A stretch of 64,000 bases of DNA, taken from IMG/VR virus record IMGVR_UViG_3300022540_000472, positions 18,978 to 82,977 of that record; one strand, given 5' to 3'. Within the stretch, counting starts at the first letter, position 1. Each line of letters begins with the position of its first letter. Shown in pieces: positions 1 to 64,000 of the stretch. A model generated the notes under the pieces. The model saw only the letters and a list, made by a program, of their open reading frames with translations, was not told the DNA's origin and searched no databases. The stretch is from a virus. Position numbers and translations under genes: made by a program.

Positions 1-2
1 AA

Positions 3-144
3 AAAGTAACAGATGGAAAAATTGTTGGTTCGCTTGAATATTGCCAATTTTGGAAAGAACGAGACAGATGGACGTATAGAGAGGAAAATAACCCTAAAGA
101 AAAAGGGTAAATTCTGTTGCAAATGGTTAATAAGTATGGTATAA
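3..144 (+). CDS. 3' end of a gene entering from outside the window (hypothetical)
   Basis: Open frame from the window edge (KVTDGKIVGSLEYCQFWKER...) to TAA at 142-144; no function recognisable. Confidence 0.35.
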
Positions 145-194
145 TGTACCGATAGTAAATACCCCTATGGGTAACTAAAAAAGGAGACCTGCAA

Positions 195-800
195 ATGGCA
201 TTACTAAATAATGAACACGTAAATATTGACAACCTACCACCAATTTTGGCTCTTGACGTTGCAGGTCAACCACGCCGTTGGATTTCGTACAAAGATAGCT
301 GTTACTACTCAGCTAAAGGATTGGTCGCTTGGACTATGGGCGAACAAGACGTAACTTTGTTTGGTGGTAAATCACGAATGACTGGTGAACAGTCTACTTT
401 GACAATGAACACAATTATTGCAATTCGCGGACACATTAATGCGAAAGCGATTGCACATCATCGTGTTCCTTTGACCAACAAGGCTTTGTTCCGTCGTGAC
501 AGAAACGTTTGCGCTTACTGTGGTGATCAATCAACACACACAAGATTAACACGTGACCACATCCACCCATCATCAAAAGGTGGTAAAGATGTTTGGACAA
601 ATGTTGTAACGTCTTGTGGTTCTTGTAATAAGCGCAAAAGTGACTTAACCCTTGTACAAGCAAATATGGAATTGATGTATGTTCCATATGAACCAAATCG
701 CAGCGAATACCTTATTCTTATGAATAAGAAGATTTTAGCTGACCAGATGACGTTCTTGTTAAAGCAAGTTCCTAAGCATAGCAGATTGCACCTCGATTGA
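195..800 (+). CDS. HNH endonuclease (McrA/HNH_5-like)
   Basis: RDRNVCAYCG...LTRDHIHPSSKGG...WTNVVTSCGSCNKRK: Zn-knuckle plus HNH motif; AAGGAG RBS upstream. Confidence 0.9.
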   Translation: MALLNNEHVNIDNLPPILALDVAGQPRRWISYKDSCYYSAKGLVAWTMGEQDVTLFGGKSRMTGEQSTLTMNTIIAIRGHINAKAIAHHRVPLTNKALFRRDRNVCAYCGDQSTHTRLTRDHIHPSSKGGKDVWTNVVTSCGSCNKRKSDLTLVQANMELMYVPYEPNRSEYLILMNKKILADQMTFLLKQVPKHSRLHLD

Positions 801-840
801 GGGGTGCAACCTCTTTTCTTTTGAAAATAGGATAAAATAT

Positions 841-1374
841 ATGACAGATGAAATCATGGGAGTTACTCCAAAACTCCTACCAATACTTACGTTCCCAAAT
901 GAGAGACTTCGTATAGTTGCTGAAAAGGTAACAGAATTTGATGAAGAACTTAAACAATTAGTTCTTGATATGATTATCACAATGTCTGAAAATAACGGTA
1001 TCGGTTTAGCTGCACCACAAGTTGGTATTAATAAACGAGTTATTGTTATTGCACTTAGTGATACTCCTCTCGCTTTAATCAATCCAATCATCATAGCATC
1101 GGAAGGTGATATAACATCTGAAGAAGGATGCCTATCCGTTCCTGGATATTACGAAACAATTAAACGCCACAGTAACATTGTAGTTAGCTTTCAAACATTA
1201 GAAGGTGAAGTTAAGGAATCAACTGCAGCAGGAATGTTATCAACTGTTGTTCAGCACGAAATTGATCACCTTAATGGAAAACTATTTGTTGACTATCTTT
1301 CCCCCTTAAAACAAAATAGGGCAAGAGAAAAATCAAAAAAGAATGCGAAGAAAATGCTTAAACTCGTGAAATAG
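841..1374 (+). CDS. def: Peptide deformylase
   Basis: All three PDF motifs: GIGLAAPQVG, EGCLS, QHEIDHLNG. Confidence 0.97.
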   Translation: MTDEIMGVTPKLLPILTFPNERLRIVAEKVTEFDEELKQLVLDMIITMSENNGIGLAAPQVGINKRVIVIALSDTPLALINPIIIASEGDITSEEGCLSVPGYYETIKRHSNIVVSFQTLEGEVKESTAAGMLSTVVQHEIDHLNGKLFVDYLSPLKQNRAREKSKKNAKKMLKLVK

Positions 1375-1443
1375 TTATTGTTTCTGTTGTCTTTTGGTGA
1401 ACATACGTATATAATACAATTTCTAAAATAGAAGGAAATTCAA

Positions 1444-1659
1444 ATGAAAGAATCAATAAAAGAAATATTATCTAATGCTGTTACTCAAGGGATTGACCCT
1501 GCAGAAATTAAAAAATTAAAGGAAATGATGGCAATTGGGCAACCAAGTCCAACTAAAAAATATAGAACTCGTGCTGAACGTGTATCGCGTCGAAAGATGC
1601 AAAAAGAATCTCGTCGTCGTAATCGTGGTGTCAATCAAGGTAAACGCGCTAAACGATAA
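1444..1659 (+). CDS. Small basic hypothetical protein
   Basis: GAAGGA RBS, upstream TATAAT, Arg/Lys-rich C-terminus. Confidence 0.7.
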   Translation: MKESIKEILSNAVTQGIDPAEIKKLKEMMAIGQPSPTKKYRTRAERVSRRKMQKESRRRNRGVNQGKRAKR

Positions 1660-1665
1660 TTGTAT

Positions 1666-1741
1666 GTCCTTGTAGTGTAACTGGATGCACACAGACCTCC
1701 TAAGTCTGCTGGTGTGGGTTCGAATCCCACCGAGGACACCA
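1666..1741 (+). tRNA. tRNA-Arg, anticodon CCT
   Basis: Cloverleaf: acceptor GTCCTTG/CGAGGAC, D-stem GTGT/GCAC, anticodon stem CAGAC/GTCTG with loop CT-CCT-AA, T-arm GTGGG-TTCGAAT-CCCAC, encoded A-CCA; 76 nt. Confidence 0.96.
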
Positions 1742-1763
1742 TAATAAAAATAAAGAGAACAAT

Positions 1764-2324
1764 ATGGATTTAGAGCAATATAAGAAAGATGCAATACGCA
1801 CAGAAAGTCAAATAGATAGTATAAAAATTAATACAACCATGCTTATTAATGTGTTAGCAATGTACATTAGTGCTGGACAAATGCTTGACCAAGTTAAAAA
1901 GCACATTTTTTATGGAAAAGAATATAAGATTGATGAATTCAATCACGCATATATGACTGTAAGAGATTCACTTGAAGATGTTGCTGGTGTACCATTATCA
2001 GGAGACCTTAATGAAGAGTTAGTCGATTTCGACCCACGCGTATTCCATGCTATCGTTGGAATCGCAACTGAATCAACTGAATTATGTGAAGCGTTATATG
2101 ATACCCTTCTTGGTAAAAAGGAAATGGATATTGTAAACCTTCTTGAAGAGAATGGTGACATACATTGGTATCAAGCTATTATGATGGATGCACTTGGTGG
2201 TGATTGGGAAAAGATTTTCAATACAAACATCGAAAAGCTACGTGCTCGCTACCCAGAAAAATTTACAAGTGATAAAGCAATCAATCGTGATTTGGAGACT
2301 GAGAGAGAAATCTTAGAAAAATAA
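1764..2324 (+). CDS. mazG: MazG-like nucleotide pyrophosphohydrolase (copy 1)
   Basis: GIATESTELCEAL...LLEENGDIHWYQA...NIEKLRARYPEKF: ExxE...EExGD motifs of the all-alpha NTP-PPase fold. Confidence 0.8.
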   Translation: MDLEQYKKDAIRTESQIDSIKINTTMLINVLAMYISAGQMLDQVKKHIFYGKEYKIDEFNHAYMTVRDSLEDVAGVPLSGDLNEELVDFDPRVFHAIVGIATESTELCEALYDTLLGKKEMDIVNLLEENGDIHWYQAIMMDALGGDWEKIFNTNIEKLRARYPEKFTSDKAINRDLETEREILEK

Positions 2325-3142
2325 TGAATATATATCGTAAACTTGTTGGCTTCCGTAATCGTTATCCTTATTGGAGCAATTCTAAACTGTCGTATAAAAT
2401 TCAGCAGTGGTCTGGAATGGAAAAATCTCCTACTGCTGCTTCATCTAAGGAATGGCGAGAGCTCGGTGAACGTCAACAGAAAGTAAGCCCAATCATCTAT
2501 TGGATTACTGAAGAAGGTTTCGATATTGTTCAAGATATTTTATTTTTTCCTTATGATGTATATCGTAACGCACGTGCTAAACTTCACAACATTTTCATTT
2601 CAAAAACACAATACATTCAAACAAGACTTCCTCGTGGAGAGTGGCACGAAAGCGAAACTCGTATCCTTCACGGACTTTGTGAATTAGTTGTTGATTTTGT
2701 TGAAGGCGAAAAAGCCCATATGTATGATAATGGAGAAGTTTGGGGAGGAGATGATTTTGTTCCCATTAAAGATAGACGTGAAGCGGGATTAAAATATTTA
2801 GATTGGGAAATTGGATTAGTAGTTGATGACGATTATCCAGGTGCAACAGAAGAGGATAAAGGAAAACCAACAGCACAATCAGAAACAGCACAAGAAATTA
2901 AAGACATCTATCTTTGGTGGAAGGATGTTCGTCCTAATCGTCCTGACCCAATGGATATTTCTGGTTGGTCAGATTATTGTGATACAAAAAGAGATATGTT
3001 TGACCCAGAAGAAGATGAAGAAAAGAGAAAACAAGTTCGGGTGATGTTAAAAACTATTACTAAACTTGAAAAAACATACGATGACGAAGATACAGAAATG
3101 TTAGTCAGTATAGTAAAAGCTCGTAAAGGAATGTGGACATGA
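2324..3142 (+). CDS. Hypothetical protein, Trp/acidic-rich
   Basis: 272-aa ORF coupled to neighbours by overlapping stop/start codons. Confidence 0.75.
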   Translation: MNIYRKLVGFRNRYPYWSNSKLSYKIQQWSGMEKSPTAASSKEWRELGERQQKVSPIIYWITEEGFDIVQDILFFPYDVYRNARAKLHNIFISKTQYIQTRLPRGEWHESETRILHGLCELVVDFVEGEKAHMYDNGEVWGGDDFVPIKDRREAGLKYLDWEIGLVVDDDYPGATEEDKGKPTAQSETAQEIKDIYLWWKDVRPNRPDPMDISGWSDYCDTKRDMFDPEEDEEKRKQVRVMLKTITKLEKTYDDEDTEMLVSIVKARKGMWT

Positions 3143-3321
3143 CAATAGAAGAGTTTATCGAGTTGGCTAAAAAACATTCAGCTACACCCGAAGCAATAAA
3201 AGCTTTTGAAGAACGCTGCAAAGAACGTGAAAAACGTTTCAAAGAGGAAGCTAGGAAACGGAGACCCGATAAAGAATTTATGGATAGACAATACACATAT
3301 GATTCAGATATACATGAATAA
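3139..3321 (+). CDS. Small charged hypothetical protein
   Basis: ATGA overlap with the previous stop; start at 3139 preferred to GTG 3133. Confidence 0.65.
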   Translation: MTIEEFIELAKKHSATPEAIKAFEERCKEREKRFKEEARKRRPDKEFMDRQYTYDSDIHE

Positions 3322-3346
3322 TCTGGACTAAACCCAAAAAATGTAG

Positions 3347-3375
3347 TTGACAAGTTGGTTAATTTGTTATATTAT
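3347..3375 (+). promoter_or_regulatory. sigma70-type promoter for the prkA-yeaH-spoVR operon
   Basis: TTGACA-N17-TATTAT. Confidence 0.75.
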
Positions 3376-3413
3376 ATACCCATCAAAGCTAATTACAATT
3401 AAAGAGGAAGGTT

Positions 3414-5366
3414 ATGAGCATTTTTGACAATTACCAAAAACGTTATACCAAGAAACAAGCTGAAGAGATGTCAATACAAGAATATCTCGATTTATGCAAA
3501 AAAGACCCATCATCATATGCGACTGCTTCAGAACGCATGTTAGATGCTATCGGGGAACCTAAAATTATCGATACACGAAATGACCTTCGTTTAAGTCGCA
3601 TCTTCACGAATCGTAAAGTTCGTACATATCCAACGTTTAATGAATTCTATGGTATGGAAGATACTATTGAACAAATCGTCGCATATTTCAAATATGCCGC
3701 ACAAGGGTTAGAAGAAAAGAAACAAATTCTTTATCTTTTAGGTCCAGTTGGTGGTGGTAAGTCATCTATTGCTGAACGATTAAAAGAATTAATTGAAACC
3801 GTTCCGTTCTATACACTTAAAGCACACAACGAAGCAACAGGTGAAGATGAATTTTCACCTATATTTGAATCACCACTTGGTTTATTTAATTTAGGTGAAG
3901 ATGCTGGCATTCTTAGTGAAGAATATGGTATTGCTGAACGATATCTTGGTGTAGTTCCTTCTCCTTGGGCAATAAAACGTCTTGATGAGATGGGTGGTGA
4001 TATCACAAAATTCTCTGTTGTTAAATTGTGGCCTTCTAAATTGCAGCAAATTGGTGTTACTAAAACAGAACCTGGTGATGAAAACAATCAAGACATTTCC
4101 GCATTGGTTGGTAAAACTGAATTGCGTAAGTTAGAATATTATGCTCAAGACGACCCAGATGCGTATAGCTACAGTGGTGGTTTAAACTTAACTACTCAAG
4201 GTATGCTTGAATTCGTTGAAATGTTTAAAGCACCAATTAAAATGTTACACCCTCTTCTTACAGCAACACAAGAAGGTAACTACAATGGTACAGAACAGTT
4301 AGGTGCTATGCCTTATCAAGGTATTATTTTGGCCCACTCAAACGAATCAGAGTGGCAGAAATTCCGTAACAATTCTGATAACGAAGCATTTCTTGATCGT
4401 GTGTACATTGTAAAAGTTCCTTACTGCTTACGTGTTACTGAAGAAGTTGAAATTTATGAAAAATTGTTAAAGCATTCAGAATTGGCTAAAGCTAAATGCG
4501 CTCCTGGTACTTTGGATATGATGGCACAATTTTCAATTCTTTCACGATTGGTTGATCCTGAAAATTCAAACTTCTTTTCAAAAATGGAAATATATGATGG
4601 TAAGAATTTAAAAGATATCGATCCTAACGCTAAATCACTTCAGGAGTATCGTGACTTTGCTGGTGTAAATGAAGGTATGGATGGTTTCTCTACTCGTGCT
4701 GCATATAAGATTCTTTCAAAAGTATTTAACTTTGATTCATCAGAAGTAGCAGCTAACCCTGTTCACTTGATGCACGTATTAAGAAAGCAAATTAAGCAAG
4801 AACAATACAAGCCAGAAATTGAAGAACAGTACGAAATGTTTGTAAATGGAATCCTTGGACCAAAATATGCTGAATTCATCGGTGATGAAATTCAAAAAGC
4901 ATATCTTGAATCATATAGTGAATACGGCCAGAACTTATTCGACCGTTATATTCAGTATGCTGATTATTGGATTCAGGATTCAGACTTCCGTGATCCAGAT
5001 ACTGGCGAACAGTTTGATCGTGAATCATTAGATGCTGAATTATCGAAGATTGAAAAACCTGCTCACATTTCAAATCCAAAAGATTTCCGAAATGAAGTTG
5101 TAAATTTTGTTCTTCGTGCAAAGGCAAATAATGAAGGCAACAATCCTGACTGGACAAGTTATGAAAAACTTCGTGTTGTTATCGAAAAGAAAATGTTTGC
5201 TAACACAGAAGAATTAATGCCTATAATTTCATTCAACCAGAAAGCATCAAGGGATGAAGCTGATAAACATAATGATTTTGTAAATCGTATGGTAAGCCGT
5301 GGTTACACGAAGAAGCAAGTTCAGTTGTTAGTAGAATGGTATATGCGTTTTAAAGGTAACAACTAA
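3414..5366 (+). CDS. prkA: PrkA/YeaG family AAA+ protein (serine protein kinase family)
   Basis: KKQILYLLGPVGGGKSS Walker A; KTEPGDENNQDISALVGK; EFVEMFKAPIKMLHPLLTATQEGNY; AHSNESEW; typical 650-aa length. Confidence 0.96.
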   Translation: MSIFDNYQKRYTKKQAEEMSIQEYLDLCKKDPSSYATASERMLDAIGEPKIIDTRNDLRLSRIFTNRKVRTYPTFNEFYGMEDTIEQIVAYFKYAAQGLEEKKQILYLLGPVGGGKSSIAERLKELIETVPFYTLKAHNEATGEDEFSPIFESPLGLFNLGEDAGILSEEYGIAERYLGVVPSPWAIKRLDEMGGDITKFSVVKLWPSKLQQIGVTKTEPGDENNQDISALVGKTELRKLEYYAQDDPDAYSYSGGLNLTTQGMLEFVEMFKAPIKMLHPLLTATQEGNYNGTEQLGAMPYQGIILAHSNESEWQKFRNNSDNEAFLDRVYIVKVPYCLRVTEEVEIYEKLLKHSELAKAKCAPGTLDMMAQFSILSRLVDPENSNFFSKMEIYDGKNLKDIDPNAKSLQEYRDFAGVNEGMDGFSTRAAYKILSKVFNFDSSEVAANPVHLMHVLRKQIKQEQYKPEIEEQYEMFVNGILGPKYAEFIGDEIQKAYLESYSEYGQNLFDRYIQYADYWIQDSDFRDPDTGEQFDRESLDAELSKIEKPAHISNPKDFRNEVVNFVLRAKANNEGNNPDWTSYEKLRVVIEKKMFANTEELMPIISFNQKASRDEADKHNDFVNRMVSRGYTKKQVQLLVEWYMRFKGNN

Positions 5367-5398
5367 TACTGTAAATACTAAAACAAACGGAGATTAGT

Positions 5399-6700
5399 GT
5401 GGCTCATATTATCATAGACCGTAGAAAGAATGCAAAAAACAAAAGCTCGGTTAATAGACAAAAGTTTATTAAGCGAGTGAAAGGACAAGTGCGAGATGCT
5501 GTTAAAGAAGTTATCCGAGATGGAAAAATTGAGGATATCATTGGAGATAGTGGAAAGAAAGTAAATGTCCCAATTAAAGATTTGAATGAACCAAACTTTC
5601 ATTACGGTGAAGGTGGAATGACAGACAAAGTTCTTCCAGGTAACCACCACTACAATGAAGGTGATCGTATAGATCGTCCTGAAGGTGGTGAAGGTGGTGG
5701 CGGACCAAAAGGTTCCAAAGATGGTGAAGATGAAGATGAATTCAGTTTCCACTTAACCAAGGAAGAATTCCTTGACTTATTCTTTGAAGACTTAGAATTG
5801 CCTGACCTCCTTAAAAAGGATTTAGCGACTGTTGATGAGTATGCTTACAGCCGAGCAGGATTTTCAACTGATGGTAACCCTGCTCGGTTAAATGTTCTTC
5901 GTTCAATGAAGCAAGCGAAAGCTCGTAAGTTCGCTCTTCGTTCTCCAAAGAAGAAAAAGCTACGTGTTCTTGAAGAAGAACTTAAACAGTTAGATATTAC
6001 GATTGAAAATTATCAATCAAAAGGACAAGATTGTTCAATTGAACAAGACCGTAAAAAGGTTGTAGTCGAAGAAATTAAAATACTCAAAAGAAAGATTAAA
6101 GCAATTCCATTTATAGATGATATTGACCTTCGTTACAATAGATGGGAAAAACATCCAATACCTGTTACACAAGCTGTTATGTTCTGTATTATGGACGTAT
6201 CTGGTAGTATGGGAGAATGGGAAAAGGAAATGTCAAAACGTTTCTTTATGCTTTTGTATTTATTCTTAACAAAAAATTACAAACGTGTTGAGCTTGTATT
6301 CATTCGTCACCACTCAATTGCTAAAGAAGTTGATGAAGATGAATTCTTTCACTCAAGAGAATCAGGTGGCACTGTAGTATCACCTGCTTTAGAACTTATG
6401 TATAATATTGTACAGCAGCGCTATCCCAGAAATTCTTGGAACATATATGCTTGTCAGGCATCAGATGGAGATAACTGGACACCTGATTGTGCAGTCACTC
6501 AAAATGTACTAACAAAGAAGATTCTCGGTATGGTTCAACACTATGCATATGTTGAGATTGATAGAAGGGGAGATGATAGCGACTTGTGGCCATATTATGA
6601 GGATGTAAAATTATCACATGATAATTTTGATATGTCTCTAATTACAGATGCTACCGATATCTATCCTGTCTTCCGTAAATTATTTGAAAAAAAGAAGTGA
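5399..6700 (+). CDS. yeaH: YeaH/YhbH family (DUF444) vWA-domain protein
   Basis: IIDRR..KNKSSVNRQKF N-terminus; EEFLDLFFEDLELP; MIDAS-like MDVSGSM; ESGGTVVS; QASDGDNW; GTG start. Confidence 0.95.
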   Translation: MAHIIIDRRKNAKNKSSVNRQKFIKRVKGQVRDAVKEVIRDGKIEDIIGDSGKKVNVPIKDLNEPNFHYGEGGMTDKVLPGNHHYNEGDRIDRPEGGEGGGGPKGSKDGEDEDEFSFHLTKEEFLDLFFEDLELPDLLKKDLATVDEYAYSRAGFSTDGNPARLNVLRSMKQAKARKFALRSPKKKKLRVLEEELKQLDITIENYQSKGQDCSIEQDRKKVVVEEIKILKRKIKAIPFIDDIDLRYNRWEKHPIPVTQAVMFCIMDVSGSMGEWEKEMSKRFFMLLYLFLTKNYKRVELVFIRHHSIAKEVDEDEFFHSRESGGTVVSPALELMYNIVQQRYPRNSWNIYACQASDGDNWTPDCAVTQNVLTKKILGMVQHYAYVEIDRRGDDSDLWPYYEDVKLSHDNFDMSLITDATDIYPVFRKLFEKKK

Positions 6701-6707
6701 GGTTATT

Positions 6708-8255
6708 GTGAACGAACGCAAACCAATATCTACATGTAGTGAATGGACATTTGAACTCATTGAAGAGTACTATAATGAAATTGAACGTATTGCTCGGGAC
6801 AAATTCAACATTAGCTACTACCCAAATCAACTTGAAATAATCTCAAGTGAACAAATGCTTGATGCATACGCATCTGTTGCTATGCCAATTATGTACAACC
6901 ATTGGTCGTTTGGAAAGCAATTCGTATACCAACATGAACATTACAAACGTGGTTATATGGGATTGGCATATGAAGTTGTAATTAACTCAAATCCATGTAT
7001 CTCTTACTTAATGGAAGAGAACACGATGACAATGCAAGCGCTTGTAACTGCTCATGCTGCATTTGGACATAATTCATTCTTTAAAAATAACTACCTATTC
7101 AAACAATGGACTGATGCTGAAGCTATCATAGATTATCTTACATTTGCTAAAAAATATATTGCTGATTGTGAAGAGAAGCATGGAATTGATGAAGTAGAAG
7201 AAGTTCTTGATTCATGTCATGCGTTACAACATTATGGTGTTGATAAGTACAAACGTCCACCACAATTATCAATAGCTGAAGAAAAGGCTAGACAAAAAGA
7301 ACGCAACGAATACTTACAGTCACAGTTGAACGAATTGTGGAATACTGTACCGACATCAAAGACGAAAGACAGTAAAGAGACAGAACCAAGTTTCCCTTCA
7401 GAGCCACAAGAGAATGTTCTTTACTTTATTGAAAAGAATGCTCCGAACATGCCAACATGGAAACGAGAGTTGATTCGTATCGTTCGTAAGATGGCACAAT
7501 ACTTCTATCCTCAAATGCAAACAAAATTGATGAATGAAGGTTGGGCGACTTTTTGGCACTACACGCTAATTCACGAATTGTATGAAGAAGGACTTGTTAC
7601 TGATGGGTTTATGCTTGAGTTTTATGATAACCACACAGCAGTTGTAGCACAATTACCGTACTGGCACAAACATTACAATGGCATTAATGTGTATGCTCTT
7701 GGTTTTGCAATGTATCAAGACATTAAACGAATTTGTATGGACCCAACTGAAGAAGACAAAGAGTGGTTCCCTGAGTTTGCTGGAAATGGTGATTGGAATA
7801 AAACTGTTCATTGGGCGATGGAAAACTTTAAAGATGAAAGTTTTGTTATGCAATTTCTTTCACCAAAGGTAATTCGTGACTTTAGGCTGTTTTCTTTTCT
7901 TGATGATGATAAAGATCCTAAACTTGAGATTTCAGCGATTCATGATAAAAATGGATATAAGAAGATCCGTGAAAAATTATCAAACCAATATAATGTTATT
8001 AATTATATCCCTGATATTCAAGTAACCAACGTTGATCGTTGGGGAGATCGTTCATTAACGCTTCGGCACTATATGTTCAATAGACAACCGTTGGATGAGA
8101 AGTCAACAACAGAAGTTTTGAAACATTTACACAGATTGTGGGGATTTGGTGTTCACCTTGAATCCACAGATGACCGCGATAAAATCCGTGCTATATACGA
8201 AATATCTGGCGATGATGCAATAATAGATGTTTTTATGGACGATAGCGACGAATGA
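6708..8255 (+). CDS. spoVR: SpoVR/YcgB family protein
   Basis: SEWTFELI; YPNQLEII; GLAYEVVINSNPCISYLMEEN; AHAAFGHNSFFKNN; YFYPQMQTKLMNEGWATFWH; start moved to GTG 6708 behind GAGGT. Confidence 0.95.
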   Translation: MNERKPISTCSEWTFELIEEYYNEIERIARDKFNISYYPNQLEIISSEQMLDAYASVAMPIMYNHWSFGKQFVYQHEHYKRGYMGLAYEVVINSNPCISYLMEENTMTMQALVTAHAAFGHNSFFKNNYLFKQWTDAEAIIDYLTFAKKYIADCEEKHGIDEVEEVLDSCHALQHYGVDKYKRPPQLSIAEEKARQKERNEYLQSQLNELWNTVPTSKTKDSKETEPSFPSEPQENVLYFIEKNAPNMPTWKRELIRIVRKMAQYFYPQMQTKLMNEGWATFWHYTLIHELYEEGLVTDGFMLEFYDNHTAVVAQLPYWHKHYNGINVYALGFAMYQDIKRICMDPTEEDKEWFPEFAGNGDWNKTVHWAMENFKDESFVMQFLSPKVIRDFRLFSFLDDDKDPKLEISAIHDKNGYKKIREKLSNQYNVINYIPDIQVTNVDRWGDRSLTLRHYMFNRQPLDEKSTTEVLKHLHRLWGFGVHLESTDDRDKIRAIYEISGDDAIIDVFMDDSDE

Positions 8256-8277
8256 GCATAAATATTTGGAGATGAAT

Positions 8278-8409
8278 ATGAAAAAAGATCAGGAATACGA
8301 AGAACTTGTTAGCTGGGTTCCGGAGGACGGATACGGCGAAGAAGACGAAGAAATACGCACCAAGGACGATGCGCTTGAAGGGATTGACCAAACAGAAACT
8401 GGATGTTAA
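8278..8409 (+). CDS. Small acidic hypothetical protein
   Basis: GGAG RBS and CATAAATA late-promoter-like motif upstream; 43 aa, very D/E-rich. Confidence 0.5.
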   Translation: MKKDQEYEELVSWVPEDGYGEEDEEIRTKDDALEGIDQTETGC

Positions 8410-8410
8410 C

Positions 8411-8447
8411 AAAGGGGAATAACAATAAAATGTTATTCCCCTTTTTG
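8411..8447. terminator. Rho-independent terminator
   Basis: AAAGGGGAATAACA-loop-TGTTATTCCCCTTT perfect 14-bp stem followed by T-run. Confidence 0.85.
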
Positions 8448-8514
8448 TTTGTTCACTAAATACTTTTAAGCAAAATTAGTACCACACCAACAATTTACGA
8501 CGAAGGAGTGTTAC

Positions 8515-9288
8515 ATGGCTAGAAAGAAAAACCGCGGCTCTAACAGAGTTCGCAAACAAATAAAATCTCTAGAATTGCAATTAATAGAAAATGGGAGAGC
8601 AATGGACCAAGGACCACAGAAAAAGAAAAAATGGACAAAGCATGATATACATGCAGTCAAACCACTAACCGCTACACAAGAAGAAATGTTTCATTCCTTC
8701 TATCAAGGCCAGCACATATGTGCTCATGGGTCAGCAGGTACAGGAAAAACCTTTCTTGCCTTATATCTCGCAATTAACGAAGTCATTGAACAAGGTATAG
8801 GTGCCTCTCGAATTATTATAGTTCGTTCGCCAGTACAGTTACGTGAAATCGGACATATGCCAGGTGATCTTGAAGAAAAGATTTCTTTCTTTGAAACACC
8901 ATATAAAGATATTATGGCTGATTTGTTTAACCGTTCAGCAACGTACGATAATATGAAAGAGGCTGGAATCATTGAATTCATGCCTACAACATTCATACGT
9001 GGCCTAACGTGGGACGATGCGATAGTTATAGTGGACGAAGGACAAAATATGTCGTTTCATGAAATCAACTCAATTATGACACGATTAGGTGAGAATTCAC
9101 GTATAATCTTTACTGGTGATTTACCACAATCAGATCTAACAAGAAGAAATGATATTAGTGGGATGGGACAGTTTATGAAGATTGCTGAAAATATGAAAGA
9201 TTTTAGCAGCGTTGGATTCACAAAACACGATATTGTAAGGAGTAATTTTGTTAAGAGATGGATTATAGCATCTGAAGAAGTTGCATAA
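8515..9288 (+). CDS. phoH: PhoH family ATPase
   Basis: HGSAGTGKT; FIRGLTWDDAIVIVDEGQN; IFTGDLPQSDL; DIVRSNFV. Confidence 0.95.
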   Translation: MARKKNRGSNRVRKQIKSLELQLIENGRAMDQGPQKKKKWTKHDIHAVKPLTATQEEMFHSFYQGQHICAHGSAGTGKTFLALYLAINEVIEQGIGASRIIIVRSPVQLREIGHMPGDLEEKISFFETPYKDIMADLFNRSATYDNMKEAGIIEFMPTTFIRGLTWDDAIVIVDEGQNMSFHEINSIMTRLGENSRIIFTGDLPQSDLTRRNDISGMGQFMKIAENMKDFSSVGFTKHDIVRSNFVKRWIIASEEVA

Positions 9289-9289
9289 T

Positions 9290-9316
9290 AAAAAAGCCCC
9301 TTTAAGGGGCTTTTTT
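9290..9316. terminator. Bidirectional Rho-independent terminator
   Basis: AAAAAAGCCCCT-TTA-AGGGGCTTTTTT between convergent genes. Confidence 0.9.
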
Positions 9317-9661
9317 ATTTTTTAAGTGACTACCAGTAATCAGACCTTCGAGCCGAGCTCGGTGTTCCTCGAGTTGTCGGAGACGACCTTCTAACTTCCC
9401 AAGGTCATCTCCGATTTCTGAGCGTGCTTCTTTGTGTTCATCTCTGATTTCTTTTATATCTGTTTTTATTTCTGTTAGATGATTTCCTATGGACAACATT
9501 TTCTCCTCAACGACAGACAAGCGGGTGCCGTACATCATAAATGTAGTCGTAATAGATACGATCGCAATTATAATATATACGACATCACGCAACGATAGAG
9601 ATGCTGGAACTCTTACGCGTACATCATTATTAGGAGAATTCCTAATATTATCATCCGACAT
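9302..9661 (-). CDS. Single-TM membrane protein with coiled-coil tail
   Basis: Hydrophobic VVYIIIAIVSITTTFMMY then heptad-rich region; AAGGAGG RBS and CATAAATA upstream on the minus strand. Confidence 0.75.
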   Translation of the reverse strand: MSDDNIRNSPNNDVRVRVPASLSLRDVVYIIIAIVSITTTFMMYGTRLSVVEEKMLSIGNHLTEIKTDIKEIRDEHKEARSEIGDDLGKLEGRLRQLEEHRARLEGLITGSHLKNKKAP

Positions 9662-9797
9662 TTGATTGCCTCCTTCAATTCATACCCTAATATTTATGAG
9701 GGTTTGCAGAAAATCTGAGGTTTAGTAATACTTTAACCACACAATTTCAGTGGGATATTATTTTGACCCATAAAAATATAATGAAACATAAATACGA

Positions 9798-10106
9798 GTG
9801 TCGGTATTAAATATTGGAGTTAATTATATGTTACAACTTGGTGGCAAAGGACCTAATTGTTCAAATTGTGTAGACCATTGGGGCTTTGGTTTCTTTTGCA
9901 TTGTTTTCATCGGACTCACGATTGGGTGGGTAGGTTTGCGATTCGTTGAAACTCCTCCATCTGTTATGCTGTTAACTCAAACTCGTATCCACTCTGAACA
10001 AACATCCGAAATCATACAACGCCTCGATACAGTCGAACAGTTGCTATTAGAACTCAAAGGTGATGTTCATAAAATTAAAAAAGAAATCGTTAGAACAACA
10101 AATTAA
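9798..10106 (+). CDS. Single-TM membrane protein with coiled-coil tail
   Basis: Hydrophobic FGFFCIVFIGLTIGWVGL then heptads; true start may be ATG 9828 behind GGAG. Confidence 0.65.
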   Translation: MSVLNIGVNYMLQLGGKGPNCSNCVDHWGFGFFCIVFIGLTIGWVGLRFVETPPSVMLLTQTRIHSEQTSEIIQRLDTVEQLLLELKGDVHKIKKEIVRTTN

Positions 10107-10118
10107 AGGGATAATATA

Positions 10119-10490
10119 ATGCAAGGACTACTTTCTTTACTACCATTTATTTTTTGCTTTTGGACAGGAATTCTAATTGCTTGGGGTGCTTTCACTGGAT
10201 ATAAAAATGCAACAATTGTACACAATGTATTATCATCAGGAAGAAAAGCAAGACGTTCAGATTTGATTCAGTTGTCAGTAATAACGATTGCTACTTCCTT
10301 ACTAATTACAGCATTATTCATACTACCACAATTCGTTGCTTACCATTTGGACACCATTCTCTTCCTTGAGATTTGGTATTCATTATTCTTGCTTTATATA
10401 ACAGAACATTCTTTCTATGTTGCTAATTCATTCAAAAAGAATACTACCTCACACGAAGCAATTACACATTTCCATCCAAAAATTAACTAG
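10119..10490 (+). CDS. Multi-TM (about 3) membrane protein
   Basis: Three hydrophobic stretches in 123 aa. Confidence 0.65.
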   Translation: MQGLLSLLPFIFCFWTGILIAWGAFTGYKNATIVHNVLSSGRKARRSDLIQLSVITIATSLLITALFILPQFVAYHLDTILFLEIWYSLFLLYITEHSFYVANSFKKNTTSHEAITHFHPKIN

Positions 10491-10977
10491 CAAGACCATA
10501 CTTGTTTAATTCCAACACAAGTTCAAATTCCCACTTCGATAATTCGTGAGTGACAGCAATTCCTTGATACGGTTCAAGCTCAATAGTTCCACTCTCTTTA
10601 ATTTTTTCAATGACTTCCTCTTTTTTACGGAAGGGAAGCGAACGAATATAAGCAGATGATTCATAAATCTTTTCTGGTAGAATAATACCAACACATGTCA
10701 GAGCACCATCAAGCGCATCTTGTCCTTCATGGAATTCTGCAAATGGATATGGATTTTTTGCATCTTTAAAGAAATCTGAAAGCTTCCGAAGGGTTTCACT
10801 ATACCCACCATTCAACAAAATCATAGTTTTGTGATTTTCTGCCCAATCATCAAGCATCTTTGGTCTGTGTGAACTATCAAATTTACTATCAATAAACATT
10901 TCTGCAATTGTATGTGCACTTTGAATACCCTGTTGAATGCTTGACAAATACATGTTTCCAAACCCATAATATCTCAT
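10483..10977 (-). CDS. Putative peptidyl-tRNA hydrolase II (Pth2)-like protein
   Basis: NMYLSSIQQGIQSAH...W..NHKTMILLNGG resembles the Pth2 pattern (xQxxHA ... W...K.V.L); divergent. Confidence 0.5.
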   Translation of the reverse strand: MRYYGFGNMYLSSIQQGIQSAHTIAEMFIDSKFDSSHRPKMLDDWAENHKTMILLNGGYSETLRKLSDFFKDAKNPYPFAEFHEGQDALDGALTCVGIILPEKIYESSAYIRSLPFRKKEEVIEKIKESGTIELEPYQGIAVTHELSKWEFELVLELNKYGLAS

Positions 10978-10998
10978 TTTATACCCTCTCTTTCTAAG

Positions 10999-11027
10999 TT
11001 GACTAAATAGTACGTTTGGTGTATATT
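10999..11027 (+). promoter_or_regulatory. sigma70 promoter overlapping a late-type CTAAATA
   Basis: TTGACT-N17-TATATT; CTAAATA at 11003-11009. Confidence 0.65.
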
Positions 11028-11091
11028 ATACACTATATCAAAACAGAATTCTACGCCGTAGGGCACAAATATGAATTAGGGTAAGAAAATA

Positions 11092-11862
11092 ATGAAAAAG
11101 ATTATATCAATAGTGAGCGTTATGCTATTGTCAGGACTATTTGCAACTTCTGTATTTGCTGGCGATAAGTCAATAATGTTCGAATTTGGATTTGGATTTG
11201 GAGATTCTGGAAAGACTTCATATTCAAAAGCTGAACGCAAAAAATTAGATTTAACAAAATGTAGAACCCGAAATTCAGGTCGTATGACGTATTTGGGTCT
11301 TCGTTTACGTTCTGACGATGTTGAGTTACATGGTGCCAAATGGTGGCACGATACCGAAATTGCAAATTGTGACCGTGATAATTACGCAATTGGTCTTGGT
11401 TACGTAATTGATACAGAAGATGAGGGTACACAAGGGAATGACAAATATCACGTATCTTGGACTCCTGGTCTTGCGTATATTGGTAACACAAACTGGCGCA
11501 TGACTGATAATTGGGCAATGTTTAATCGTCTTGCTGTTGGCGGTGAAGTAGCTACTAATTTGGATATTGAACTTGCTGTTAATCGTTATGGTAGCTTATA
11601 TAGTAACCATGGTGAAACATTTGGTACAGTTGCTATTCGGTTGAATGACCGTGTCAATAATGATCCAGTTCAACCTACAACTACTCCAGTAGATCCACCA
11701 TGTGATGATTGTGGTCCTGTTGATCCACCAGTTGATCCACCAGTTGATCCACCAGTTGATCCACCATGCAGTGATTGTGGTGAAGAAGAGGAAGAGGACG
11801 ATAAACCAGGTTGGGGATATGGTACAACGGGACATACAGGACCACCAGGACGAGACAGATAA
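11092..11862 (+). CDS. Secreted outer-membrane beta-barrel protein (PagL-like fold) with Pro-rich C-terminal extension
   Basis: Signal peptide (MKK...VFA); alternating amphipathic strands; FNRLAVGG...NRYGSLYSNHGETFGTV aligns by eye to the PagL C-terminus; PVDP repeats. Confidence 0.55.
   Translation: MKKIISIVSVMLLSGLFATSVFAGDKSIMFEFGFGFGDSGKTSYSKAERKKLDLTKCRTRNSGRMTYLGLRLRSDDVELHGAKWWHDTEIANCDRDNYAIGLGYVIDTEDEGTQGNDKYHVSWTPGLAYIGNTNWRMTDNWAMFNRLAVGGEVATNLDIELAVNRYGSLYSNHGETFGTVAIRLNDRVNNDPVQPTTTPVDPPCDDCGPVDPPVDPPVDPPVDPPCSDCGEEEEEDDKPGWGYGTTGHTGPPGRDR
11719..11766 (+). repeat. 12-bp tandem repeat x4 (GTTGATCCACCA, encodes VDPP)
   Basis: Four exact copies, flanked by two DPPCxDCG-coding segments. 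Confidence 0.95.
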
Positions 11863-11942
11863 CCCTGTTGTAATTTAACCCAAAGTAAGATATAATAGCC
11901 GTATAATTAATTTTGTACGGCTATTTTTTTTGGAGAATAAAA

Positions 11943-12737
11943 ATGAAATCTGATAATCTGGGAGACAGGATGAAGGGATACGAATCTGTATCCAAAACAA
12001 AACTACTTAATCGTACTCCTGTTCTAATTCGTATTGATGGTAAAGCATTTCACACTTGGACGAAAGTATTACCAAGTGTAGATGAGAGTCTACAAAATGA
12101 CCCATTCAGTGAAGTCATGCATAAATGTATGGTTGCTACAACACAACAGCTTGTTGAGAATACACAAAATGCTGTTATAGGTTATACACAATCTGACGAA
12201 ATTACAATTCTATTAAATGATTGGAAAACATTAACTACTGACCAGTGGTTTGGCAACAGTGTCCAAAAGATGGCATCTGTTTCTGCAAGTATGGCAACTG
12301 CTTATTTCAATCGTGCTTGGGAACGCATGTTCTGGAGTGACAAAATCCCCCCTGCGTTATTTGATGCGCGCGTGTTTAATATTCCCAAAGAGGAGGTGAC
12401 TAACAATTTCATCTGGCGTCAACAAGACGCAACGCGCAATTCAATTAACATGTATGCTCGTCACTTTTTCTCGCATAAAGAAATGCAAGGCAAGAGTACG
12501 AGTGAAGTTCAAGATATGTTAATGCTTAAAAAAGGTGTTAACTGGAATGACTTGGAAACTTGGAAACGACGTGGCACTTGTGTGACACGTGGTGGACACT
12601 ATGAATTAAAAGGTGGCCCTAACGAAAAATGGATTGCCAATGCACCACATAGTACCATTATCATAAACGAAGAAATTCCTATTTTTACAAAGGATAGAGA
12701 ATATATTGAACAGTTCTTGGTTACAGATGAAGAATGA
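11943..12737 (+). CDS. thg1: tRNA(His) guanylyltransferase Thg1-like protein
   Basis: GDRMKGYE; IRIDGKAFH; YTQSDEITILL; QKMASVSAS; FDAR; WRQQDATRNS; start behind GGAG at 11943. Confidence 0.95.
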   Translation: MKSDNLGDRMKGYESVSKTKLLNRTPVLIRIDGKAFHTWTKVLPSVDESLQNDPFSEVMHKCMVATTQQLVENTQNAVIGYTQSDEITILLNDWKTLTTDQWFGNSVQKMASVSASMATAYFNRAWERMFWSDKIPPALFDARVFNIPKEEVTNNFIWRQQDATRNSINMYARHFFSHKEMQGKSTSEVQDMLMLKKGVNWNDLETWKRRGTCVTRGGHYELKGGPNEKWIANAPHSTIIINEEIPIFTKDREYIEQFLVTDEE

Positions 12738-13042
12738 GAAATGTAATTGAACATTTTGAAGGATATGTCCTCGAAGTAAAAGATGAAACTTTTTGGGGAC
12801 GATATGTTGATATTGCTGGGCAAGAAGAACAAGCCGAATTCATAACAGATAAAGTACTCTTTACCGATGAAGATAAAGAGTTTCTTCAAGAAGGTGCTTA
12901 CTTTGATGTAATCTTTTATAATGACGAAAGCATGGAGTTCAAGTTTATCAAAGAATATTGGACCCAAGAACAAATTGATGCCGCTCATAAAGAGGCAGTA
13001 AAATTAGTTAAATTTTTTAAGGGGCTACCACAAGATGTTTGA
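12734..13042 (+). CDS. Hypothetical protein
   Basis: Coupled ORF in a dense array. Confidence 0.7.
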   Translation: MRNVIEHFEGYVLEVKDETFWGRYVDIAGQEEQAEFITDKVLFTDEDKEFLQEGAYFDVIFYNDESMEFKFIKEYWTQEQIDAAHKEAVKLVKFFKGLPQDV

Positions 13043-13241
13043 TGTATATATTTGGCATTATCAACCTTATAAGTTGAGTACATTCTCTACACTTAGTTTA
13101 GCAGAACAGACTAGAGAAAAAATACTTGAAATCAATCCAGAACAGAAAGTATGGATTGACCCAGTTTGGGGACAAGATTCTATTGAAGCTGCTGTACGAA
13201 AATACGAATCAATAAAGAGGAGGGGGTCCAATGAATCCTAA
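13035..13241 (+). CDS. Hypothetical protein
   Basis: Coupled ORF in a dense array. Confidence 0.65.
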   Translation: MFDVYIWHYQPYKLSTFSTLSLAEQTREKILEINPEQKVWIDPVWGQDSIEAAVRKYESIKRRGSNES

Positions 13242-13563
13242 TTTAGAAACAATAATTCGTGACATAATGAATATGACACGTGAAAACGAAACTCTGCCAG
13301 ATTGGGCTCTTGGTCTAAAACTCGGGGAAGAGACTGGTGAAGTTTGTGAAGAACTTATGAAAGCAAATGGCTTCTCGCGACACAAAGAACCTGGTGAAGG
13401 TGTAATTTATGAAGTTGCTGACGTTATAAACGTTTGTATTGGACTATTGACACAGCATTATAATGATTTCTCAGTGGATGAAATTATGACACAGCTAGAA
13501 GAAGCGTTGTGTAAAAAAAGTGCAAAATATAAACGTGTATTGGATGAAGGCGCTAATGGATAA
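13231..13563 (+). CDS. mazG: MazG-like nucleotide pyrophosphohydrolase (copy 2)
   Basis: LKLGEETGEVCEEL...YEVADVINVC: EExxE...ExxD motif. Confidence 0.75.
   Translation: MNPNLETIIRDIMNMTRENETLPDWALGLKLGEETGEVCEELMKANGFSRHKEPGEGVIYEVADVINVCIGLLTQHYNDFSVDEIMTQLEEALCKKSAKYKRVLDEGANG
13539..13559 (+). repeat. 21-bp direct repeat, copy 1 (ATTGGATGAAGGCGCTAATGG)
   Basis: Exact match to 13990-14010; contains an RBS-like AAGG and the next ATG. Confidence 0.95.
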
Positions 13564-14014
13564 GAATTATGGTCCCAAAGGTTTTGAAAAAGCATGGGTA
13601 AAGTTACTCAATGGTTTTAATGAGACAAAAATATTTTTTACTCATAACAAGTCTGAGACAGTAATTAAGTATATCCACAATGATAAACTATTCGGCATAG
13701 AAATGTACCGATGCCAATTTGAAATTGATCAGTGGCTTAACCATTTTCAAAACTACCTAGATACAGGAATATTTGATACTAATGCTTACTGGGTTGAATA
13801 TACTTCTATCAATAAAGATGGAGAAATTATTAGTACATATTCAACTGAAATTAATACTATTCCAATGGTGCTTAAAAATAAAATTTGGAGTGTCCATAGT
13901 CCAGAAATGAATAAGTTCATGGATGATGAGCGCGAGACAAAAGGTGATATCGGATTTAAGCAAGTTCCTCGTCCAGTTACTGGAGAAGAATTGGATGAAG
14001 GCGCTAATGGGTAG
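13556..14014 (+). CDS. Hypothetical protein bounded by direct repeats
   Basis: Start MDKNY inside repeat copy 1; ends LDEGANG like the upstream gene. Confidence 0.7.
   Translation: MDKNYGPKGFEKAWVKLLNGFNETKIFFTHNKSETVIKYIHNDKLFGIEMYRCQFEIDQWLNHFQNYLDTGIFDTNAYWVEYTSINKDGEIISTYSTEINTIPMVLKNKIWSVHSPEMNKFMDDERETKGDIGFKQVPRPVTGEELDEGANG
13990..14010 (+). repeat. 21-bp direct repeat, copy 2
   Basis: Exact match to 13539-13559. Confidence 0.95.
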
Positions 14015-14228
14015 TATAACGATACAAGCATTTCTGGAAAAGAACAACAATCAAAGATATGGGTGTTCCGTGTGCGAATTCTGTGGCGAAGTTGCTTGTT
14101 ATGTTAATATATTTGAAGCGGAGTTAGGGCATGGTTGCGATGAACAGAATATTGTTTGGCGCGATGCCGCAACATTTGTTGATATTCCAATTGAGGAATT
14201 AAAATTAATGGTGAAAAATAATGAATGA
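14007..14228 (+). CDS. Small Cys-rich hypothetical protein
   Basis: Start MGSIT inside repeat copy 2; CSVCEFC. Confidence 0.65.
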   Translation: MGSITIQAFLEKNNNQRYGCSVCEFCGEVACYVNIFEAELGHGCDEQNIVWRDAATFVDIPIEELKLMVKNNE

Positions 14229-14484
14229 TTGCTACGAAGAAGTTTTGAAATATTGTTCCGATGAATTTAATTATATTGTATTCAGAGGAATAGAAGATCA
14301 ATACGCTCTTGAGTTTTGGACATTAGAAAAAACCGAAGATGATGCAGCTTCTCGTGTTAGTAGAGAAACAGACGCTTATAATGATGAAGAATATCAATTT
14401 TTCTACAAAAAACTTATTAGAGTTGAAGATGGACCTTGGCATCACAGACCAACAATAGAAATAGTAACAAAGGTAGATTGGTAA
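14221..14484 (+). CDS. Hypothetical protein
   Basis: Coupled ORF. Confidence 0.65.
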   Translation: MNDCYEEVLKYCSDEFNYIVFRGIEDQYALEFWTLEKTEDDAASRVSRETDAYNDEEYQFFYKKLIRVEDGPWHHRPTIEIVTKVDW

Positions 14485-14675
14485 TGGATAATACACAAAA
14501 AACTTACGTATATGATGGAATTGAAGTAGTGTTAACTGGTCGCAAGGCTCAGAAACAACTACGTAGTAAGAAAACAGATGAAGTTGTTGAGATTGAGCAG
14601 GCTGATAAAGAATCTGCTTCGTTTAAGAAGTGGGTTCGTATGAAAGAACTTTTTGAAATAGTAGGAGATGAATAA
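14484..14675 (+). CDS. Hypothetical protein
   Basis: TAATG coupling; start MDNTQK. Confidence 0.65.
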   Translation: MDNTQKTYVYDGIEVVLTGRKAQKQLRSKKTDEVVEIEQADKESASFKKWVRMKELFEIVGDE

Positions 14676-14863
14676 TGGCAAAGATTCAAATAACATTAAA
14701 AGATCCAGATGGTGTTTGGGATGGTGTTACAAGCTACGGTTATGATATGAATGAACTTCCCGATGATGTTGATGCAGTGTTTAGTAAGTTTGTTGAGTGG
14801 AAAGAATATGTCACTATTGAACTTGATACAGAAACTGGTGAAGCGAGAGTTGTTCCTGTATAA
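14675..14863 (+). CDS. Hypothetical protein
   Basis: TAATG coupling, GGAG RBS. Confidence 0.7.
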   Translation: MAKIQITLKDPDGVWDGVTSYGYDMNELPDDVDAVFSKFVEWKEYVTIELDTETGEARVVPV

Positions 14864-15075
14864 TGAAATTGTCAACGATTATAAAGCATGTAGTACCACC
14901 AACTTGGGCCATCTCTTGTATTGTCGGTGGTATGCATTTGCTTGAGTGGTTAATTCTTGTAGAGCCACGATGGACATTAATATTAATGCCTCTAGTCTTT
15001 ATCGTGTGGATAGGTACGATGTTTTTAGGACATCACATAATAGGAAAGGTATACAAATATTTTTATGGAAATTAA
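14863..15075 (+). CDS. Small two-TM membrane protein
   Basis: Two hydrophobic segments. Confidence 0.6.
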   Translation: MKLSTIIKHVVPPTWAISCIVGGMHLLEWLILVEPRWTLILMPLVFIVWIGTMFLGHHIIGKVYKYFYGN

Positions 15076-15532
15076 ATTAGGTAATGAATATCCTGCAGGC
15101 ACTTTATCAAACCTTGCGGCTCATAAATTCACCTTTCGTGGTGTCGAGTGCAATAGTATGGAAGGATTACTACAAGGATTAAAATTTAAAGGCGTTGAAA
15201 TGCAACGAGAGATTTGTACGCTTACTGGAACTCACGCAAAGAAGTCTGGTGCCAGAAAGAATTGGCAACAGACACAAACTCTTTGGTGGGATGGAGAACC
15301 TATCAAACGCAAATCAGATGAATACCAAGAATTGTTAGATGAAGCATACGATTGTTTGTTTCGTCAAAACGAAAAAGCTCGTACGGCTTTACTTGCAACA
15401 AACAAAGCCGTGTTGAAACATTCAATTGGTCGTCGTAAAGCGAATGAAACTGTTTTAACACAACAAGAGTTTTGTTCTCGTTTAACGAAGATGCGTGAAT
15501 TAATTAAATCAGAAGAATTTTTGGAGTTTTAA
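15065..15532 (+). CDS. NADAR-superfamily protein (T4 gp30.3-like)
   Basis: LSNLAAHKF..EGLLQGLKFK..QREICTL.G...TLWW.G...ALLAT...LKHS...T.LT..EF matches T4 gp30.3 as recalled. Confidence 0.85.
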   Translation: MEIKLGNEYPAGTLSNLAAHKFTFRGVECNSMEGLLQGLKFKGVEMQREICTLTGTHAKKSGARKNWQQTQTLWWDGEPIKRKSDEYQELLDEAYDCLFRQNEKARTALLATNKAVLKHSIGRRKANETVLTQQEFCSRLTKMRELIKSEEFLEF

Positions 15533-15533
15533 T

Positions 15534-15764
15534 ATGACAAAGACAATATCAAAAAATGAACTGCTAGAAATGCTCAATAATATTATCCCTGATGGTGCAC
15601 GTATTGCTGCAACAAGTTCTTTGGGTGGTGGAATACATGAAGTCGACGAAGACAATTTAAGATTCACGATAGCACCAATAGACGATGTATATGATGTATG
15701 CGATGAAGATGATATCGATGAAGATGAGTTGTCTGATACTACTCATTTAATAATGGGGGTATGA
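15534..15764 (+). CDS. Small acidic hypothetical protein
   Basis: D/E-rich ORF in a coupled array. Confidence 0.65.
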   Translation: MTKTISKNELLEMLNNIIPDGARIAATSSLGGGIHEVDEDNLRFTIAPIDDVYDVCDEDDIDEDELSDTTHLIMGV

Positions 15765-16000
15765 TGATGGATGAACTACACGCAACTATTTTTGTACGGG
15801 CTTTGTTTCCTCTCCTTCAAGAAAATGAAGGAGTTGCTGTTCACTTTGAAGGTAAGGGATATCTTGTATGTAAAACTGCTAACCCTGAACTAGATGGAGA
15901 TAACGAAGTTCGTGTCAGATTAATTGAAGATGATGATATGTTAAACTACCCAGATTTGCAATTAATGTGGTTGCACGATGAACCCGTAGGAAATGCATAG
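15761..16000 (+). CDS. Hypothetical protein
   Basis: ATGA overlap. Confidence 0.65.
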   Translation: MMMDELHATIFVRALFPLLQENEGVAVHFEGKGYLVCKTANPELDGDNEVRVRLIEDDDMLNYPDLQLMWLHDEPVGNA

Positions 16001-16008
16001 GACATAAA

Positions 16009-16488
16009 ATGAAAGTAATTAAAGCACCGAACGATTTTAGAGGTCAAACTGATATGTCAATCTTCCTTGCTGGCTCCATTGAAATGGGAAAGGCTTGGAA
16101 TTGGCAACAGTACGTTGAAGATACATTAGCTGATGAAGATATTGTACTGTTTAATCCTCGTCGGGATGATTGGGATTCATCTTGGGAACAAACAATTGAA
16201 AATGAAAACTTTGTAGAACAAGTCACGTGGGAATTAGATGCACTATCAGCAGCCGATATTATTCTTATGTATTTTGATCCGAATACAGTATCTCCTATTT
16301 CACTTCTTGAACTTGGACGATTCTCAGCAACTGGTCAAATGATGGTTGTGTGTCCGGAAGATTATTTTAGACGAGGTAACGTTGAAATATTTTGTAAACG
16401 ATATGGTGTATGGTTTAGTGATTCACTAGACGATGCTGTAAGAAAGGTCGTTGATTTTAAAAACGCGTTTAATAAGAGGAACAAATAA
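16009..16488 (+). CDS. Nucleoside 2-deoxyribosyltransferase-like protein
   Basis: IFLAGSI...WQ...LFNPRRDDW...QVTWELDALSAAD.I.MYF...SPISLLELG. Confidence 0.85.
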   Translation: MKVIKAPNDFRGQTDMSIFLAGSIEMGKAWNWQQYVEDTLADEDIVLFNPRRDDWDSSWEQTIENENFVEQVTWELDALSAADIILMYFDPNTVSPISLLELGRFSATGQMMVVCPEDYFRRGNVEIFCKRYGVWFSDSLDDAVRKVVDFKNAFNKRNK

Positions 16489-17792
16489 TGGCTATTGTAG
16501 TACCTGAAAAAATATATATTGGTTATCAAGAACGTACTTGGGATGAAGATAAACCAATCAAACTTGGCTTTGCTACTTATCTTGAAGACAATAAAGCGTT
16601 TGAAAAAAGAAAAGTTACGATCGAAGGTTGGTCTCAGCCATATACTGAAGAACAAATTAAAGAAGGTGATGCTGATTGGAACCCAGATAAGAATAGCTGG
16701 TGGCAGAAAAGAAAGATTGAACGTCCAGATTTAGTATCAGAAATTCTTGACAATGATGCACGCTCTGGATTCAAACTTTCTCGTGAAGTTCGTCGTAGTA
16801 GTGGTTGGGGTGGTGGTAACGTCCTTTGGCGTATTGAAGACCCTCGTGGATTCGAATTAGAGATATCTTCTGCTAATATGGCAAGCATTTTAGATTGTGT
16901 AACAATGATTAATGGTGAAATACAAACGCCTTGTCGTTGGGGCTGGAATAAAACTGGTGGCAGTCGTGTTGTACTTCTTCCAAAAGATTCAGAGCCGTAT
17001 AAAGAAGCATTGAACGATACTGAAATACATAATAGTACTGTTAAATGGAAAGACGTAAATATTGGCGATGAAGTAAAATTAAAGAATGGAACTGTTGGTA
17101 CGTATCTTGGTTATCATCATTATGTTAGTACAAAATGGTGTGAGGTAAGTGAAAGAGCACATCATAGCCAAACAGTGAAAGAGTGGCAGAAGAGTAGCAG
17201 ACGAACTCACTTCTTTAAATTAACAGATACTAGTAAAGTATATATAATGTCTTCTCCAAAAGTCGCTATTATTTCTAAACCTATTGAAACAGCATTAACG
17301 CCAGAACAAGGTGCTAAAATGATTAATGAAGCATTACAAGCATATGCCGTAATTGAAAGTGCATCATATAATAGTGACATTATATTTGTTTCACCTAACG
17401 TAATTAAGGATACGGAATATCATATAACATTTGAGCCATTATCATATGAACTATTTGAACAGTATGCAAAAAATCCTGACGATTATGATGCTCCGACAAT
17501 TAGCAGACACAAAAATGTTATGCTAACCTTTCAAGACCAGAAAACATTTATCGTGAAATGGGTACGTAATGATGACAATATACAAATTGAACAAATAGAT
17601 AGAACCAAATTACAGACTGGACGATTTGAAAGTGTAATGATTGATAGTGAACCAAATGGATTTAGAATGTGGGGATATTCAAATTATAAGACAACAAACA
17701 CAATGACAATACCCGTTGAAATCGTTAAACCAGATGAAATAAATACAATAATGATGAAGTTTGAAGATGAACTTTATCCTGTTAGACTTTAG
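16488..17792 (+). CDS. Hypothetical protein (434 aa)
   Basis: Long coupled ORF; no motif I can assign. Confidence 0.8.
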
Positions 17793-17800
17793 AGGAATAT

Positions 17801-18682
17801 ATGAAATATTATCACGATTATACTTATCTTGACCTTGTACAAAAAGTTCTTGAAACTGGTCACCAAAAAGGTGATAGAACAGGAACAGGAACTATAAGCA
17901 CATTTGCTCAACAAATGCGTTTTAATTTAGCAGATGGAACTATTCCAATGCTAACAACAAAGAAAATGTTTACACGTGGAATCATTCACGAAATTCTTTG
18001 GTACCTTAAAGGCGAAACTAATATCCAATATTTGTTAGACAATGATGTACATATTTGGGATGAGTGGGCTGACGAGAATGGTGACCTAGGACCTATATAT
18101 GGTGCACAGTGGAGACGCTGGCCTAGCTATAAATGGCAAAAAGATACTGGTGCATTTCCTAGTGGAGATACAGGTAGTTATGTAAAAAGTGAAATTGATC
18201 AAATTGCAACTGTGATTGACCAACTACGAAATAATCCAAACGATCGTCGTATCATTGTTAACGCTTGGAATGTTGGACAACTTGATGAAATGGCTTTACC
18301 GCCTTGTCATGCTATGTTCCAATTCTGGTCACATGAAGTTGAAGGTTCAGACAAGCGAACACTATCATGTCATCTATATCAACGTTCTTGTGATGTTGGT
18401 CTTGGGGTTCCATTTAACATTGTACAATATAGTATCTTGACTCACATGATTGCTCAAGTGACTGGTCATGTTGCTTCAGAGTTTGTTTGGACTGGTGGTG
18501 ATGTCCATATCTATAACAACCACATCGAAGCATTGAAAGAACAACTTGAAAGAAAACCATATCCATCACCAATGTTAGTACTTAATCCAGATGTAAAAGA
18601 AATTGATGATTTTAATATTGAAGACTTTGAGATTGTTAATTACGAAAGTCATCCAACAATAAAAATGAAGGTTAGTGTATGA
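17801..18682 (+). CDS. thyA: Thymidylate synthase
   Basis: DRTGTGT; [11 protein letters not shown]; GPIYGAQWR; MALPPCH; [14 protein letters not shown]; DVHIYNNH. Confidence 0.98.
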
Positions 18683-19038
18683 GTCGTAATCTAAACATAA
18701 GAACAAAAAATATTAACAGCAAACGATTATATGATGAAATTAATGAATTTGTTGAATCAGGATTAATGAGTATCGGGATTCGTTGGACTACACCTGAAAA
18801 CCGAGACACATTTTCAGAAATACTTGGAGAGTGGCTTGAAGAATTTCAAGGAGAGGGACGGATAACTCAATACAATGTTATTTGTGATGATCGTAACAAC
18901 TCCACCAAACAACAAAAGAAAGGGATTTTCAAAGTTTCTATTACGTACAAACAAATGCATTGTCTAAATGTGACTTCGATAGATTATGAACTTGTAGAAA
19001 GTAACAATCCCGTAGATGATGACATTATAACTTATTGA
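18679..19038 (+). CDS. Hypothetical protein
   Basis: ATGA overlap with thyA. Confidence 0.7.
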
Positions 19039-19057
19039 TTTAGAAAGGGTTATACTG

Positions 19058-19086
19058 TTGACTTATTTGTAGAAATAGGGTATAAT
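19058..19086 (+). promoter_or_regulatory. sigma70 promoter for DNA ligase
   Basis: TTGACT-N17-TATAAT. Confidence 0.85.
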
Positions 19087-19119
19087 ATAGTATATTATCA
19101 ATAATCAAAGGACATCTCA

Positions 19120-21066
19120 ATGCTCGAATCAGATGAACGCAATATAGCTCTCGATATGTTAGCCAATCCCAATGAATACCATGTAGAATTTATCATATCA
19201 ACATTACAAACTGCTGATATGATGTATCACAATGACGAAGAATCTTATTTTGAAGATAATGAATATGATGCTTTGCGTTTAATTGCTCAACGTTTAGCTC
19301 CAACAGATGAATATTTTTTAGGTATCGGTTCAGATGTTCGTGGCGGCAAAGTTAAACTCCCATTTGAAATGGGAAGTTTGGACCAAGTTGAAATTGGTGA
19401 CATTGAAGATTGGGTTCGTAAAAATAATCTTCAAAATGAAGAAATTATTGCTACCGATAAAATGGATGGCACAAGTGCTTTAATCGTTTATAACAAAGGT
19501 GGCTATCCCCAAATTGCTTATAGTCGCGGCAATGGAACAGAAGGTGCTGATATTTCTCGTCACATTTTCAAAATCAAGAATGTTCCTGAACGATTAACAT
19601 CACAAAAAAGTATGACAATTCGAGCAGAAGTTGAATTAACTGAAACTGCATTTGCTATACTTCGTGAAATCGTTTTTAAATCTGATGGTTCCAAATACAA
19701 AAATGCTCGCAACATGGTTGCTGGTATTATGAATAGTTCAGAACGACCTGATATTGTTTATGAGTACTTAACTGTTGTTGCTTATCTAATTGTTGGTGAA
19801 GAAAATATCAACAAAGCTCAAATGTTAGCTCGATTAAGTGACGAAGGTTTTCAAGTAACTCCGTTTTGGAGATTTCTTGGTAAAGAATTAAATGACGAAT
19901 TATTAGCTAAATATCTTAACGAACGTCGAAGCGAAACTGATTATGCAATTGACGGATTAGTGCTAGATGTCAATAGCAAAGAAAAACGTCAAGAAATGAA
20001 TCCAACTCGTGACACACTGAATCCTGCTTACAGCATTAAGTACAAAGTTGCTGACGCTACCAACACTGCAATCGCAACTGTTCGTGGTGTTACTTGGAAT
20101 ATTTCGAAACACGGTTTCTTGAAGCCACAAGTAAACATTGAGCCAGTTGATTTGGTTGGTGTTACAGTTTCAAATGCAACAGGTTTCAACGCAAAGTTTA
20201 TTAAAGAAAATGGTATCGGTGCTGGAGCAAAAATTCGGATTACTCGTTCTGGTGATGTTATTCCATTCATCCAAGAATGTGTTGAACCAGCTACTGCTGA
20301 TATGCCAACAGAAGAATGTGAATGGAATGAAACTAATGTTGATTTGGTTATTCTTGATAAGAGCGGCAACGAAGAAGTAAAAATGCAACAAGCAATTGAT
20401 TTCTTTATGTCAATTGATGCACCTCATCTTCGTGAAGGTAGTGTTCGTAAAGTATTTGAACACTTTGAATTTTCTAATGGGGCAGATGCCATATCAGAAA
20501 TGATTAAATATAACAGAAATGACTGGTTACAGATGATTGGTGAAAATGGTAATAAGATTTATGATGGACTTCGTACTCGTTTGACTGATATTCCATTATA
20601 CACCTTGATGGGGTCAGTTCCATTCTTTGGTCGTGGTGTTGGTAAACGTAAGTTCAAAAAATTGATAACTGCTATTGGTTGGGAAGTTCTATATACTTGT
20701 GCTGATGATGATATTGTTCCTGTTGATGGGTTTGATATTACAACCGCCAACAAAATTCTTGCCGGAATGGATGAGTACTTAGCTTGGGTAGAAGAATTGG
20801 AACTTGACTTCATCACAATTACATACGAAGATGAAGGTCCAACTGGTACTTCAATGATTGGACAGAAAATTGTATTCACAGGCTTCCGTGATAAAGATTT
20901 ACAAGCGGCTGTTGAAGCTGCAGGTGGTGAAATGCAAAGTGGTGTTTCAGGCAAGACCACAATGCTTGTGACCAAAGATCCAAACAGCACTTCTGGTAAG
21001 GTTCAGAAGGCTCGTGACAAGGGTGTTCAGATTGTTGGTATTGATGAATTGAAAGGAATGGTATAA
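19120..21066 (+). CDS. ligA: NAD-dependent DNA ligase
   Basis: Domain Ia DxxYD; KMDG adenylation motif; SRGNG..G.DI; RAEVE; IDGLV; RSGDVIP; C-terminal BRCT (VFTG...GG...VS.KT). Confidence 0.95.
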   Translation: MLESDERNIALDMLANPNEYHVEFIISTLQTADMMYHNDEESYFEDNEYDALRLIAQRLAPTDEYFLGIGSDVRGGKVKLPFEMGSLDQVEIGDIEDWVRKNNLQNEEIIATDKMDGTSALIVYNKGGYPQIAYSRGNGTEGADISRHIFKIKNVPERLTSQKSMTIRAEVELTETAFAILREIVFKSDGSKYKNARNMVAGIMNSSERPDIVYEYLTVVAYLIVGEENINKAQMLARLSDEGFQVTPFWRFLGKELNDELLAKYLNERRSETDYAIDGLVLDVNSKEKRQEMNPTRDTLNPAYSIKYKVADATNTAIATVRGVTWNISKHGFLKPQVNIEPVDLVGVTVSNATGFNAKFIKENGIGAGAKIRITRSGDVIPFIQECVEPATADMPTEECEWNETNVDLVILDKSGNEEVKMQQAIDFFMSIDAPHLREGSVRKVFEHFEFSNGADAISEMIKYNRNDWLQMIGENGNKIYDGLRTRLTDIPLYTLMGSVPFFGRGVGKRKFKKLITAIGWEVLYTCADDDIVPVDGFDITTANKILAGMDEYLAWVEELELDFITITYEDEGPTGTSMIGQKIVFTGFRDKDLQAAVEAAGGEMQSGVSGKTTMLVTKDPNSTSGKVQKARDKGVQIVGIDELKGMV

Positions 21067-21539
21067 TGGGAATGAATAAAGCAATATATCTTGGACCTTA
21101 CATTCGAGTCGAAAAAGTTAAAGAAAAAACAGAAACATCAAAACGGAAATGTCCCAATGAGCACGAAATCTCATTTGGTGAATTTTGTCCACAATGTGGT
21201 AGTAAAATTATTAACGTCACCATCGACGGTGAAGATTTTGTCGGTGGACATCAAATTATGCATGACAATGATTTTGAAGATGCGTTTATTATTAATGATG
21301 TAGACGGTGACGAAACAACAATGTTATTTGTTCCTAATAACAGAAGCGCCGGTGGAAAGTATTTGGAAGATTTTGATGGCTATATGTCATTTGTCAATTC
21401 ACTTGATGAAGAACTTGATACTGGACCATATCAAACGATCACTAGAATGAAAGACCAGTACAAAGACGAAATTCTAGTAATAGAAAAAACATTTAAAAAT
21501 ATTCAATATGAATATGGTATCGCTACTTGGTGGTGGTAA
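21066..21539 (+). CDS. Hypothetical protein with Zn ribbon
   Basis: CPNEH...FCPQCG. Confidence 0.7.
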   Translation: MGMNKAIYLGPYIRVEKVKEKTETSKRKCPNEHEISFGEFCPQCGSKIINVTIDGEDFVGGHQIMHDNDFEDAFIINDVDGDETTMLFVPNNRSAGGKYLEDFDGYMSFVNSLDEELDTGPYQTITRMKDQYKDEILVIEKTFKNIQYEYGIATWWW

Positions 21540-21555
21540 TTAAAGGAGTATTACA

Positions 21556-21732
21556 ATGAAAAAATTTGCAACAGCATTAAAGCTATTTGAAAAGCATGTT
21601 CCAAATGTTGAAATACAAATTGTGGAGCGCACATTAACGAACTGGTTTATGGTAACTACGACCGAAAATCATAAGTATTCAGTTGATATTTCTACAAATA
21701 AAGTAGAAAGAAGTTACGACGACCCAGAATAA
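21556..21732 (+). CDS. Small hypothetical protein (58 aa, not in the ORF track)
   Basis: AAGGAG RBS 8 nt before ATG; MKKFATALKLFEKH...YDDPE; fills the gap. Confidence 0.65.
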   Translation: MKKFATALKLFEKHVPNVEIQIVERTLTNWFMVTTTENHKYSVDISTNKVERSYDDPE

Positions 21733-21778
21733 TACACAAGCCTCGCAAGAGGCATAATAGAGAATAAGAATATGATAA

Positions 21779-22345
21779 ATGAAAAAAATATCGGTAATAG
21801 TAGCTGTCGATGAACAAGGCGGCTTTGGATTAAACGGAAAAATTCCGTGGCACTTCCCAGAAGATTTTAAACATTTTAAAGACACTACGATGGGTGGTGT
21901 CTGTATTATGGGCAGGAAAACATACGAAGAGATTGTTCAAATGTCGGGTCGCAAGAATAAAGCGATTCAAACATATGAGGAAATCGCAGATATGGGAAGT
22001 CCAGAACAAAAACCAACAGAAGAGAAACCATTATTAGATGGACGAGAATGTTTCGTATTATCCAGTGATGCAAATTTCAAACCTATTGGTGCTGAACGTG
22101 GTGCTGGATTACGAGAGGTGATTGAAAAGTTAGATGATACAGATAATCGTGAAATATTTGTAATTGGAGGTGAGAAACTCTTCATTCAAGCATTGGCTTG
22201 GACGGATAAAATATACATGACAATCATCAAGAATGATTATGAATGTGACCGATTCTTCCCGATTCAAAATTTATCCAAAACCTATAGGATTGATTCTGGT
22301 GAAGAATTAGATGAAATGTACTTTGTACGATATATAAGGAAGTAA
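21779..22345 (+). CDS. folA: Dihydrofolate reductase
   Basis: IVAVDEQGGFG..GKIPW.FPEDFKHFK..T....IMGRKTYE; FVIGGE; CDRFFP. Confidence 0.95.
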   Translation: MKKISVIVAVDEQGGFGLNGKIPWHFPEDFKHFKDTTMGGVCIMGRKTYEEIVQMSGRKNKAIQTYEEIADMGSPEQKPTEEKPLLDGRECFVLSSDANFKPIGAERGAGLREVIEKLDDTDNREIFVIGGEKLFIQALAWTDKIYMTIIKNDYECDRFFPIQNLSKTYRIDSGEELDEMYFVRYIRK

Positions 22346-22367
22346 CTAACTCATCGGAGATACTATA

Positions 22368-22565
22368 GTGACAGATATTTGTAAATCTGGAAAGATTGGC
22401 GATAGCTACTCTTTTCTCATAATTGCTAACAATGACAAAGAATTTGATATAACACTAAACACACCAACAGAACAATATACAAACAAAACAACATCATCGC
22501 AGTCAGCAGCGCTTTGGTTGGAACAAAAGATAAATATAATAAACAACGAACAACGAGAAGAATAA
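22368..22565 (+). CDS. Small hypothetical protein
   Basis: GGAG RBS, GTG start, coupled to the next gene. Confidence 0.5.
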   Translation: MTDICKSGKIGDSYSFLIIANNDKEFDITLNTPTEQYTNKTTSSQSAALWLEQKINIINNEQREE

Positions 22566-23068
22566 TGGAAGAGAATTTACCAAGTGGGACATATGCTGCT
22601 GTCCACTTTGACGAACAAACGATAAACAAAATTCAACAATTTATCACTGACAACAACATCCCAAATGGATTAGCCCCAAACAAGATGCACTGTACACTTT
22701 TGTATAGTAGAAAACATTTACCTGATTATGTTCGGCATGGAGATATCAATCCACCACTAAAAGGTACGCCTACTAAATTGGAAAAGTGGCCAAGTCAGCC
22801 TGATAGCGAAGGCAACGTGTCTATGTGTCTTGTAATGAAATTTGATTGTCCTGAATTAGTGGAACGACACAACTTTTTAATGAAAGAACATAATGCTTCA
22901 TTTGATTTTGATAAGTATACTCCTCATGTTACATTATCATATGATGTTGCAGGAATGCAAGTTAAAGACCTTTCCAACATTGAAGATACAGTTGATAGCA
23001 TGACGGTTGTATATGAATATGGAGATGACTTAAATTTAGATTGGGCGAAAACAAGCACATCTTCCTAA
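22565..23068 (+). CDS. acb1: Acb1/T4 gp57B-like 2H phosphodiesterase (anti-CBASS nuclease)
   Basis: GTYAAVHF...HCTLLYSR...FDKYTPHVTLSY...Y.D.LNLDWA matches T4 gp57B (HSTICYSR, DDYTPHITLSY, LKLDWA) as recalled. Confidence 0.88.
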   Translation: MEENLPSGTYAAVHFDEQTINKIQQFITDNNIPNGLAPNKMHCTLLYSRKHLPDYVRHGDINPPLKGTPTKLEKWPSQPDSEGNVSMCLVMKFDCPELVERHNFLMKEHNASFDFDKYTPHVTLSYDVAGMQVKDLSNIEDTVDSMTVVYEYGDDLNLDWAKTSTSS

Positions 23069-23092
23069 ATATCCCAATTAGGGAGAAGGAAA

Positions 23093-23530
23093 ATGTTCAA
23101 AGGATTGATATTTTTGTTGTTTTTGTTTAGTACCTCTGCAGTTGCGGTTGATTACGCAGCTATGGTTAAACAAGAAGGTAATGCTCTTGTTCTATCTGTC
23201 GGAGGAGAACGTATTGCATCTATTGATGAATATGGACTCAAGTCGAAGAAAGTACAACAACAAATACTTGATAGAGCTGTAAAGCAAGTAGATTTTTGTG
23301 CTACAAAAGGTCGGTGGGGTAGTTCTCTCGCTGATGAAGCAAAAGATAAAATCGGTAATGTAAAATTTCATATAAATCGTTTATATGAGATGACAAAAGA
23401 TATCAAGATTCCACGATATATGATCGTTGATAATGAACGAATGATACGAGAAGCATACAGACATGGTTATAAAGACCATTATCAATTTGGAGTGCAAGTT
23501 ATAAAGGATTGTCTAGTTAATGGATTTTAA
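23093..23530 (+). CDS. Secreted hypothetical protein
   Basis: Signal peptide MFKGLIFLLFLFSTSAVA; two Cys. Confidence 0.7.
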   Translation: MFKGLIFLLFLFSTSAVAVDYAAMVKQEGNALVLSVGGERIASIDEYGLKSKKVQQQILDRAVKQVDFCATKGRWGSSLADEAKDKIGNVKFHINRLYEMTKDIKIPRYMIVDNERMIREAYRHGYKDHYQFGVQVIKDCLVNGF

Positions 23531-23533
23531 TTG

Positions 23534-23571
23534 TTGACTTTTTAGTCTCTTTGTTATATAATTTATAAATA
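23534..23571 (+). promoter_or_regulatory. Tandem sigma70 and T4-type late promoters for tmRNA
   Basis: TTGACT-N17-TATAAT (23534-23562) immediately followed by TATAAATA (23564-23571). Confidence 0.85.
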
Positions 23572-23574
23572 GAT

Positions 23575-23910
23575 ATATCATTGTATGAAAGTAATGAAAT
23601 AGGAAGGTAACACGCGGGTTCGAATCCCGCCTTCTCCACCAAAAGCATTTTATGCGGCAGCAAAGTTTTAGTTTAGCGACTGAAAAATGGTTAGAATGAA
23701 AAAATTAGCCCGCCTAACCAGAATGCTTCTGATGGGGATGACTTGGAATCGACTATCGACTGAAAGATTACTGGACAGTGCGTCAAGTTGACCGACGTAA
23801 AAAGGGCAAAAAACTATAATTGCAAATGACGAAAGTTATGCATATGCAATGGCTGCCTAAACAGCAATAGCCATTACGGGGTTGATAAAACCTGGCAACA
23901 GAATTATCAT
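23575..23910 (+). ncRNA. ssrA: Circularly permuted (two-piece) tmRNA
   Basis: Acceptor piece GCGGG-TTCGAAT-CCCGC-CTTCTCC-A-CCA ends at 23641; coding piece starts GGGGATGACTTGGAATCGAC at 23734; tag frame 23822-23860 ANDESYAYAMAA*; G3.U70 and A73 alanine identity; outer ends approximate. Confidence 0.93.
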
Positions 23911-23911
23911 T

Positions 23912-23935
23912 AGGGTAGCTTCGGCTGCCCTTTTT
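23912..23935 (+). terminator. Rho-independent terminator closing the tmRNA gene
   Basis: AGGGTAGC-TTCG-GCTGCCCT followed by T-run. Confidence 0.9.
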
Positions 23936-24001
23936 ATTGCCTGTCATTTCTTCACATAAATAATATTATAACAAAAACATCAACTCATAAAAGAAGATTA
24001 T

Positions 24002-24628
24002 ATGACATATAAATTTGAAGAAGAAGCAAACGAAAATGAAATTAAAAAACCTTTCAAATATTACGAAAGTCCAACTGGGCAAAGAATTCATCATTTCTAC
24101 ATAAGTGAAAGTGTAGAAGAACCAGCTAAGTATGTTGATATGATTCATCGTATCAAAACGGCTGGACCAACTGACTTAGTTTACATCTACCTCAATACAC
24201 CTGGTGGATATATCAATACTGGTATACAAATTATAAGTGCCATAAAATCATCACAGGCTCATGTTATAACAGTACTCGAAGGAGAAGTTTGTTCTCTTGG
24301 TACTCTTATATTTCTTTCTGGTGACGAATTCATTGTTCATGACTTCTGTATGTTCATGATTCATAATTATAGTGGTGGTACATATGGTAAAGGCCACGAG
24401 CAAGTTGCTCAACTTGAAGCTATGACAAGAGAATGGGGAAAATTAGCTCATGACATTTATGTTCCTTTTATTACCGAAGAAGAACTTGAACGAATTATTA
24501 AAGGCGAAGACCTTTGGATGGGTAGTGACGAAGTTCGTACTCGATTGCAGAAGATGCTTAAAACTATGGAAAGAGAAGCTAAATCCAAATTGAAGGCTGA
24601 AAAAGCTGCTCTAAAAAAGACTAAATAA
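24002..24628 (+). CDS. clpP: ClpP-family serine protease
   Basis: IYLNTPGG; GEVCSLG (catalytic Ser); FMIHN (catalytic His); EDLWM; CATAAATA at 23955-23962. Confidence 0.85.
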   Translation: MTYKFEEEANENEIKKPFKYYESPTGQRIHHFYISESVEEPAKYVDMIHRIKTAGPTDLVYIYLNTPGGYINTGIQIISAIKSSQAHVITVLEGEVCSLGTLIFLSGDEFIVHDFCMFMIHNYSGGTYGKGHEQVAQLEAMTREWGKLAHDIYVPFITEEELERIIKGEDLWMGSDEVRTRLQKMLKTMEREAKSKLKAEKAALKKTK

Positions 24629-24666
24629 TTAATACCCCCTTATCAATGTCCCCAATTTGGGGGCAC

Positions 24667-24695
24667 TTGATTTCCTCACCGCATTATTGTATAAT
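24667..24695 (+). promoter_or_regulatory. sigma70 promoter for primase
   Basis: TTGATT-N17-TATAAT; implies start at 24702, not 24657. Confidence 0.7.
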
Positions 24696-24701
24696 AGGCT
24701 G

Positions 24702-25772
24702 ATGAAAGATGTCCGCTTAGAAGATGTAATACGCAATTATGTTCCCCTACCACTTCACCCCAATGGTCGTGGTTTCTATTCTGTCCTCTGTAAAGTATGT
24801 GGAGATAGAGGCCACAAAGGAATGAGAGCTGGATTTAAGTTTGATAATGATGCAGTTGGATATAATTGTTTCAATTGTGGACACAAGGCTATATACGACC
24901 CAAATGCTGAAGTAATACCCAACCACCCAAGCATTTCAGATGCTATGACAAAAGTTCTTGATGCGTTCAATATTCCCGACGATGAATGGAAACAAGTCTT
25001 ATTAACGAATATGGCTAATGACCATCAGGGGTTCAAAAACGTTGGGAAGCAGCCAGTACATTTAGATATAGAGCCAAAAGAAATTGAGCTACCAAAACAC
25101 TTCTATCCCCTTGGTAATGAAGAAGATACTAACAAATGGACACAGATTGCACGATTCTATCTTGAAGAGAGAGGAATATCCCCCGATTCTGGTCCGTTCT
25201 ATCTGTCCACAGGACAAGGTGATAAGCAGGCTGCAAAATGGAAAGGACGAATTATAATACCGATATACAAAGATGAGAAGCTGATATTTTACCAAGGACG
25301 AGCTCTCGTTGATATGCAAAAGAAATATATGAGTCCACCAACCCCCAAAGACAAGGTGTTGTATGGATTTGACAAATTATTCAAAAATGCTGATTTACCA
25401 TTATATGTCGTTGAGGGGTGGTTTGATGCGTATGCCATTGATGGAGTTGCTGTTTTTGGTAATCAATTATCAGATGAACAGGTAAAATGGCTAAATAGAA
25501 GCAGACGTCCAAAAGTCATAATACCTGACAGGTTTGGTGATGGTCATATATTAGCGAATCAAGCGTTAAAAATGGGATGGCAAGTAAGTACACCAGATGT
25601 TGGAAATTGCAAAGACATGAACGCTGCTGTTCAAAGATATGGAAAGCTGTATGTAATGAAGTCAATAATTGAACACACGATGTCTGAATTTATGGCTGAG
25701 ACAGCGATTGGAGTATATTGCAAGGGTGGACAAAATAAAGGCAAGACGAAGAATAAAAAAACACGTTCGTGA
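24702..25772 (+). CDS. DNA primase (T4 gp61-like)
   Basis: Zn finger CKVCGD...CFNCG; RIIIP...FYQGR; TOPRIM VVEGWFDA...PD; KDMN. Confidence 0.9.
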   Translation: MKDVRLEDVIRNYVPLPLHPNGRGFYSVLCKVCGDRGHKGMRAGFKFDNDAVGYNCFNCGHKAIYDPNAEVIPNHPSISDAMTKVLDAFNIPDDEWKQVLLTNMANDHQGFKNVGKQPVHLDIEPKEIELPKHFYPLGNEEDTNKWTQIARFYLEERGISPDSGPFYLSTGQGDKQAAKWKGRIIIPIYKDEKLIFYQGRALVDMQKKYMSPPTPKDKVLYGFDKLFKNADLPLYVVEGWFDAYAIDGVAVFGNQLSDEQVKWLNRSRRPKVIIPDRFGDGHILANQALKMGWQVSTPDVGNCKDMNAAVQRYGKLYVMKSIIEHTMSEFMAETAIGVYCKGGQNKGKTKNKKTRS

Positions 25773-26133
25773 ACGTGGAGGACGTTGTGACTTTGAAGTA
25801 ACTCCACAATTCGTTTTGTTCTGGTGGCACAAATTAAACAGTGCTGTTTTTGATAATAAATTGACACCACCAAAAAAGATTGAGATTAGAAATTTTCGTG
25901 ATTGTTGGGGATGGTGCAAAACATACAAAACGAAACCTGACATTGTTCTTGGTATAACAAGTGACATGTGGGACCGCAAAACTTTCCTAACTGTTTTAGT
26001 TCATGAGATGGTTCATCAACACGAGCATCAAACATACAAAAAGATGTCCCATGGCCAAAACTTCTATTATTGGCAAGATAAAATCAAAAGAAATATTGGG
26101 TTATCGTTAAGCGAATACGTAGACGTTGATTAA
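25726..26133 (+). CDS. SprT-like zinc metalloprotease
   Basis: LNSAVFDNKL; VLVHEMVHQ (HExxH); SHGQNF..W; GTG start proposed. Confidence 0.85.
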   Translation: MDKIKARRRIKKHVRERGGRCDFEVTPQFVLFWWHKLNSAVFDNKLTPPKKIEIRNFRDCWGWCKTYKTKPDIVLGITSDMWDRKTFLTVLVHEMVHQHEHQTYKKMSHGQNFYYWQDKIKRNIGLSLSEYVDVD

Positions 26134-26154
26134 TATTCCATTCTGTAGTATAAT
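26126..26154 (+). promoter_or_regulatory. sigma70 promoter for topoisomerase
   Basis: TTGATT-N17-TATAAT. Confidence 0.7.
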
Positions 26155-26192
26155 ATCCCTATTATAAAATAACAAATATAAAAGGTACCCGC

Positions 26193-28112
26193 GTGGTTAA
26201 GAAAAAAGAATATAGTTCTGATGATATTCAGATCCTTACAGACCGTGAACATGTAAGATTAAGAACACAAATTTACTTAGGTAATACTCACCCAACTTCA
26301 TATAACGTACCTGTCTTCTTGGATGGTAAGTTCGCTATTGAAAGTGTTGAGTTTATTCCTGCTGTATATAAAGCCGTGGGTGAAATTATTGATAATAGTA
26401 TTGATGAGTTTGCTCAAATCAATCAAAAAGATAATCATCTTAAAATTGTTGCTGACCCAATCAATGGTAGTTATACTATTGGAGATAATGGTCGTGGTAT
26501 TCCTATTGATAAGCATGAGTCTGGAAAGTTTACTCCAGAAGTAGCACTTGGTTCGTTACGAGCAGGTAGAAACTTTTCCAATGATAAAGAAGCAGGTGTA
26601 ATTGGACAGAATGGTGTTGGTAGTGCTTGTACAAATTATTGTAGTTCAGAATTTCATATTACAGTCAATCGTGATAATAAGAAATATACTCAATCGTTTA
26701 CAAATGGTGCGGAATCAGTAACGAAGCCATCTATTCGCAAAGGACCTTCAAAAACGGGAACTGAAGTTTCATTCACATTGGACCCAACTGTGTTTAAAGA
26801 TGTGGCACTCCCTCCTCGTCTCATGAATAATCGGGCCATTGAACTTGCGTTCACGAACCCCAACGTCGTTGTTGAATACAACAAACACAAGTACAAGTAC
26901 CGTAGAGGTCTTGAAGATATCGTTAAAAAGTTGGTCCAGAGTTCTATCCTTGATGAGGGAAGTTATTTCAAGTTTATTTATGAACAAGACGGACTTCAAA
27001 TGGAGTTCTATGTTATTCATGGAGTATATGAAGGGTTGGATGAACAAATTTTCTCTTGGGTGAATAGTTCATTATTATTTGATGGTGGGTTGTGTAATAC
27101 ACAATTCCTTAACTCATTTTATGATAAGGTTGTCACTCATTTAAAGACTGCGGCAAAGAAACAAAAAGTTGAAGTTACAAAAAATGATGTTCGTCAAAAT
27201 CTTCTTGTTCTTGGTAATTTAAAAATTGCTAATCCAGAATACGATGCTCAATCAAAGACTCGCTTAACTGGTCCCAACACTCGTAAAGAGATGGGAGAGA
27301 TGATGGGAGCAATGTGGACTTCTTTCTCACGGAAGAATAAGGGATGGTTAGAAGAAGTACTAAACCGTGCGATTGATAGACATCACACAAGTGCTAACAA
27401 AAAAGCTATTAAGGACCACACAAAAACATTAAGTAAGAAAGTTCCTGGTCTTGTTGATGCTACAAGCAAAATGAGATTTAATTGTCAAGTACTTGTCACT
27501 GAAGGATTATCTGCTGCAAGTATGATTACGGAAGCACGAGACCCAGTAACAACTGCCTCGTTCCCACTTACTGGGAAAATTAATAATGTGTATGGAAATA
27601 CTCCTGCACAAATTTTGCAGATGGGAAAGATAACAAACCTATTAGCTGCTGTTGGATTAGTTCCTGGTAAGCGAGCTGTTCGTGGTGAGTTACGTTTTGG
27701 TAAAGTAGTCATTGCGACTGATGCGGATTATGATGGAAGTGATATTTTTACACTTCTTGTAAATCTATTCTATACGTTTTGGCCTGAATTATTAGACCCA
27801 AATTATGAACCGTTTATATATCGGTTAGTTGCTCCCAACGTTGCTGTTATTAAAGGGAAAGAACGAATTCATTTTACAACACGTGCTGATTATGATAAAG
27901 TAAAAACCAAATACAAGTCATGGAATGTAAATTATTATAAGGGACTTGGCTCTATGGTTAAAAAAGATTGGGAAATGATTTTAAGTGGAAAAACAGATAC
28001 GTTAATTCCTATCGTAGATGATGGTAACATGAAAGATACATTACAATTGCTATTTGGTCCAAGTGCGGATAACCGCAAGGTATGGTTACAAAATGAAACA
28101 ACAAACAACTGA
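26193..28112 (+). CDS. Type II DNA topoisomerase, large (GyrB-like ATPase+TOPRIM; T4 gp39+60) subunit
   Basis: EIIDNSIDE; DNGRGIP; GRNF; GQNGVGS; TEGLSA; FPLTGK; DADYDGSDI; YYKGLGS. Confidence 0.96.
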   Translation: MVKKKEYSSDDIQILTDREHVRLRTQIYLGNTHPTSYNVPVFLDGKFAIESVEFIPAVYKAVGEIIDNSIDEFAQINQKDNHLKIVADPINGSYTIGDNGRGIPIDKHESGKFTPEVALGSLRAGRNFSNDKEAGVIGQNGVGSACTNYCSSEFHITVNRDNKKYTQSFTNGAESVTKPSIRKGPSKTGTEVSFTLDPTVFKDVALPPRLMNNRAIELAFTNPNVVVEYNKHKYKYRRGLEDIVKKLVQSSILDEGSYFKFIYEQDGLQMEFYVIHGVYEGLDEQIFSWVNSSLLFDGGLCNTQFLNSFYDKVVTHLKTAAKKQKVEVTKNDVRQNLLVLGNLKIANPEYDAQSKTRLTGPNTRKEMGEMMGAMWTSFSRKNKGWLEEVLNRAIDRHHTSANKKAIKDHTKTLSKKVPGLVDATSKMRFNCQVLVTEGLSAASMITEARDPVTTASFPLTGKINNVYGNTPAQILQMGKITNLLAAVGLVPGKRAVRGELRFGKVVIATDADYDGSDIFTLLVNLFYTFWPELLDPNYEPFIYRLVAPNVAVIKGKERIHFTTRADYDKVKTKYKSWNVNYYKGLGSMVKKDWEMILSGKTDTLIPIVDDGNMKDTLQLLFGPSADNRKVWLQNETTNN

Positions 28113-29043
28113 TTATATTAAACTTCTTACAGAACAAGACAAAAAGAATCTTTCGCAAAAGGCGTTAAAAGTATGTGAAGAGGCTGGTGAGCTTGCAAAA
28201 GTTGTGTTGCCTTTTGACAATGCTCATGCGACGACTCATCGTTTTGTTGACCGTCAACGAATTCTTGAAGAAGTAGCTGACATTTATCTTACAAGTATTT
28301 CTGTAGCGTATGACCTTGGCTTCAGTGATGAAGAAATCGAAGAAATGATTTACAGAAAGAGTTTGAAGTGGGGTGATTTACAAAGTCGTGAAGATGTACT
28401 ATCAAGTAAATCTAACCCAGATAAAATTCCATATGAGATTCATGTAACTGTGGTAAATGCAAATAAAGAAATGTTTTATGCTGCTTGTAAGCAAATTGGA
28501 GTTAAACCAATTGTGCTTGATTTACAAACAAAAGACGGGAAGCATGTGTTTGAAGATGTTATGACATCATCAGTACATCTTGGTAACAATCGTTCAGCAT
28601 ATGAAGAAATGTCGCGAATAAGCAATGCATTGTCATTTGTTGGGACTGTTATTCGTGAAAAGATTGAAACAGTTCCTTGGCATCCAGCAGCACCATCAGA
28701 TGAACACATGAATCCAGTGATGCCTGCAGATTGTTACTTTGAATGCCATCTTGGTGTCAATATTAAAAATGATGCTGAGTATAATGATATTAAATGTGTT
28801 GCTTCAACGTGTGATGCTCATTTATCACGAAACATATTCAAGAAACATGATGATGGGTCTTCAACAGTTATGGTAACATATCGTAAGTATGATGGAACAT
28901 ATGAAGATTTCCAAAAAGGTATGAAATGGTTAAAATTAGAAATTGAAAGAACTGAATGTGAAATAGAAAAAACGATTATAGAGTTTTCGATTTATGATAC
29001 GAGAGTATCACATGACGCGGAGTGGATTAAAAATGAAAGTTAA
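28093..29043 (+). CDS. MazG-like pyrophosphohydrolase (copy 3) fused to an unassigned C-terminal domain
   Basis: LKVCEEAGELAK...LEEVADIYL; then about 215 aa with YEIHVTV and YFECHLGV motifs. Confidence 0.75.
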   Translation: MKQQTTDYIKLLTEQDKKNLSQKALKVCEEAGELAKVVLPFDNAHATTHRFVDRQRILEEVADIYLTSISVAYDLGFSDEEIEEMIYRKSLKWGDLQSREDVLSSKSNPDKIPYEIHVTVVNANKEMFYAACKQIGVKPIVLDLQTKDGKHVFEDVMTSSVHLGNNRSAYEEMSRISNALSFVGTVIREKIETVPWHPAAPSDEHMNPVMPADCYFECHLGVNIKNDAEYNDIKCVASTCDAHLSRNIFKKHDDGSSTVMVTYRKYDGTYEDFQKGMKWLKLEIERTECEIEKTIIEFSIYDTRVSHDAEWIKNES

Positions 29044-29290
29044 AGACCTTATCAAAGAACTACAACAAATGAATCCCGAATCAGAATTAATAATGCAAAA
29101 AGATTCTGAAGGTAATGGATACAGTCCACTAAGTGGTGCGGATGGGAATGCTGTATATATAGCCGATTCTACTTGGAGTGGTGAGGTATATGATACCAAG
29201 TGGAGTGCAGAAGATGCTGACATGGAAGAAGAAGAATGGGAAGAGATAAAATCTAAACCCGGATGTGTAGTGTTATATCCAATCAATTGA
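29033..29290 (+). CDS. Hypothetical protein
   Basis: MKVKDLIKELQ...DSEGNGYSP; coupled start. Confidence 0.7.
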   Translation: MKVKDLIKELQQMNPESELIMQKDSEGNGYSPLSGADGNAVYIADSTWSGEVYDTKWSAEDADMEEEEWEEIKSKPGCVVLYPIN

Positions 29291-29300
29291 GAAAAAAGAA

Positions 29301-30008
29301 ATGAATAAAGAAATTAAATGGTTACGAGATTTATATCTTGAAGACTTAGGAAAGACAGTTTGTTATGATGGCCATAACAAACGTCCTCGTGTGCGACACA
29401 TTGGTAATTGGGAAAGAATTAAAACAATTATTACAGAAGGACAAGAACAAGTTATACTTCCTCTTGCAGATAATGATGAGAGAGACGTATGGGTATGGAG
29501 TGATTTGCATTTCGGACATAAAAATATTATTCGATTTAGTGAACGTCCATTTGATGATACAGAACAAATGAATGAACATTTGATTGCAAACTTTAACGAA
29601 TATGTTAAACCAAATGATATAAGTTATTGGGTTGGTGACATTGCGTTTGGTGGTGATACATTTGCTAATAACATTCTTGACAGATGCAATGGATATAAAA
29701 TTCTCATTGTCGGCAATCATGATTTCCACAAACGGCATCTGCGTAATTTAAAATTTGATGAAGTCCACTTGCTTGGACATATTCAAATCGAAGATGTCGA
29801 TTTAGTTATGACTCACTATCCAATGGAAAACTTACCTCTTCCATATATTAACGTGCATGGCCATTTGCATGCAGGTGGTGGTTCACATGATGCAATGGAT
29901 ACACTGCAACATATAAATGTTAATTGTGAATTTCATAATTACAGACCAATCAATTTAAACGAATTAATGACAATGGCCAAAACAAGAAAAAATAGTATGG
30001 AGATTTAA
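29301..30008 (+). CDS. Calcineurin-like metallophosphoesterase
   Basis: SDLHFGH; VGD; GNHD; THYP; VHGHLH. Confidence 0.92.
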   Translation: MNKEIKWLRDLYLEDLGKTVCYDGHNKRPRVRHIGNWERIKTIITEGQEQVILPLADNDERDVWVWSDLHFGHKNIIRFSERPFDDTEQMNEHLIANFNEYVKPNDISYWVGDIAFGGDTFANNILDRCNGYKILIVGNHDFHKRHLRNLKFDEVHLLGHIQIEDVDLVMTHYPMENLPLPYINVHGHLHAGGGSHDAMDTLQHINVNCEFHNYRPINLNELMTMAKTRKNSMEI

Positions 30009-30185
30009 ATGGTATCAATTAAAGGATGGCCACCAAAGTTTCACATATGTGCAAACGGTGACCACACCGGACCTATCCCTTGTTGTCACAAGTGTATGAT
30101 TTGTGGTGAGCAAATAAAGAAATATTATTCAGGGTTCCATGAACAAATATGTTACGAGAAAAAAGAAAAGGAAAATAATGAATAG
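30009..30185 (+). CDS. Small Cys/His-rich protein (58 aa, not in the ORF track)
   Basis: GGAG RBS; HICANGDH..PCCHKCMICG...HEQIC; overlaps the next ATG. Confidence 0.55.
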   Translation: MVSIKGWPPKFHICANGDHTGPIPCCHKCMICGEQIKKYYSGFHEQICYEKKEKENNE

Positions 30186-31518
30186 TTCACAATACGTTAA
30201 TAACGAACGAAGAGAGTATTCACTGTATGTTCTACAGATGAGAGCTATCGCAGCAATATCTGATGGACTCAAAGCAGGTGGACGTCGCGTTTTATGGACA
30301 GCTCGGAATGGTCAAAAATTTAAAAGTGCTACGCTTGCTGGTGCAACAATGCCAATCCACCCACATGCTGCACCCGAAGGAGCAATTAATACGTTAGCTG
30401 CTCCTTATGGAAATAACATTCCTTTATTAAATGGAGATGGTGCTTTTGGTACTCTATTAAATCCTACTGCATATGGTGCCGCTCGTTACACAAGTGTTAA
30501 AGTATCTAAATTTACAAAAGATGTTATCTTTAGGGATATCGAAATCATTCCAATGGGTGAAAATTATGATGGTACGCTTGAAGAACCAAAACATTTTCTT
30601 CCATTAGTCCCAATTGTATTATTAAACCCAAGCGAAGGGATTGCTGTTGGTTTCGCATCAACTATTCTTCCTCGTGACCTTGAAGATATAATCAATTCAC
30701 AAATTGCTTATCTATCAAATAAAAAGTTTGAAGAGATGATGACTGCATTTATGCCTACGGATAACATAGCAGTAGATTGGATGGAAACAACAACAGGAAA
30801 TGTTAAATGGATATTTGAAGGTGCATTCAAAAAGATTAATGCATCTACAATACAAATTACAAAACTTCCATATAGTGTATCACATGAAAAGTTTACTGAC
30901 AATCTAATGAAGTTGGTAGATGATGGTAGCTTTGTTGTAGACTTTACAGATAGCTCCAAAGACAAATTTAACATTGAAGTTAAGTTCAAACGTGGTGCTA
31001 TTGATAATACCTCCAAAAAAGAAATGCTGAAAAAATTAAATTTAATTAATAGCGTATCAGAAAATATGAATGTTCTTGACTTTGATGGAAAATATGTTCT
31101 ATCAACCAATTACATTGAAGTAATTGGTAAGTTTTGTGATTGGAGATTGAAATGGTACAAGGACCGTTACGAACGACTTGCTGAACTTCTTCATATTGAC
31201 ATACAACGATACAAAGACATCATAACGGCAATTAAGCGTAACGTTGGTGGGACAGCTAAGAAAATAGGGTCAAAAAATGAGCTTAAGGATTTTTTGAAAG
31301 AAATAGGAATTATTCATATTGATTATATTGCTGAACTTCCTGTTTATAGGTTCACTGAAGATGAGAAAAATAAGGTGGAAGATAAATTAAAAGCTGCAAA
31401 TATCAAGATGAAAGAGCACAAGACCCTGTTGTCTTCTGAACCTGAAAGACGTAAAATATACGTTAAAGAGTTAAGGGAAATTTTACGAAAATATACAAAA
31501 GGTGAATATAATGAGTGA
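30178..31518 (+). CDS. Type II DNA topoisomerase, medium (GyrA-like; T4 gp52) subunit
   Basis: RAIAAISDGLK; HPHA; GDGAFG; GAARYT catalytic Tyr; GIAVGFAS.I. Confidence 0.95.
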   Translation: MNSSQYVNNERREYSLYVLQMRAIAAISDGLKAGGRRVLWTARNGQKFKSATLAGATMPIHPHAAPEGAINTLAAPYGNNIPLLNGDGAFGTLLNPTAYGAARYTSVKVSKFTKDVIFRDIEIIPMGENYDGTLEEPKHFLPLVPIVLLNPSEGIAVGFASTILPRDLEDIINSQIAYLSNKKFEEMMTAFMPTDNIAVDWMETTTGNVKWIFEGAFKKINASTIQITKLPYSVSHEKFTDNLMKLVDDGSFVVDFTDSSKDKFNIEVKFKRGAIDNTSKKEMLKKLNLINSVSENMNVLDFDGKYVLSTNYIEVIGKFCDWRLKWYKDRYERLAELLHIDIQRYKDIITAIKRNVGGTAKKIGSKNELKDFLKEIGIIHIDYIAELPVYRFTEDEKNKVEDKLKAANIKMKEHKTLLSSEPERRKIYVKELREILRKYTKGEYNE

Positions 31519-32503
31519 TACGGAAGACCTGCAAGAATTTAATGCAAAAGCAAAAAAGGGCCCAAACAGGGAAGATTCGGAAGTTGAAATTTGGTCGGAT
31601 GAACCTGCTATAACAGCATCACACATTGCTGAAAGTGCGGGTGCTAAAATGTGGGCAGTATATGGCAATGCATATAGTCCATGTGAGAAAGCAGTTAATG
31701 CACTTCCTCCTGGTCAATACACAATTGATGCATCTCAAGAACGTGGAATATTTTTCTCAAAGAAAGATGTTAACCTTGATGATTTAATGATTCTTCCTGA
31801 TAGTGCTTCTGAGGAAGTTATTGAAGGGATTGAAACTTTTTGGAAGAAGGAAGACCATTTCCGTAAATTTGGTTTCTTATGGAAACGTGGTGTAATGTTA
31901 TGGGGTCCTCCAGGTAGTGGCAAAACTTCTACCGTTCAATTAATTTCAAAAATGATTGTTGATAGAGGTGGACTTTCCGCTTATATTCAAAATCCTGAAC
32001 TTGGTGCTCGTGGTCTTGAATTGATGCGCCGAATAGAGCCTGACCGTCCTATCGTTGTCATTCTCGAAGACATTGACGCAATTGCTCAACGATACAGTGA
32101 AGCAGATTTACTTGCGTTATTAGATGGTGAATTACAAATTGATAACGTTATCTTTATTGCGACAACTAACTATCCTGAACGTCTTGATAAGCGATTAACT
32201 AATCGTCCAAGTCGTTTTGATATCGTTAAAAAAATTGGTATGCCTTCAACTGATGCTCGTCGTGTCTACATTAAAGCGACGAACAAAAGACTTGGGGGAA
32301 ATGAAAACCAAGCTGAACTTGAAATGTGGATTAAGCAAACCAAACAATTCTCCCTTGCACATATCAAAGAACTGATTATATCAGTTGAAGTATTTGAAGT
32401 ACCTTTGGAAAGTGCGGTTGAGCGTCTTCGTACAATGATGGACATTAACTTAAAATCCGAAGATGGATATGATAAGAAAAGTATGGGGTTTGGTCGTGAC
32501 TAA
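31511..32503 (+). CDS. AAA+ ATPase (classical AAA clade)
   Basis: KRGVMLWGPPGSGKT; VILEDID; second region of homology ATTNYPERLDKRLTNRPSRFD. Confidence 0.92.
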   Translation: MSDTEDLQEFNAKAKKGPNREDSEVEIWSDEPAITASHIAESAGAKMWAVYGNAYSPCEKAVNALPPGQYTIDASQERGIFFSKKDVNLDDLMILPDSASEEVIEGIETFWKKEDHFRKFGFLWKRGVMLWGPPGSGKTSTVQLISKMIVDRGGLSAYIQNPELGARGLELMRRIEPDRPIVVILEDIDAIAQRYSEADLLALLDGELQIDNVIFIATTNYPERLDKRLTNRPSRFDIVKKIGMPSTDARRVYIKATNKRLGGNENQAELEMWIKQTKQFSLAHIKELIISVEVFEVPLESAVERLRTMMDINLKSEDGYDKKSMGFGRD

Positions 32504-32741
32504 CCGACGCATACCAGAACGGTTATTCTATTTCTCCAGAAAGGACCTTCGGACATTACGAGCGAAGGTACGTTACGTCGATGAAGATATTAGTAATTCT
32601 ATAATATTAAAAATGACTAAAAGAGAGTTAGTCCACAAAATCGTTCTGAATGAGGTTGGACAAGAGGCATTTGATAATTATATTGAACAATGCAAAATCT
32701 GGGACAGTGAAAGAGCTTTTGTAGAATATGGGGTTCACTAA
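32496..32741 (+). CDS. Hypothetical protein
   Basis: GTG start overlapping the previous gene end. Confidence 0.6.
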   Translation: MTNRRIPERLFYFSRKDLRTLRAKVRYVDEDISNSIILKMTKRELVHKIVLNEVGQEAFDNYIEQCKIWDSERAFVEYGVH

Positions 32742-32742
32742 T

Positions 32743-33150
32743 ATGAGCGATGCACAAGAATTAGTTGCAGTAGCATATGACATTACAGGCAAACCTTCGT
32801 ATAATGGGTATGAAACTGTACATGAAGCACTCTGGAATCTTGAGCATGAGTTTCAAGTTCTAGAATTTGCAGACCGTATGCTTCTCTCTATTGATATACT
32901 AAATGATCTTGAGCCTCCAATATCCGAAGGTCGAAGTTTTATGTACACATTTGAATATGATTATGGTGATTTGCGTTGCTCAGTATATGATGTATATAAT
33001 ATAGAAGATCCCATCTTTGAAGCTTGGGGACGAGACCTTCTTGAAAAAGGAATAATGAAAGATAACTATGACTTGATAGGATTATTTAATTATCTCGTTA
33101 AAACAGGTGAGCTTCTCCCAGAAGATAAGCTCACCTTAATGCATTCTTAG
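32743..33150 (+). CDS. Hypothetical protein
   Basis: Last gene of the plus-strand run. Confidence 0.65.
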   Translation: MSDAQELVAVAYDITGKPSYNGYETVHEALWNLEHEFQVLEFADRMLLSIDILNDLEPPISEGRSFMYTFEYDYGDLRCSVYDVYNIEDPIFEAWGRDLLEKGIMKDNYDLIGLFNYLVKTGELLPEDKLTLMHS

Positions 33151-33701
33151 ATACCAAGTTCCTTTAATTGTTTAATCGTATTTGCTGCACTCGTGTGCAA
33201 TATTCCGATACCACCTGCTTTAACCCAAGGGTCAATTGACTTTTTCTTATCGTCAATAAGTATACGATTATCTCCAGCAAACTTTGGTCCTTTTTCTCCT
33301 GACTCTGCAACAACATTTACTTTAATATCACTTCCAAGATGGTCAACAATCCATTCCTTTTTCTGGTCACCAGCTGTTTTTACAGAATGACCAGTTGCAG
33401 TTAATATTTCTGGGTCGTGAACTTTAATATAATCCCATAGTACTCGAGCATCAGGCATTTCTTCTAACTCAAGCCAAAAGTCACCATCACCTTTACTATA
33501 TTTTTTTACAGCGTCCCACATTCTCTTTCTAACTTTCGGGTCTCTGTCATATGCTTCTTCACTGTAGTCGTCATCAATAAGTTCCTTAACACCTCTGATG
33601 AAGTCAACAAGAACACCATCCATGTCACAGAATATTTTATAATCTTGTGGACCAGCTTTTTCTTTTTGTCCTTCCGGCTCATATATTTCATCTAACTTCA
33701 T
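33147..33701 (-). CDS. HAD-family phosphatase (5'(3')-deoxyribonucleotidase-like)
   Basis: IFCDMDGVL; ILTA; QKKEW; ILIDD. Confidence 0.9.
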   Translation of the reverse strand: MKLDEIYEPEGQKEKAGPQDYKIFCDMDGVLVDFIRGVKELIDDDYSEEAYDRDPKVRKRMWDAVKKYSKGDGDFWLELEEMPDARVLWDYIKVHDPEILTATGHSVKTAGDQKKEWIVDHLGSDIKVNVVAESGEKGPKFAGDNRILIDDKKKSIDPWVKAGGIGILHTSAANTIKQLKELGI

Positions 33702-34090
33702 TTTAGAACCTCAGGAGTTATTTTAATTGGTGTTGATTCGACTTTATCGAATCCATCTTTTAGAATCTTATTTGAGTCAACAGGCTTTCTTCCTGCTGAA
33801 CGATCAATAGACCAAGTTATATGATACGTGCTTCCATCAGGACGTTCAGACTTACCATTTACGGCAACAACAAGTGCCTCTACACCTTTTCCATCATCCT
33901 TGTACCCAACCACTTCAATTGTAGCCGGTTGTTTTGGTTTAGGTGTATCTTTAGGTACACCAAATTTCAATGTGACATGATGTCCAATAAAATCTGGATA
34001 CTTTGGTGGGAACTTTTTTTGAAGCTCCCTTCGTGACTTGGAATCAAGAACCAATGCTGTATACATTTCGAATAACTCCTCTACTTTCAT
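33698..34090 (-). CDS. 2H phosphoesterase (tRNA-ligase CPDase / RNA-repair type)
   Basis: Two HxT motifs: GHHVTLKF and YHITWS. Confidence 0.75.
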   Translation of the reverse strand: MKVEELFEMYTALVLDSKSRRELQKKFPPKYPDFIGHHVTLKFGVPKDTPKPKQPATIEVVGYKDDGKGVEALVVAVNGKSERPDGSTYHITWSIDRSAGRKPVDSNKILKDGFDKVESTPIKITPEVLK

Positions 34091-34317
34091 GTTGACATGC
34101 TTACTTTAGTTCTTAGTGAATCAAAACTTAACTCATCACCATCGACAACTATCACAGGTACTGCCCGAACAGGGCGACCAACAACACTTTCAAGGTGTTC
34201 TTTTGATACATCTTCACCAACAACTTTATATTCATATTTGGCTTCATTCCCTTTCAAAAAAGCTAATACATTTTTGCAGTTAGGACAAACTGGGGTTCCA
34301 TAAATCGTAATTTTCAT
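34087..34317 (-). CDS. Glutaredoxin
   Basis: CPNC; VPVIVVDG; directly after nrdB. Confidence 0.9.
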   Translation of the reverse strand: MKITIYGTPVCPNCKNVLAFLKGNEAKYEYKVVGEDVSKEHLESVVGRPVRAVPVIVVDGDELSFDSLRTKVSMST

Positions 34318-34326
34318 TTTGTTTCC

Positions 34327-35448
34327 TTATAATTCTAAATCTTTTAATGATGATGCATCAACATCTTGGTTAATATCAGAAACCAAATAGCTTGAAATTT
34401 CTGATTCTTGTGGGGCGACTTGTACTTCTTTGCCACTAATCCAATTTTTAGTCCATGGTAATGGATCTGTTGTTGGGTAGTCAAAATCAATATCAAGTCC
34501 AATAGTTCTCATACGCTTAACACCTATGTGTTCAATATACTGACAAAGAATTTCTTCATTCAATCCAATCATTGACCCATCTTTGAAAAGGTATTTAGCC
34601 CATTCTTTTTCTTGACGTATCGCGTCCATAAACATTTGACGAACTTCGTCTCGTGTTTCTTCTTTTATCTTTTCATATATTGTGTCATCTTTTGGTAGTG
34701 TACGGAGCATATACTGTGTCGAACCAAGATGAAGGTTTTCATCGCGACAAATTAATTTAATGATTTTCGCATTACCTTCCAGCTTCTTCTGTTCAGCAAA
34801 GTTCCAACTACATGCAAACGAAACATAAAAACGAATACCTTCAAGAATGTTAATACTATTAAGGCAAAGCCATAACGCTTTTTTATGATTATATGAGTTG
34901 TAGTTACTTTCACAAGCAATTATACCCGTTTGTTCTGCTGCATATAATATATTCCACTTATGTAATTCATCATAATACTTTGATACATCAGCAGCACAAT
35001 CAAGAATTTCTGGAATAGAAGTTATCTGATTAAATATTTCTGATGGGTTAGGATAAATGTTTCGTATGATATGAGTATATGAACGACTATGAATAGTTTC
35101 ATTCGCTCCCCAAGCTTCAATCCAAGCTTCAATTTCTGGCAAAGAAGCAATTGGTAACAATATTAAATTTGGTCCGCGACCTTGAACGCTATCTAACAAA
35201 ATCTGACGAAACAAATTACTTGTAAAGATATGTTGTTCATGTTCTGTGAGGTCACGAAAGTCTAACTTGTCTTTTGATAAATCAACTTCTTCTGGTCGCC
35301 AGAAAAAACTTAACTGTTTTTCAGTAAAATTTTCAAAGGTTGGGTATTTTACTTCCTCGTATCGAGCAATCTCTGGACCACCATTTGGGTCTAAAAACAT
35401 TTTTGCTTTTAGATGATTGGTGGCATTTGTATTAAAAACTTTTGACAT
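34327..35448 (-). CDS. nrdB: Ribonucleotide reductase class Ia beta subunit
   Basis: FFWRPEEV; LLDSVQGR; ETIHSRSY; LEGIRFYVSF; RDENLH; APQESEISSY. Confidence 0.98.
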   Translation of the reverse strand: MSKVFNTNATNHLKAKMFLDPNGGPEIARYEEVKYPTFENFTEKQLSFFWRPEEVDLSKDKLDFRDLTEHEQHIFTSNLFRQILLDSVQGRGPNLILLPIASLPEIEAWIEAWGANETIHSRSYTHIIRNIYPNPSEIFNQITSIPEILDCAADVSKYYDELHKWNILYAAEQTGIIACESNYNSYNHKKALWLCLNSINILEGIRFYVSFACSWNFAEQKKLEGNAKIIKLICRDENLHLGSTQYMLRTLPKDDTIYEKIKEETRDEVRQMFMDAIRQEKEWAKYLFKDGSMIGLNEEILCQYIEHIGVKRMRTIGLDIDFDYPTTDPLPWTKNWISGKEVQVAPQESEISSYLVSDINQDVDASSLKDLEL

Positions 35449-35459
35449 ATTATTCTCTC

Positions 35460-37793
35460 TTATAATTTACATGCAGAACATTCTGATTCATCTTCGAATT
35501 CAATTTCACCTGCTCCATCATATGTGTTCTGATAGTATAATGTTTTGAGTCCGAGCTTATAAGCATATACCAAATCCTTAATCAATTCCGACATTGGTAC
35601 TTGATTACCTTCATAGTTCTCAGGATTGTAATGCGTATTCGTTGATATTGATTGGTCGACATATTTTTGAAAGATTGCTGCGATTTCTAAGTACCCACGA
35701 GTGTTCGGCATATCCCAAAGATATTCATATTTGTTTTTCAAGTGATGAATTTCTGGAACAACTTGAGACAATGCTCCATCTTTAGAACCCTTCACTGTCA
35801 CACAACTACGGGGTGGTTCAATTCCATTCGTAGCATTAATAATTTGTGAGCTTGATTCAACAGGCATCAGTGCCATTGTTGTCGAGTTCCGCATTCCATA
35901 TTTAAAAATATTTGCACGTAACGTGTTCCAATCCATTTTAAGTTTAGATGTTACTATATCATCAACAGCTTTTTTATATGTATCTACTGGTAGAATACCT
36001 TCTGCGTACTTTGTTTCATAAAACCAGGTACAAGAACCTTTTTCTTTCGCTAATTTATTGGATGCTTTAATTAAATAATATGAAAATGCTTCAGCGTATT
36101 CGTTTATTATTTCATTCGCTGACCCATCAGAGTATTTCATATTATTCTTTGCAATAAAATATGCAAGGTTACTAATACCGACTCCAAGTGACCGTCTATT
36201 CTTTGCTGGGATTTCAGCAGCAATCATCGGATAGTGCTGATAATCAAGTAACTCATCTAAAGCACGAACAGCTAACTCTGCAGGACGTTCCATATCTTCG
36301 GGACAAGTTAATGCTCCCATATTAATAGAAGACAATGTACACAAAGCAATCTCTCCATATTCTTCTTGAAACTCTTGGGCATCTCCATGCATTACATGAC
36401 TCATGTAGTCCCGTAGTCTACTTTTGCTTGTTAATGGAGCTGTTGGTAGAGTAATTTCTACACATAAGTTTGACATACGAACTGGACTTGTTTCTTCTAA
36501 GAAGGAGCTGTGCGTATTTGTATGGTCAACGTTTTGTATATAAATGCGGCCAGTGTTATTACGTTCCATCAATACACTTGATATAAGTTCAATTGCTGGG
36601 ATAACCTTCTTACGAACGCTATAAGCACGTTCATATTTTTCATATAATTCAGCAAACTTTTCTTGATCGTTAAAGAATGCTTCGTATAAATCTGGTACTT
36701 CATTAGGACTGAATAATGTAATGTTTTTGCCTTCAATCAATCGTTTGTATAAGTACCCATTAAACTGAACACCATAGTCCATATGGCGAACACGTGTTTC
36801 ATCCGTTCCTTTATTATTCTTTAATACTACAAGGTCTTCAGCTTCCAAATGCCACAACGGAAAGTAAACGGTCGAAGATGCACCACGAACACCACCTTGT
36901 GAACAACTCTTTAAAGCAGCTTGCAAATACTTGTAGAATGGAATGTTGCCTGTATGAAAAACTTCTCCACCTTTTACTGCAGACCCCTTAGCACGAATAC
37001 GTCCAGCATTAACTCCAATACCTGCACGACGTGAAGCATAATCAACAATAGACGAAGCTGTTTCATTTATGCTATCAAGACTGTCACCAGTTTCAATTAG
37101 AACACAAGAACTAAATTGTCTTGTTGGTGTACGGATACCTGCTAATACTGGTGTTGGTAATGTAATTGTAGATTTAGCACCTTTTGATATAGCATCATAA
37201 TAATCTTTAACATATTGCAATCTTGTTTCTTTTGGGTAGTTAGCAAACAATGTTGCAGCAATAAGAATATATGCCATTTGTGGTGTTTCAAAGTATTGAT
37301 TCTTTGTTCTATCTTGAACAAGATACTTTCCTCGAAATTGTTCAATTGCAGCATAAGTTAAAAGATTATCACGATTATGCTTAGCAATGTTGTTTAATCT
37401 ATCCCACTCATCTTCATCATAAAGCGCAAGCAATTCAGAATCATACTTCTTCAACTCAACGTTCTTTTTAACGTGGTCATATAAATGTGGAGGTGTGAAT
37501 GAATTATATACTTGCTTACGAAGTGTAATATTAACAAGATGCGCAGCAACGAACTGATAATTTGGAGTTTCTTCAGAAATCAAATCTGCTGCTGTCTTAA
37601 TTAATGTTTCGTGTATTTCTGATGTCTTTATTTTATCATAAAATTGTATGTGAGACTTAATTTCAATCTCGGAGACTGATACTCCATTTATTCCTTCTGT
37701 CGCCCAGAAAAGAACTTTGTGTACTTTTTCAAGGTCAAATATTTCTGTTGTGCCATCACGTTTAGTGACAACGATATCGTGGTTTGGAAGCAT
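35460..37793 (-). CDS. nrdA: Ribonucleotide reductase class Ia alpha subunit
   Basis: ATP cone VTKRDG; PTPVLAG; QFSSCVLI; QGGVRG; SNLCVEI; C-terminal CSAC. Confidence 0.98.
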   Translation of the reverse strand: MLPNHDIVVTKRDGTTEIFDLEKVHKVLFWATEGINGVSVSEIEIKSHIQFYDKIKTSEIHETLIKTAADLISEETPNYQFVAAHLVNITLRKQVYNSFTPPHLYDHVKKNVELKKYDSELLALYDEDEWDRLNNIAKHNRDNLLTYAAIEQFRGKYLVQDRTKNQYFETPQMAYILIAATLFANYPKETRLQYVKDYYDAISKGAKSTITLPTPVLAGIRTPTRQFSSCVLIETGDSLDSINETASSIVDYASRRAGIGVNAGRIRAKGSAVKGGEVFHTGNIPFYKYLQAALKSCSQGGVRGASSTVYFPLWHLEAEDLVVLKNNKGTDETRVRHMDYGVQFNGYLYKRLIEGKNITLFSPNEVPDLYEAFFNDQEKFAELYEKYERAYSVRKKVIPAIELISSVLMERNNTGRIYIQNVDHTNTHSSFLEETSPVRMSNLCVEITLPTAPLTSKSRLRDYMSHVMHGDAQEFQEEYGEIALCTLSSINMGALTCPEDMERPAELAVRALDELLDYQHYPMIAAEIPAKNRRSLGVGISNLAYFIAKNNMKYSDGSANEIINEYAEAFSYYLIKASNKLAKEKGSCTWFYETKYAEGILPVDTYKKAVDDIVTSKLKMDWNTLRANIFKYGMRNSTTMALMPVESSSQIINATNGIEPPRSCVTVKGSKDGALSQVVPEIHHLKNKYEYLWDMPNTRGYLEIAAIFQKYVDQSISTNTHYNPENYEGNQVPMSELIKDLVYAYKLGLKTLYYQNTYDGAGEIEFEDESECSACKL

Positions 37794-37870
37794 TCCTGCT
37801 TTACTCCTTCTTATTTTTATTATTATCCCAATCGCACTTAAACAATTGAGTGGAATTTATATCGGAAGAT

Positions 37871-38281
37871 TTAACCTTCCATCTTATGGACTGCTATGTT
37901 GCAATTCTGTAGAAAGGTAAGGCCTTCTGTGCCTCTGTATTCTTCGGCATAGAAGACCTCACTTATTCCTGATTGAGCTATTAATTTTGCACAATCCATA
38001 CATGGAGAGCATGTTATGAAAGCGATAGCTCCCTCGCCTGACTCGTGATTTCGGGCCAGTTTCGTAAGGGCATTTGCTTCTGCATGTAATGTTTCGTTCT
38101 TTGTGACGTTATTGTTGTCTTCGCAACAATTATCCCATCCTGATGGAGTTCCATTGAATCCAATCGAGATAATTCTATCGTCCTTGACGATTACGCAGCC
38201 CACCTGTTTCCGCTTGCAATATGACAATTCAGCATATATGTGGGCGACCCTCATGTGGGCGTTTGCGTATCTTGTTTTCAT
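37871..38281 (-). CDS. dCMP deaminase
   Basis: KQVGCVI; GFNGTP; HAEANA; PCMDC; start moved to MKTRY at 38281. Confidence 0.93.
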   Translation of the reverse strand: MKTRYANAHMRVAHIYAELSYCKRKQVGCVIVKDDRIISIGFNGTPSGWDNCCEDNNNVTKNETLHAEANALTKLARNHESGEGAIAFITCSPCMDCAKLIAQSGISEVFYAEEYRGTEGLTFLQNCNIAVHKMEG

Positions 38282-38363
38282 GAGGTTAATCCTATTTATT
38301 ATTGTTATCAATGAGCAGATAATATACAACAAACAAAAGGGGTTAGTCAACATATATTTTTTG

Positions 38364-38392
38364 TTGACCTTTCCCATGTAATTTAGTATGCT
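38364..38392 (+). promoter_or_regulatory. sigma70 promoter for RNA ligase (divergent from dCMP deaminase)
   Basis: TTGACC-N17-TATGCT. Confidence 0.6.
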
Positions 38393-38431
38393 TATTATAC
38401 ACAAACACATATTAGAATTCAAGGGTAAACA

Positions 38432-39406
38432 ATGAAAAAATTCTCAAGCATTGAACAGTTTCGACATGTTGTCAAATCCGTACAGTTGTACTTTGAGCGT
38501 ACAGATCGGCCAACGGAAGTACCAACTCAGCACTTCACAGGTACAGTTAAGCTGCATGGTACGAATGCAGGTATCCGTAGGTCTGCGAGTGGAAAAATAC
38601 AAGCACAATCTCGTGAACAGATTATCAGCCCAACATGCGACAACTATGGTTTTGCAAAATATGTCGAAGAAATTCCTCATAATGAACTAAACAAACTATT
38701 TGACCGCATTACTCCTATTACTGACGCCAATATTACAATATATGGGGAATGGATAGGTAAAGGTATACAGAGTGGTGTTGGTGTTAGCGAATTAGACAAA
38801 CAATGGGTTATATTTGGTGCTCACGTAAATGATGAATATGTTCCCAATCAGTATTTTTGGCGACTTGATGCATTCAACATCTTTAATATTTTAGATATTG
38901 ACACTTATCAAATTACCATCGACTTCAAAAATCCTGGTGATGCTATCGAAAAACTTGAACAACTAACTAAAGAAGTTGAGGACCAATGTCCTTGGTCATA
39001 TTCATTTGGCGTTAAAGGCATAGGTGAAGGAATTGTTTGGACTTGTGACGAACGTCCTGATGATTCTGGATTGTGGTTTAAAACTAAAGGCGACAAGCAT
39101 TCAGGTAAGAAAAAATCAGGTAAAAAGATTGCAACGATTGACCCACAGAAAGTAGAAAGTATCGAAAAATGTGTCGATATCATTCTTACGGAAGGTCGCC
39201 TTGTTCAAGGACTTGAGCATTTGAAAGAAAACCATCTCGACTTTGAAATGAAAAACATGGGCAAATATCTCAAATGGATTGGTCAGGATACACAGAAGGA
39301 AGAAATTGATACTGTGGAGGCAAATGACCTTGAGTGGAAGGATGTAGCAAAATTAGTTACGTCACGTGCAAAGAAGTTTTTCATGGACAAATACAATGAG
39401 TTCTAA
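38432..39406 (+). CDS. RNA ligase, Rnl2-like
   Basis: Motif I TVKLHGTNA; QSR; YGEW; GEGIV; FKTK. Confidence 0.85.
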   Translation: MKKFSSIEQFRHVVKSVQLYFERTDRPTEVPTQHFTGTVKLHGTNAGIRRSASGKIQAQSREQIISPTCDNYGFAKYVEEIPHNELNKLFDRITPITDANITIYGEWIGKGIQSGVGVSELDKQWVIFGAHVNDEYVPNQYFWRLDAFNIFNILDIDTYQITIDFKNPGDAIEKLEQLTKEVEDQCPWSYSFGVKGIGEGIVWTCDERPDDSGLWFKTKGDKHSGKKKSGKKIATIDPQKVESIEKCVDIILTEGRLVQGLEHLKENHLDFEMKNMGKYLKWIGQDTQKEEIDTVEANDLEWKDVAKLVTSRAKKFFMDKYNEF

Positions 39407-39414
39407 ATACATGT

Positions 39415-39618
39415 ATGACTCAAAACGAAAAGGATGCTCTTCTTAATTATCTTGATTTTCAATTACTAACATATGTAGAGAATTTTGAGAGACATGTAGA
39501 TAGTGACGTAATGCGACAAATGTATGATGATGCGTATGCATTATTGATAGACTTAGATATCACCCTTGATACTCAAATGAAAATGCACCGAGAAATAGGG
39601 ACTAGAAAAAAGAGTTGA
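39415..39618 (+). CDS. Hypothetical protein
   Basis: Short ORF after the ligase. Confidence 0.6.
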   Translation: MTQNEKDALLNYLDFQLLTYVENFERHVDSDVMRQMYDDAYALLIDLDITLDTQMKMHREIGTRKKS

Positions 39619-39704
39619 CTTTCTTCATCAATTAGATGATAATTAATTTTGGAGTTGCGACATTGTGTTGTAACATGTAGTAACCACCTGAAAAGGGTAA
39701 TAAA

Positions 39705-39947
39705 ATGGCGTATGAGTCAAAAATAATCAATAGAGACCAGGTTATCAAATACCTGAATCATGCTTTTTCGAAAGCTACCCAACAATTTGGAGCCAAAAAT
39801 ATTATTGGCACTGAATTGCATAACCATCAAGTTAATTATTGTTATCTTATTAACGAAATTAAACTTGGTCCAAGTTATATGGTTCCAAAAGTTATAGCTG
39901 AAGCTAATCGGCTAATCGACGGAATAACATTCCACAATAACGTATAA
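39705..39947 (+). CDS. Hypothetical protein
   Basis: Preceded by TTGACT-N17-GATAAT (39615-39643). Confidence 0.65.
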   Translation: MAYESKIINRDQVIKYLNHAFSKATQQFGAKNIIGTELHNHQVNYCYLINEIKLGPSYMVPKVIAEANRLIDGITFHNNV

Positions 39948-39955
39948 TAGTAATA

Positions 39956-40000
39956 TAGTTTCCTCCTATATCGTTGTAGTATAAATATAGGAGGAAACTA
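39956..40000 (+). promoter_or_regulatory. 16-bp perfect inverted repeat sequestering an RBS, with a late promoter in and beside the loop
   Basis: TAGTTTCCTCCTATAT (39956-39971) / ATATAGGAGGAAACTA (39985-40000); TATAAATA 39980-39987; ATG 40003. Confidence 0.8.
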
Positions 40001-40002
40001 AT

Positions 40003-40584
40003 ATGCTAATAAACGACATTCTTCACCCAGCCACTACAACTAACGAATTTCACGTGATTGTAGAATATTGTTCTGATTTTATTACTGAATCGGAAGGGTT
40101 ACCATTGGTTAAAAGTCTTCCAATGACCTACAACGATATACATAAAGTTAAAGTTCGCCTCCACAAAAAGAAGAATGATTTTATAGAAACATTCAATCAA
40201 GCGTTTACTAATGAAATAAGAAATCTCCGCCAACGTGCCATCTTTGCTTCAAGTTCTCCTGCAAATATTCAAGTGAATGAGAGTGATGAAATGTTCTACG
40301 TGTTCCCAACAAATGGGTACAAGTTCTTTTATAATAAAGAAGTTGCGAATTCAAATGAAGATTATAAGCAAGCGTTCGATACTATACTCGAACAACTTGG
40401 TGGGAATAATGATGAAGCAGTTCAAGTTATTGCAGATTTGTTAAAATACACATATACATCAAAAAACCTAATTGAGGGTATACAAAATGAATCAGAGATT
40501 ATCTTATACAACATCCCATTTTATTACGCTGTTCGGGCTTCAGTATTCCCCGAATATGATGAATTGTTGACATCTTTAATATAA
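40003..40584 (+). CDS. Hypothetical late protein
   Basis: Late promoter and AGGAGG RBS; no motif assigned. Confidence 0.8.
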   Translation: MLINDILHPATTTNEFHVIVEYCSDFITESEGLPLVKSLPMTYNDIHKVKVRLHKKKNDFIETFNQAFTNEIRNLRQRAIFASSSPANIQVNESDEMFYVFPTNGYKFFYNKEVANSNEDYKQAFDTILEQLGGNNDEAVQVIADLLKYTYTSKNLIEGIQNESEIILYNIPFYYAVRASVFPEYDELLTSLI

Positions 40585-40623
40585 ACCTCTATAATATACG
40601 ATTATACAAAATAAGGAAGAGTT

Positions 40624-40902
40624 ATGTTTTTTCATGCGGTTGATTATTTACTCTACCATTTACAAACAGATTCTGTTTGGTTAAACAGAATCAAGTGGTT
40701 TGCTAATATCAATATGTATATTAGTGCAATCATGATATCATTTTCAATAGCTTTTTCAGCATCTGCTTGGGCATTTGTTGGATTTTTTATCGCACACATC
40801 ATTTGGTTGGTGGCAGCGTTTGCTATGAAAGACAAGCCATTAATGGCATTAAACGGGTTTTTTATCCCATTAGACCTGTATGCTATGGTAATCAGATTCT
40901 AA
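40624..40902 (+). CDS. Small 3-TM membrane protein
   Basis: Hydrophobic throughout. Confidence 0.7.
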   Translation: MFFHAVDYLLYHLQTDSVWLNRIKWFANINMYISAIMISFSIAFSASAWAFVGFFIAHIIWLVAAFAMKDKPLMALNGFFIPLDLYAMVIRF

Positions 40903-40932
40903 CAATAAATATAATAATAATAGGAGACAAAC

Positions 40933-41217
40933 ATGTCCGAAGTTCAAGTATACAAATTAATCACTGGTGAAGAAGTAATTTCTAGAATTGGTGAAGAAAA
41001 AGAAACTACCATTACATTAGTAAAACCTCGTGTAGTTGCAATTGGTCCAGGTCCTGGTGGACAAATGAGTATTACACTTATTCCTCTACTTGCAAGCAAT
41101 CCTGACGGTGACCTTGAACTTGAAAAGTCAGCTATCGTCGGTAGACCAAATGGTGAAATCGCCAAAGAACTTGAAGCTGGATATCTTGAACAAACAACAG
41201 GGCTTGCATTGGTTTAA
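40933..41217 (+). CDS. Small beta-rich protein (Sm-like fold suspected) of a type common in T4-like phages
   Basis: YKLITGEEVISRI...ITLVKPRVV. Confidence 0.6.
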   Translation: MSEVQVYKLITGEEVISRIGEEKETTITLVKPRVVAIGPGPGGQMSITLIPLLASNPDGDLELEKSAIVGRPNGEIAKELEAGYLEQTTGLALV

Positions 41218-41219
41218 TT

Positions 41220-42209
41220 ATGGCTATTGTCGTTTATAAGTGTGATGTGTGTGACCGTGAAATAGATATACTCCAAAACTTGAAAGGATTGGAGACGGTC
41301 GGGCGGTGCGTAATCACTGATGGTTGCCGAGGTAATCTTTTTGAGATTGCTACACATAAAGATTTTATTCGTGGAACGTTTCCAGATGCCGTTTCTGGAT
41401 TGTCTGATTGGACACAACGGAAAATATTATATAACCACACACAATCCGTTGCGACTGTTCAATGGAGAGTTGAACACAACCTTGGCGTAAATCCTTCAGT
41501 TCAAGTATTTGGTGAAAGACAATCATCTGGAAGTGAAGTTGAGCTTGTGGAGATTGAACCTGATTCAATTGTGATTGAAGATGAAAATATTTTAATATTA
41601 AACTTCTCACGAACTGAATCTGGTGTTGCACAATGTATAGCTCGGTCTTCCCGACCTATTATTGATGACTCTCGTGTTGTCGCGACTGTGGCTGATGGTA
41701 TAGAACCATTCCAACTTACATCAAGTTCAAGATTATCAATTGCGACATTAGATGATTCTACGAATATTGATGTTACACTTTCATTTACAACTCCAAATGG
41801 TGATGTAACCGATTTGACATATACAGTTGATGACACACCATCTATTATTTCACCTTGGTCTGACTTTGATAAGGTATTGCTCCATAGCAAATTATACACA
41901 GTCAGAAGTTTTGATTTAATTAGTAAAGTCGAATTAACAGACGGAACAATCGTTGATAGTTCTTCTGTGTATATCAAGAATATAAAAACATCATCAGATG
42001 TTGCTGCACGAGCTATGACCTCAGAAGAAGTGATAATACTTCTTGCAGATAGTCCGTATGCAATATATGATAAGCTCACAGACCAATTCATTGACCCAAC
42101 ACCAATTGGAATTAACGAAGCTGCATTCTCATTTTATTATGCAAATAGTGAAATATTTGGGTATGATAACCTAATAGAAACCATTTTCCCTCACATACGA
42201 GAAGTATAA
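41220..42209 (+). CDS. Hypothetical, probably virion-associated protein
   Basis: N-terminal CDVC...C...C; WRVEHNLGVNPSVQVF motif; beta-rich. Confidence 0.6.
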   Translation: MAIVVYKCDVCDREIDILQNLKGLETVGRCVITDGCRGNLFEIATHKDFIRGTFPDAVSGLSDWTQRKILYNHTQSVATVQWRVEHNLGVNPSVQVFGERQSSGSEVELVEIEPDSIVIEDENILILNFSRTESGVAQCIARSSRPIIDDSRVVATVADGIEPFQLTSSSRLSIATLDDSTNIDVTLSFTTPNGDVTDLTYTVDDTPSIISPWSDFDKVLLHSKLYTVRSFDLISKVELTDGTIVDSSSVYIKNIKTSSDVAARAMTSEEVIILLADSPYAIYDKLTDQFIDPTPIGINEAAFSFYYANSEIFGYDNLIETIFPHIREV

Positions 42210-42270
42210 CCGTTGATGGTTTTTCGTTCTTGTTGTATACTACATCCATAACTATAATAAGAAGAATACA

Positions 42271-43590
42271 TTGGATATAAAAAAACAAAAATTATTAACA
42301 GAATATTTGATATCATCTGCTGACACATTTGCTTTATGTGCTTCGATCATTCAACCTGAATATTTTGATCCCGAACTCCGTAATACTATTTCTTTTATCA
42401 AGAAATATTACGATGAGTATAATTCAACACCAACAGAATCACAAATAGAAGGCGAGACTGGTGTTGAGCTAAAAATACAAGAAGTCACCAAAGATCAAGT
42501 TTCATATTGTTCAAATGAAATCGAATCTTTTTGTAAACGAAAAGCTATTGAAAAAGCAATCCTATCATCTCCTGCTTTAATTGATAAAGGAGATTATGGT
42601 AAAGTCGAAGAAATAATAAGAGATGCAATAACTGTTTCTCTTAATAGAGATTTGGGATTATTATATTCTGATGATCCTGAAGAGCGATTAAGACGATTAG
42701 CAAATACAGAAGAAACAACTTCTACAAATTGGAAAGAGGTTGACGAACTTTTAAATGGTGGTATCGTTCGTAAGCAGATGTTATTATTCTCTGCTAACTC
42801 TGGTGGTGGTAAATCTATTGCTATGGCTAACCTTGGATTAAACTTCGCTCAACAAGGATTGAATGTTCTTTATATTTCGCTTGAATTATCAGAAGAGATG
42901 GTATCATTACGATACGATAGTATGGTCACAGGTATTTCGGCTGCAGGGTGGCAATATAAGATTAGTGAAATTGCTACAAAGGTTGAATCAGCTATACAAA
43001 ATATGGGCGAAATCACTATTAAGTATATGAACGCTGGGTCCAATTCGAATGATATAAGAGCATACTTAAAAGAATTTGAACTAACATATGGATATACTCC
43101 AGATGCAATTATTGTTGATTACCTTGACTTGATGGGTACAAATGAATTCATATCAGCTGATAATGTGTTCGAGAAAGATAAAGCGGCTGCAGAACAATTA
43201 CGTAATATTGCAAATGATTATAACGCATTTATGATTACAGCAGCTCAACAAAATAGGACTGCGGTCGGACAAACAGATTTGAACCATAGCCACATTGCAG
43301 GTGGCATAAGTAAAATTAACACAACAGATGTATACATTTCCATTATAATGAATGATGCGATGAGAGCAAATGGGGAAATTGCATTTATGTTCCTTAAAAC
43401 ACGATCAAGTGATGGTGTGGGTAAAACAATATATCTAAAATGGGATGGGTCATCATTGAGAATTACAGACCCTGATGGTGGAGGACATACAACTCCATTA
43501 AACTTAAAGAGCCCAAAAGCAAAAAATGGTAGTGAAGATTTTTTAAATCAACCAAGTGGCAAAGGGTTAATTGACCTTATGCAAATTTAG
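42271..43590 (+). CDS. Replicative DnaB-like helicase (T4 gp41-like)
   Basis: SANSGGGKS; YISLELSEE; IIVDYLDLM; TAAQQNR; KTRSS. Confidence 0.93.
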   Translation: MDIKKQKLLTEYLISSADTFALCASIIQPEYFDPELRNTISFIKKYYDEYNSTPTESQIEGETGVELKIQEVTKDQVSYCSNEIESFCKRKAIEKAILSSPALIDKGDYGKVEEIIRDAITVSLNRDLGLLYSDDPEERLRRLANTEETTSTNWKEVDELLNGGIVRKQMLLFSANSGGGKSIAMANLGLNFAQQGLNVLYISLELSEEMVSLRYDSMVTGISAAGWQYKISEIATKVESAIQNMGEITIKYMNAGSNSNDIRAYLKEFELTYGYTPDAIIVDYLDLMGTNEFISADNVFEKDKAAAEQLRNIANDYNAFMITAAQQNRTAVGQTDLNHSHIAGGISKINTTDVYISIIMNDAMRANGEIAFMFLKTRSSDGVGKTIYLKWDGSSLRITDPDGGGHTTPLNLKSPKAKNGSEDFLNQPSGKGLIDLMQI

Positions 43591-43619
43591 TTGACATAAA
43601 TACAGAATACATATATAAT
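43591..43619 (+). promoter_or_regulatory. sigma70 promoter overlapping a late-type CATAAATA
   Basis: TTGACA-N17-TATAAT; CATAAATA 43595-43602. Confidence 0.8.
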
Positions 43620-43643
43620 ACAAATATAAAATAGGAGAATAGA

Positions 43644-43952
43644 ATGAAAGTAGAAGCAATTTCAATTATTAACGTTGATGAAGTACCTTATGCAGTAAGC
43701 GATATGTCGGAAGATGTAAAACGTTTAGTTGAATTTTACAATGAGTGGCGTCAAAAAGAATCAGATATCAAATCTGAATTAATGTTGGTTCAAGCTGGAC
43801 AACGTGACCTTTCTCGTGAAATCATCACTACAATTCGCAGAGAGAAAGAAGCGGCAGAAGTGGCAAAGGCTGCAGTAGAAGCGGCAAAGGCTGAAGCGAC
43901 AGCAGCAAATGATGCAGCTGATGCTACAGAAGGTGAAATTGTCGATGCTTAA
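43644..43952 (+). CDS. Coiled-coil hypothetical protein
   Basis: GGAG RBS; Ala/Glu-rich helical tail. Confidence 0.75.
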   Translation: MKVEAISIINVDEVPYAVSDMSEDVKRLVEFYNEWRQKESDIKSELMLVQAGQRDLSREIITTIRREKEAAEVAKAAVEAAKAEATAANDAADATEGEIVDA

Positions 43953-44268
43953 AGAAGGTGAAATTCAAAACATACGGTACACAAAAGCAAATGCTGATAG
44001 TGGAACTATGGACAGATTTGAAGTCACTGAACGTGTCATCATTCCAACATTCATTCCAAAACCTAACATAAAAGCAATTGATGTGACTGATCTTTCAGAA
44101 GAAGATCGTATTCAATTACAAGATATGTTAAAAGAGTATAACCAATATGTGAAAGACTGCTCAAAAACAACATTTTCATTTGATAAATGGGCTGAACATT
44201 CAAAGAATACAGATATTAGTAATGTGAAATATCGTACATTCAAACTTGATAGTACCGAAATTCTATAA
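43945..44268 (+). CDS. Hypothetical protein
   Basis: Start MLKEGE overlapping the previous gene end. Confidence 0.7.
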   Translation: MLKEGEIQNIRYTKANADSGTMDRFEVTERVIIPTFIPKPNIKAIDVTDLSEEDRIQLQDMLKEYNQYVKDCSKTTFSFDKWAEHSKNTDISNVKYRTFKLDSTEIL

Positions 44269-44291
44269 ATCCCCACATTTTGTCTCAAATA

Positions 44292-44325
44292 AACCCAGTT
44301 ATCGTAAGATGCTGGGTTCCTTTTT
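44292..44325 (+). terminator. Probable Rho-independent terminator
   Basis: AACCCAG...CTGGGTT stem followed by CCTTTTT. Confidence 0.6.
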
Positions 44326-44421
44326 GTCTGCCATAAATACATTACACAACCAAACACGAAATTCGTGCATTGTATGCGTTACCACTATAAATACATAAGA
44401 TGCTGAAATAGGAAAATAATT

Positions 44422-45402
44422 ATGTCATTATTGCGAACATTAATCAAAGAAGAAGCTGCGGAAGGTGCTACAAGTGCTGGCGATATCGCTGGAGTCCGTA
44501 GTCCGTTGGGATCTGAACCTACCGAAAAAGTAAAAGTGAATAAAAAGAAGAAGAAAAAGAAACATTCTCTACTCAAACGAATGACAGTTGGTGAAGGTGT
44601 TGAAGATAAATTTGATTCAGCAGATGTTATTTCTAAATTAAAATCCGCTGAAAAAAGTGCTTCTGTTGAAAATGATACCGTATCATTTGGTCTTGAAGAT
44701 GAAAATGGTGAAATGGTTAAAGTATATGTAAAAGCTGACCAAGCTGAAGAATTTGAAAAAGCTCTTGAAACTGCTCTCGCAGGTAAAGATGATGACGATG
44801 ACGATGAAAATTCAACATTTGAAATTGCTGAAGTTCTATTCGATTTAAAAGATAAGTTTGATATAATTGATGTTGAATGGGGTGCAATTCCAGAAGACGA
44901 AGAAGAGAATCAAGAAGTAGAAGGTGAAGGCGATGAACTTGGTTTAGGCGATGAAGAAGGTGATCTCGGTGATGAAGAAGGTGATCTCGGTGATGAAGAA
45001 ATGGTCGCTGATGAAATGGGTGATGAAGAAGATGCTAAGACGGCATTAACTCAAGTTATTGATATGATGAAAGCGGATGCGGAAGCTAAGAAAGCTGAGG
45101 CAGATGCTAAGAAAGCTGAGGCAGATGCCAAGTCTGCAGAATATGCTGCTAAGGCGGCCGGTGAAAAAGTTAAGCAGGAAGAAGAAATTCTTGATATGGA
45201 GACATATAACAAAGACAAGGCTACTGCAGATAAAGAGGCAAAGAAACTTGCTCAACTCGCAAAATACAAACACGATTTATCATCTGATAGCGTAAGCGAA
45301 GAAGAACCAGCCCTTCCAGAAGAAGAGGAAGAAATGGGTAAGGAAACTTTAACAGTAGATGAATTAACAGATTTATTAAGACGACGACTTCAAGCAAATT
45401 AA
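44422..45402 (+). CDS. Highly acidic late protein, possible prohead core/scaffold
   Basis: TATAAATA at 44386; D/E-rich; 21-bp tandem repeats at 44950-45000 and 45085-45126; coiled coil. Confidence 0.55.
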   Translation: MSLLRTLIKEEAAEGATSAGDIAGVRSPLGSEPTEKVKVNKKKKKKKHSLLKRMTVGEGVEDKFDSADVISKLKSAEKSASVENDTVSFGLEDENGEMVKVYVKADQAEEFEKALETALAGKDDDDDDENSTFEIAEVLFDLKDKFDIIDVEWGAIPEDEEENQEVEGEGDELGLGDEEGDLGDEEGDLGDEEMVADEMGDEEDAKTALTQVIDMMKADAEAKKAEADAKKAEADAKSAEYAAKAAGEKVKQEEEILDMETYNKDKATADKEAKKLAQLAKYKHDLSSDSVSEEEPALPEEEEEMGKETLTVDELTDLLRRRLQAN

Positions 45403-45413
45403 GGGGATTTAAA

Positions 45414-45989
45414 ATGGCGAAGGAAAGATTAAGCAGAAGCGATAGTGGAATAGATGCACTTGTTCGAGCTTTTATGAAAGATGGAATGGGACTAACCCCA
45501 AAGACTATTAGTCTTATGATGAAACGTATAGTTGATAGTGGTGAGTTTGCAGATATGAAAAACCACATAAGAAATTTGAGTGGGAGTACACACAAACGAA
45601 TTAATCAAGCTATTGATATGGCAGAAGAAGATGCTGCAAAAAATAAATCAAAATCCAAGCGTAGAGAAGAACCAGAAAAAGAAGAAGGGGCTGAGCCAGA
45701 AGATGAAAAGAAACCTGAAGAAAAGAAAGAAGTTAAAGAAGGTAAATTGACCTTTATGAATCATCTTCTAAATGAAGTTGGGACCGCTGCAGGAAATGAA
45801 CCAGCTGCTGTAACGATGGATGTAAATCCTGAAGACCTTCGTGATCCTGTTAAGAAGAGAGAAGCAATGTTACAACAAAGAAAAACGAAGAGCAAGCCTC
45901 AACAAGAACGAGCGATTCGCGAAAAAATCAAAGAACTTCAAGACAAGCTTAAAGCATTACGTTCTGGTGGCGACATGGGAGGTATGTAA
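45414..45989 (+). CDS. Charged late protein, possible internal head protein
   Basis: E/K-rich; in the late cluster. Confidence 0.55.
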   Translation: MAKERLSRSDSGIDALVRAFMKDGMGLTPKTISLMMKRIVDSGEFADMKNHIRNLSGSTHKRINQAIDMAEEDAAKNKSKSKRREEPEKEEGAEPEDEKKPEEKKEVKEGKLTFMNHLLNEVGTAAGNEPAAVTMDVNPEDLRDPVKKREAMLQQRKTKSKPQQERAIREKIKELQDKLKALRSGGDMGGM

Positions 45990-46333
45990 TGTTTCTTGAT
46001 GAAATTTTATATGAATGTGAAGTGATTTATACTGATGAAGAGGGTAATACTCTCAATGAAGCTGCACTGAGACAGTTTAAACGTTTTGGGTCAGTAATTA
46101 AACGACAATACCGTTGCACTTCTGGACCAAAAAAAGGTAAGATAGTAGCTTCTCCACAATCTTGTAGCCAACGTAAAGACCCACGTAAAGTCCGTCACGG
46201 TAAAAAAGTTGCAAGGACGAAGAAAGGAATACGGGTTCGTAAGACAGCGATTGCTAAAAGAAAGTCAATTTCTAAAATGGTTACAAAAATGAACCAAAGA
46301 TTATCTGGTAAACGACCAGTGGCGACAAAATAA
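45989..46333 (+). CDS. Late protein with acidic leader and very basic body, possible packaged DNA-binding protein
   Basis: MFLDEILYE...LNE|AA then K/R-rich. Confidence 0.55.
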   Translation: MFLDEILYECEVIYTDEEGNTLNEAALRQFKRFGSVIKRQYRCTSGPKKGKIVASPQSCSQRKDPRKVRHGKKVARTKKGIRVRKTAIAKRKSISKMVTKMNQRLSGKRPVATK

Positions 46334-46363
46334 GCGGCTAAATAAAACTTAATAAATATATGT

Positions 46364-47029
46364 ATGACATTCAATCACACAAACATTCCACAATTCAACG
46401 AACTTGATGCTAAAATTGTCAATGGGAAGCGTTATTATACGACTCCCACTGGCAAGAAGTATCCATCCATAACAACAATCCTTAGCTCCAAACCAAAACC
46501 ATATCTTGAAGCATGGCGACAATCTCTTGGTGTGGCCAAAGCTGATAAAGAAACAAAACGATGTGCTGATAGAGGGACTGTAGTTCATCTTTTAGCTGAA
46601 AAATATCTAAACAATGAAGAAAATTTCACGAAAGGTGAAAAAGTTGAAAATGTTCGTTTGTTTAATCAAATCAAGCTTCGCCTCAATAAAATCAATAATA
46701 TCCGCGCTCAAGAAGTACCACTTTATAGTGATAGATTAGAGATTGCTGGTCGTGTTGATTGCGTGGGAGAATATGACGGTACGCTTTCTATCATTGATTT
46801 TAAGACGTCCAACAATAACAAGACAGCAGATATGATTGAAGATTATTTCATTCAATGTACTGCGTATGCTATTATGTATCATGAATTATTTGGTGAGGCT
46901 ATTGAAGATATTGTTGTAATAATTGCAGTCGAGAAGGGAATGATGCCAATGGTGTATAGGCGCAAAATTGATGATTATATTGCACCGTTGTTGGAACGTA
47001 TAAATACATTCCAGAAGGAGAACTCTTAA
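46364..47029 (+). CDS. PD-(D/E)XK (Cas4-like) exonuclease
   Basis: YPSITTIL; RGT.VH; E..L.S....AGRVD; IIDFKTS; YFIQCTAYA. Confidence 0.88.
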   Translation: MTFNHTNIPQFNELDAKIVNGKRYYTTPTGKKYPSITTILSSKPKPYLEAWRQSLGVAKADKETKRCADRGTVVHLLAEKYLNNEENFTKGEKVENVRLFNQIKLRLNKINNIRAQEVPLYSDRLEIAGRVDCVGEYDGTLSIIDFKTSNNNKTADMIEDYFIQCTAYAIMYHELFGEAIEDIVVIIAVEKGMMPMVYRRKIDDYIAPLLERINTFQKENS

Positions 47030-47919
47030 TGAAATTTGACAACCTACAAGACCTCAAATCACAGTTTACAAAAGGTAAATTAAAATCTTTGCCTAATGAA
47101 CTTTCTGTTGAAGATATCAAGTATAAACTATCAAGCGGTACTACTGATAAATTTGAAGATATAATCAACGATAACAAAAAAGCTATGTTGGTTTACAGCC
47201 TTGACCCAAATAAAGAAAATAAAGAAAAGTATGATGAAAAACATACAAGTGCTGATGATACATCAAGTTTTCAGGACCGTTTAGTTTTTGTTTGGGCTAT
47301 GACTCGTCTTACGATTCGTCCTGTTGAAGTTAAATTTGTTTCTAAAGGCCGAATGGGAATGGTTATGGTTCGTGAAGCAAACGACCAAAATGTTATTGGT
47401 GACGTTGTAGATGTTCGGTTTACATCTATGCCACAAAGTGTTACTCTTAAAGGTAAAGTTGATACTGGTGCTCTTATGAGTTCATTACACGCTGATAAAT
47501 TTGACATAAATGAAAAAACAAACACTGTAAGTTTCTTATCAAAAGTACTTTCTCCAAATATTATTTCATTACCGCTCCAAGATAAGCAAGCAGTTAAGTC
47601 TGCCGATGGTGGTACAGAGTATCGTCCTGTTATTGCTCTTAATCTTGAAATTAATGGAAAGCTTCTGCAAGATGTTTTAATTAACTTAAATGATAGAAAT
47701 AATATGGACCACAAATTATTGATTGGTCAAAATATTTTAGAGAAAGGTAAATTCTTAATTGACCCATCCATTCAAGAAGGGGAAGAAGTTATTGATTGGG
47801 ATATGCTTCAAGAAGAATTTAAAGATATAGTAGTTGAAGAAAAAATTGAGATGTGGGATATGGAAGAAATCTTACAAAGCTTTTCTGATGCTGTTGAATA
47901 TAATAGAAATAAAGAATAA
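47029..47919 (+). CDS. Retropepsin-like aspartic protease (RimK-associated 'putative ATP-dependent Zn protease' family) with N-terminal extension
   Basis: KVDTGALMSSLHA; RPVI; NLNDR; LLIGQNIL. Confidence 0.8.
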   Translation: MKFDNLQDLKSQFTKGKLKSLPNELSVEDIKYKLSSGTTDKFEDIINDNKKAMLVYSLDPNKENKEKYDEKHTSADDTSSFQDRLVFVWAMTRLTIRPVEVKFVSKGRMGMVMVREANDQNVIGDVVDVRFTSMPQSVTLKGKVDTGALMSSLHADKFDINEKTNTVSFLSKVLSPNIISLPLQDKQAVKSADGGTEYRPVIALNLEINGKLLQDVLINLNDRNNMDHKLLIGQNILEKGKFLIDPSIQEGEEVIDWDMLQEEFKDIVVEEKIEMWDMEEILQSFSDAVEYNRNKE

Positions 47920-47935
47920 CACATAGGAACCACAT

Positions 47936-48559
47936 ATGGCCAACAAATCTCCGTTTTTTATTAAACAAGAATTCCTCTCACCACTTCTTTGTGAAGATTT
48001 GGTTGATATGCTTGATTTAACTGTTCCTGATACAAACACCGAAGAACATCCAATAAGAACTATCCGCATGCACGAACGTGCTGAATTAAATGTATTCAAT
48101 TATCTTGAAGAAATCGTTCCCGAAATTGAAGAATACTTTAGAATAGATTATCGTGGTACTGAACAAATGGTATTTGAATGGTATGCTTCTGGTTGTAATG
48201 GATACGAACCGCATTGTGAAAATAGTAACTATATTCGTAAACAATGGTTACGTACAAAAGACCGTGACTTAACTGGTGTCATATTTTTAAGTGATTATCA
48301 AGAGCGAATTCCTTTTGATGATGATTTTGAAGCGTATGGTGGTAAGTTAGAATTTGCACAACACGGATTTGGATTTAATCCACAAAGAGGGACAATGATT
48401 ATCTTCCCAAGTGACCCTCATTTCATTAATAACACTACTCCTGTATTGGCTGGCGATTTGTACCAAGTACGATTCCATATTGCGGCTCAATCTCCTTTTC
48501 TATATGACCCCACCGCATTTCCTGGCGATTATCGCGTGTGGTTAGAGCAATTCGCGTAA
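47936..48559 (+). CDS. 2OG-Fe(II) oxygenase-fold protein, degenerate motifs
   Basis: PHCENS; RDLTGVIFLSDY; GGKLEF; PQRGTMIIFPS. Confidence 0.7.
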   Translation: MANKSPFFIKQEFLSPLLCEDLVDMLDLTVPDTNTEEHPIRTIRMHERAELNVFNYLEEIVPEIEEYFRIDYRGTEQMVFEWYASGCNGYEPHCENSNYIRKQWLRTKDRDLTGVIFLSDYQERIPFDDDFEAYGGKLEFAQHGFGFNPQRGTMIIFPSDPHFINNTTPVLAGDLYQVRFHIAAQSPFLYDPTAFPGDYRVWLEQFA

Positions 48560-48569
48560 CAAATAACCG

Positions 48570-48598
48570 TTGACTTTTGCGTTACCCTATGGTATAAT
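48570..48598 (+). promoter_or_regulatory. sigma70 promoter for the transglycosylase gene
   Basis: TTGACT-N17-TATAAT; inverted repeat GTTACCC (48581) / GGGTAAC (48613) brackets the -10. Confidence 0.8.
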
Positions 48599-48645
48599 AT
48601 AACCTATTATGTGGGTAACTTTTTCTTATTAAACGGAGTAATACA

Positions 48646-49599
48646 ATGACACACAAGCAAGTAAAAAACATATCAAATGGAAAATGGTGGCAGCGAGTCA
48701 TTGAACACGTTGAATCTTATCCAGCGATTCAATTAATTTGTCACACATTTATGGTTATTGCTATTTGCATAACTGTTATTGTACTGGGATTTGTAGCGAC
48801 TGATTGGAAAGAGTCAAGTGTTAAGATTGAAATCAAACAAGCTGAATTACAAAAAGAAATAGAGATTGCTAAAATTACTGCTGATGCTAAAAAATCCGAA
48901 ACAGAAGCAAGGCGACAAGAAGCATTGGCTGCACAAAATCCATATGCAGTAGCTGCGCGTGCAAGAAAAGAAAATAACCTTACACTAACCATCAATGCAA
49001 AGGGATATGAAGTTGGTCAATCAGATGCTGAAACTGAAATCAATCTTCAACCAGTAAAAGTCAATGGTAGAAAATATGACCATCAACAACGCAATCTCTT
49101 AACGCTTGCTTGGCATATTGGTAAAGAGGTAGGATATCCAGAAACAGTTCAATCTATTTTACTGCAAGAAACATTAGCGGGTAAACTTGGTAACCGAATT
49201 GGTGATACCGTTTTACCAACAATGAAAAGGTCGTATGGTGTAATGCAAGTTAAGGCAGGTACTGCACGACAAGTGTTACGACTGAACCCCGATCTGCGCA
49301 AAAAATATTTTCCACAATTTAAATCAGAAAAGAAAATACGTGATGAAGAAATCATTATCCAATTAATTCAAGATGATGTATTCACTATTAAGGTCGCTGC
49401 ATTATACTTTGCACATCAACGCAGATTTGCAAAAAGTTGGTCAGTAGCTGTCGTCGCGTACAATCAAGGTCTTGGTGGAGCTCGTCACTTGACAGCACCA
49501 AAAGAACACAAGTATTACCGCAAAATTGTTCAACGTTTAATTAAAGAAGTTCGTCCATTTAACAAAAGTGTTGGGTTATCAATACCCACAAAAGAATAA
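48646..49599 (+). CDS. Membrane-anchored lytic transglycosylase (SLT/lysozyme-like)
   Basis: N-terminal TM plus coiled coil; SILLQET catalytic Glu; YGVMQV; AYNQG. Confidence 0.8.
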   Translation: MTHKQVKNISNGKWWQRVIEHVESYPAIQLICHTFMVIAICITVIVLGFVATDWKESSVKIEIKQAELQKEIEIAKITADAKKSETEARRQEALAAQNPYAVAARARKENNLTLTINAKGYEVGQSDAETEINLQPVKVNGRKYDHQQRNLLTLAWHIGKEVGYPETVQSILLQETLAGKLGNRIGDTVLPTMKRSYGVMQVKAGTARQVLRLNPDLRKKYFPQFKSEKKIRDEEIIIQLIQDDVFTIKVAALYFAHQRRFAKSWSVAVVAYNQGLGGARHLTAPKEHKYYRKIVQRLIKEVRPFNKSVGLSIPTKE

Positions 49600-49675
49600 T
49601 GTTGTGCTTCAGATTATATTTGTGTATAATCTGAAGCTTAAACAAATAAAATAATAACAATAAGGAGAAAATCCA

Positions 49676-49963
49676 ATGACCGATCACGTAAATGTCCCTA
49701 GTGACCCAGCCGAACGCCAAAAACTAAAATCATTTCTTGCAGAGATGACACATTGTATGCAACGAGCAGACGATGAAAGAGAATCAATGAAAGAAATTGC
49801 TGAAGAAGCATATAACCAATTTAATATTCCTAAAAAGATTGTTAACAAACTTGCACGTACAATGTACAAACGCAATTATGCTGACCTTCAAGCTGAAAAT
49901 GAAGACTTTGAATTTCTTTATGAAGCTCTTGTGGAAGGTAAATCTTCATCAGAGGCAGCTTAA
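49676..49963 (+). CDS. T4 DsbA-like double-stranded DNA binding protein
   Basis: Helical pattern ..IPKKIVNKLARTMYK.N......EDFE.LYE resembles T4 DsbA as recalled. Confidence 0.7.
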   Translation: MTDHVNVPSDPAERQKLKSFLAEMTHCMQRADDERESMKEIAEEAYNQFNIPKKIVNKLARTMYKRNYADLQAENEDFEFLYEALVEGKSSSEAA

Positions 49964-49965
49964 TT

Positions 49966-50256
49966 ATGAGTACAATTCGCCCGCTATACGACCGTATAGC
50001 ATTTATACGAGATGACGTTAAAGAAGTTTCCGAAGGTGGAATATTAGTGCCTGGTGGAGTTGATGAGGAACCTGATTTCGGAACTGTTATCGCTGTTGGA
50101 ACAGGTGCATGTTTGCCAGATGGAACTATTCGTCCAATGACTGTTAAACCTGGTGATAGAATTATAGTATCAAAAGGTACAGGTTCTGAAGTTGATTTAG
50201 ATGGACAGAAAATTGTTATCGTATCAGAACCTGAAATCGTTGGAGTGATGTCTTGA
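49966..50256 (+). CDS. groES: Co-chaperonin GroES
   Basis: IRPLYDRI; SEGGILVP; GTVIAVG.G; VKPGDRI; EPEIVG. Confidence 0.93.
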   Translation: MSTIRPLYDRIAFIRDDVKEVSEGGILVPGGVDEEPDFGTVIAVGTGACLPDGTIRPMTVKPGDRIIVSKGTGSEVDLDGQKIVIVSEPEIVGVMS

Positions 50257-52793
50257 GTTACATCTCTGCTAAACGAGATAGAGATGATGTAATAGTATGG
50301 GAGAGAACGGATGAAGGACGAATTGAAAAGACCTACCGTGCTCCCTATTATTTCTATACAAAAGATAAAGATGGTGATGAGAGTAGCATATTTGGTGATA
50401 ATCTAACCAGACACGACTTTAGAACAAGCAAAGAATTTAATTATACTCGTTCCGAATTCAAAAGTTCAGGCATTGAAATGTTTGAATCAGATATTTTACC
50501 TGAAATCCGAGTATTATCTGAACATTATTACAACAAGCCTGCCCCAAAGCTCAATATAACGTTTCTTGATATTGAAGTAGATTATGATATCAAGATTGGT
50601 TTCAGTACTATAGCTAATCCATACGCTCCAATTAACGCTATAGCGATATATCATACACACCAAGATCGCACGGTTGTATATTGTGTGCCACCTGATGACT
50701 CTTGGACTGACCCAAGTCAATTTGATCAAGAACTTCACGACTTAGCAGAAATTGTTTTCTGTAAAGATGAAAAAGAATTATTACTATACATTATTGCTGA
50801 AATAGAAGATAGTGATGTTTTGTGTGGTTGGAATAGTGACTTCTTTGATATGCCATACATAGCCAAACGTATTGAACGAGTGTTAGGAAAAAAGTATTTT
50901 AGAATGTTATCATTTCCAAATGCTGGGAATCCAAAATACCGTGAAGTTGAAAAATACGGAAAGATTATGGAGACGCTTGATCTACAAGGCCGAATTAGTA
51001 TTGATTATCTTAACTTGGTTCAAAAATATGAAATGGGTGGCCGTTCATCATATAAATTAGAAGCCGTTGCAGATGACGTTCTTCCCGAATTGCCAAAGTT
51101 ACATTATGAAGGAACTCTTCATAGCTTATACCGTAACGACTTCCAACATTTTATTCGGTACAACATCCGAGATACAGAAATCCTAAAAGGATTTGAAGAA
51201 CGTCTTGGGTACGTAGCACTTGCAAATGATATGTGTCATATCTCTTGTGGTTTATTTAAACACGTTGGTGGTACATTAAAATTAGCTGAACTTGCTATTA
51301 ACAACTACTGTCACCACGAACTTAATATGAGAGTTCCAAATGTAAAAATCCCTGAAAGCAGTGATTCTATACAAGGTGCATATGTATTAAAACCTAAAGT
51401 TGGACTACACGAATGGGTTGGGTCTATTGATATTAACTCACTATATCCATCTGCAATTCGTTCAATCAATATCAGTCCTGAAACATTAATTGGACAGTTT
51501 CCAGATAACGTTCGTGCTGCTGAAGAAATAGCAAAGGGGTCAATGGTATCTCTTATGTTTGAATACGATAACGGAAAGACAGAAGAGTATAATGCTGATG
51601 ATTGGCGTGAAGTATTAAAAGAACGCAAGTGGGCTATGAGCGGATACGGTACTGTATTTAATCAAGAAACAAAAGGGATTATTCCAGCAATTCTTGAAAA
51701 CTGGTATGCAACTCGTAAAGAGTATCAGAAGATGAAAGCACAAGCATTGGATGATGGTGATAAAGAAAAAGCAGCATATTATGATAGACTCCAATATGTT
51801 TATAAGATTAAACTTAATAGTCTCTATGGTGCGTTGAATAACCAATATTTCCGTTTTTATGATTTACGAATGGGTGAAAGTACAACTGGTACAGGACGAA
51901 TGATTCTTGTTCATCAGTGTGCTAAAACTAATGAACTAATGACAGGTGAATATGACCAATTCGGTGATGCAATTGTATATGGTGATACAGATTCAACATA
52001 CTTTGCAACATCTGCTAAAGATGCAAGAGAGGCGATTCTAATTGCTGATAGAGTAGGTGAACTTGTTAGTGATTCATTCCAAGAATTTATGCAAGAAACA
52101 TTCTTATGTACTCCTGGTTTTGATGACATTATTAAAGCTGGACGAGAAATAGTTTCCGATAGAGGTATTTTTGTTGATAAGAAACGATACATTCTTCACG
52201 TTATTGATAATGAAGGTGAAACAGTTGATAAATTAAAAGTGATGGGTGTTGATACAAAGAAAACAACATTACCACCTGATGTATCTAAAAGGTTGAATTC
52301 TTTCATTGAACGATTCCTTAAAGGTGAAGATTGGGATGTAATTGCTACAGATATTGTTGATTATAAAGACGAGTTGGAAAATGCTGAAGATGTAATGACA
52401 ATTGGTTTACCAAAAGGCGTAAAAGGCGTTGAAGAATATACTCAAAATATGAAAGTATATGGTGAAGGTACAAGATTACCAGGACACGTTGCAGCAAGTA
52501 TTCATTATAATAGATGCCTTGAAGAATATGATGACAAAGAAAGTATGCCAATTTCTTCTGGTATGAAAATTAAGGTATTTTATTTGAAACAAAAGGTTGG
52601 ACGATTCAAAAGTATTGCGTTACCAACAGATACAGAAATCGTTCCACAATGGTTCTTGAATGATTTCCCTATTGATAAAGATGCTCACATTGAACGATTG
52701 GTTGATAAACCTCTTGGTAATATAATAAAAGCCATCGGTAAAGATGTACCCTCAAAGCAGAGCATGGTAGTTGATTCTTTACTTGACTTCTAG
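50253..52793 (+). CDS. DNA polymerase, family B (T4 gp43-like)
   Basis: Exo DIE and GWNSDFFD; SIDINSLYPS; KIKLNSLYG; YGDTDS; KRY. Confidence 0.97.
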   Translation: MSYISAKRDRDDVIVWERTDEGRIEKTYRAPYYFYTKDKDGDESSIFGDNLTRHDFRTSKEFNYTRSEFKSSGIEMFESDILPEIRVLSEHYYNKPAPKLNITFLDIEVDYDIKIGFSTIANPYAPINAIAIYHTHQDRTVVYCVPPDDSWTDPSQFDQELHDLAEIVFCKDEKELLLYIIAEIEDSDVLCGWNSDFFDMPYIAKRIERVLGKKYFRMLSFPNAGNPKYREVEKYGKIMETLDLQGRISIDYLNLVQKYEMGGRSSYKLEAVADDVLPELPKLHYEGTLHSLYRNDFQHFIRYNIRDTEILKGFEERLGYVALANDMCHISCGLFKHVGGTLKLAELAINNYCHHELNMRVPNVKIPESSDSIQGAYVLKPKVGLHEWVGSIDINSLYPSAIRSINISPETLIGQFPDNVRAAEEIAKGSMVSLMFEYDNGKTEEYNADDWREVLKERKWAMSGYGTVFNQETKGIIPAILENWYATRKEYQKMKAQALDDGDKEKAAYYDRLQYVYKIKLNSLYGALNNQYFRFYDLRMGESTTGTGRMILVHQCAKTNELMTGEYDQFGDAIVYGDTDSTYFATSAKDAREAILIADRVGELVSDSFQEFMQETFLCTPGFDDIIKAGREIVSDRGIFVDKKRYILHVIDNEGETVDKLKVMGVDTKKTTLPPDVSKRLNSFIERFLKGEDWDVIATDIVDYKDELENAEDVMTIGLPKGVKGVEEYTQNMKVYGEGTRLPGHVAASIHYNRCLEEYDDKESMPISSGMKIKVFYLKQKVGRFKSIALPTDTEIVPQWFLNDFPIDKDAHIERLVDKPLGNIIKAIGKDVPSKQSMVVDSLLDF

Positions 52794-52829
52794 TATAATA
52801 AAGAAAAATAATAATAAAGGATAATAAAA

Positions 52830-53534
52830 ATGAAAGTAGACGTAGATACTATTGCTTATATTCAAAAAGTAGTAAAAACAGCACAAATGGTTGGGATTGA
52901 TAATGTAATTATTGAACCTGAACTTACTCGTGCTATAGATGATGATAAAACGGTTGTATTATTTCAAAATGAAAATGTACCCGATATGCCATTTGGTTCA
53001 ATTGGATTAAATCGTATTGGGGTATTCATGTCTCGTTTAGATATTGCAAAAACACAAGATGGTTTTTCAATTGAATCTGATAGTCCAGAGGGTAGTGAGT
53101 TTGTTCGTTCATTAACAATGAAGGCAAAGGGTGTAAAAATTGACTATCGCTGTGCAAATCCATCAACTATTCAAGCACCTCGTCAAATCAATGATGTATT
53201 AAAACATCGCGTCCCATTGAATGCTGAAGCAGTTGTACTGTTACAAAAAGGACAGTCTGCTATGAGTGCAGATATAGTTACAATAGTAAGTAATAAGAGT
53301 GGTGTGTCTTTTGAAATTGTTGATATTAATAATGATATCTTTTCACATACATTCACAACAGAAGTTGAAAATTTGACAGACGATACTGATATCAATTTTG
53401 CTCATCGTTACCCAATTAAAACATTGCTTCCATTATTTAAGCAGAATGCAGATGGTTTCTTTGAGGTAGGACAAAAAGGAATATTGAGTATTTCCGTACA
53501 AGGATTAAACTTGTTCGTATTACCACAGGTATAA
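52830..53534 (+). CDS. Sliding clamp (T4 gp45-like)
   Basis: Position after the polymerase; 234-aa alpha/beta pattern; DYRCANPSTI. Confidence 0.6.
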   Translation: MKVDVDTIAYIQKVVKTAQMVGIDNVIIEPELTRAIDDDKTVVLFQNENVPDMPFGSIGLNRIGVFMSRLDIAKTQDGFSIESDSPEGSEFVRSLTMKAKGVKIDYRCANPSTIQAPRQINDVLKHRVPLNAEAVVLLQKGQSAMSADIVTIVSNKSGVSFEIVDINNDIFSHTFTTEVENLTDDTDINFAHRYPIKTLLPLFKQNADGFFEVGQKGILSISVQGLNLFVLPQV

Positions 53535-53538
53535 TATT

Positions 53539-53907
53539 ATGAAGTTACGTTGGTGGAAAACTGCTGAAGAAATTCGCAATGAGGTTCTTGCTCAAGTTCG
53601 TAAAGAACGTGAAGAAGAACGTATCGTTGAACAAAAACGAATAGAAGAGCAAAAGGCTGAAGAAGAAAAAATTGCCGAAGAAAAGGCTAAAGAACCTTGG
53701 GTTGACATTAGAGGTATTATGGAAGACCCAAAACACGGCATTAAAGTTGATTTGGATTGGAATGAGGCTTTCGTTGACTATCTTCGTGAAAATGGTATTA
53801 CAGGGGCGGATGATGAAATCGTTGTTCAAAAGTGGATAACATTGTTATACCGAGACTTAATAGAACAACAACAAGGTAAGAATGGAGCTGATAATGGACT
53901 CGTCTAA
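53539..53907 (+). CDS. Hypothetical protein
   Basis: Charged coil plus LDWNEAFV..L...G. Confidence 0.75.
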   Translation: MKLRWWKTAEEIRNEVLAQVRKEREEERIVEQKRIEEQKAEEEKIAEEKAKEPWVDIRGIMEDPKHGIKVDLDWNEAFVDYLRENGITGADDEIVVQKWITLLYRDLIEQQQGKNGADNGLV

Positions 53908-54811
53908 AAAATATATTCTTTTTGATATAAGTAATTTGTTATATCGTGCTTTCTTTGCCAATAAACAACAAGATGATGAAACGACTGCTGGTCTTGCTCA
54001 TCATATAGCGTTAACAACCTTAAACAAATACTATAAAGCATTCCAACCACATAAGGTAATTATGGCTTATGATAGAAGTAGTTGGAGAAAGGAATATACA
54101 GCAAGCGAAGAGTGTCTTTCTGGTAAGCCATATAAAGGCAATCGTCGTCAAAGTATGACACCAAAAGAAAAAGAGAAGTTTGAAGCATTTCTTCAACATT
54201 TACATGAATTTGAAGAGTTAATGCGTGTTCATTCAAGCGTTGTATGTTTAGCTGGTGATGGACTTGAAGCAGATGACCTTATTGCTGGTTTTTGTCAAAA
54301 ACATCCAGATGATGAAATTATTGTCGTAAGTGGAGATAAAGATATGATTCAACTTCTTCGTCACGATGGTGTTCGTCTTGTTGACCCAGCAACTGGTAAA
54401 GATAGAACTCTTGAAGAATGGAACGGTGATGCTGACTTGTTTATGTTTGAAAAATGTCTTCGTGGTGATGCTGGTGATAATGTTGGTAGTGCATATCCTC
54501 GCATACGCAAAACTAAAATATTAAAAGCCTATGAAGATTCGTTTGAACGTGTTAATGTAATGAATGATACGTGGACAGACCAAAACGGTAAAGAACACGT
54601 AGTTCGTCATTTGTTCGCTGAAAATAAATTATTAATGGATTTAACAGCGCAACCAAATTGTATACGCCGCCAGATGGATGAAGTGATTGACCACGAAATG
54701 GCCGATCCTGGAACATTTAGTTATTTTCATTTCATGCGCTTTTTAGGCAAATATGACATGAAAAAAATATCCCAGAATCTTGACCAATATGTTCCTATGC
54801 TGAGTAGGTAA
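53894..54811 (+). CDS. RNase H / 5'-3' flap exonuclease (T4 rnh-like)
   Basis: ILFDISN; YKGNR; EADDLI; SGDKDMIQL; GDAGDNV. Confidence 0.92.
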   Translation: MDSSKKYILFDISNLLYRAFFANKQQDDETTAGLAHHIALTTLNKYYKAFQPHKVIMAYDRSSWRKEYTASEECLSGKPYKGNRRQSMTPKEKEKFEAFLQHLHEFEELMRVHSSVVCLAGDGLEADDLIAGFCQKHPDDEIIVVSGDKDMIQLLRHDGVRLVDPATGKDRTLEEWNGDADLFMFEKCLRGDAGDNVGSAYPRIRKTKILKAYEDSFERVNVMNDTWTDQNGKEHVVRHLFAENKLLMDLTAQPNCIRRQMDEVIDHEMADPGTFSYFHFMRFLGKYDMKKISQNLDQYVPMLSR

Positions 54812-55168
54812 TTATTCCTCCTCAGTTTTTTCTTTCTTTTTACCGAACCAAGGTAATAGTGGCTTCGTCCAATCTTTACCTGAACTTGAATATAAACCGA
54901 TTACAACAGCAGCCATACTAACGATTGCAGTAACCAATGTCGCTTGTTGTGTACTTGGTCCAACAACGCCTGTAATGTCACACACCACTTGTGTGGCAAG
55001 CAATTGACAATTGGTTTTTGTCACAATGACATCAATTCCTGTATACCAGACCCAAGTTTTCCATGTTAAAAATCCATAAGCAATTACCATTAAACGTGGA
55101 ACAATTCGCCATGCATCTACTGTTTCTGCAACCGCATTTGACCATTTTCTAAATCCATTTACATCCAT
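54812..55168 (-). CDS. Two-TM membrane protein, holin-like candidate
   Basis: WRIVPRL..TM; second TM near the C-terminus; basic/acidic tail; late promoter. Confidence 0.5.
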   Translation of the reverse strand: MDVNGFRKWSNAVAETVDAWRIVPRLMVIAYGFLTWKTWVWYTGIDVIVTKTNCQLLATQVVCDITGVVGPSTQQATLVTAIVSMAAVVIGLYSSSGKDWTKPLLPWFGKKKEKTEEE

Positions 55169-55189
55169 ACTATTCTCCTTGTTCTTTAA

Positions 55190-55201
55190 TATTTATAAAT
55201 A
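55190..55201. promoter_or_regulatory. Palindromic back-to-back late promoters
   Basis: TATTTATAAATA reads TATAAATA on both strands between divergent genes. Confidence 0.7.
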
Positions 55202-55226
55202 TACACATAATTTGAGGAATAAAGAT

Positions 55227-55526
55227 ATGCCAGCAGTAGCCCGTATAGCAGACCCAGTTTCATGTGGTGATATAATAGATCAAGGAAGCGGAAACGTTTT
55301 CTCTAATGGTATGCCTGTCACTCGTGTTGGCCCTGATAACACTGTCGGGCATTGGATTGGAAGATGTTACTGGCCACCTACTCCCATATCAGAAGGCTCT
55401 CCTAACGTATTTGTTAATAATTCGCCAATGGCACGTGTAGACGATCCAATTGTTACTCATTGTTGTGGTCGTTCTTGTCATGATAATCCAATAGCAAATG
55501 GTTCTCCTGACGTATTCGCTAACTAA
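55227..55526 (+). CDS. PAAR-domain spike-tip protein (T4 gp5.4-like)
   Basis: MPAVARIAD; GSGNVF.NG.P..R; GH; GSPNVFVN..P.ARVDD; GSPDVFAN. Confidence 0.93.
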   Translation: MPAVARIADPVSCGDIIDQGSGNVFSNGMPVTRVGPDNTVGHWIGRCYWPPTPISEGSPNVFVNNSPMARVDDPIVTHCCGRSCHDNPIANGSPDVFAN

Positions 55527-58500
55527 TGAGCTGCCAACCTCCATACGATTATAGACCAATAGCGGCACCTGTCGCTTTCTGTTCTGCACCTGTTTTTATT
55601 GAACATCGCTCTCGTCTATTCACTGGTGGGAGTTATTTTAGGAGCATTGAACAAGGTCCTCTCTTGAATAATATTTCTATCCAATCTTCATATATTGGAT
55701 CAGATGTATTTCGTTTAACGGTTAGATATTATGCTGTACTAAGTGAAGCTGCTACCGATACAGAAACGTATGATTTTATACAAACTTCTGCAGGCTCACC
55801 ATTAGAGTGTGATGTTGGTGGAATAGATACTTTACGTTTTCTTGTTAATCGTGATAGCCAGTATATTGAAATGTATACTCGTGGAGCCGATACTGAATTC
55901 GATATAGAAGGTGAGGATAGCATCTGTCTAGACACTTTCACAGAAACGTTTATGTCTGGTGGGTCTGGTGGACCACAAGATGGTTCAATTATAGCAAACA
56001 TTAACACTGGGCCTGAACGTACAATAATTATAATTAATTCAACAGAACGGGCTGATGGAACCCCAACCGATCCTCCTGTAGAAAGAAAAATTCAACAATG
56101 GGATGGAAGTGAATGGGTAACTTATCAAAATCTTGTTCCTGGTGCTTGCCCAGCAACCACGTTGATTGGTGTTGATCAAGCAGGAAATTTCCCTCCAGTA
56201 TTTGCTCAAGATATTCTTGATCAAGCAAACTTTGAAACAGACGTTATTTCTTTGTCATCTGTAGCTTCTGATCCAGATGGAAATGTTATTTCTTATAGTG
56301 CTGACGGTTTGCCATCAGGAGTAACGATTGATATCAATACAGGATTAATATCAGGAACAGTTGATGCTGGTGCTGCTGTAAGTAGTCCGTATAGCGTTAC
56401 AGTAACTGCAAATGATGGAAGGGGTGGAGTCGTTACTGATGATTTTATTTGGACTGTTGTAATTGCATATGAACTCATAACTTCGTTTACTCATCCTGAT
56501 CTAACTGCTGCATGGACTATGGATAATATTTCTGGATCAACACTTATCGATGAATCACCAAATGGATATGATTCAGTAATTACAGGAGCTACCCCAGTTT
56601 CAGGAATAATTGACCAAGCATTAGATTTTAGCAGTACGAGTACATATATTACTCATACGCTACCTGCATTTGGAACTAATGATTTTTCAATATCATTATG
56701 GTATAATCCTGATACATTCACATTATATAATCATTTATTAACAGATGCGGTCGACCAAGATAATTTTGCTTTTAAGATTGGTACTACTGGATTTAATCAG
56801 GTACCTTACTTCTTTACAAGTCCATCGGGCACTCTGGCCTATTCATCTTCATTAACTGGGGCTAATTGGTATCATATAGTATTAATGAGAAGTGGAACAG
56901 ACATTTATATTTCTGTAAATGGTGTAACAGAATTAGTTGGGACTGGATTTACTTATGATTTAACTACTACATCATTCTATACTGGCATCGGTGGGAATGT
57001 TCCATCAGAAGCATCTGATGGTCAACAAGACCAAATGAGAATATTTGATAGAGTATTAACTCAAAGTGAAATAATTGAGTTATATGATGAAGGTTCAGTA
57101 TATTATAATGTTGTCATCGTCGATGATATACCTGTATCGTATTGGAGGCTTGGTGAAAGTTCATCTCATTTAGCGGTTGATGAGATTGGAACCATTGACG
57201 GTATATACCACACTGGTGATTTTGGTAAAATAGGTAAAGGAGCTGTGTTCAATGGTTCCGATTCAAAAATTGATTTTAGTTTCGTTACAGGATTTCCAAC
57301 TACAGATGTAACAGTTAGCTTTTGGGCCAAATACACAACCAACACTGAAAAAAGTTCTATTATATTTGCTTCACCAGATGAGACACCATTAAATCGCTTC
57401 AATATTCATTTCACTTGGAGTGATGGAAGAATATTTTGGGATTGGGGAGACATTCTTGTTGGTGGAAGATTGATTCTAATATCTGACGCTGGATGGTTAA
57501 ATGTTATGGCTCATTGGACATTTATAGCAGAGAGTGGAGTTGGTATGAGGATATATCGTAATGGTACTCTTGTTGCTAGTAACGCAACAACATCTACATT
57601 TGCAGTGGGAACAAAAACAATCAGTCTTGGATATTATAATAATCCTGTAACATATTGGAATGGTGATATAGATGAACTTGGTATATGGAACCGATCTCTC
57701 ACTGATCCAGAAATAGCAGAATTATATAATAGTGATAATGGAATATCACACCCATTTGGTACAGGTACTACCCTACTTAGTGGGTTATATTCATATCATA
57801 ATTTTGAAGATAATTCAAATGATTTGGTGGGTTCATTAAATGGATTAGACTACAATATATTATATGATGGACTCAATATGGGCCAAACTGGATTAATTTT
57901 ATTTGATTCCGATACAGCTGTGGCATTTGATGGAACTACCCAATATGTATCAACAGGATACAAGTATGATTTTATTCAACAGACAGGAATATTTACTATA
58001 GAAGTATGGATACAATTAACTGATTATACTCTGAATACAGTTCAGATTATTGCAGGTACTGAATTTGCATCAGCTGGACATGGGTGGACTATATGGTATG
58101 AAAATAGAACAGGGGCGGGATCACATGCTATTGCCTTTTTAATAGCTAAAGGAACGGAAGGTACTTATGGAATAGTTGCCTTTTCAAATGATGAAGCAGT
58201 CACAGATAATCTACCACATCATGTTGTTGTTACTGGAAGTGGATCAGCAGTAACAATGTATGTAGATGGGATACAAGTAGGTGATCCAGATTCATATGTA
58301 GGACTTTCTAGTTCATCATCTGCAGCTAATGCATGGATCGCTGGAACATCTAGTGGTGCAGGCCTTAAATTTGATGGTATACTAGATGAAGCTGCAATAT
58401 ACGATTATCAATTATCTCTAACTCAAATTCACGACCACTACATTGCTGCTGGTTATACAATATCACGACCATATTATAATGCTATTACTGCAGATGCTCC

Positions 58501-59779
58501 TATTGCATATTGGAGATTGGGTGAAAGTTCTGGAATAGTTGCTATTGATGAAATAGGTACATATAATGGTACATATGGAGGAGATGTAAGTGTAGGACAG
58601 ACCAGTCTCATACCAACAGAAAATGATCAGTCAATATTATTTAATGGTAGTTCAGGAGCTGTTAATGGAACAGGTGTACCACTAGGGGACAACCCAACAA
58701 CTTTTTCAATTGAAGTAATAGTTAAAATAATTGCTGACAATACAGGAACTAGCAGTCAGTTTATATATGATCAACGAGATGAAACTATCGGAGAACATAG
58801 TATTGCATTCTTGTATAGAGAGTCTACGGGAAAATTTGCTATTAATAAATCACCTTCAACAGGAAATGAATTTAATTCAAACTTGTCTGTGACCTTAGGT
58901 CAGATTTACCATTTAGTTTATATAGAGGATGGAATTAACCGATATCTATACATTAATGGAGTACTTGATAATAGCGATGCTTTAGCTGAAGTATATACAG
59001 GTGTTGCCACAACTGGTTGGTCGATAGGTCAATTGGCTTGGAGTACTGCTAGTGGTGCAACATTTAATGGTGTTATAGATGATATGTCTTTATATGATTA
59101 TGCATTAACACCTGCACAAGTAATCAATCACTATGATGCTACTGGTTATGAAAATATAATTGCATTCAATCATCCAAATCTTGTTGCTGGATGGACAATG
59201 GATAATATTTCTGGATCAACACTTGTAGATGAATCTCCAAATGGAAACGATTCAATAATTACAGGTGCAACACAAACATCAGGTCTAATAGGACAAGCAT
59301 TAGACTTTAGCAGTACGAGTACATATATTACTCATACATTACCTGCTTTTGGTACTAACGATTTTGCTATATCAATGTGGTACAATCCAGATACATTTAC
59401 ATTCTATTCACACTTATTAACAGCTACGACTGGTCAAAGTGATTTTGCCTTTAAAATTGGGGATAGTGCATTTTCAGGTAAACCATATTTCTACACACTT
59501 GCATCGGGTTCAAAGGTTTACTCTACAGGATTAACTGCTGGTAGCTGGCAGCATATTGTATTAATGCGAGAAGGGACAAACATTTATATTTCTATAAACG
59601 GTGACACTGAATTAGTCGGAACTGGATTTACTAATAATTTAACGACTACATCATTCTATACTGGTATAGGGCAAGGTATTGAACATTTGGATGGACAAGC
59701 AGATCAAATGAGAGTATTTGATAGAGCCTTAACACAAAATGAAATTGATGCATTATATAATGGAGGTGCTGGTGCATAA
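55526..59779 (+). CDS. Large virion adhesin/fibre-like protein with putative Ig domain and multiple LamG (concanavalin-like) domains
   Basis: DPDG..ISYSADGLPSGVTID..TGLISGT Ig motif; repeated YWRLGE, W.HIV, LYVNG, IDE..IY motifs. Confidence 0.85.
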   Translation: MSCQPPYDYRPIAAPVAFCSAPVFIEHRSRLFTGGSYFRSIEQGPLLNNISIQSSYIGSDVFRLTVRYYAVLSEAATDTETYDFIQTSAGSPLECDVGGIDTLRFLVNRDSQYIEMYTRGADTEFDIEGEDSICLDTFTETFMSGGSGGPQDGSIIANINTGPERTIIIINSTERADGTPTDPPVERKIQQWDGSEWVTYQNLVPGACPATTLIGVDQAGNFPPVFAQDILDQANFETDVISLSSVASDPDGNVISYSADGLPSGVTIDINTGLISGTVDAGAAVSSPYSVTVTANDGRGGVVTDDFIWTVVIAYELITSFTHPDLTAAWTMDNISGSTLIDESPNGYDSVITGATPVSGIIDQALDFSSTSTYITHTLPAFGTNDFSISLWYNPDTFTLYNHLLTDAVDQDNFAFKIGTTGFNQVPYFFTSPSGTLAYSSSLTGANWYHIVLMRSGTDIYISVNGVTELVGTGFTYDLTTTSFYTGIGGNVPSEASDGQQDQMRIFDRVLTQSEIIELYDEGSVYYNVVIVDDIPVSYWRLGESSSHLAVDEIGTIDGIYHTGDFGKIGKGAVFNGSDSKIDFSFVTGFPTTDVTVSFWAKYTTNTEKSSIIFASPDETPLNRFNIHFTWSDGRIFWDWGDILVGGRLILISDAGWLNVMAHWTFIAESGVGMRIYRNGTLVASNATTSTFAVGTKTISLGYYNNPVTYWNGDIDELGIWNRSLTDPEIAELYNSDNGISHPFGTGTTLLSGLYSYHNFEDNSNDLVGSLNGLDYNILYDGLNMGQTGLILFDSDTAVAFDGTTQYVSTGYKYDFIQQTGIFTIEVWIQLTDYTLNTVQIIAGTEFASAGHGWTIWYENRTGAGSHAIAFLIAKGTEGTYGIVAFSNDEAVTDNLPHHVVVTGSGSAVTMYVDGIQVGDPDSYVGLSSSSSAANAWIAGTSSGAGLKFDGILDEAAIYDYQLSLTQIHDHYIAAGYTISRPYYNAITADAPIAYWRLGESSGIVAIDEIGTYNGTYGGDVSVGQTSLIPTENDQSILFNGSSGAVNGTGVPLGDNPTTFSIEVIVKIIADNTGTSSQFIYDQRDETIGEHSIAFLYRESTGKFAINKSPSTGNEFNSNLSVTLGQIYHLVYIEDGINRYLYINGVLDNSDALAEVYTGVATTGWSIGQLAWSTASGATFNGVIDDMSLYDYALTPAQVINHYDATGYENIIAFNHPNLVAGWTMDNISGSTLVDESPNGNDSIITGATQTSGLIGQALDFSSTSTYITHTLPAFGTNDFAISMWYNPDTFTFYSHLLTATTGQSDFAFKIGDSAFSGKPYFYTLASGSKVYSTGLTAGSWQHIVLMREGTNIYISINGDTELVGTGFTNNLTTTSFYTGIGQGIEHLDGQADQMRVFDRALTQNEIDALYNGGAGA

Positions 59780-59871
59780 TTTTACCCTATTATTTTAATT
59801 GGTAACCCCTCAAAAATACAGTCTAAATATTATTAAACCAAATTATAACCGTTTAATAGGAGAACGAAAAA

Positions 59872-60249
59872 ATGGCAAAATCAAAATATCCACATATTGA
59901 ATGGATCGATTTAAACAACGATGGCACACTTACAGAAGTGGCTGTGATGAGACGTGATGGGCTCGGAAATATGTACTTTGTACGACTTGATAATCTTGAT
60001 GAAATTGATAAGAAACGTCTATTTAAAATTGTTACAAACCGTAACGCTGAATTATATGAGTTATGGGATTTGATGAGCAATGTAACACTTGGAAACGGTG
60101 TTAATGCTCTTACATATTTCCATCAGCTTGTCAAAGTTAGAACACCTGCTGGTAAAGTTATGACACCAACATCTGGTGTGATTGGTGCTCCTGCTGCTCC
60201 AAAAGCAGCTCCTGCAGCTCCTGCAGAACCTACACCCCCTGCTGAGTAA
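59872..60249 (+). CDS. Hypothetical late protein with Pro/Ala tail
   Basis: GGAG RBS; CTAAATA upstream. Confidence 0.75.
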   Translation: MAKSKYPHIEWIDLNNDGTLTEVAVMRRDGLGNMYFVRLDNLDEIDKKRLFKIVTNRNAELYELWDLMSNVTLGNGVNALTYFHQLVKVRTPAGKVMTPTSGVIGAPAAPKAAPAAPAEPTPPAE

Positions 60250-60263
60250 TATATCCCAACAAT

Positions 60264-60291
60264 AAAAAAGGTGGCTTAAGCCACCTTTTTT
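60264..60291. terminator. Bidirectional Rho-independent terminator
   Basis: AAAAAAGGTGGC-TTAA-GCCACCTTTTTT between convergent genes. Confidence 0.92.
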
Positions 60292-60315
60292 ATTTCTTTT
60301 CTACATTATTACTTA

Positions 60316-61497
60316 TTATGCTGTTCTAGCAACAGATACCGTAAGTGTATATGTAATCGTCAATGTTCTATTTGCACTTTTAAGTACTGGGCTGAAAATG
60401 ATATGTGTTAACAATCTTTCACGTTCAGTTGTAGAATTGACTGGGTCATTTTGAATACCAGCATCAACACCATCAACAGCTGTTTGTAAAACACCACCAG
60501 TAGGTGTGTTTACTGAAGCAATCATGTCAGCTCCACCACCTGTACCTGCAGCAAGTAAAACAGATGATGTTGCACCAGTAGTATCACTTGTAGCTTTCAA
60601 GAAGCCAAATGTTTGAGTACCAATTGGAATTGAAGAGAAGCTTCCTGAATTATCAGTAATGGTTAATGTTCCACCAGTAAAAGATGGAGTTCCCCAAGCA
60701 ACGGCACCAGTATTAATAGCTTCACAAATATCACCGTAAAGAATTTCACTACTTGGACCAGAACCACCAGCAACTGGTGTGGTAAAGTTAATTTGTTGAA
60801 GTGTGCCACCATCAATTGTAACATCAAGAGAATATGCTGTATTAGCTAAAAGTCCTGAATCATCTTCAGAAGTTCTGTTACCAACGTCAATATTGTGGTA
60901 ACCAACAGATGCACTAGCAGGTGTTCCAGTTGTATAAAGACCGATTTCGTCAAATGTGAAATCACTCTCTGTGTCTGTTTGATCATCAGTTAAAAATTGT
61001 CCGGTTGGCTCACCAGGATTTAAAACAGATGTGATAACGATTTCAGATGTGAGTCCAAGTTCATTACTACGGACACCAGGACCAGAAACGTGTTCAACAG
61101 TAGTTGGATCACCAGTTGGATCTGCACCACCACCAGAACGTTGTCCAGCATTTGGACCAGAAGAACCTGGATCTGTACCTAAAAGACCACCAGCACTGTC
61201 GTTGATAATTTCAGAATATGTTTCGTTATATAAACGAGAATCCCAAGTATTTGAATCAGGTGATTGTCCATCATTCGGTGTATTGTATGTTATCAAGAAA
61301 GCGGCATCAACAGAAGTACCACCATTACCGTAAGCGATTCTATGAATCCAGTAATTGCTTTCAGCCGAAAGTGCTCTCGCAATGACACGAGATAGATTCT
61401 GTGGATGAACCGCATTATCCTCGTTAAGAAGTACTTCGCCCAAATCATTCTCGATTTTAACGTGTCCCTTAACACTAATTGGTAAAAATTGTTCCAT
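60316..61497 (-). CDS. Putative virion structural (baseplate/tail-collar) protein
   Basis: GHVKI...NAVH; GNGG; FTFDEIGLY; THIIFSPVLKS.NRTLTITYTL; G/T/S-rich. Confidence 0.6.
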   Translation of the reverse strand: MEQFLPISVKGHVKIENDLGEVLLNEDNAVHPQNLSRVIARALSAESNYWIHRIAYGNGGTSVDAAFLITYNTPNDGQSPDSNTWDSRLYNETYSEIINDSAGGLLGTDPGSSGPNAGQRSGGGADPTGDPTTVEHVSGPGVRSNELGLTSEIVITSVLNPGEPTGQFLTDDQTDTESDFTFDEIGLYTTGTPASASVGYHNIDVGNRTSEDDSGLLANTAYSLDVTIDGGTLQQINFTTPVAGGSGPSSEILYGDICEAINTGAVAWGTPSFTGGTLTITDNSGSFSSIPIGTQTFGFLKATSDTTGATSSVLLAAGTGGGADMIASVNTPTGGVLQTAVDGVDAGIQNDPVNSTTERERLLTHIIFSPVLKSANRTLTITYTLTVSVARTA

Positions 61498-61541
61498 TCT
61501 ATAGTCTCCTGCTATTCTTAGTATTTTTAGTATTTATGACT

Positions 61542-61772
61542 TTACCCCATACGTCTAACACTAGTTGTAAGCTGTTTGATCGCGTTATTGAACATAACAG
61601 GCTCTACCTTTGTGTTACCGAGGTCAAATTGCTCAATAAATGCATCATCTATGTCTGCAAATATGAAGGTTCCTTTGTTTCCAGTGCGCTCAATTGATGA
61701 CATGCTAAAATTATTGACTTTGAGGCAAGCTGCCAAAACGATGTCTGTTGTTCGAAATTCTTTGATTATCAT
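61542..61772 (-). CDS. Small DUF5659-like protein
   Basis: FRTTDIVLAACL...F.F...VEP..F. Confidence 0.55.
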   Translation of the reverse strand: MIIKEFRTTDIVLAACLKVNNFSMSSIERTGNKGTFIFADIDDAFIEQFDLGNTKVEPVMFNNAIKQLTTSVRRMG

Positions 61773-61820
61773 AAAACTACCCTATTTTAATTTATGTAAT
61801 ATTTATAAGTTTATTACAAA

Positions 61821-64000
61821 TTACTCGAAAGTATTGCTGTAAAGATGAATAACTGTACCCAACGTTTCATCGAATGAACCAACATCCCAGAATGGATAGT
61901 CAAATGAATCTATAATTGAACCACCTGTTTGAATTACTGCTGCATCAACAGCTTCAACACAACTAACACCGATAGCATCAGTAAATGCAAAAATAGCTTG
62001 TGCATCGTTGTTTGGTTCAATCCAGCCATATGGTTGGACAGCCGTAGTAATGTTTGGATATACTGTTAATGTCACAGTATTATCTCCATTATCATTAACT
62101 TCTGTTCTATACAAGACAGGTGAACCATACATTCTATAATCTTCATCGATCCGTATTTTGTACATTCCATTATTTGTTATTCCTGCAGGTGAACCACTTG
62201 GTGGTGAGCCTGTTGTATCAAAGCCACCTAATATTTCAAAGTCTTGTCCAATCTGTAAGTCACTAACAGCAGTACTAGAAGGATCAGCGATGGTGATAGT
62301 ATTTTCTACAAGGTCAACAGAAAGAATCATATACTGGAACCAATCAGTAACAGTCCAACCAAAATTAAGATCATCAGTAATTGTACCACTCAATTGTGCA
62401 GCAGATACACCTGTTATGTTTAGGATTTTTCCATATGGTTGTTGATCGGTTATAATGTTTCCAGATATGTAAATTAATGTTTCATCTGTACCACCGAATG
62501 TCAATAACCCACCAATCAACGAACTTGGTATTTGTGTAGTTACAGGAATGGTTGTCGTATTAGGTCCAGAACTATATGTCGCACCAACTAGTGGAGAACC
62601 TGATCCTTGAACAACATAACTTCCATCATTTGATGGAGAACCTGATCCAGCAACAATAAATGCAAATCCTGGGATAAACTTATCAGCATAGTTTCCTGCA
62701 ATAGTAAATGTATCAGCACCCGTATCGACAGCTGTTACAGTTTCATTGCCTGCTCCATTATAGAATGCACGAGAAACAGTCCAAGTACCATTATTTGTAG
62801 TCTCTGGCGACAATCCAGTTGAGTATGCATCTTGGATAGTAAACTTACTAGCATCTGGGAATAAAGTTGTTTGGTCACCAAGCACTGTAAATGTATCAAG
62901 AGATAAATCAACATCAACTATGTTGAGATAATTAGCTGATGCTACGATTTCGTTCGACATATCTACAACACTAGAGATGGTTGGATTAATTAAACTAGTT
63001 GGTAACAAATCAACATCAACATGTAATGGACCTGACCAAATATACGTAATTCTATCAACCGATGCATCACCAGTTGTTTTTGGAATAACAATTGTTGTTT
63101 GTGTAGAAGCATCAAATAGCGCACCTTTAATATTACCAAGATTTTTTGAATAGTTCTGTTCAATAACTGTTGTTGGAGAACCACCATCACCATTATTAAA
63201 TGTTGCATTTACAACTTCTTCACTAACAGTAATAACTGTATTACCTGGTGAGCCAACATAGGTAGAACTAACAACAGTAAACCAACCTTTATTTGTTAAT
63301 GTATAATCAACATAAAAAGATACACCAGGTGTGAAGTATGATGTATGATCACCAGGAACTGACATCGTATTAACACCATCCCCAACAGCAACAACTGGGA
63401 AGTTTGTTATCTGCCACTGGCCTGATAACGATACACCAGTATATCCATCGAATGTTGTGTTGCCAAAGAAATGGTAAGCAAAGTTACCACCATAAATTTC
63501 AAATTTGTCTGGAGAGACGGATGAAACCACAACATTCGCAAGTGGAGAACCACCACCATATGTTCCTTCGTGATTGACCGTAAGTGGTTCAATAGCTAAT
63601 AATGGCGAACCACTACCATATAAAGTACTATCTGTATTTTCAAGGTTATATGCATATATGTCATCTAATGGATGTAATTGTGTGTTAAATTCGATTCGTT
63701 CATCAAACATTACATCAATGCGACCTTCAGGAACATTTGTACATTGAACAATTTCATCGAATCCAATATTCTTAAGTTTTAACTGACCTTCTCCGAGTGG
63801 ATTCGGAACATGTTGAGCTACAGCAATTCTTGTGTTGCCTCCAACTAGTGTTGATTGCAATACATAAAATACACCATCGTTACCGAATGAATGACTAACC
63901 TCAATCAATGAACCAGTTATAAACACTCCTGTGTAATCACCGAGTATATCAAACGTATTAGTCGTTCCACCATTATTAGTAGAATCAATTGCATATTGCG
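61821..64000 (-). CDS. Large beta-rich virion structural protein, 5' end outside the window
   Basis: Frame stays open past 63926 to the window edge; repeated N.G.(W/Y).V and GSGSP motifs; C-terminal WDVGSFDE. Confidence 0.7.
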   Translation of the reverse strand, partial: QYAIDSTNNGGTTNTFDILGDYTGVFITGSLIEVSHSFGNDGVFYVLQSTLVGGNTRIAVAQHVPNPLGEGQLKLKNIGFDEIVQCTNVPEGRIDVMFDERIEFNTQLHPLDDIYAYNLENTDSTLYGSGSPLLAIEPLTVNHEGTYGGGSPLANVVVSSVSPDKFEIYGGNFAYHFFGNTTFDGYTGVSLSGQWQITNFPVVAVGDGVNTMSVPGDHTSYFTPGVSFYVDYTLTNKGWFTVVSSTYVGSPGNTVITVSEEVVNATFNNGDGGSPTTVIEQNYSKNLGNIKGALFDASTQTTIVIPKTTGDASVDRITYIWSGPLHVDVDLLPTSLINPTISSVVDMSNEIVASANYLNIVDVDLSLDTFTVLGDQTTLFPDASKFTIQDAYSTGLSPETTNNGTWTVSRAFYNGAGNETVTAVDTGADTFTIAGNYADKFIPGFAFIVAGSGSPSNDGSYVVQGSGSPLVGATYSSGPNTTTIPVTTQIPSSLIGGLLTFGGTDETLIYISGNIITDQQPYGKILNITGVSAAQLSGTITDDLNFGWTVTDWFQYMILSVDLVENTITIADPSSTAVSDLQIGQDFEILGGFDTTGSPPSGSPAGITNNGMYKIRIDEDYRMYGSPVLYRTEVNDNGDNTVTLTVYPNITTAVQPYGWIEPNNDAQAIFAFTDAIGVSCVEAVDAAVIQTGGSIIDSFDYPFWDVGSFDETLGTVIHLYSNTFE

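What the first reader, a model, noticed from the sequence alone, without database searches (positions are those of the whole stretch)
23534..23935. Phage-encoded circularly permuted two-piece tmRNA, not represented in the ORF track
Seen: the tRNA-like 3' module (T-arm plus ACCA, ends 23641) comes before the 5' module (GGGGATG..., starts 23734). Together they form an acceptor stem with G3.U70 and A73. The 92-nt intervening segment is closed by AAGCATTT/GAATGCTT. A resume context ATAATT-GCA opens the tag ANDESYAYAMAA*. The gene has its own sigma70 promoter, a T4-type late promoter and a terminator. Established: permuted ssrA genes are known from alphaproteobacteria, some cyanobacteria and some betaproteobacteria, and phage tmRNAs have been reported. 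Inference: the phage keeps its own ribosome-rescue RNA on both early and late. The tag ending (YAMAA rather than YALAA) may alter which protease or adaptor reads it. No smpB is in the window, so host SmpB is presumably used.
Basis: partly seen in the sequence, partly recalled or inferred. Interest (0 to 1): 0.8.

Follow-up and report, generated by a model that had tools for sequence, protein, structure and literature searches.

The report
Two-piece tmRNA gene in jumbo phage
This is a genuine, apparently intact ribosome-rescue RNA (tmRNA) gene of the circularly permuted two-piece type on a fragment of a large uncultured phage; such genes are already documented in phages, so it is a well-built new example, not a new kind of thing.

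Summary
ARAGORN calls a permuted tmRNA at 23548-23951 with the tag ANDESYAYAMAA. Rfam gives tmRNA_permuted 113 bits (cutoff 47) and alpha_tmRNA 95 bits (cutoff 50). Eleven phage permuted tmRNAs show compensatory changes in the acceptor stem, the closing stem, P2 and both pseudoknots. The window's copy alone has one U.U mismatch, at acceptor pair 6:67. The host record is a 92-kb, roughly 28%-complete fragment of a jumbo phage. Its ligase-ClpP-primase gene order matches Xanthomonas phage XacN1. No SmpB was found in this record or in 17 other tmRNA-bearing phage records, three of them complete or near-complete. The sigma70-type and TATAAATA boxes are each statistically gene-associated in this record. 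The adjacent ClpP-like gene is a backbone gene. It lies near the tmRNA in several related contigs, but this looks like shared gene order, not a proven module. Phage two-piece tmRNAs are already published (Buchholz 2022; tmRNA database 2025). Verdict: new member of a known kind, with modest interest.

The parts
23534..23562 (+). Sigma70-type promoter: TTGACT, 17 nt, TATAAT. The predicted start is about 23569.
   Evidence: It is one of 8 such near-consensus sites in the record, all on the + strand.
23564..23571 (+). TATAAATA box (T4 late-promoter type or a second -10 element). It lies 7 nt before the first paired base of the acceptor piece.
   Evidence: Searches show the motif is gene-upstream enriched. 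A similar box sits at the same spacing in relatives L014, L025, L035 and L042.
23579..23641 (+). Acceptor piece: the 5' strands of P2 (23579-84, 23590-95, 23602-09), the T-arm (23614-30), the acceptor 3' strand (23631-37), and the discriminator A73 plus encoded CCA (23638-41).
23642..23733 (+). 92-nt intervening segment, removed during maturation. It is closed by a 9-pair stem (23643-51/23720-28) followed by the invariant 4-nt leader TGAT.
   Evidence: The closing stem forms 8-12 pairs in all 11 phage genes, with different sequences in each.
23734..23821 (+). 5' part of the coding piece: the acceptor 5' strand GGGGATG (G3 pairs with U70), the D-loop analogue GGAATCGA, the 3' strands of P2, and pseudoknot PK1 (23781-84/23794-97 and 23788-93/23804-09).
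   Evidence: (invariant columns).
23822..23860 (+). Tag reading frame: resume codon GCA, peptide ANDESYAYAMAA, stop TAA in the loop of helix 5 (23848-54/23869-75).
23877..23908 (+). Pseudoknot PK2: stem GGGTT/AACCT, with loop GATAA pairing to TTATC at 23904-08. It contains the ACCTGGCAACAGAA motif of the alpha-type consensus.
   Evidence: L009, L042 and L040 have the same layout with compensatory sequences.
23912..23936 (+). Intrinsic terminator: an 8-pair hairpin with a TTCG loop, then a T run.
24002..24628 (+). Neighbouring ClpP-family serine protease gene (208 aa). It is context, not shown to be part of the RNA's function.
   Evidence: Pfam CLP_protease at 51 bits. Ser, His and Asp align with those of solved ClpPs. 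It is a backbone gene in XacN1 and RAS14.

Best explanation
Positions 23534-23936 hold a complete, self-contained ssrA gene of the circularly permuted type on a jumbo-phage genome. It is transcribed as one precursor from a strong sigma70-type promoter, and probably also from an adjacent TATAAATA box, and it ends at an intrinsic terminator. The precursor folds so that the acceptor stem is extended by a closing stem across the 92-nt intervening segment. Host tRNA-processing enzymes then cut the precursor: RNase P at G23734, and 3' trimming back to CCA at 23641. This leaves an acceptor piece of about 63 nt and a coding piece of about 180-200 nt, held together by the acceptor stem and helix P2. 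Host AlaRS charges the RNA through G3.U70 and A73. Host SmpB and EF-Tu deliver it to stalled ribosomes, where translation resumes at GCA and appends ANDESYAYAMAA, which marks the product for proteolysis. The likely benefit to the phage is to keep ribosomes free while host and phage mRNAs are being cleaved during infection. Shown here: the gene's anatomy, its family membership and its covariation. Inferred: processing, charging, use of host SmpB, promoter use and the benefit to the phage.
For: ARAGORN calls a permuted tmRNA with a tag. Rfam RF04321 scores 113 bits and RF01849 scores 95 bits, both about twice their cutoffs. G3.U70, A73, the encoded CCA and the T-loop are intact, and the D-loop analogue is invariant across relatives. 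Eleven phage permuted tmRNAs show compensatory changes in P1 and in the closing stem, and all of them form a P2 duplex. PK1 and PK2 can be drawn with compensatory equivalents in L009, L042 and L040. The stop codon lies in the loop of helix 5. The promoter and terminator motifs are present and statistically gene-associated in this record. The tmRNA sits between the ligase and ClpP genes in a second, distant jumbo-phage contig, G006. No SmpB was found in any of 18 tmRNA-bearing phage records, including the complete XacN1 genome and two records CheckV rates 99-100% complete, which fits reliance on host SmpB. The literature documents two-piece tmRNAs in phages and tmRNAs in huge phages (PMC9004378, PMC11915505, PMC7162821).
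Against: The window's copy has a U.U mismatch at acceptor pair 6:67 that no relative has, and P2a has two internal non-canonical pairs. No expression or processing data exist. The host is unknown, so compatibility with host SmpB and AlaRS is assumed. No gp55 or gp33 homologue was found for the TATAAATA box, although the fragment is only about 28% of the genome.
Confidence: 0.88

Rival explanations
1. The tmRNA and the ClpP-like protease 66 nt downstream form a phage-run tag-and-destroy module. The phage tmRNA adds a variant tag ending in MAA, and the phage ClpP, working with a host or unseen phage unfoldase, preferentially degrades the tagged products.
For: The two genes lie on the same strand, 66 nt apart. 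A ClpP-like gene lies 2.65-7.1 kb from a permuted tmRNA, on the same strand, in four other viral contigs: G006, G004, G003 and G001. The ClpP catalytic Ser, His and Asp are intact. The nearest tmRNA relative (L009/G001) also ends in MAA and its contig also has a ClpP-like gene.
Against: In XacN1 and RAS14 the order ligase-ClpP-primase is kept with no tmRNA between. XacN1's tmRNA lies 49 kb away in the terminal repeat. RAS14 and Vibrio phage D479 have the ClpP-like gene but no tmRNA above the Rfam cutoff. A terminator separates the two genes. No ClpX-type AAA_2 domain was found in the record. The contigs that show proximity are related phages, so shared gene order explains it. Tag ends do not track the presence of ClpP: G006, G004 and XacN1 all have LAA tags together with a ClpP-like gene.
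Confidence: 0.08
2. The gene is a decaying copy or a decoy. It binds host SmpB, AlaRS or ribosomes but tags poorly, so it dampens host trans-translation instead of supplying it. The CDS-less tmRNA-like RNA of mycobacteriophage DS6A has been reported to act this way.
For: The U.U mismatch at acceptor pair 6:67 is unique to this copy. The DS6A precedent is cited in PMC11915505.
Against: All other identity and structural elements are intact. These include G3.U70, A73, CCA, the T-loop, PK1, the resume context, a 12-codon tag with a canonical xAA end, helix 5, PK2, a consensus promoter and a terminator. The Rfam scores are as high as or higher than those of most phage relatives scanned.
Confidence: 0.03
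3. The gene is a passive host-derived passenger, either a remnant of integration or excision at a bacterial ssrA site or a bacterial contaminant in the contig.
For: tmRNA genes are common integration sites, and fragments of them occur in prophages (PMC9004378).
Against: The gene is complete. G+C is uniform at 0.34-0.38 across the window. The flanking genes are phage genes. No tyrosine integrase was found in the record. None of 401 sampled alphaproteobacterial genomes matches beyond the roughly 30-nt T-arm or a 61-nt stretch of the tag region. The nearest relatives are viral contigs.
Confidence: 0.01

Closest known systems
Two-piece (permuted) tmRNAs of marine phages: OM43 phage Melnitz, pelagimyophages and others (Buchholz et al. 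2022, PMC9004378)
   Same: They are phage-borne circularly permuted ssrA genes detected by ARAGORN, alpha-like in sequence, placed behind an early promoter, with no phage SmpB reported. The nearest relatives of the window's RNA are also marine: the L009 type occurs on a Tara Oceans contig.
   Different: The window's gene has no glutamine riboswitch. It sits on an XacN1-like jumbo-phage backbone, not a T4-like genome of about 140-150 kb. Its tag differs (ANDESYAYAMAA). blastn found no match in 50,697 isolate phage records.
Alphaproteobacterial two-piece tmRNA (Rfam RF01849; Caulobacter, Keiler et al. 2000)
   Same: The gene order is the same: acceptor piece, intervening loop, coding piece. It shares the P2 pairing, PK1, the resume context UAUAAUUGCA and the PK2 motif ACCUGGCAACAGAA. 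It scores 95 bits against a cutoff of 50.
   Different: The 5' hairpin of the alpha model is absent (alignment). The T-loop is the canonical UUCGAAU, unlike the alpha consensus. None of 401 sampled alphaproteobacterial genomes matches beyond short conserved blocks. The tag starts ANDE, whereas the alphaproteobacterial tags I recall start ANDN (from memory, not tested).
Permuted tmRNA of Xanthomonas jumbo phage XacN1 (AP018399.1, 37231-37530 and the terminal-repeat copy)
   Same: It is carried by a jumbo phage that shares the NAD ligase, ClpP-like and primase genes at 38-42% identity and in the same order. It is also a permuted tmRNA, and that phage also has no SmpB.
   Different: XacN1's copy scores as beta-type (RF01850, 108 bits). 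Its tag is ANANTFDYALAA. It lies in the tRNA region of the terminal repeat, 49 kb from the ClpP-like gene, and it is not annotated in the GenBank record.

Membership tests
tmRNA, permuted two-piece form (Rfam RF04321 / RF01849) | Covariance-model score above the curated gathering score | tested here: met
   RF04321 scores 113 bits against 47. RF01849 scores 95.1 bits against 50.
tmRNA, permuted two-piece form (Rfam RF04321 / RF01849) | tRNA-Ala-like acceptor stem with G3.U70, discriminator A73 and a CCA end | tested here: met
   GGGGATG pairs with CTTCTCC, with G3.U70 present and ACCA encoded. Pair 6:67 is a U.U mismatch.
tmRNA, permuted two-piece form (Rfam RF04321 / RF01849) | T-arm with a T-loop, and the D-loop analogue GGNNUCGA | tested here: met
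   The T-arm is a 5-bp stem with loop TTCGAAT. GGAATCGA falls in invariant columns of the alignment of 10 phage genes.
tmRNA, permuted two-piece form (Rfam RF04321 / RF01849) | Permuted gene order: the acceptor (3') module lies upstream of the coding (5') module, separated by an intervening segment | tested here: met
   CCA ends at 23641, G1 is at 23734, and the segment between is 92 nt with a covarying closing stem.
tmRNA, permuted two-piece form (Rfam RF04321 / RF01849) | Pseudoknot PK1 followed by a resume codon and a short tag frame ending in hydrophobic-Ala-Ala | tested here: met
   PK1 has stems of 4 bp and 6 bp, the second with one mismatch. The resume codon GCA is at 23822. The tag is ANDESYAYAMAA and the stop codon lies in the helix 5 loop. 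PK1 was drawn by hand, not by a pseudoknot predictor.
tmRNA, permuted two-piece form (Rfam RF04321 / RF01849) | Processing of the precursor into two base-paired RNAs | not testable with these tools
   This needs Northern blots, RACE or RNA-seq.
tmRNA, permuted two-piece form (Rfam RF04321 / RF01849) | Alanylation, SmpB binding and trans-translation activity | not testable with these tools
   No SmpB gene was found in the 92-kb record, so a host SmpB would be required.
Alphaproteobacterial subtype (RF01849) | Subtype-specific elements: the 5' hairpin and the PK2 motif | tested here: inconclusive
   The PK2 motif is present, but contig L040, which Rfam scores as beta-type, also has it. The 5' hairpin is absent. 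No close alphaproteobacterial homologue was found in 401 genomes.
T4-type late promoter | TATAAATA at about -10, the motif enriched upstream of genes, and a gp55-type sigma factor encoded by the phage | tested here: inconclusive
   The motif is present at 23564-71. Seven of 10 sites in the record are gene-upstream, against a 19% background (p=6e-4). No gp55 or gp33 homologue was found in the 28%-complete fragment.
ClpP (peptidase S14), for the neighbouring gene 24002-24628 | The CLP_protease domain with the Ser-His-Asp catalytic triad | tested here: met
   Pfam PF00574 scores 51.4 bits against 20.2. The triad residues align with those of solved ClpPs. No ClpX-type partner was found in the record.

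The most novel reading that the evidence does not exclude
A lineage of marine jumbo phages keeps a permuted tmRNA and a ClpP-family protease linked within 0.07-7 kb as a phage-controlled tag-and-degrade system. Variant tag ends (MAA, IAA) would be tuned to the phage protease or to an unknown adaptor. This would let the phage clear and recycle products of cleaved mRNAs independently of host proteolysis.
Probability: 0.08. Interest if true: 0.7.

Novelty: new member of a known kind. Interest (0 to 1): 0.3.

Why it matters
The finding adds a cleanly delimited phage tmRNA with an annotated promoter, processing sites, pseudoknots and terminator, from an uncultured XacN1-like jumbo phage. It shows that the gene is missed by ORF-based annotation. 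The same kind of gene is also unannotated in the published XacN1 record. The 11-gene comparison shows three things: a covarying closing stem, an invariant TGAT leader at the processing site, and no SmpB gene in any of 18 phage records. This supports the general picture that phages supply the RNA and borrow the host protein. The recurring tmRNA-ClpP neighbourhood is a testable lead, but it is not established.

Tried and rejected
blastn of the locus against 50,697 isolate phage records found nothing. A single-sequence search of IMG/VR with the ClpP-like protein found nothing. The genome-contig scan with the resume-context pattern was not lineage-specific and returned mostly one-piece tmRNAs from many phyla, so it did not identify a donor or host. 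A BLAST of the gene against 401 alphaproteobacterial genomes matched only short conserved blocks, so the host remains unknown. T4 gp55 and a KVP40-type gp33 had no homologue in the fragment, which is uninformative at 28% completeness. The 145-aa ORF just upstream was considered as a divergent SmpB and rejected, because it has an N-terminal signal peptide and no family hits. A glutamine riboswitch like the one in Melnitz was looked for and not found. The single-strand MFE fold recovers the T-arm, acceptor stem, closing stem and terminator, but not the long-range P2 pairing. Alignment A2 had 442 columns, too wide for build_rna_model, so covariation was counted by script instead. I made one malformed pattern call (17) and one call with a wrong 'of' argument (64).

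Full report
**Observation**

The region was read directly and scanned with two independent detectors. ARAGORN reports a permuted tmRNA at 23548-23951 on the + strand with the tag ANDESYAYAMAA*. Rfam gives RF04321 tmRNA_permuted at 23579-23860 (113 bits, gathering score 47, E=3e-21). It also gives RF01849 alpha_tmRNA at 23530-23912 (95.1 bits, gathering score 50).

- The T-arm is at 23614-30 with loop TTCGAAT.
- The acceptor 3' strand is 23631-37, and ACCA ends at 23641.
- The intervening segment is 92 nt (23642-23733), closed by a 9-pair stem.
- The coding piece starts at G23734, and G3.U70 and A73 are present.
- The resume codon GCA is at 23822 and the stop codon at 23858-60.
- TTGACT-17-TATAAT lies at 23534-62 and TATAAATA at 23564-71.
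- A terminator hairpin lies at 23912-31.

**Anatomy beyond the tRNA domain**

Helix P2 forms in three segments between the 5' part of the acceptor piece and the coding piece: 23579-84/23775-80, 23590-95/23767-72 and 23602-09/23754-61. The last segment has two internal non-canonical pairs.

PK1 can be drawn as CGTC/GACG plus TTGACC/GGGCAA. The stop codon lies in the loop of a 7-bp helix 5. PK2 is GGGTT/AACCT, with its loop GATAA pairing to TTATC at 23904-08.

No riboswitch or other Rfam family lies in the gene. No + strand ORF of 50 aa or more overlaps it.

**Comparative support**

An exact-pattern scan of IMG/VR with the T-arm and acceptor end found 45 loci. At least 12 of these carry permuted tmRNAs. 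A second pattern found the closest clade.

Eleven phage permuted genes were compared:
- The acceptor stem keeps G3.U70 in all 11, and pairs 4-6 change in a compensatory way.
- The 4-nt leader before G1 is TGAT in 10 of the 11 genes (TGGT in L029).
- The closing stem of the intervening segment forms 8-12 pairs in every gene, with unrelated sequences.
- A long P2 duplex forms in all of them.

L009, L042 and L040 have PK1 and PK2 equivalents with compensatory sequences. The closest relatives are viral contigs L009 and L042. The L009 type also occurs on a Tara Oceans contig, so this clade is marine. Among 401 sampled alphaproteobacterial genomes, only the roughly 30-nt T-arm and a 61-nt stretch of the tag region match. 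The gene is therefore not a recent capture from any sampled bacterium. It scores best as alpha-type, but that label is soft.

**Genome context**

The window lies in a 92,113-bp IMG/VR record that CheckV rates 28% complete, which implies a genome of roughly 330 kb. G+C is uniform at 0.34-0.38.

The neighbouring genes are thymidylate synthase, NAD-dependent ligase, DHFR, an Acb1 homologue and a secreted 145-aa protein upstream. Downstream lie a ClpP-like protease, a primase, the topoisomerase II large subunit and MazG.

The best isolate matches are distant, at 33-46% amino-acid identity. They are jumbo phages of Xanthomonas and Stenotrophomonas (XacN1, RAS14, CM1), KVP40-like Vibrio phages, and T4-like phages of Rhizobiales. 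XacN1 and RAS14 keep the order ligase-ClpP-primase with nothing between ligase and ClpP. The 2.9-kb block that ends with the tmRNA is therefore a variable insert at that position.

A second jumbo-phage contig, G006 (171 kb, about 49% complete), has the same order: ligase, several ORFs, tmRNA, two ORFs, ClpP.

**Promoters**

The motif TTGAC[AT]-N17-19-TAnAAT occurs 8 times on the + strand of the record and never on the - strand. The sites I read sit just ahead of a ribosome-binding site and ATG or of the tmRNA. About one per strand is expected from base composition (my estimate).

TATAAATA is not over-represented in number: there are 10 sites, against about 11 expected per strand. Its placement is non-random, however. 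Seven of the 10 sites lie in gene-upstream windows in the right orientation, against 19% for the 55 composition-matched 8-mers (binomial p=6e-4).

A similar box sits 5-7 nt before the acceptor piece in several relatives. In L042 it is the -10 element of a TTGACC-17-TAAAAT promoter.

No gp55 or gp33 homologue was found in the fragment. Tandem early and late promoters are therefore plausible but not shown.

**SmpB and Clp partners**

No SmpB domain was found in this record or in 17 other tmRNA-bearing phage records. These include the complete XacN1 genome and two records CheckV rates 99-100% complete. This fits reliance on host SmpB, although Al-Shayeb et al. report SmpB in some huge phages (PMC7162821).

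The downstream gene is a ClpP-family protease whose Ser, His and Asp align with those of solved ClpPs. No ClpX-type AAA_2 domain is present in the record.

**The tmRNA-ClpP neighbourhood**

The gap between the end of the tmRNA terminator and the ClpP start codon is 66 nt in the window. The same-strand distances in other contigs are 2.9 kb (G006), 2.65 kb (G004), 3.2 kb (G003) and 7.1 kb (G001). In XacN1 the distance is 49 kb. RAS14 and D479 have the protease but no tmRNA.

These phages are related, a terminator separates the two genes, and tag ends do not track the presence of ClpP. I therefore read this as inherited gene order. I keep a low-probability functional coupling open.

**Novelty**

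Two-piece tmRNAs in phages are published. Buchholz et al. 2022 found 53 two-piece forms among isolate phage genomes, 50 of them from marine or aquatic samples, and discussed their expression from an early promoter (PMC9004378). The 2025 tmRNA database lists 79 bacteriophage sequences and built RF04321 (PMC11915505). Standard tools find this gene without any tuning. I found no paper that links phage tmRNA and ClpP genes.

**Verdict**

This is a real and probably functional gene, and a new member of a known kind. My confidence in the main reading is about 0.88, and its interest is about 0.3.

The scan's own notes had already flagged the tmRNA-ClpP pair on this same stretch (e1-5354274). I tested that idea in part and did not find it established.

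Noticed in passing
window 22514-23068 (+): A 184-aa ORF matches Pfam Acb1 (anti-CBASS 2H phosphoesterase) at 109 bits. It lies two genes upstream of the tmRNA, in the same variable block between the ligase and ClpP genes.
   Followed up: no
L050 (XacN1 AP018399.1) 1471-1891 and 2840-3253: The published XacN1 genome carries a permuted, beta-type tmRNA (tag ANANTFDYALAA) in its long terminal repeat. A GOLLD RNA (RF02032, 227 bits) lies about 1 kb downstream. Neither appears in the GenBank feature table for that stretch.
   Followed up: partly
own record G000:C1:16351-16426 (about 2.6 kb before the window start): There is a tRNA with anticodon CUA (an amber suppressor, which ARAGORN labels Pyl) among 9 tRNAs in the record. 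XacN1 has two annotated tRNA-Sup genes with the same anticodon next to its tmRNA.
   Followed up: no
window 19058, 23534, 40567, 43591, 48570 and three sites upstream of the window: Eight near-consensus sigma70 promoters (TTGAC[AT]-N17-19-TAnAAT) lie on the + strand and none on the - strand. They look like the phage's early promoter set.
   Followed up: partly
L204 (G004:C1:3000-8500) 141-4099: In this viral contig a ClpP-like gene sits inside a cluster of 11 tRNA genes that ends in a permuted tmRNA (tag ANDTQFALAA). ARAGORN's call for that tmRNA overlaps the last tRNA-Met by 26 nt.
   Followed up: no
window 25669-26133 (+): A 154-aa ORF with a SprT-like metallopeptidase domain (Pfam, 34.7 bits) overlaps the 3' end of the primase ORF by about 100 nt.
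   Followed up: no
window 23093-23530 (+): A 145-aa protein with a clear N-terminal signal peptide and no Pfam or PHROG match ends 4 nt before the tmRNA promoter's -35 box.
   Followed up: partly
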